Origin: Bugula neritina
Lineage: Eukaryota > Animalia > Bryozoa
Reading direction: 5' to 3'
Length of the DNA stretch: 37,337 nucleotides
NCBI GenBank assembly: GCA_964035545.1
Contig: CAXIUT010000218.1
Location: 1-37,337 of the forward strand
Position numbers and translations under genes: made by a program. Shown here piece after piece: positions 1-37,337 of this stretch. Numbering within the stretch: position 1 is the first letter of the stretch; the number at the start of each line of letters is the position of its first letter. The notes beneath the pieces were generated by a model, which saw only the letters and a program-made list of their open reading frames with translations, was not told the origin of the DNA and made no database searches.

Positions 1-87
1 CCCAACCCCAACCCCAACCCCAACCCCAACCCCAACCCCAACCCCAACCCCAACCCCAACCCCAACCCCAACCCCAACCCCAACCCC
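1..87 (+). repeat. Left telomere, (CCCCAA)n, 87 nt, with one inner CCCTAA variant
   Basis: C4A2 repeats run from base 1 (starting CCCAA) to 87, with CCCTAA at 78-83. This is the Tetrahymena-type ciliate telomere repeat. Confidence 0.98.
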
Positions 88-165
88 TGATACATCTTTA
101 ATAAAGTAAATATTATTATTCAATGAATATTATAAGAATTAAGTAAAATAATTGACTCAAATCAT

Positions 166-1359
166 TCAACAACTCATATTGCACTTTGATGGGCAACTTC
201 TCTCCAAAAGAGGTAAAAATTCACTCAGTTTGCAATAGATTAAAGGACCAAATACCTCAGCAGTAATATCAGCCCATATTGTATCTGCATTTTATTAGGG
301 ATCTTTATTCTCAGCACTTAAATCTTCATTGTAAGCATAGTGGATCTTTCCATCAAAGACTAATTTTTAATACATCTCCATTACCTAGTCACTATAGATA
401 CTTGGATCTTGTGGACCTCTTTTTTCAAGAGATACAGTATAAGCCTTTGCTTTCTCAGCACTAGTAGTTTCTACTGAAAGCATTCTTGTAAATTAGCTAG
501 GATCAATGAGTTATTGGCACTAGATAGGAGTTTCAATGGTATCAAAATAGCTTTTAGAATTTTTTGGGTTTGAAGTTGATCTTTGATTTACTTTCAGATC
601 GAAAGGACTTTCGATAATTTCATATTCAAGAGGGAAGTTATTATACTATGGACCTTCATATTTTTATCCACCCTATTTGAATTTTTTATTAAGTTCTTTA
701 AAACAAGATTGAACTTTAGCTTGAGTTCTAAACTTCACATCATTCAAGAGACCAGAAACCAGACCCATACCAAAAATTCTTTGAATTCTACTTTGATAAG
801 TAACTTCCTACAATCCTGGATTAAATTAGTTACTGGGATCACTTTGTATGTTTTCTAGGGCCCCATCATAGAAAGATTTAAGTGTCTGAATGTAGGCAGA
901 TGATTTTTATTTGTTATATTTTTCAAGTATTTTTTCATCAATATTATTATTGATAATATCACTCTTTAGAGTTTTTCTTTTCATAACTTTAAGTGTTAAG
1001 TCAAAATAAGCATTCAAAGTTGTGTTTGAGACAGTTGAATATGTTTTTTAATTAAAAACCATTCCTCCACAAGATGCATACCCTTGCGAGACTCTATTCC
1101 TAAATTAATCTAAATATTCATATAATGCTCTAGTGTAAGGAAAAGGAAGTCTTTTAAGTCTCATAACAGCGTAATAAGATGGAATTTTACCTTTTATGCT
1201 GTCCAACATAAAAACTTTGTACATTGTTGGAGTCATCCAGTGAGATCTTGCTCTATTCTCCCTACATGAAGAACAACAAGTTTATCTGAAAGATAACACT
1301 ATTCCAAGGCATAGTGTCATCAAAACCAAGCATTTCAACAAAAAAGAAGTGCTATTCAT
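166..1359 (-). CDS. Hypothetical secreted protein, ~397 aa
   Basis: Continuous ORF with TAR=Glu, from ATG 1359 to TGA 166. N-terminus is signal-peptide-like (MNSTSFLLKCLVLMTLCLGIVLS), with Cys clusters near both ends. No family recognised. Confidence 0.75.
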
Positions 1360-2356
1360 GGTGGCTGGAATTTCAATTATAAAAAGTATTGAAAAAGGGT
1401 TTCCATTTATATCCCAAAAGACCCTTTTCGAGTTAAAATATGTTACTTTGAAAATCTCTGTAATATATTATTTCGATGTAAATAGTAGGTTGCTAGAGTT
1501 CTAGTTGTTTATCGTTTATATTTTCATCAAGAGTCAATCATATTTTGGAGTTGTTTATATTTTTTTTCTATTTTAAATAGTCCAAATCTAAATATAAGGT
1601 TTTTTTCATTCAAGATCACGATGTTTTAGCTAAATTAGGTGTTTAAATTTGTCTAAAATTATTTTTAGACTGTACTTTTTTGAATAATAATAAATTCGAA
1701 AGCTTTTTCGTCCGTTGTTTTTTAAAATAGCCTTATTCAGATGATAATAGTCTCAGTACTTCAATGATAGATTTTTTTAATCTCGTGAATTTATTTTTTA
1801 AAACGGTTCTTTCTGGTAAATAAATTCTAGAGTTTGAACGATAATAAGAATGATTCTTTTATTAAAAATAAGATTATTTTAAGGAAGTATAATTAGAAAT
1901 GAGTCTCATCATATGAAAAATTTATATTTTTACTTGATTTTGGGATCTAATTGAATACATTCAAACATTATTTTCTTCGATTATCAATTCTGAGAATAAT
2001 AGAACCTCTAAGAGCAAGAAAAATCAATGATTTCTCATCATATAATTCTAAAATTAGAGAATATTGCTTATTTTAGGTGACAGAAATTATACTAAATGAA
2101 AAATCCCTTCAAAAAATAAATTCAAAAAAATATCTAATCAAATTTTAAGGAAAGGAAAGAACTTATTGATTTTTTATTATGATTTTTATCATCTAATATT
2201 ATTCACACATTCTCAAAACGATTTAATCAAATAAGAATATTTTATATAGTTCTGATATATTCATTTCTGATCAAAATAATTTTTTATAAGAAACTATCAA
2301 GTGGGAGTGCTTTAAATATTCAGCAAAAAAATATTCTTTAAAATAAATTTGATTCA

Positions 2357-2587
2357 ATGCAGATATTTGTAAAGACTTTGACAGGAAAAACCATTACTCT
2401 TGATGTTGAACACACTGATACTATTGAACAAGTCAAGGGAAAAATTCAAGATAAAGAAGGAATTCCTCCTGATCAACAGAGACTCATCTTCGCAGGAAAA
2501 GGTCTTGAAGACCATAGAACTCTCAGTGATTATAATGTTCAAAAATAAAGCACATTACATCTTGTCCTCAGACTAAGAGGAGGTTGA
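2357..2587 (+). CDS. Stand-alone divergent ubiquitin monomer, 76 aa
   Basis: [18 protein letters not shown]...YNVQK[TAA=E][12 protein letters not shown] followed directly by TGA at 2585-2587. Confidence 0.95.
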
Positions 2588-2668
2588 TCATACATAAATT
2601 CAATATTTAATCATAATTATCTATAAAATGGTTTAACTAAAGATAATATTAATTATTAAGTTTATTTA

Positions 2669-5600
2669 TCAAGGTTTGAAAATATCTGAAGATTTTTTTC
2701 TTTTGAAAAGTGAAAGAGGTGACTCTAAAATACTTGCTTGAAGTTTTTTATCTAAGTTTTCGAAGATTTGAAAGAAAGTAGTTGAAGAATTTTTTTTTAT
2801 TGAAAATAAAGCAAAGGATAAAAGTAGTATTTGATTACTCAAGTCATAAATTTGAACTTTTATTTGAAAATTGTTGAACCATAGTTTAAAAAATTCTGAT
2901 GATTCTTCGCTTTATTCTGCTTTAGTAAGTTGCTTAAAAGATTTTGTAGCTTTTTATTATATTTCAATCAAATAATAAACCATAATTTTTATTATCAAGA
3001 ACATTTATTTGATTTCTTAATTTTTGCTTAAGTTTAATGCTTTTGTTATTGAGGGAAGTATTTTTTTAACCTTTTTAATTTATGCTGTTGTAATTATTGT
3101 TTGAAAATAGCTCAATAGAGTGTTAATTTAAATTTTAGAAATTAGTTTATCACAAATAAAGAACCATTAGTACATAACGTTAGATTTATTTTTGTAAAGA
3201 TCAATCGTTTTAAACATCTTCTATAATTCTGAAAATTCTTTTATGTTAAATTATTTTACATATCTAAAGAATAGAAGACAAAATTATTCTATCTCATTTT
3301 ATTCAGAACATTCTCTTTATTTAAACAAATATTTTATATTTTATTATTATTCTTTTATATCCAAAAGTAACTTTATTAGTTTATTTAAAGATCTTTAAGA
3401 AGAAAATTATAAATAGTTTTTTATTTACTTCATTGCTATTTTTAAATATTAATTTTGATTTTTCAAATATATCTTTTTGATATGTGAGATATTTTTATCG
3501 CTGATTCCTATCTCTTGCAAACTATTCAAGAAATGCTTCATTCCTTCCTTATATTTTTACTGTTAAATATATAAAATTCCCAGTTTCTGTTCATAGTAAG
3601 GTTCTTTTCTGTAATTAAAGACTATGAGTTCAAGATATTAAAGCATTTTTTTGTCATTATTTTAAAACTAATGAATTTAAAATAAACCTTTAAAAATTTA
3701 TAAACCCATATTTTTTTAATTTTTTATTTATTTTATCTTTTTTTTCACTTTTTATTTTTTATTTTATTGACTCTTAAGTATATAGTGGGCTTTTGTAAAA
3801 GCTTGAGCAGCTTTCCGCAACCTTTCTTGACTTTGACACTGTTTAAATAGAGATAATTCACAATATCCTATTTTAGTCCATAATAATTCATCTTATTCTT
3901 GAGATTCTATTTGAAGTAAAAAATCAAAAGAGTTTAAAGCAAGTTAATATTGATTCATTTTTACTAATTAATATCCAGATTTCATTAGTGATAATGCTTT
4001 AAATCCAAGACTTAATCTAAAACTATCCCTTATTTCATTAAGTTTATTTTAAATATCTTTTTCAAATTTAATTTTTTTAAAAAAATTAATTTAAAATTAT
4101 CTTGAACTTATTTCTTTATTTAAATTTTTTATTCTTTTCTGTAATTATTATAATTATAATTCATCTTTCTTCTTTTGATTAACTTGTTTATTTTAATTCT
4201 AATTTCTATCCTAATTCTAATTTCTATTCTAATTCTAATTCTAATTTCTATTCTAATATTGATTTTAATTCTAAATTTAACTTTTAATTTAATTCTATTT
4301 TTTATTTTATTTTTAATCCATTGATTTGATATTTTATTCCAATTAAATTAAATATGATTTTTTATTTTATAACTATTTTTATGATTCATTGATCTATTCT
4401 TCAATGCCTTCGAAAAGTTAACTTTTTTTTTATTTACATTTATTTAAAAATATTCCCATCTATTCACAAACATCAATAATTCTAAAATTCTAATCTTTTT
4501 ATTTTAATTTTTAAAACCAACACATAAACTATTTTAATTTTTTTACCATCTTCTTCATTTCTTTTTTTTCCTCATATATGATTCCCAAGTAAACAATAGT
4601 ATAAATATTCGATCTATTGAAATACTAATGAGATTTTTCTAAAAAATATATTGCCCTTTTTATTTTACCTGTTTTATAGCAGTATTTTCCAGATTATAAA
4701 TAATGATCTTTAAGATCAATATTGTCGTTGGTTTTGAAATTATTTTTAAAATTAAAATTTTAATTGCAGTATTCAAGAGAGGATTCGAAATATTTTGATG
4801 CTTACATTTATTGTTTTAATTATCCAGAAATGCATCCAAGTAGATTGAGCAAAATGGATTTTCTTTCAGAATTTAAATTATTAAAAATTTATACGTTATT
4901 ATTTATTGAATTCTAAGCTATGTTTTTTGCTTCTTAGTATAATTTTACTTGATACAGGCAATATATTTATTGAAAAATAGCATTTGGATCATCAGGTTTC
5001 ATCTTGCGACATTATCTGAAATAATAAATAGCCTAGAAATATCTAAAAAGAAATAGATTTAAGCTTCCTAATTCGAAATAGTGATAAAATGATTTTTAGC
5101 TATTTAATCTTAATTTTTAAAGAATATCTTCTAATTTGTTAGATTTTTATTATAAATTTTAACCATTTGAATATGCTTTAGATAAGTTAAAATATCTAAC
5201 TTTTTCATCAGTTATAAGTTAAAATTATTTCATTCCTTTCTAGAGTTGACCTTACTGGATATAGTATTATCCTAAATTAATGATATTTTAATCAGAAAAT
5301 GATAATTTCTTTTTTAACAGTAGAAGAATCAAATAATATTCAGTTAGTTATTCTTTCTTTAATGTGATGGCAACAACTGGAATAATACTTGAATACTAAT
5401 CTTCTGAAAATTATAGTAATTATTATTAACTAATAACAAATTACTATTTAGATGAATTACTTATTTATTAAATTGATTATTATGAGTTACTTTCTTATTA
5501 TTCAGAGTTATACTCCTAAAGATCATGATTTGATTTTTATTTATGATAAAAAATAATAAAACAAAGGATATTAAGCAATCTAAATATTTGAGATTGATTG

Positions 5601-5848
5601 TTTTTGATGAATATTTTATTCAGATATAAGTTTTTATAAATATTCTTATCTTTCTTTATTGCTTTTATTACTAATTTAACTTTTTACTCATTAATGTTTA
5701 TTTTTACTTGATCACTTAGTTCTTAGATTTATTGATATTAACCATTTTATTCATAGTTAACCATTTTTTAAAGAAATTCTTCTAGCTACAGACCATCATT
5801 CTCTTCTAACTATTGAGCCTGATTGAAAATATTGAATCCTAAATCCAT
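2669..5848 (-). CDS. Large helical/TPR-like repeat protein, ~1059 aa
   Basis: ATG 5848 and TGA 2669 are in the same frame, and the segments I translated are open. TPR-like helices include HYFELGSLNLFLFRYFEAIYYFRECRKMKPDD and PYYEQKLGILYIEQEKYKEGMKHF. A low-complexity LE/EK stretch lies at ~4190-4300. Confidence 0.7.
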
Positions 5849-5909
5849 AATATTACAATAAATGATAAAATTAATAATATTTCATGTATATCAAGGATTT
5901 GTGAATATA

Positions 5910-6584
5910 TCACTTTAGCTCTGAGACTACAGTGCCTTTAGCATATTTTATAACTGTATCATGACCATGTTGTAAAACAAATTGACTCATGTTGTTCCCT
6001 TTCAAATCATAACATTTGGAAAATAAGTTACTATTCACCTTAAGAAGAGCAAAACAATATATGCAAATACATACTTGAGGCAAATTCCATCCTAATAAAT
6101 TCAGTATAATTAGAACAAACCATATTATCAAAAAGATATATATTGTCCACCAAAAAACAGTCTGATTTGTACTTGATATTATCCTTTAATCGACTCTTGA
6201 TTAAAATCTCCATTGTTCTCCTCCATCTTATGAATACTAAACCCACCATCTGAGTCCGACAAGCAACCTACCAACGATATTTTTAGTAACCCAAAAATCA
6301 ACTGCAGCAGCTACAATCATAAATGCGAGCACATTAAACGTGCATGTGATGGTAGGCAGCATAAGATAAACGAAAACAACTCCTATTTTAACTACAATAT
6401 GAAGAAGAGCGCTAATGGGATTACTAGCCATAGCGCACATTGATGGCAAAACTGAATCTCCCTAAGGTTTAAAACTTATTCTTTAAACTTCTGTTTCCTT
6501 ATTTGTGTCATTTTGTTCATCCTTAAGTTCTATCTCATCTTTCTGATCTATCTTGTCATAGTAATGAGGTTTTTCTTATTGCAT
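5910..6584 (-). CDS. TVP23: TVP23/FAM18 Golgi membrane protein, paralog a
   Basis: Family motif DFWVTKNIVGRLLVGLRWW...W.FES. The frame is open from ATG 6584 to TGA 5910, with a possible in-frame 27-nt intron near 6462-6490. Confidence 0.9.
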
Positions 6585-6653
6585 TGATTATTGCTTTATA
6601 ATTTTTATTTAATCATATAAAATGTTAAATAGTTGATTGAGAATGATATGATG

Positions 6654-6734
6654 GGGGTTGGGGTTGGGGTTGGGGTTGGGGTTGGGGTTGGGGTTGGGGT
6701 TGGGGTTGGGGTTGGGGTTGGGGTTGGGGTTGGG
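6654..6734 (+). repeat. Internal telomeric tract 1, (GGGGTT)13GGG, 81 nt
   Basis: Perfect G4T2 repeats ending TTGGG, followed by A. Confidence 0.98.
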
Positions 6735-7272
6735 AGTTTTATTTTTGAACTTTGCTACATTTATAGTAAGAGTATGTGTTGAAGATTAGTAGTACTGCAC
6801 AGAATACACAGATTGTAATATGAGTCAGATTAATCTTCAAAACATTTATAACTGATAGTACTACCCAAATCAAACAAAAAAGAATTAAAGTCCACCAAAA
6901 TGCCTTATCACTAGCTCCAGAATTCTCTTTTTAATCCACTTTACACTCAAATTTCCAATGTTCTTCTCCTTCTTCGTTAAAATCAATCCACCATCTGAGT
7001 CCAACCAATAACCTTCCTGACACATTCTTGACAAACCAGAAATCCATAGCAGCTAAAATGACAACTATCACTAATACATCAAAGCTTCCAGTGATGAAAG
7101 GTAAGACTAAGTAAAGGAAAACTATTCCTATTTTAAGCAAGACATGTATTGCTGCTACTCCAGGACTAGAAGAATGGGATATAAAAGAAGGCATAGCACT
7201 ACTTTGGTTTACAGATGATCTCTAATTATCCTTAAGGATAAGGTTTTAGCCTTTTTTTTCTCTTTCGTTCAT
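6735..7272 (-). CDS. TVP23: TVP23/FAM18 paralog b, 3' end interrupted by telomeric tract 1
   Basis: DFWFVKNVSGRLLVGLRWW...WKFECKVD...YYKCSKVQKEN runs into the tract with no stop. The next in-frame TGA is at 6613-6615, beyond the tract. Confidence 0.88.
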
Positions 7273-7302
7273 TAACAATTTATTTTAAATTATACAAAGG
7301 AA

Positions 7303-9255
7303 TCACTTGGATTTAGGATAGAACTTACTGTGTTCGAAAGAAGCCATCATTTTAACATCTTTTCCACCTTCTTCTATCTGCTTAAGTAGTTCTGCTTCGC
7401 TATGAGCCTCTTCTTCACTCATTTATCTCTTCCTATCCATAAGTTCTTCATATTCTCTGTATACTCTTTTCAAATCTTTTTCGATGATTCCATAAAAAAG
7501 CATAGAAAGTCCACTTGCATATTTATCAAGAATTTTGATAGTATTGACTTTAAGATGTTAGAATACAACTTCTGAATAAGCAGATAGTTACCTTTATTTT
7601 AAGTGAACTTGATCATTTATTCGACTGATTGAGCATATGACAGTTTCATCTCATCTAGAACTTATATTTAAATATTAGTTCCTTCAGAAGAATCCAAAAA
7701 TAAAGCAATTATTTTTTATATATGATTTAGATTAATATTCTTTATTCTCTTGATACATTGTTCCTTATTTTTAATTTCAATATCAGGAACAAATAAACTT
7801 GTTAATTCACTTGAATATCTGTTTATTAGATTTTCTCTTGATCCTGCAACGGTAACAGCTTGTAAAAGAGCTTCCTTAAACTGATTACGTTTAGTTGTTA
7901 TGAATGAGAAGTTTTTCTGAGTGAAGATGCCAATAATCTAACTACCACTGATAACTTGAAAGATATTACGATAAATTGGATCCATCTATCCTTATTCAAC
8001 CATATCACCTAAAGACATAGATAGTAATTCTCCCATACCACCACTTTGTTGAACACTGTTGAATAAACCCATTAAGTTAATACCTCCTCCACTATTTTGT
8101 TATCCTTATTGTCCTGGTTGATTGTTAGGAACTGGAATAACAATTGAGTTTAACTGTTGACTAAGATTTGCTGAATTTAATTAATTTTGACTTGAAGGTT
8201 GTGGGGGATTTGAAACTTTTTAAGGTTATTATTTTTTTTAGATATTAGATTTCGGTACATTATTTTGTGTTTAAAGAGGATTTGTGGGAATATTTTTTGT
8301 CTATGATTCAGGTTTTGATACTGGATTTGATTCTGATTGAGATGATGTAAATTGGGAAGGTTGTTGAGGTTGAGTTGGATTTGGCTGCATATTTGCTCCA
8401 GTAAAAATATTTGAAAAACTAAACATGGCGTTGGGAGCCATCATCCCTCCAGGTTGGAGAAATTGATTTGCCAAATTTTGTAAATTAGGAATGTTCATTT
8501 GTGGAGGTTGCTGTTGTTGTTGAGATTGGGATTCAGACTGACTTTGTTGTTGTTGAGGCTGAGGCGGGAAAAATTGGCCTACCAAATTTTGTAAATTTGG
8601 AATATTCATTTGTGGAGGTTGTTGTGGTTGTGGTTGAGATTGAGATTCAGACTGACTTTGTTGTTGTTGAGGCTGAGGCGGGAAAAATTGGCCTACCAAA
8701 TTTTGTAAATTAGGGATATTCATTTGTGGAGGTTGTTGTGGTTGAGATTGGGATTCAGACTGACTTTGTTGTTGAGGTTGAGGTTGGAAAAATTGGTTTA
8801 CCAAATTTTGTAAATTAGGGATATTCATTTGTGGAGGTTGCTGTGGTTGTTGTGGTTGCTGTGGTTGCTGTGGCTGTTGTGGTTGTTGTGGCTGTTGTGA
8901 TTGTTGTGGTTGCTGTTGAGGTTGTTGGGGCTACTGTTGAGGCTGAGAAGGTTGTAATTTAGCGATTAGATGAATAGTGAGTCCAGATTATTTAACTATT
9001 TTAGCCTAAAATTACCATATTGCCCAATAGGCATATTGTCTAATAGTTGTTTTCCTGAATAGACAAGTCTTTGTTTCTAAATGGGTACTTTGATTTTCTA
9101 TTCAATTTTTATTTTAAGATCTCCAACAATCATCTGCATTGCTTCAATAGTACCTCAGGGTTAGTTTAAATGTCAAAAACTTCATTGCTCAATAGTTTAA
9201 CTTTGATATAGAAGTTGGATTCTTAAATAACTGGCTGGTTAAGATCTTCTGCCAT
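7303..9255 (-). CDS. N-terminal ubiquitin-like domain protein with Q/P-rich repeats (BAG6/Scythe-like architecture)
   Basis: UBL domain: FYIKVKLLSNEVF...VGDLKIKIEEKIKVPIEKQRLVYSGKQLLD. Three 20-nt GT-AG introns (9134-9153, 8996-9015, ~7572-7591) restore the frame to TGA 7303. Confidence 0.78.
8455..8840 (-). repeat. Coding tandem repeat, four units of ~105-114 bp
   Basis: The anchor CATTTGTGGAGG recurs at about 8496, 8607, 8721 and 8826. The unit encodes QPPQMNIPNLQNL(V/A)xQFF..QPQQQ(Q)SQSESQSQ. Confidence 0.92.
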
Positions 9256-9444
9256 TATGATTATGTATTTAATATCTTTTTAATCCTTTATTAGGTAAGC
9301 TACATGTGGATGAATAATATGAAATATTTGTAAAATTAATTAAGATCGTTATTAGTCTTATTGAATATAATATTAATTAATTGAATATGAATTCTTTTTA
9401 TTTTTTAAGAGTTTATTAAAGTTTCATTATTTCTAATAATTTTC

Positions 9445-10962
9445 ATGGGACTGTTAGGTAAGACATTGAAGGGAAGAAGCGCTAGACCAGGAGGTCTACC
9501 TCCTAAGAAAAACATTAAAATCCGACAAATAGCTAAAACCCAGGAAGAGTTCGATCAGCTTAAAAAACTTGCCAAGATGAAAAAAGATATTCTTCGATCT
9601 AAAATTTAAAGTTAGCACAAAATTGTTAATTTTAACAAGAAGAAATTACTTACTTATTGGAGAAAGATCATGAGAATAGCTAAAACAGAGTAGCTTAGAA
9701 ATTAAATTGATATTTACTCACAAAACAATCAAAGATAACTTGACTCCAAAGAGGCTTTTATACAGATGCTTGATAAAAACCTTGATTAATCAAACAATCA
9801 ATATCAGATAGCCATAAGAAATCATCTCATTCATATTGATACTCTTCTTTCTGTTCAAAATTCAAGAGTTCAAGGTTTAATGGAATAGTTCAGAAGAGAT
9901 GTAAATATACTTGAGCAGGAGTATCTTACTTAAAGACAGGAAATGGAACAAACTCATCATGATCATCTTAAAGAACTCAATGATATGATTGATACAGTTA
10001 AAGAATAAGATCGCAGAAAAGCTGAAGAAATAAGAACTGAGGAACAAGCTTTTCGTGAAGAAATCAAAAATAAAAATCTTGAAGAACTTCAACATATGAA
10101 ATTTAATCTTGAGGCTAAACAAACCAAGCATTATACAGAACTTTAACAAATGCATCAAAAATATTCATCTGATACTGGTAAAAAAACATAAGAGCATAGC
10201 AAAAATTTTGAAGACAATAAAAATATGACTATTAAGATCAATTAACTTGATAGAAATATCATTAGAAAAAGATCAAAAATAGATCTTCTAAAACTTAAAA
10301 TTTTACAACATAAAAAATAAAGTGGAGCTCGAAATAATGCTCTCAGAAAAGAAAAAGATAATATTTCGAAAAATTATCAAGAACTTAAAGAAAAAATGAA
10401 TAGATTCAGAGAAGAATAAGATCGTAGACTTAAATAACTAACCAACAATTCAAGAAATGCTGTTGAAAAACTTAAAGAGTATCTTTAAATGGGTGATAAA
10501 ATTCTAAAAACAGCTTAATTATGCAGAAGACTCTAAACTTAAAAAGAAAAGGTACTTCCTTTCTATGAATCAACAGTTGATGAAAGTTAAATTTCTTAAT
10601 AGTTGAAAAATCAATTCCAAGAACTATCTGCATAGGAGTATGAAGAATTCAAATATTTGAACAATTTCTTTAAAAGACATAACAAAGTTCTCCTGGATCT
10701 ATTGGCCATTAAAAAGCAAAAAGAAACTCTTGGAAAGGATAACACAATGTTGAAATCACTATTGAAACAATATTTGGATGGAATTTCTCTTAATGATTAA
10801 GTCTTAAGAACAAACAACCCTCTTTTCATTGTGAATAATCGCATTCAAATCAGTCAAGAACCAGTAGAAGAAACTCAAGGTCCAACCATTGTCAATGCTA
10901 ACTTTGTTCATACCAACAATATCAATCAACTTGGCAGAATGGCTCCTCAACGCTTCCAGTGA
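9445..10962 (+). CDS. DRC2: Dynein regulatory complex subunit 2 (CCDC65/DRC2)
   Basis: [32 protein letters not shown]...LDKNLDESNNQY..RNHLIHID and LCRRLETEKEKVLPFY match CCDC65 motifs. 505 aa, no intron needed. Confidence 0.88.
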
Positions 10963-11021
10963 TAACCCCATAAATTTATAAATTATAACTATCTTTATAT
11001 TTTAGTATAATACCATACAAA

Positions 11022-11765
11022 TCAAAATTAACATTTTCTTTTCTTTTCCTTTTTTAGTCTAGAACGGTAATACTCTTTCTATTAATTCAATTGTTTCACT
11101 TTTTTTTCATATTTATTTAAAACGCATTTGAGTTTTTAGATTATTTATTCATATCTATTATCTTATCTCAATTTAGACTGTTCTGATTATCTTTTAGTTA
11201 GCATAGTAGAATTTAATAAACTTTTCATAGCTTTCAGTCTATCTCCTGATAAATTCTATCTTTTATTATTATTGCTCTAACAGCTTTTACCACCTGTTAT
11301 CTCGTGTTTTGTTTCTAATCTATCAGAAATATTGATCTTTGAACTATAGTCATATTTTAATTTAGTAAAGTTTTTTCTTTTATCTTTTTTATCCCCTTGT
11401 TTGCCGAACTAACTCCAATTTCTTCTAACTTTTCTTCCTTTCATTTTTTAATCCTTCTTCACAGATTTACCTGATTTTCCTCTCCAATAATATCTAATAT
11501 TGACATGATTATCATGACCTTTGCTATTTTTATTTATACCTCCTTTACTACTTCTCCAATTCTTAGAACCAAAGGTAACATCTTCTATATTGTCTATTAA
11601 TGAACTTTTGTCTTTATTCTGTGATGGTCGAGAATCAAGACTGTGTCGTTTAGACAAAGTGTGAGGTTTTGTTTGAAAATATAGATGACTTGCTTTCAAA
11701 CTATTAAATTTGTGTTGAGGTTGAGGGAGAAGAAGTAAATGATATCGCTTCGAATGACTGCTCAT
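11022..11765 (-). CDS. Hypothetical basic protein with C-terminal coiled coil, 247 aa
   Basis: Open frame from ATG 11765 to TGA 11022 under TAR=Glu. Confidence 0.65.
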
Positions 11766-11835
11766 ACAATTATATCTATCGGTTATTATTTAAATTTTAA
11801 TATGACACTTTAAATAGATCTCATAATATTTTTTA

Positions 11836-11916
11836 GGGGTTGGGGTTGGGGTTGGGGTTGGGGTTGGGGTTGGGGTTGGGGTTGGGGTTGGGGTTGGGGT
11901 TGGGGTTGGGGTTGGG
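11836..11916 (+). repeat. Internal telomeric tract 2, (GGGGTT)13GGG, 81 nt
   Basis: Perfect G4T2 repeats ending TTGGG, followed by A. Confidence 0.98.
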
Positions 11917-11917
11917 A

Positions 11918-14050
11918 TCTACTTCATCTCAAGATAGCTAGATTTATGGAAAATGTCTCAATGGACCTGGAAAAGTAACCTTTAAAAATGGCAATACCTA
12001 TGATGGTAACTTTTTCAATGGATTACTTAATGGCTAGGGCACATTTACTTGGGCAAATGGAATAGTTTATTCTGGCTAGTTTACATAAAACAGGATTACT
12101 GGAAAAGGACACTATAAATGGCCTGATGGTAGTAATTATGAAGGATAAGTTAAAGATGGTCTCAGGCATGGTTTTGGAAAATATACTGTTGATGAGGCAA
12201 CCTACTAAGGAGATTGGGTTGAGGGTAAAAAAGAAGGAAAAGGTAAAATTGTATTCAAAAGTGGAAGTATTTTCTAAGGATATTTTAAAAGTGACAATAA
12301 GCAAGGATATGGAAAAATGTATTACTATCCTTCAGGAAATTTCTTTTAAGGATAATGGAAAAATGATTCTAAAAATGGAATGGGAACTATGAATTGGACA
12401 GACATCAGATAAAAATATGTTGGAAATTGGAAAAATAATCAACAAGAAGGTTGGGGCATTCATATCTGGTTGTAATCTAAAGGCTAAGGAAAATATATGA
12501 GAAATAGATATGAAGGAAATTGGAAATGTGGAGTAAGATAAGGATATGGAGTCTTTTATTATGCCAATGGTTCTAAGTATGAAGGTTATTGGAAAGATAA
12601 TATGAAAGAAGGATATTCTTTCTATACTGATTAAAATGGAAAAAACTCATTAATCCTCTTTTGTAAAGACAGAATGATAAAAGGAAATAAGCCAGATATT
12701 ATTGAAGGATAGGCTGTCAAAAAAATACCAAGTAAAAAATAGGTTTAACCTAATCTTTATTCTCTTTCTATGAACATCAATCATTTTTATGAACCAGAAA
12801 CTCCTAATCTGGAATATATTTTCAATTATTTGTTGAGAAATAATACCCAACTTAAAACCTGGTATAGAAATGCAGCTTCTTTTTATGATCAGCAATCTGA
12901 GTTTAGTTTTTGTTTGAATTTGGAAGGAGTATGGAAGATGATTAGAAGTTTAAAAATACTTGGAGATTTTAGTCTAGCTCAGTTTAATCGAGGAGTCCCT
13001 CAAAGTAATCCAGATATTGAACATATTTTAAAAATCACTCCTCAAGTACCTGAAGATAAAACAAATTATGAAAATATTTATTACCAAAGTCTTGGAAAAT
13101 AAATATAATCAGACCTTTAATCACTGAAAAATCGTAAAGTCCTAAAAGCCTAGATGCCTTTCAAAGAATACTTGGTTAATAACAGATAAAATAATATCCT
13201 TTTCAGGTAATTTGTTCATCTTTTAGTTTGGATGGCACATCATCTCGAGCCAACTCTTTAAAAACCTCAAAAATCAATTGAAAAGCTAATCACTAAAATA
13301 GCTCCTTTCTTAGATTCTCTCAATAAAGTTATCAAAGTATCAGGAAGTTAAAATATGAGTTAAAATAAATCATCTATAAGTAAAACTTAAAAAAATCTGT
13401 CTCCCTTTTATAGAAGTTTAAATAATGATATTTTTAAGACTTTGATAAAAGGAAAAGATGCTTCGCTACTAAACCTTAAAGATTAAGTAATTAGAGTTCG
13501 TTAATTATTGGGTTATGGCTTAATAAACAACTGTATAGGTTAACACGAATGGAGTTTACTTGAAAAAATTCTTTAAAAGTACTTTGATAATTAAATTTTA
13601 AATCGATAGAAAAATAAAAATTTGGAAAAATCAGTAATTTCAAATAAAATATTAAATGTAATGAACTATGAATTGATATAGTATGAGTTTGTAGAAATTA
13701 TTTATATCCTCTTTATCAAAAAGCTTCCCAGCACAAAAGAAACAGAGTAAAACAAGAAAAAATATCAAGAAGTAGTCCAAAATCTTTACACAGCTAAAAC
13801 TTAGCATGAAAAGCAAACATCTGCTAAAAAAGACTTTGTCAATGAAGTCAGATATATATCATCAGAAAGATCAAAGATTAAAGTAGCAATGAAATAAAAA
13901 AGAAAAGTTTTATAGGCTAAAAAAGCTGAATCCTAGGCTCTTGCTAAAGAGAAAGAAAGGTAGCATTGGTAATAGTTGATGATGGGAAAAGAAGACTTTG
14001 ATATAAAGGACCAGGAATTATAAGAGGATTAAAGCTAATTTTAAATATGA
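11918..14050 (+). CDS. MORN-repeat protein (radial spoke head RSPH10-like), start codon missing at tract 2
   Basis: About 9-10 MORN repeats, e.g. YEGEVKDGLRHGFG and YMRNRYEGNWKCGVREGYGVFYYANGSKYEGYW. The frame is open from the tract edge to TGA 14048-14050, with no in-frame ATG near the 5' end. Confidence 0.82.
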
Positions 14051-14064
14051 TTGATTGGTCTTTA

Positions 14065-14988
14065 TCATTTCTTAAATTCAACTAATATTGCAGTCATATT
14101 GTCTCTTCCATAAGGGTCAGTCTTTTCTGTTCCTGGATTCAAATTCTTGTCAAAAAAACTCTTTAAAACCTAACTACTATTTGATGTTTTAAGATTTTCA
14201 ACAAATAATTTTGTTAATTTAGCAGTATCGTTTTCATATTTTTACCAAATACCATCACAACCGATTATTAAAATCTCTTCTTTACCATTTCTAGGTGCTT
14301 CTATAATATCAGGCATGCAGGTAATTGGTTGTTGATTAAAAGGAATTCCTTCGATCTTTTTATGACTGAAATCACCAATTGATCTTGTGAGATTGAGTCC
14401 ATTAACTCTTCCTTGTATGATTGGTACACCAGCTTTTTCAATTCTCTTTTTTTCAATTGGATTTTCAGGTTTATGATCGAAAGAAAGAGGAACACATTTA
14501 TTATCCTGCCATAAAGCTGCTCTAGAGTCTCCAGCATTAGCACAGATAAATTTATCTTTTGTGACAAGAACAACAACAGCAGTAGCTCCAGATTGCAGTT
14601 ATCCTTCCTATGCTTTTCTATTTAATTATTCGTCTTTATATTTCAATAGTTCAGCTATTCCTGGTTTTAGTTTCATCATGAGTTCTACATGAATAAATGT
14701 TTCGGTAAGTGCTTGTCCATAGTTGCCTTCTTGAAGAGTTTTTCTTTTCAAAAAAACATCTAAAAAGTGAGCTGCGATATATTTAGAAGTTTAAGCTCCT
14801 CCATGACCATCAAAGACTCCAAATAGGCTGAAATCCTCGTAACCAGGTATTTATTTGTAAGCGATATAGGCATCTTCCATATTTTTACGCCATCCTTGCA
14901 TTTAGCAAGTTGCATATTTAATTAGCTTGTTCTCCTACCAACTTTGCTTTTTGGCTGTTATAGGTTTCTCCAAAAAATTGTTTCCCAT
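14065..14988 (-). CDS. Protein phosphatase 2C (PPM family)
   Basis: Motifs MQGWRKNMEDA, FGVFDGHGG, NAGDSRA, DHKP, LTRSIGD, GCDGIW and DNMT. N-terminal MG suggests myristoylation. Confidence 0.95.
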
Positions 14989-15062
14989 TTATAATTTCTT
15001 GCTAACACTACAATATCAAATATCAACAAATATATTCTAAATAATAATATTATTTTTAAATA

Positions 15063-15149
15063 GGGGTTGGGGTTGGGGTTGGGGTTGGGGTTGGGGTTGG
15101 GGTTGGGGTTGGGGTTGGGGTTGGGGTTGGGGTTGGGGTTGGGGTTGGG
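15063..15149 (+). repeat. Internal telomeric tract 3, (GGGGTT)14GGG, 87 nt
   Basis: Perfect G4T2 repeats ending TTGGG, followed by A. Confidence 0.98.
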
Positions 15150-16928
15150 AAAGGTGGTAGAGAGTTAAATCCTTTTTTGAGTTAATGTGATAAACATTAT
15201 AAATTTTTTATTTCTGGAAAGTTAGCTTCTACATGAACAGTTTGCCTGTGATTGATTGTATTTCTTATGTAGAGAAGCATAATATCTCCAATCCATTTAA
15301 CGATATGTGAGATATCATTATTTTATATTTAACCAATTTATCTAAGTTCTCTATAAGCTATGTCTTTCAGCAACAGTTCAAAATGTTCTTTTACTGAATT
15401 AATTACTAATTTACATTGATTTGATTGGGAATATTAAAACTTGATATCTTCATTAGCACTTACTATGAGGACATCTTTGTTACCTGCTGTTGCTTAGAGA
15501 ATCAATTTTGTTGAACCTGCTACTTTGTATTATTTTCTTTTTAATTTTAATAGATAGTTTCCTGGCATTAGAGTTTGATGAGAACCATTTAATAAATCTA
15601 AATTATAGTGATAATACTTGTTTATTCTACACCGAAACATCCTTAGTCATTATGTTATCCAGAAACTATAGTTTTTCTATCAGCATCTAAAAGAAGGTAA
15701 GTTATTGGATAAAAAGTATTAAATTTATTCATTTGATGTAAAAACATACCGACATTTCCTGATTTTTTAAGTTGAAACTTCAAATAAATTTCTTGTTTTT
15801 AATCACTTCCAAAACGGATCATTTATTAACTGACTATTGGAGAGTGAGATGAATATGAAACAATAAAAAATGATCTTATTTGTTCTTAAAATTATTGTTA
15901 AGTTAGTAAGAAGTTACCAGGAGCTATTGCTTATCCAGTTCCTTTAATAATAAGTTGTTCTAGGCTATAAGATAATTCTTTAAGAGTTCCTCTAAATTTG
16001 AATTAACCACAAGGATTTCTCAAATAAAAATATACTTTTCCTTAAAAATAAAAGATTGATATTAAATAAAAATGATACCCAGTTAAACCTAAAGAGTTAT
16101 TAGGGTTTTATCGAGAATATACAGGACAACCAAAATTTGGATTATTCATGTATTTATCAATAAGATGAGTTTTTACTAATTGTCTGTTTTCTTATGTTGA
16201 TTTATCAAGGTTAAATACTTTGATAGGGTACATGAGAAAGGTTTTAAAGACTTAAAAAGGATGTGTTTTTTATATTTTAGAAGTGTAGAATTGTTTAAGT
16301 TTGAACCAAGCTTTTTCCAAGAGACATGGCCACATATCAGTGTCTTTGATTGGTTTAGAAAAGACAGGTCCCTGTTATTTTATCGTTAAAATGTAGTCAT
16401 CAATGTAAATAACTTATCTTTTGCCTTCGCAGACAAAATAAATCGCAGCTATTCCATAGCTATTGGATTATGTAAGGATAATTCTTTCAATTAGTTGCGG
16501 ATATCGAGATAGAAAGCACAAAAAGACACCAAAATATTGCATAATTTAATCTATATTTATTGATTCATACCTCCAATAACGATGTTATTAGGGTGACAGT
16601 TTTAACGATTTACTATTTTGTACATTCGATTTCTTAAATTGGCATCTCTCTTTAGAAAAGCTTAGGGTCGATCGAATTTACAGTGTAATTATTTTTTTAT
16701 GCCTTTTAGCTTTAAAGGTTATATACTCAATGAATAATCTCGATATCTTCTTTAAGATTTCTTTAATCTATTTTCACAATCTTCTAAATCAGATCTGATT
16801 GAAGCTACTGGAGATCTGATACTATCTAAATGTTGAAATTTTCCCTCTTTTTAATCTTCTCCAAAACGGTATTAATAATGATTATATTTTTTTTAATCTT
16901 AGTCAGGTCCACAAAGATTCTGTCCCAT
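15150..16928 (-). CDS. Calpain-like protein, probably catalytically inactive, 3' end interrupted by tract 3
   Basis: Motifs IYIDDYI, MWPCLLEKAWFKL, LRNPCG and LMPGNYLL, with N-terminus MGQNLC. Introns of 20 nt at 16551-16570 and ~15598-15617. The frame runs into the tract, and the next in-frame TGA is at 15023-15025. Confidence 0.8.
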
Positions 16929-16946
16929 TTATATTTTATATAATAA

Positions 16947-17498
16947 TCATAAAGGTTGATAACTCTAATCATGACAGTTTCCGGGAGTCTAAAAACTAGT
17001 TCTCGATAATCCTACCATTGCGCTAACCAGAAGTGCCAAATTTATCAATCTGAAAGCTTAATTTTATAAAATCTACATGTTTTTAGCCATTTTGTTTAGG
17101 ATTACCATTTATAAAGACGTACTTAATATACTAACCTTAATAAGAAAAATAAGGTAGTTAGAAATAATTAAAATCCAAATGGAGAAAAAGTCATGACAAA
17201 ACCAACTGATATCACATGATCTCCAAATGATAGTAAAAATTAATTTTCCCATTTCTCTTTATAAATCTAAATATACCTGAAATGATCTTTCCATCATATC
17301 TATTTTAGGCAAATTACTTTATTTGTCCTATAGTTTTAAACTGTTTATATCTTTCTTCATCAGAAAAGCCACTAAGTTATATACAAAATAGAGTAGAAGT
17401 AAATCTATTCCAAATAAAATTCTTAGAACTCGTAAGTTGATGCTTCCATCTTGCATTTCGTCATAAATTGGAGAGCAAAGGTTGATTTCGTAGGCCAT
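16947..17498 (-). CDS. Hypothetical hydrophobic (membrane) protein, ~183 aa
   Basis: Open frame from ATG 17498 to TGA 16947 with hydrophobic segments. No homology recognised and the exon structure is uncertain. Confidence 0.45.
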
Positions 17499-17573
17499 TT
17501 TTATTCTAAATCTTTCAAATATTATAGTTCAAATATTCATAGTTTATAAAGAAAAGAATTTTGACATGAATAA

Positions 17574-19939
17574 TCACATATTTTTCTAGATTTACTTTCT
17601 GATTTCAATCGGTTGAGATTTCTTAATAACAGCCATTGCTTGTTCAATGTTGTATGCTTCAGAGGCTTTCAAAAATTTCGTACAAAGTTCGTTGCTCCAT
17701 TCTTATGATAAGTAAGGAAGAGTGTTCTTTTTACCACTTTCAACATATCTGTTATAATAGAATAGAGCCAGTTAAATAGGTTCAGGCTTTTTAAGATACT
17801 TTTCGATGAAGTTTAACAAATATTTACATCCTGAAAACAAAACAGTCACTTTATTTACTTTAAAAAGTTCAAGAGCAATATCTTCCCATATTCTTCCATT
17901 AACAGTATAAAAAGGTCTCAAAGTTTGAGGATTAAATTCAACATCACTTGTATCAGGATTCAAGCCATAACACCAATTTATCTAAGCCTTAGGTAATTTG
18001 TCAACTTTAATATTGTAGTCTAAAAAGATATCAGAAGCAGATTTTTGTGCATCTAAGAGAGTTGTAATATGATACAATTCTTCAGGAGGCAATTATTGAG
18101 AGTAGTTTGGGAATTTCGAAATGATTTTTTAAAGTTGTTGAGGTTCAGGTTCACCATCAACAGGAATAAAAGAAGTACAAATTTCAAGTTCTTTAAACTT
18201 TTATGAAACCTTTGTTGCATCAACAAAAAATCCTCTTTGATAGAATCCTTTGCACCAAGCCTTAAATTCCTTCTTTTCATGAGTTGTATATTTTTTAAAT
18301 CTAGACAACATGACCATAAGTGTTTTAGTTCTAACGAAGTGTCCTTTTAATCCTTTATCAAGAGGATATCCTAAAGCTTTAGTCATTTTGATCATAGGTT
18401 CTATATTAGGGAAATGAAATCTGAAGGTATCTCTATCTGTAGGTTGATTTAAATATCCACTATTGACACAATACCAAATGGCAACATCAGTTGGAATTTG
18501 AGTGGTAACAAACTGAGCCAATCCACACATACTTGCCATTGTATAGCTGCTTTTTAATCGATAAATCAAATGTTCTGTTGCATTGGCTTGAATAGCATTT
18601 AAATATTGAATTTATCCTTCAGAAATCAAATACCAAATAACTGCATAATACATGTTCAAGTTACCAAGAATCTTTCCACCTGCAATCAATTTAGCTATAG
18701 TAAAGTTACCAACAGTCACATGAGATTTATGTGTACCTAAAGGAATAGCTCCTAGCAATCTATTTTGCGTAAATGGGTTTTTCAATAATTTATCTGAATA
18801 TTTTACACCTGTGAAAGTTGATAATGAGGCCTTGAATTTAGCTCTTAGTTAAGGATAATTTAAAATTCTTAAAGGGCATGCAGCAATATCATCTACAATA
18901 TATTTTTAAACATTTAAAAGGAAAGGCTAGCATTAATCAACTAGAATTTGAGGAATATCTTCATCTAAAATAATAGGGCATTAGATCAAATTTTTAGATA
19001 AATCGTTTATTTATACTTATTTATCTATTTTTCCTTCTTGAGCAGTTTGGGCAGTAGCCATTTTATTTGATTTGATTTGACCAATGCTATACTTTCCTCT
19101 TAAATCACCACATAAATTAATTAAATGGCTAATCTTCTTTTAGAGATCAGTTGTTAAATCATCTGAAAAATATTTTTTACTCATAACTCCTGCTATCTAG
19201 ATAGCTCCATCAAAGTTATTATTTTATAAATGTTTTCTCATTTACAATCCATAATCAGTTTCTTTATTCATATTTTTTGATAACTCCTTCACTAATCTAG
19301 TTTTCATTGTGACTATTTGATTCTTCAAAGGAATATTACCTTCCTTACCCATATTGAGAGCAATGATTAGCCCCTAAATTAGATCATATTTTGATTCAAA
19401 ATTATCCAAAGTTATATCTTCAAGTGAATCCAATATCTTGTAATCTTCTGTAGTATAAGCAACAATAGCCTTTAGATCTTAATCTCTTTTCTTGGTAAAG
19501 ACTTGACTTTCACAATATCTAGAAAAAGGGCAAGTAACAGACATATTGACTTATCCATACCCTGTGCTAATGATATAACAAATAGATTTAGTAATCTTGA
19601 AACCAGTTTCCTTAAAAGTATTTTAGATAGTTTTATCACAGGCTTGAACATTAGTATCTCCAACTTAGCCATCAGTAACCAAAATAATATGAGAAAATTT
19701 CTTATGAACCACAGTACTGGCTACAAATTGAGGTTGTGTTCCCCAGTAGCTTTTCTTCCTTTAATCCATTATTCAAGTTCTTTTTTATTTGATTCTTTAA
19801 TGCTAGAGTTCCAAAGATAGTAATGAGATATATCTTTAGCATATTTGGTAAGAATGGTGTCAACTGTATCCCAATAGTTAGCAGATCCTCCTACTGATCC
19901 AGAATTATCAACAAATAAGGCGTAAGAATCTTTCTCCAT
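17574..19939 (-). CDS. vWA (MIDAS) domain protein resembling the baculovirus p94 family, with an apparent 1-nt frameshift at 19741-19744
   Basis: ALFVDNSGS (DxSxS), then ATG|GTQP, ILVTDG, MSVTCPF, ECPIILDEDIPQIL and NPQTLRPFY. The frame changes at a G4 run. Confidence 0.72.
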
Positions 19940-19994
19940 TAATTTATATTATTAGATATGTATTCCTATTCTTTTATATTATTATTAATCTGAG

Positions 19995-20069
19995 GGGGTT
20001 GGGGTTGGGGTTGGGGTTGGGGTTGGGGTTGGGGTTGGGGTTGGGGTTGGGGTTGGGGTTGGGGTTGGG
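19995..20069 (+). repeat. Internal telomeric tract 4, (GGGGTT)12GGG, 75 nt
   Basis: Perfect G4T2 repeats ending TTGGG, followed by A. It lies in a divergent intergenic region. Confidence 0.98.
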
Positions 20070-20222
20070 AGCTAAAGAAAAAATTGATAGCAGAATTATT
20101 TTATTTGATTGTCTCTGATATTAATAGATATTTAAAGTTATTAATTTAAGTTGAGATGATGAAAGTTTCATTTTAATTAAGAAATGATTAAAATAATTTG
20201 ATTTAAATTTGATATTTTTAAA

Positions 20223-21975
20223 ATGTATCGTCCAGGAACATCCATTTCAAAGGCAAAAGTCAAGAGTTCAACGAACTAAGATAACGCCTATAACAAAATA
20301 CAAGCTGAGAAGATGCCTACTCTCCAAGATTACATCAAAAAAAGAGATTGGATTGGAGCAGTTACTATTTTATAAAGTGAAGGAAATGTCAACATCCAAG
20401 TTGAAAACAGTCTCTGGCTAGCCTACTGCTACTTTCACATGGGCTAATACAGGTATTTATAGTCTCAATTAGAAAAGCTATCAATAAATATGATGAACTT
20501 CTGAGAAAAACATAAGACAAAGATTTTCATATATTCAAAGCTTGCTGCTACTATGCTCTTTGTCTTTATGATGATGCCAGAAGAGAAGCTTTAAAGGGGT
20601 CTTAAACTCCTTTACAGACTAGATTGCTGTTTCATTTAGCTCATAAAAAAAATGACGAAAAGAACTTGATGCATTATCATCAAAAGTTAGATTAAAGTGC
20701 AGAAGTATTTTTAAAAATATTCAGGATCAACTAACTTTGGCAGCTATCCATTATCTGCGAGGTCATTATGAAGAAGCAACATAAATATATAAAAAGTTAT
20801 TGCTCTAAAGTAGAAAATATGAAGCTATTAATGTTTATATTGCTCTTTGCTATTACAAAATGGAATATTTTGATGTTTCTCTTGAAATACTTTCAGGATA
20901 CTAAACTTTTGATCCTGAAAGCATCTTTGCCTCAAACTTAAAAGCATGCAATAATTATCAGGTTTATTCTGGTAAAAATGCAGAAGAAGCTTTAAGACCG
21001 ATTCAACAAAAATTCAAAGGAGGAGATCTCTTCAAAGAAAATGATCTGCTTAGGCATAACTTAGTTGTTTTCAGAAATGGATAAAATGCTATGCAATTTC
21101 TTCCTCCTTTATTAGAACTCTTTCCTGAAACAAGACTTAATATGGTTATTTATAATCTGAAAAATGACTCTGTCTAAGAGGCTTTCAATCTAGTTAAAGA
21201 CCTTTAACCTACTAATCCAAGAGAATATATCATTAAAGCAGTTTCATATTTAATGTATGGACATAAGAAAGATTCAAAAGAGCATTTAAAAACCTCTCAG
21301 CAACTCTTTCAATTAGTTGGAGCATCTGCTACAGAATGCGATACTATCCCTGGTCGTCAATGCATGGCTAGTTGTTTCTTTTTGTTAAAACAGTTTGATG
21401 ATGTGCTTGTTTATCTCAACAGTATCAAGAGTTACTTCCAGACTGATGATGATTTCCACTGGAATTATGCTTTAGCTAACGCCTCTACTGGAGACTATAA
21501 AGAAGCTTAAGGCAGTTTTTTGGCTATTAGAAATGAAAAGTATAAAAGCTAGTAAACTTACATTAAGTGGCTTATTAGAACCTACATAATGAATGGAAAA
21601 CCTAAGAATGCCTGGGATGTTTATATTTCTACTGAAACATCTACAGATTCATACAACCTTCTTCAATTAATTGGAAATGATAGCTACAAAATGGGACATT
21701 TCTACTATGCAGTCAAAGCTTTTGAAGCTCTTTAAAAAATTGATTCAGAAAATGATTATGAAGATGCTTTAAGAGGAAGTGTTCTTGGAGTTTTCCAGAT
21801 GGTAGTAGCTGGTAAAGAATCAGTTGAACATTTAATCGAAGCAGCAGCTATTTTGAAATCAGCTGAAGGATCACCACAAGTACTATTTTGATAAATATAG
21901 AATGATCGTGTGATAAAGGCAATTAAGAAATGGGGTAAAGAAAATAATTTAGATTTCGATGAAATTGGTCTCTGA
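20223..21975 (+). CDS. IFT56: Intraflagellar transport protein 56 (TTC26/DYF-13)
   Basis: Signature [35 protein letters not shown] and [12 protein letters not shown]. Introns at 20453-20472, 20705-20724 and 21880-21900. Confidence 0.95.
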
Positions 21976-22047
21976 TTTCTATACGTAGATAGAATACAAT
22001 AATTAATTAAAGTTATTATTTTATTATAGTTAATTTTTTGAATTTGA

Positions 22048-23025
22048 ATGTACCATCCTTTGCACCAATATCAAAGTGAAAGTATCGAACAGCCTACAGT
22101 AACTCTTGGAAATTAATTTTAAAACAAAAATATGAGAATAGGAGGCAATCATTTTGGAAAATAACAAACTCAACCCAACATTATGGCAGAAGAACATTCA
22201 CAAAATTTGAGAAACCAGTATGAAAGAGAACTACATAACTGTCACTCTGATATATAAACCTTAAAAGAACAAATTTAACTTGAAGAAAAAGAAAAAGCTC
22301 TACTCGAGGATACTATCATCAATCTTAAAAAAGATAGAGCAGCAGTAGACTCAGAAAATAGAAGACTTTATCAAGAGAATTAGAAAAATAAGCAACTAGT
22401 TTAAAGATTATTGATTGATAATAAGTCTATGGAAATGTAAATGGTCAAATTTAAAGGATAAAAAACTGTAATTCGCAATAATCTGAACGATATTGAGTCA
22501 TTAAAGAACTAGATAACTGAACAATTATCATAGAAAAAGGAAGCTATAAATTAGCTAAGCAAACAGCTTCGAAGGTCAGAGAGAGTTATTTCATAGTACA
22601 AATTAAAGGTTGAATAGATCTAAAGAATGTTGAAATAAAGTGATATTTAAAGAGAAGAAATAAAGTAGTAGTTAAAGAGAACTTTATAACAAAAGCTTTT
22701 CAATGATAAAATAATAAATAAAATAGAATATCAGCTTAAAGAGGTGAACTAGATAAATAATAGTATGAAAGATAGAATTTATGATTTAGAGAAGTAAAGA
22801 AGTGACCTTTTGACTAAATTAGGATATGATTTAAATTCTTCAAGAGATATGATATCAGATTCAAGAAGATCAAATTTCGTTCAGAAAAACTAGATGATAT
22901 AAATTCAGAGTTTTATGAGAGAAATATAAAACAAGTTTGAGTCAAATAAATAAAATATTGATCAAAAAAGAATGGGTTACTAGCAACTTAAAGCATCTAT
23001 TAAAGGTCTATAAGCTAATCTTTGA
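22048..23025 (+). CDS. Coiled-coil hypothetical protein, 325 aa
   Basis: In-frame ATG and TGA, with E/K/L-rich heptad character. Confidence 0.7.
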
Positions 23026-23083
23026 TTGATTTTATTATTTTAATTAAATAGCCAATATTTGTATTTGACATAAATTATAAATT

Positions 23084-23927
23084 ATGATTGGATTTAAAAA
23101 AGAGGACGGATTGTCTTGGACTATTCTAGTTATCGTAATTACCATTCTCTATTTTGTCTTTAGTGATGGAAAATTCTCAATTATCTTCACTCTTGCAGGT
23201 ACTGTTCAGACATTTGGATTCGCTCTTATTACCATCAAAATAAAAAGATCGAGAACAGTAACTGGTCTTTCTCGTTAAACTTTCATCTGCTATACTATTA
23301 TATTTGGCGTAAGAGCTCTATTATTCATGTTTTATCGAGTAATTTATCAATTATTTAGGGATATCTACCTGATGATACAACTGGAGATCTCATCTTTAGG
23401 ATACAATAATTGGCAGCAACAGCTCTATCAGCCTTTATTCTTTATTGTATCATGGTCACTTACAAATCCAGCTATAATCAAGAATTAGATGTCATCAAAT
23501 CATATTATCTCATTGCAATCGCTTTTGTCTTAGCTATTTTTTTCCATTCCAATCTTAACCGATCACTTATTGGTGATTTCTTCTGGGCTTTTAGTCAATA
23601 TCTTTAAACAATTGCCATCCTCAGTCAATTTGTTCTTTTCAGAAACAAAGTAATTCCTTTATTATGCAGCAAGGAGATATCTAAACTTATACTTCTCACT
23701 TTGTTGCAGCTCAAGCTATCTCTCGTGTACTATTTATCATTTTCTGGGTCTTTACCTATGCAGAGCTCAACACAGATAAAGCAAGTAGTCTCTTATCAGA
23801 GTATGTGGGCTATTGGTTCATGCTTAGTCAAATTATACATTTATTCATCATGGCAGACTTCATGTATTACTGGTTTAAAGCAATGAAAAGCGGATCTGGA
23901 GTCATACAGCTGCCAGTTTATATCTGA
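23084..23927 (+). CDS. ER lumen protein-retaining receptor family (ERD2-related)
   Basis: Motifs TVTGLSRET, GYLPDDTTGD, WAFSQYLETIAILSQF, TYTSHFV and MADFMYYW. Introns at 23339-23358 and 23650-23669. Confidence 0.9.
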
Positions 23928-24001
23928 TCATCTATTCATATCACTATTTTCATATTCTAAAGATATTCAAGTCATTTGAAAACTGTCTATAAATATTAAT
24001 A

Positions 24002-25163
24002 ATGGAGAATTCAGGAAGCATCGGACAGGAGGTCATCAATTCAGTTAGTTTCAATGAAGACAGATCTTTTATCGCTCTAGCAACCTCAACAGGTTTTAAA
24101 GTCTATAGTACATAGCCTTTCGCATTGAGACATAGTCGGGATTTCGGAACACCACTTCAGTTTGTTGAATTAGTAGGAAAAACTAACTTAATAGGAATTG
24201 TGGGATCTAATTAGACTCCATTTACGCCTCCGAATCGTCTTGCTTTATTTGATGATAGTAAGTATCTCTATATTTTTTAAAGAAACACAAAAGATTATTG
24301 CTGACCTATCTTTCTGTTCCCATATCAAACAAATCAAAATAAGACTAAATAAAATAGTTGTGGCTCTTTTCAACAAAGTTTTTCTTATCGATTTATTTAC
24401 TCTATAAATTGAACATGTAATTGAAACTTCGGAATTCTAAGAAAATTAAGTCTATAACATGATATCTCTTTCAAGTTAAGAATCTAACTTTATTTTAGCT
24501 GCTCCTAGTATATAAATTGGGCATGTTTCTCTCATATATCTGTCAAGAAATACATAGAGAAAAGTAAAAGCTCATCAATCTAGTAATTAGCTGACTATTT
24601 TTAGTTCTTAGCGCTGTTCTTTTGACATAAAATGGATAAAAACTAGCTACAACATCAGAAAAAGGAATTCAAGTTAGAGTATTCGATACAAGAAATGGAC
24701 ATATGATCCATGAAGTACGAAGAGGAAATTAATTTGCTACTATTTACTCTCTGACATTTAGTCAAGGAGGTACTTGGCTTGCTGTGAGTAGTGATTCCAA
24801 TAATCTTCACATTTTTGCAGTTAAGCCAACTGATACTGAAGTAGATGTTTGATTATATAGAAACTAAGATAGTATAAAAAAAATAGTGAAGAAGAAATAC
24901 AAAATCCAAAAAGTGCACTTTATTTTCTAAAGGGTATTTTCCCTTTTTTCGATGCTTAGTATAGTTTTTGTCAACATAAATATGAAGAGTATAATCCTGA
25001 GATGAAAACTTGGCTAACATTTGGAAATAACAATGATAATCTAATATCAATCAGTAATTTTGAATCATACTAAAAAGTAGAGTTAAATCAGAAGGGCGGA
25101 AAGTGCAGAATAATAGAAAAAAGTTCGTAAATACTCAGCAAAGATATTTTGCCAAAAAAATGA
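24002..25163 (+). CDS. ATG18: PROPPIN WD-repeat protein (ATG18/WIPI family)
   Basis: Motifs VSFNED, GFKVYSTEP, AHQS, LATTSEKG..VRVF and EVRRG (variant of FRRG). Introns of 25, 22 and 20 nt. Confidence 0.85.
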
Positions 25164-25460
25164 TTCAATGTTGAAAAAAAAATAGTTTAAGAAGTTCATA
25201 ATATTTAAAATTGATTTAAATTTAATATATTGAGTCTTGAAATCGATTTTGACAATAGTTTTAATCGAATAAATGAATAAATATCGTTAAAATAAAAGTT
25301 ATTAATCAGAGAAAATCATAACAAATTGGTTTTAATTTGTTGTTTAGGAAAATTGCAATTTTTGAATACAATTCTTTTAATATTCTTTTCAGGTAAACGC
25401 CGTTTAAATTAGGATTGTTGTTAATTATAATTCATTTAAAACTCTTCCAAAGATTCAAAA

Positions 25461-26004
25461 ATGTAGGATTTCATGAAGTTTGATTTAAAAACTAACGGAA
25501 GATGGACCAAAGAAGAACATCTTAAGTTCCTTGAAGGTATCTCTCTTTTTACCCTTAGGACTTCGTATTTATGGTAAAAACTGGAAGAAAATCGAACAGT
25601 TATTGCAAACAAGAACTGGCTCCCAGATACGTTCCCATGCCCAAAAGTTCTTCCTGAAGACCAAGACCGACTAGTTAGGAGAATCCAACGACCTCTGCCC
25701 TGGAAGCGGTGATTTTCAGGAATAGCATTAATAGATCACACAGAATTCAAAATCTCTAAGTGATGCTGGAATAAAAAAATCGAGTCTCTCTTACTACCTA
25801 GTTCGAATGTAAGATTTTAATTTATTTAGTGTTGACTATTCAAGCAAGAGAAGTGATTTAGACTTCTGGGAAGGCCTTGTTGACTTTAAGGGAGTAACTG
25901 ATAGTTCGAATCAACAAGCTTCTAAAAATTCATTCATTAACTTTGGAGATACGGAATAAAGTTCTCTGATAGATGGACAACCAAAGAAAAAGATCAAAAT
26001 CTGA
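25461..26004 (+). CDS. Myb-like transcription factor, SHAQKY/F class
   Basis: GRWTKEEHLKFLEGLRIYGKNWKKIE...TRTGSQIRSHAQKFF. Introns of 22 and 21 nt. C-terminal PKKKIK looks like an NLS. Confidence 0.92.
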
Positions 26005-26135
26005 ACTTTCCTGATCATATTTTTCCATTTAGCCCTTCTTAATTTTATTGCCCTTTTATTAAGATCTTCAATAACTCTACTATAAATCTTATTGATGAAA
26101 GTAAATCATAGTTAATCAGTAGCTGATAGTAAAAA

Positions 26136-27632
26136 TCAAAGACTGCTTCCAAGAGCGATCAAAAATTCTTCATAGCTGATTTATCCGTCTTTATCAAGAT
26201 CTGCTTCTTTCATAATATCTGTCGCAACTCTCATAGGTAATTCAAGTCCCATCTTTTCTATCTGTTGATATAGCTCTTGCCTGCTGATTTTTCCACTTTT
26301 ATCTTGATCGAAATATTTGAATATATAGTCTAAATAATCTTTTTTGAGGCAATAGTCTTCATGTAGCATTGAAGCAACAAATTAATTATAATTTATTTTA
26401 CCATTTTTATCCATATCCATGCTTTTGAGAACATAATGCAGTTCATTGTATGTAGGCTTCACTCCCTGCTTCTTCAATGTTCTCTCTATTTCATCCACTG
26501 AAAGGTATCCATCATTGTTTGAATCGACTTGACTGAAAAGTAAACTTAAGTTTTAAATTTCTTTTGATGGAAGTTGTGAAGCAATAAAAGCTAATACAAC
26601 AGCTTTTAATCTTGAAAAAGTTGAAAATTTCTTCATTTTTGAATAATCTAATTCTATTGATAAACCTTTAAACTGTTCTTCTTGTTGAACCCAAGGATGT
26701 CGAAGGATTTAATCAAGGGTAAGTCTCTTTTCAACTGGTACCAAAATTTTAGCAATTAACTCTCTCAAAAGAGGACTAAGGTTTTGAACTTAAGGGTCTA
26801 AATAGTGAATGAAATACTTTAGACATATGACTAGTGTTTAACTTTATGCAAGATATCTTGGTCATTTTATCCAGGAAAAGGAGCAGTTGCAGTTGTTATG
26901 ACGTGTAAGAGTACTCCAAGTGCCCATATGTCACACCTTTCATCATAATCTTTTTTGAGAATTTAAGGTGAAACATAATATGAAGTTCCAACTATTTTAT
27001 TGCTGCCAGATTATTCCATTTCACTTTTCATATCATTCTTCCAATGAAAAGACAATCCAAAATCAATCATCGTTATTTAGTTATCTTCAGCTCTTTTGAA
27101 TAAGAAGTTCTAAGCTTTTAGATCTCGATGACATATTTTTTGAAGGTGTAAATATTTAACTGCCTTAACCATCTGAATAAAAATATATCGAGCCTTATCT
27201 TCAGAAAAACATCCATATTAATCAATTCTATCAAATAGCTATCCTCCTTCACACAAACTAAATCAAAATAGTTATACTCAGCAACAAGGTAGAGGTAGTT
27301 TTAATCCTCGTAAGTTTCATAGAGTCTGATCACATAAGGATGATCCAGTAAACTCAAGATATTGATTTAGTTTTTAAGTACTTAAGGGTTTTTAATGAAT
27401 TTCTTATTGATTACTTTGACACATCTCTCAGAGTAGGGAGGTTATTTAAGAGTTGCTTGATAAACTGTGCCATAACCACCACGACCAATTGGCTAAATAA
27501 TTGAAGAGATACCTTATGATGAAACTTATAGATGGTTTTAATGTTCTCTTTTCTGGATTGTATGAAATAATCCTTTTTGATCGCTGTTTTTGTTGAGATG
27601 GGGGTATAAGGGGACAAACACTCTACTTACAT
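26136..27632 (-). CDS. Calcium-dependent protein kinase, paralog 1
   Basis: Kinase motifs GRGGYG, CHRDLKAENF, DFG and YYVSPE, plus four EF hands (DSNNDG, DMDKNG, DQDKSG, DLDKDG). Three 20-nt introns. Confidence 0.95.
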
Positions 27633-27799
27633 TGCCAATATAATTTGATTATCAATCTTCCAATAATAGCTTAATAAATTATTTTGTAATAATTGATCAG
27701 AAATACTGATTTTAAACCAACTACTAAGTATTTAAATATTTTAAAATATCTAAATCTTACAATAGTAACTATTTATATGATAAAGATAGACACATCATA

Positions 27800-29311
<1,512 letters not shown>

Positions 29312-29482
29312 TATCTTTTTTATAATACAAATGCCTATAGTTGAATTAATTTTAATATTATGAAACAGTTTAGAAGCAATATCGATTGAAATTAAAAATA
29401 AACCAATTAAATGAAGCATAAATATAATGAATTATTGATTGTTCCAGCATAGCTTTTGAAAAAGCAAAACAAAGTAAAAAAG

Positions 29483-29553
29483 CGAGCACACTGGGAATCG
29501 AACCCAGGTCTTAGGACCCGAAATCCCATGCACTACCACTATGCTATGCGCCC
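29483..29553 (-). tRNA. tRNA with anticodon TCG (nominally Arg), 71 nt
   Basis: Cloverleaf: acceptor GGGCGCA/TGTGCTC, D arm GCAT..GTGC, anticodon stem TGGGA/TCCTA around loop TT-TCG-GG, T arm CTGGG-TTCGATT-CCCAG. A T6 Pol III terminator follows. Confidence 0.88.
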
Positions 29554-29599
29554 TGTTCAGTAATAGAATACTCATTCTTTATTATCTTCTATATTAATA

Positions 29600-30502
29600 T
29601 CAAAAATCACTTTCTTTACTATTAAATCCTTTCTCAACTTTATTGTTATTTTCATCTTTATCTTTATTTTTATTTCGATAAACAAAATCTTTTATGATAT
29701 CTCCATCGAATTCGGTAAGATTTTCTTATTTATCTGAATCTTTAAACCCTATTTTATTACTTACTTTAGCTCTCCTCTTTTTTCGATGAATTGTCTCAAT
29801 TTCCTTTAAATGGTTTTTTACTTCATAATCATAATGAATTTCTTCTTTATTTGTTAAACCATGACTTTGTGATCTATTCTTGATATGGTGACCAAAGTTG
29901 TTCGGTAACTCTTAAACTTTACGATGTTTTCCAGCGAACATTTTTTCACCATATTTTGTTCTTAAAGAACTCAGACCATGATGTTTATTTGCTATTTTTG
30001 AAACAGAACTTTCTTTAGGACTGCTTAACTATTTTTTATCGTAAAGAGTACCCATTGTTTGCATTTATTGATCTATCATTATATCCCTTTTTGATGGTTT
30101 CTTTTCGACCCAAAGTGATTACTTCTTTTTCTTTGATGTATTAGTTTATTGAAACTGTCTACTATCAACTTTAGGAAGAAGTTAATGAGTTGCTGGATAT
30201 TAAAGTTAATAGTCATACCCTTTAAACTTATCAAAATGAACATGATTTTTCTGATAGATTGTCATAGCTTTAACTAGTTAAGTGACTGTACATGATGATT
30301 TTGGTTAAAGATATTTACTACTTTCCATTGACTTCAGTTGATGATGAATTTTGATTACAAGAGAAACAAATTTTTATTCATCAGCTTCTTAGTTTTTATA
30401 AAATTTGATTATTCTCTTCTGAAGAATATAAAGAAGAGAGTCAATGCATTGATCATAAGTCTCTTATTGTGCCCTTGTTGCAAATCCTGAATATATTGAC
30501 AT
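29600..30502 (-). CDS. Hypothetical protein, 300 aa (N-terminus MSIYSGFATR)
   Basis: In-frame ATG 30502 and TGA 29600. Ordered helical N-terminal part and a low-complexity C-terminal part. Confidence 0.7.
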
Positions 30503-30543
30503 ATTATAAATAACATTTAAATAAAACTATAACTTTAGATGAA

Positions 30544-31406
30544 TCAAAACATACAGCTTTCATAGGTGGGAATCATATACTTGATATTGATGTAAGCATC
30601 TTCTCCTCCATGCTTTTATAAAATCTACAAGGTTTCCTGAATCAAATCTGCCAAATTTTCATTCTTCTTTTGAGCATAATCGATTTTATCACCAATATTC
30701 ACTACTTTAAAAGATAACTACATCTCTTGTTCTTGAACATGTTGAATACAGGTAAAATTTGTCTGTAGTAAGGGACCAATGCCTCTCCTATCATCTCACC
30801 TGATAACACTAATCTTTGAATTTTCTTTAATGTTGCACACATAATTCCATGATCTTTTGTTGACAAAGCCTCTAAATTAAAGAATATTAACTCTTAATAG
30901 GAATAATAAGTTGAGGCAAAACTGGAAGTAATTTATTGGGACTTTTTTCAATCAATTAGTCAATTCCTTGACAAGCCAAAAATTTATATGGATCTTGAGT
31001 TTCTCTGAGTCCTTCAAAAAAGATAGGAAGATGCAAATGATAGTCCAAGTGTTCAGGTTCCATTTTCCATGTTAGCTAAATAAAAATATATTTACTTTTC
31101 TGAGAGCTCCATGGAAAGAAACTCCTACGGGTAGGTCTCCACGATCATAATATTTTTTGAAAAGAGTTGTTTCTCCTAATTTTCTATGCTAAAAATAGAA
31201 ATACGAATCACAAGCAAATATCCCTGACTTTGGGGCTTTTTAAAGTGATTTTGCTTTTTTTGGTGCAAGAGATGAACAGTCTGATTATTAAGATTTTTAC
31301 TTCCTCCACTACCTGTAAATTTGTGATTAATGTTCATAAGATTAGCGAGATCTTTTGTTTTTTTCTGTTCTGGAGAGTATGCTCTTTTTTTTGCTGGGTA
31401 CAACAT
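30544..31406 (-). CDS. PACRG: Parkin co-regulated gene protein (axonemal inner junction)
   Basis: Motifs [48 protein letters not shown] and [19 protein letters not shown]. Five introns of 20-21 nt. Confidence 0.95.
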
Positions 31407-31731
31407 TTATAAGTTTCAATAAGTAATATTAGATATAGATTAATAAAATATCGATTTAAAAGCTTAAAAAAATTATCAATATAACTTTGCTAAGAATATT
31501 ATTTTGAAATAAGTTCTTCATTTTAATAAAAATGGCAATATCTAAAAATTTATGATATTTATCGCTTGAATAGATCTCCATATCATTTCCTAGCATCTAA
31601 ATGACAGATATTTCTTTTATAATTCATATGATATCTGTTTAAGATGATAAAAAAGAAAATATTTATTCTTTTTTTACCTAAATTAATATTTTTGATTAAA
31701 AATATATTTTATATTTCATCATAAATCTTGG

Positions 31732-32330
31732 ATGGGCAGAGTTAGAACTAAAACAGTCAAAAGAGCAGCTAAAGTTCTTCTAGAAAAACACTACCAAAAA
31801 CTTACCAATGACTTCCATATAAATAAAAAAATTCTTTCAGAGGTTGCAAAGGTGCCAACTAAGAGTCTCAGAAACAAAATCGCTGGATTTGCCACACATC
31901 TTGTGAAACGTATCCAAAAAGGCCCTGTTAAAGGAATCTCTCTTAAAGTTCAATAAGAGTAAAGATAAAGAAGACTTGACTGGGTTCCTAAATAATCTTA
32001 AATCAATATCGATAAGGTAAATAATGATTTATTTAGGTCTCTATTGATTCAGAAACTAATGATATGATCAAGAGACGATGTGGAGAAGATTTTGCAGCTA
32101 AATTGAGTCAAAATATTGAAATTAAGACTTTTGAGACTGCTAGAAAAGGATAAAACAGAGGAAAAAGAAGACCTAGAGAATAAAAAAGAGGATAAAGAAA
32201 GCAAAGAGAGCCTAAAGAATAGAAAAAAGAAGAAAAAAGTCAATAAGCTCCTAAATAATAAAAAGTAGAAGAAAAGAATGCTCCTAAACGTGAAGGTAGA
32301 AGAAGAGGAGCCCGTGAAGGACAAGAATGA
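31732..32330 (+). CDS. RPS17: 40S ribosomal protein S17 (eS17) with charged C-terminal extension
   Basis: [13 protein letters not shown]...GISLKVQEEERERR. Intron at 32017-32036, TGA at 32328-32330, 192 aa. Confidence 0.97.
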
Positions 32331-32394
32331 TTTGTACTTAGAGGATAAATAACAGTAAGGTTTTTTTTATTACAAATTTTCTAAAATAATAAGA

Positions 32395-32859
32395 TCATCC
32401 AGGTATTCTTCGAGAAAAGGAAGAACTCAAAAGTTTATTTTGCTTTTTTATTTTTTGGAATAGACCTTATTTCTTTAATATCTTACCAACTTTATTTTTG
32501 CTTCTTTTTTCCAGATCTTAAATAACTCTTTTTATTCTTTAATTTTCTTCTTTAAATTAAGATCCCAACCTTTAAAGTTCTTTTGATAGACTACCTTGAT
32601 AACTAGATTTAGAAAAGTGACAAGAAGTTTTATCTAGAGTAGACATTCCATCTTATCGAACTTTATATTGAGGCTTTTAAATATCTTGAGTCGATTGATG
32701 ATCTAGGATGTATCGATCAAGCCCATCTGTCATTATTTTTCGATGCTTGCTTTTTTTCATAACTTGAGTATCTTTTAGTTGAGGAGAACTAGCTATTTTA
32801 GGATGAGATCGGCTACTTCGAGAACTATCCTTTCTTTTTCTTTCTTTCTTTTTTTCCAT
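32395..32859 (-). CDS. Hypothetical basic protein, 154 aa
   Basis: Open frame from ATG 32859 to TGA 32395. Confidence 0.55.
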
Positions 32860-33014
32860 TAAATTATATTCTATGAAAGAAGGAATATTGCCAACATCTT
32901 TTTTAAAAATAAAGTAACATCTGAATTAAGTTTAATTTACTTAGAAAATTGAAATTACCTTATGTTTTTGAGAGGTCGATATTTTGTATAAGATAATAAA
33001 TTTCAAGATTAGTT

Positions 33015-33506
33015 ATGTAGGCTCTTGCGGCTCATTTGAAGCGTCGAAATCATAAAATGCTTGAAGAAGAGCTCTCACTTCCAAAAATTCCAGAATATAC
33101 AAACAATCAATTTCAGAAAACTTCAGTAAGGATCAAAAAATCAAAACCTGTTATTAAATATGTTTCATAAACTACTTTTAGTCCTCAATAATAACAAGTT
33201 CATGATCAAGTAAGACTTGTCCTTCAAAAGAAGTAGCCAATAATTTCATAATAAAACTAAAGAATATTGTAGCTTTTAAGAGGAAGAGAACCTATCAAGT
33301 AGAAAAAGTTTTTTCCTAAAATTAGATAAAATAACACTTCAACAGAGTAAAAAAGAGTTTCTAACCATAAAATAAGTCGAAATTTATCTTCAAGAAAAAA
33401 AACTAAAAGTGCATACATGAAAGGTAATCTTGATACAATTTTTCAAGACCCAAATTAATTTATGAAAAATTATTTTGCAGATATAAACGATAAAATGAAA
33501 AGATGA
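33015..33506 (+). CDS. Hypothetical protein, 163 aa
   Basis: In-frame ATG 33015 and TGA 33504-33506 (MEALAAHLKRRNHK...). Confidence 0.55.
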
Positions 33507-33608
33507 ATTATTTAAAGCTTTCTAATACAATTTTTTCATGATTTAAATAAATTATTTGATAAATATTGAAATATGAACAAATTAAACTAACTGATATCAT
33601 GTAAAATT

Positions 33609-35557
33609 TCAAATAGTATTTTCTGAAGCAATAGTTAAAAAGGGATGTTTCAAAATATTTTATCCGTTCATTCTCTACTCAGGATTCTTTTTTATCAAGG
33701 CTTAGATAAAAGAGATAGCATTTTGAGACAAATAAGAAGGAAAATCTATTTTTTACACCTTCATAAATATAAGATTACGTTCATTATTTTTTTCATTGTC
33801 TATTTTCTACTAATATGATAAAAAGGAGCCTTTCCAACTAGTAACTCATAAGCAAGGACTCCTAAACACCAAAGATCAACTGTTGCATCATACTAGCTTC
33901 CTTCTAAAATTTCAGGAGCTACATAGTCAAACGTACCACAATATGTCTTTCTTCTATCAGTGCAGATTGTAGCCCAACCAAAATCACATAATTTACCAAC
34001 TCCGTTAGACATAACAATGTTTTCAGGTTTGATATCACGATGAGCAATACCTTAGGAGTGAAGATAAACTACAGCTGAAACAATATCTTTTAGTTTAGTT
34101 GCGGCATCTTTTTCTTTAAGTGTTTTATTTATTTTCAGATGAGAAAACAATGTACCTTCTTCCATATACTACAATATAAGATAAATGTATTCTGAATCAT
34201 CGAAAAACCCAAATATTTTCAAGACATTTTAGTGATTACAAAAACTTTGTATTTTTATTTCTTGACTTAATTGACTTTACATCATATGCGACTTTATTAC
34301 TTGCTTAGGAATCTTTTTAATAGCAAAAAGAAGGTTTGTTTCTTTATGAAAAGCCTGATAAACAACTCCAAATTTACCTTATCCAAGATTTTTCTTTAAA
34401 TCAAAGTCATAAATGCTAAGTTTTTTCTTTCCTAAACTACTACTATTTTTGATATTTTTTGTTTAAGCAATCTGTCTTAGATCTTTAATATTTTTGTAAT
34501 CTTTAGGTTCTTAAAACTATTTAGTTTTTCTTCCTTTTATCGGTGATTCTATTGAATAATCAGGAATATTTTTAGATGAATGATTTTTAATTTTGGCCCA
34601 GAAAGATTCAGTGCTTTCCAAGGTTTAAACATTCTTGAAATTATTGTTATTTCCTTTTAAATTTGTTTGTTTGTACTCGAAATCAGTTGATCTTTTAGTT
34701 TCTTTGGGAGTGTTATATCCTGAACTGATTTTTTTATACAGATCTCTTGGTTTTTATTTTTCTTCTGGATTTTTATTTGGAAAAGATCCATCGCTTTGTT
34801 TTCTAGATGACTTTATTTATTATTTTTTCTTTAAATAGGTTGGTGAGCCTACATCATATTTAGAAAAGTCAGATGATTTATGTAATTAAAGTTTAAACGT
34901 AGAAGGAGTTTAAAGTGTATTTTTATCTTGAGTTTGTTCACCATAACTTGTTCCATATAGTCTTTTTCTTACTGGAGATTCGACTTCATTTTTATCTTTT
35001 TCATAAGCATAAGATTTTCTAACATTATCAGATACTTTAGTTTCACATATTTTTTGAAGTTACTGGATGATTTGTTCCTTTTTAGATAATCTTTAAATTA
35101 TTTTGGAATAATTATCACCAGTATCGTTTAAAATATGACTTGATTCATACATTTTTGAGTTAGTTTATTTTTTATTTTAATATTTAAAAGATTCTTTTTT
35201 ATCTGGTTCATGGACACTAACTCTCTCAGTTGATATTTGGTACTTTGAGGCTGATTTACATTGATTTAAAGGAATATCGAAAAGATTACCTGTAACGTTG
35301 TCTTTTTTCTCTTTATAGTCAATATTATTGTTTCCTCTTACAGTTGAAACGGTAAGCCTAAACATATTATCATTATTCTTAACTTATAGGTTATTATTGA
35401 AAGAAGGAGGTATTAATAGATTCGGGCTTGGTGCTAATTATAAAGTTTAATTTTGGGTTCTTTTTTGATACATGGAGGAAGATTGTTTACGGGTATCAGC
35501 TACACTAGAAGTATACAGTCTAGAGGATGTATTGCTATCAATTCTTGAGCTAATCAT
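33609..35557 (-). CDS. Aurora-family Ser/Thr kinase with long disordered N-terminus
   Basis: Motifs [21 protein letters not shown] and DFGWA...[15 protein letters not shown]. One 20-nt intron at ~33760-33779. Confidence 0.92.
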
Positions 35558-35868
35558 CTACTTAATTCTTATTAATAAATATAAACTTTCCTAAAAATAT
35601 CAATTTTGGGATAAAAAGAAGACCGTTTTTATATTCCGTAGACTGAAAAAGAATTCTCTTCCTTCAAACATACTAATTTCAAGCAATTATATTTCAATAA
35701 TGCCTATTATTCTTTTAAATGATATACTGATTTTATTGATATAATTTTAAATAAAAACTTATTACTTCTCTAATGAACCCTATAATATATCTAATATAGT
35801 TGTTACAAGAATTAAATTATTAAGTGAATTGATTTTAATAATTTAAAAATACAAAATTAATAATCCAA

Positions 35869-37187
35869 ATGATATCACAGATATTTTTCCTGTCTGCTCG
35901 AGGAGATAGCATAATCAACCGTGATTTTCGTTCTGACCTTATCAAGAACACTCCTGAACTCTTCTATAGGAAAGTTAAACTATCTAAAGGTGATTCTGAA
36001 CCTATCTTCAACATTGAAGGAATCAATTTCGCATATCTTAAAAAATCATCAATCTATGTAGTAGCAACTACTAGATTCAATGTATCTCCTTCTTACCTTC
36101 TTGAATTGCTTAATAGAATTACAATGGTCATCAAAGATTTTTGTGGAGTAATCAATTAATAAACCATCAGAAAGAATTTTGTGTTAGTCTATGAAATATT
36201 AGATGAGATCATTGATTTCGGACATCCACAACTAACCAATACTTCACATATCAAGCCTCTTATTGCAAGTTAAGTGGTCAGTTAGACCAAAAATACAAGT
36301 ATCTTGGACATCAAAAAAATAAGTAATTTCTCTCTTTTCAGTCCTAGCACCATCAATTCTTCAGCTTCTTCAGTCTCAGTCAGTAAAAATAACTCAAACG
36401 ACATCTTTATCGATATTTACTAAAAAATAAACATCTTATTCAACTCATCAGGTTATGTTATTAACTCTTCAATTGATGGTTGTATTCAAATGAAAAGTTA
36501 CCTGATAGGTAACCCATCACTTAAACTTATTCTTAATGATGATCTTACTATTGCAGATACTAATACGCCTGGAAGTATTGTTTTGGATGATTGTAATTTC
36601 CATGAATCTGTTCAGCATAATGAGTTTCTAACTAATAAGGCATTAAAAATTATGCCTCCAGAAGGAGAGTTTATTGTTATGAATTACAGAATTACTACAG
36701 ATTTTAATGCTCCTTTCAAAATATTTCCTTTCTTCGAGACTGAATCTCCTTACAAAGTCATTCTTAAAATCAATGTACTATCTTGATAATATAGTTAAAA
36801 TCAACATATCCCAAAAATACTATTGCATCTTTTATAACAGCCAAGTTTAATGTGCCTAAAAAGGTTTCTAGTATCAATTCTTAAGTAGTTAAGAATCAGG
36901 GTAATCAAAAGGTTGATTACAATGAATCAACGAATTCAGTTGAATGGAATATAAGAAAGATGCCTGGAGATACTGAATATACAATGATGACTAAAATAAC
37001 ATTGCCTCAAGCGACTTCTACTCAGGCTATGAAAGAGACAGGTCCAATAAATATTTCATTTGAAATACCAAATTACAACATATCAGGACTGCAAATAAAA
37101 TCTTTAAAGAGTTTAATGAGTGAAGAAAATCCTAATAAATGGGTGAGGTATATAACAAAAACAAGTTCATATGTATGCAGAATATGA
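35869..37187 (+). CDS. AP4M1: Adaptor complex medium (mu) subunit, AP-4 mu-like
   Basis: Motifs MISQIFFLSARGD..INRDFR, IRKNFVLVYEILDEIIDFG, LDDCNFHESV, PPEGEFIVMNYR and KWVRYIT..SYVCRI. 20-nt intron at 36775-36794. Confidence 0.88.
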
Positions 37188-37244
37188 TTCATTGAGATTA
37201 TTATCTATATACTAATGATATACTATTGACATATTAAAATTATA

Positions 37245-37337
37245 GGGGTTGGGGTTGGGGTTGGGGTTGGGGTTGGGGTTGGGGTTGGGGTTGGGGTTGG
37301 GGTTGGGGTTGGGGTTGGGGTTGGGGTTGGGGTTGGG
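37245..37337 (+). repeat. Right telomere, (GGGGTT)15GGG, 93 nt
   Basis: Perfect G4T2 repeats to the end of the window, starting 57 nt after the AP-4 mu stop. Confidence 0.98.

Follow-up and report, generated by a model that had tools for sequence, protein, structure and literature searches.

Internal telomere tracts in a ciliate contig as probable assembler overwrites at alternative chromosome ends

Introduction

Contig CAXIUT010000218.1 of the Bugula neritina assembly GCA_964035545.1, the whole of which (37,337 nt) forms the window analysed here, carries telomere repeats at both of its ends and at four positions in its interior. This raises the question of how sequence that should terminate a chromosome came to stand between its genes. 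Molecules ending at alternative positions are known from other ciliates, with alternative telomere addition sites (ATAS) having been described for the minichromosomal macronucleus of Blepharisma stoltei (PMC9942806), similar sites for Paramecium bursaria (PMC7702705) and alternative chromosome fragmentation for Oxytricha trifallax (PMC3558436). A literature search returned no description of chromosome architecture for the lineage using the peritrich code, and none of an assembler artefact of the type proposed below.

Ciliate source and genetic code

The contig was found to belong in its entirety to a ciliate in which TAA and TAG encode Glu, present as a cobiont in a 216-Mb assembly whose host uses the standard code. 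The peritrich nuclear code had already been proposed from the window, and this reading was upheld, as in-frame TAA and TAG codons align with Glu and TGA is the sole stop. When only aligned positions that are not themselves TAA/TAG are counted, Glu stands opposite the TAA/TAG codons of the window at 81 of 102 positions in orthologues from metagenome relative L066 and at 70 of 96 in those from L070. The EF-hand and PP2C motifs in the window are also consistent with this code. Seven ORFs of the window gave zero exact matches in the protein collection, and a search of the assembly for a second copy of window pieces found none.

Telomere tracts and genes of the contig

The tracts were located by exact-pattern search (expectation in shuffled sequence, 0 matches), Tandem Repeats Finder and direct reading, all of which confirmed the four perfect G4T2 tracts of one polarity, and their coordinates, given in a preliminary description of this DNA (Table 1). 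Each internal tract is a perfect (GGGGTT)n array (100% matches and no indels by Tandem Repeats Finder) with its G-strand on the plus strand; C4A2 follows none of them and the window has no N gap. All tract lengths are 6n+3 because every tract starts with GGGGTT and ends with TTGGG. A run of 'A' follows all four internal tracts; as tracts at other places in the assembly precede different bases, this was judged to be chance. The tracts had also been said to cut the window into pieces of ~6.7, 5.2, 3.2, 4.9 and 17.3 kb; the sizes stand, but the cutting does not, as the 37-kb read-through form appears continuous.

Table 1. Telomere tracts and adjoining genes in the 37,337-nt window
Feature	Coordinates	Strand	Remarks
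Terminal C4A2 telomere	1-87		14.5 perfect repeats at contig start; left end of proposed longest isoform
DUF846 gene A	5910-6560		Paralogue of DUF846 gene B
Tract 1, G4T2, 81 nt	6654-6734	+	Proposed tail of isoform with last native base 6653
DUF846 gene B	6735-7300	-	3' end absent from contig; DUF846 confirmed
Tract 2, G4T2, 81 nt	11836-11916	+	Proposed tail of isoform with last native base 11835
MORN-repeat gene body	11917-14050	+	Start absent from contig; PF02493 on orthologues
PP2C phosphatase gene	14065-14988	-	PF00481, E 1e-37; ATG ~74 nt from addition site 3
Tract 3, G4T2, 87 nt	15063-15149	+	Proposed tail of isoform with last native base 15062
Tract 4, G4T2, 75 nt	19995-20069	+	Proposed tail of isoform with last native base 19994
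Terminal G4T2 telomere, 93 nt	37245-37337	+	Right end of proposed longest isoform

All four proposed addition sites (6653, 11835, 15062 and 19994) are intergenic, and comparison with orthologues indicates what the tracts hide. The orthologues of DUF846 gene B have 25 residues and a stop beyond those abutting tract 1, with the alignment reaching 6736, and the tract covers these last 25 codons and the stop (78 nt) together with ~3 nt. The MORN orthologues possess 23 residues, Met being the first, immediately before the residues which follow tract 2; this tract covers the ATG and first 23 codons of the gene and ~12 nt of leader. At tract 3, the alignment of a small minus-strand gene reaches 15149/15152 and the orthologue stop comes immediately after, the tract covering the stop codon and downstream sequence. 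Tract 4 falls in the intergenic region of two divergent genes and is ~55 nt upstream of an ATG (19939).

Replacement of native sequence at the four sites

In the metagenome relatives (L066-L075) the gene order DUF846, DUF846, MORN, PP2C, calpain, large ORF and TPR is kept across all four sites, and no telomere repeats were found in these relatives. The flanks of 4/4 sites are thus collinear, as they are at alternative addition sites, which favours the earlier suggestion that a collinear precursor undergoes alternative fragmentation. The coordinate offset between the window and L070 shifts by -11, not +81, across the site of tract 2 (J2), and that between the window and L066 by -16, not +75, across the site of tract 4 (J4).

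Three contigs assembled from sequencing runs (X2-9, X2-14 and X3-15, the last from a different study and ~1.3% divergent) bridge the sites of tracts 2 and 3 (J2 and J3); their flanks stand exactly 97 letters apart at J2 and 103 at J3, the same count as in the window. As a repeated 31-mer cannot occur in Logan contigs, the bridging letters cannot be a perfect tract; judged from the record coordinates and this distinct-31-mer rule, they presumably represent equally long unique sequence. The bridging records are not split at a third masked stretch (11018-11062). The X1 run contigs break near the sites, at J2 ~10 nt inside the tract region and not exactly at the addition site. A search of JGI metagenome contigs for the exact junction-flank pattern gave zero matches.

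On these sequence comparisons, each internal tract is judged to occupy the position of native sequence as long as itself, and to be neither an insertion nor a junction of separate molecules. A repeat additional to its flanks, which would mark a true interstitial repeat or a healed and rejoined junction, is not what was found, the replacement being length for length and the bridging contigs being unable to hold the tract.

The C21 locus and the assembly-wide pattern

Scaffold C21 contains two copies of one locus (L028 and L029), and comparison of the two shows an exact length-preserving overwrite directly. Where one copy has a C4A2 tract of 137 nt, the other has unique sequence of exactly the same length, and an island of native sequence (21 nt) is found precisely at the coordinate predicted for it. 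The locus therefore retains a read-through copy, in keeping with the same-length bridges at J2 and J3 and with read-through at alternative addition sites. The second copy in turn carries a tract of 86 nt, opposite which the first has 89 nt of unique sequence; the copies also differ by an indel, and the mismatch at this one site is 3 nt. L029 additionally contains 200 N between telomeres, an example in this assembly of telomere-ended contigs joined by scaffolding.

Internal tracts number ~400 across the assembly, with 339 forward and 64 reverse tract ends. Contig orientation is arbitrary, so a biological cause should give a strand ratio of ~1:1. Sampled tract ends were examined in 30 surrounding loci, where the tracts are 45-117 nt long, the same size class as the terminal tracts, and a scan of the genes crossing tracts in these loci identified no clearly conserved domain. 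One tract in SDHA (C231:18141-18234) lies 47 nt upstream of the FAD-binding domain within unconserved sequence, and is thus silent on insertion versus replacement. A conserved motif of the Tetrahymena Cbs or Euplotes E-Cbs type was sought upstream of 43 addition sites, but the 30 nt compared had no informative position and were simply ~80% A+T, the downstream side being overwritten.

Discussion

The internal tracts are best explained, with a probability of about 0.85, as a coordinate-preserving assembly artefact in which the telomere tails of short isoforms were pasted over native sequence, thereby marking real alternative ends. The contig would be the long read-through form of a macronuclear chromosome of ~37 kb, some molecules of which would stop at one of the four addition sites, each capped by ~75-90 nt of G4T2. 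The assembler would accept an overlap between short-form and long-form reads even though a short telomere tail was left unaligned, and on writing out the contig would retain the tail and skip the same number of long-read bases. The real telomere of a shorter molecule would in this way take the place of 75-87 native nt. Since full-size perfect tails stand in the contig, they must originate in reads, and pile-ups of reads ending in telomere would be expected at the four sites.

Under an arc rule of the miniasm type, a read may fail to align over a short stretch at its end and still be accepted; the next read is set at its projected start, and its overhang takes over as many bases of the previous read as it is long. 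This geometry is exactly that of L029 versus L028 at C21. The rule in this form would give C-rich tracts in the direction of traversal; in the orientation deposited, by contrast, the majority of the tracts are G-rich.

Majority consensus or polishing is an unlikely source of the overwriting. Here, short-isoform reads with unclipped tails would be abundant and long-isoform reads rarer, so that in each column the telomere base would prevail over the native one, a process which is also length-preserving and would yield perfect tracts of telomere-like length. However, tails of this kind are normally clipped by long-read aligners, and polishing treats left and right ends alike, which leaves the 339:64 strand bias unexplained. 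The overwrite probably took place at the layout step rather than the consensus step.

The remaining explanations place the joins in molecules. Tracts that are perfect, full-sized and of the same polarity might be expected had telomerase healed a broken macronuclear end that was afterwards joined again to neighbouring sequence, or extended into it, so that the molecules carry internal telomeres. Such in vivo junctions are very improbable, as each site would need a deletion equal to its tract length and genes would lose their start or stop codons, while the C21 locus has a read-through copy with native sequence and biology does not account for a strand bias measured against contig orientation, which is arbitrary. 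With native sequence replaced at equal length, neither the heal-then-rejoin option of the preliminary description nor its headline of complete telomeres inside one molecule is supported. It is still harder to credit that library or amplification chimeras, or the joining of unrelated minichromosomes, produced the tracts by ligation, scaffolding or template switching after run-off synthesis. Run-off with template switching would produce G-strand junctions of the same polarity, and the 200 N of L029 offer a precedent for scaffolding, but the flanks are natural neighbours in the relatives, runs from other studies give the same spacing, and the window has neither an N gap nor a C4A2 partner. The other origin suggested earlier, short-isoform ends brought in by read tiling, is accordingly the one favoured, the template switching named with it not being needed.

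As assembler overwrites, the tracts most likely mark real alternative telomere addition sites as in Blepharisma, P. bursaria and Oxytricha. As with the ATAS of B. stoltei and P. bursaria, telomere-bearing molecules would end at many internal positions of a contig, giving nested multi-gene isoforms of minichromosome size. In those species, however, the contigs lack the repeats and it was the mapping of telomeric reads that revealed the sites, while here the repeats are written into the contig; the present organism has G4T2 telomeres and TAA/TAG encoding Glu. Overlapping isoforms which share genes from a collinear precursor, with sites between genes, are likewise a feature of O. trifallax, but its chromosomes are gene-sized nanochromosomes with G4T4 repeats and 20-nt duplex tracts, in contrast to isoforms of ~6.7-37 kb and telomeres of ~80-90 nt here.

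The short forms would be regular products of macronuclear fragmentation. It is slightly more probable than not that the four sites are programmed intergenic sites of alternative fragmentation, 3-6 kb apart and a few to tens of nt from stop or start codons, giving nested isoforms of 6.7, 11.8, 15.1, 20.0 and 37 kb in a peritrich-code oligohymenophorean whose minichromosomal macronucleus resembles those of Blepharisma and Oxytricha, with short (~80-90 nt), phase-uniform telomeres.

For users of the public assembly, telomere repeats stand at ~400 places where ~50-140 nt of real sequence belongs. The overwritten places deprive genes of coding sequence and of start and stop codons, and are easily misread, for example as telomeres lying within genes or as junctions filled in by telomerase. 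The same defect may affect any ciliate or cobiont assembly built by an overhang-tolerant layout. For the organism itself, the tracts suggest that a ciliate reading TAA and TAG as Glu has a minichromosomal macronucleus in which alternative ends are densely spaced.

Organism and Genetic Code

The window was found to be the complete contig C227 of a 216-Mb assembly in 321 contigs, the large ones measuring 10.9–35.6 Mb. No in-frame TAA or TAG was detected in the HSP70 genes on C1, C2, and C8, which indicates that the large contigs belong to a standard-code host. The array (CCCCAAA)n opens C3, C5, and C7, the large contigs sampled at their starts (L044, L045, and L046), and the first 3 kb of each have a GC content of 0.57, so that these arrays are apparently kilobases long. 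Genes in the small contigs are full of in-frame TAA and TAG. Such codons of the window stand opposite Glu at 81 of 102 orthologous positions in L066 and 70 of 96 in L070, two metagenome contigs of relatives; the contig is therefore that of a cobiont ciliate, and the TAA/TAG = Glu (peritrich) code assigned to it in the preliminary description was upheld. A second copy of the window pieces was not found elsewhere in the assembly.

Two repetitive regions were also seen. Positions 2356–2590 match 228-nt tandem units at 71–73% identity in C249, a small contig, and in C4, a host contig; the match is probably that of a ubiquitin unit to polyubiquitin arrays. Within a minus-strand gene (7470–9101), tandem repeats (114 nt and 9–27 nt) at 8471–8942 encode a Gln/Pro-rich low-complexity region with weak matches to host low-complexity arrays.

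Telomere Tracts

The reported perfect G4T2 tracts of one polarity were recovered by exact pattern search, and no C4A2 tract directly follows any of them in the window (0/4 sites). Chance expectation for telomere tracts in the window was 0 matches (100 shuffles). All six tracts are 75–93 nt long, start with GGGGTT, and end with TTGGG, hence every length is 6n+3. The common end phase and size suggest that the telomeres are short, under tight control, and finished at a fixed terminal nucleotide. There is one exception, an 82-nt tract in L052 that ends in GGGG.

Telomere tracts of the window, with addition sites at the internal junctions (J1–J4) as inferred from orthologues
Feature	Position	G-strand	Identification	Addition site
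C4A2 terminal tract	1–87		left window end	
Perfect (GGGGTT)n internal tract 1 (J1)	6654–6734	+	pattern search	intergenic, ~3 nt past stop codon
Perfect (GGGGTT)n internal tract 2 (J2)	11836–11916	+	pattern search	intergenic, ~12 nt before ATG
Perfect (GGGGTT)n internal tract 3 (J3)	15063–15149	+	pattern search	intergenic, ~74 nt from PP2C ATG
Perfect (GGGGTT)n internal tract 4 (J4)	19995–20069	+	pattern search	intergenic, ~55 nt from ATG at 19939
G4T2 terminal tract	37245–37337	+	right window end	

Gene Order and Replacement of Native Sequence

A protein search with the stop-free part of the MORN gene identified matches in JGI, ENA, and Logan metagenome contigs (L066–L075), the matching proteins being 60–86% identical. 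The GC content of these contigs (0.44–0.49) points to ciliates that are related to that of the window but distinct from it. The contigs share with the window the order DUF846, DUF846, MORN, PP2C, calpain, large ORF, TPR across all four sites (Pfam names confirmed on the window), and contain no telomere repeats. This rules out that the internal tracts arose through the joining of unrelated molecules or as chimeras of the library. In the relatives, the interval from PP2C to the gene that follows spans ~1.2 kb and includes two extra ORFs (L066 12313–13650), versus only ~150 nt in the window (15000–15150), a spacing equalled in contigs from independent sequencing runs; this looks like a species difference rather than sequence hidden under tract 3.

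The window-to-relative coordinate difference between alignable blocks either side of a tract shifts by -11, not +81, at J2 (against L070) and by -16, not +75, at J4 (against L066). Orthologous MORN proteins have 23 residues, Met first, directly before the residues 3' of the J2 tract, which accordingly occupies the place of a start codon, 23 codons, and a ~12-nt leader. At J1 the minus-strand DUF846 paralogue meets the 81-nt tract at a point beyond which its orthologues continue for 25 codons and a stop (78 nt). At J3 a minus-strand gene is alignable up to the first base past the tract and the orthologue stop codon comes immediately after. Judged from these alignments, the internal tracts take the place of native sequence and are not insertions.

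Pieces 2–3 of the window were present in six runs from three studies under three organism labels, and four of these were compared with positions 10000–15900. Records 9 and 14 of run X2 bridge J2 and J3, and record 15 of run X3 (17.6 kb, another study, ~1.3% divergent) bridges both. In every case the letters between the flanks equal the window count exactly, at 97 for J2 and 103 for J3. By construction, all 31-mers within the contigs of one accession are distinct (Logan paper), so a perfect hexamer repeat of 81 or 87 nt is impossible there; together with the record coordinates, this implies same-length non-repetitive sequence at J2 and J3. A third masked stretch (11018–11062) left the records unsplit, consistent with a genuine block of mismatches over the tracts.

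Loose ends occur before 13858 in X1, X2, and X3 and behind 14218 in X1 and X3, and another X3 contig touches only 13858–13875 and 14201–14218. The edges of this ~360-nt stretch, which lies where the MORN and PP2C genes converge at their 3' ends, are shared with some other sequence. In one X1 contig, 4 nt (GATC) are inserted after 11333; this variant makes up about one third of the summed depth there, indicating polymorphism within that sample.

Overwriting Elsewhere in the Assembly

In scaffold C21 two telomere-ended contigs are joined by 200 N, giving a G4T2 tract, gap, and C4A2 tract (L029, G000:C21:46053–49084). The overlap between the two amounts to several kb and reflects isoforms or alleles of a single locus; the join is consequently scaffolding between chromosome ends. 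L028 and L029 are one locus in two copies (99.9–100% identical), and between identical flanks an 86-nt G4T2 tract in L028 faces 89 nt of ordinary unique sequence in L029. Close to the left end of L029 lie a 137-nt C4A2 tract, a 21-nt unique island, and the terminal telomere, in that order; the island's position in L028 is exactly that predicted if the tract overwrote 137 nt with coordinates preserved. This is the geometry of a next read placed at its projected start in the layout with its unaligned overhang kept.

The tract 3'-boundary pattern (tract, then other sequence) has 339 forward and 64 reverse matches assembly-wide, in nearly every small contig. Contig orientation being arbitrary, a biological structure should give ~1:1, and the bias points to a direction-dependent assembly step. 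Tracts in 30 loci surrounding sampled tract ends measure 45–117 nt, the size class of terminal tracts. Kinase hits with identical scores were paired at C170:27618–28307 and 33765–34454, C149:8964–9476 and C159:9642–10154, and C21:43733–44245 and 50138–50650, of which the C21 pair alone was examined; they suggest further loci assembled twice as overlapping isoforms.

Probable Alternative Chromosome Ends

The internal tracts are not a physical feature of one molecule; they replace native sequence, and their flanks are collinear in relatives. Very probably the window represents the long form of a ~37-kb macronuclear chromosome, short forms end at 6653, 11835, 15062, and 19994, and the assembly process put their telomere tails in place of long-form sequence. 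Replacement, collinearity, exact overwriting elsewhere in the assembly, and strand bias were shown; the layout step, not consensus, was presumably responsible for the overwriting. The short forms may be regular fragmentation products, and the set of alternative chromosome ends is most likely real. No conserved motif was found upstream of 43 addition sites, the 60 nt upstream being merely ~80% A+T.

Alternative telomere addition sites have been described on the minichromosomal macronuclei of Blepharisma (PMC9942806), Paramecium bursaria has been cited there as minichromosomal (PMC7702705), and Oxytricha is a known case of alternative fragmentation (PMC3558436). A literature search for the structure of macronuclear chromosomes in ciliates with the peritrich code found nothing. 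Alternative chromosome ends are a known kind of structure, here most likely present in a lineage for which this search found no earlier description.
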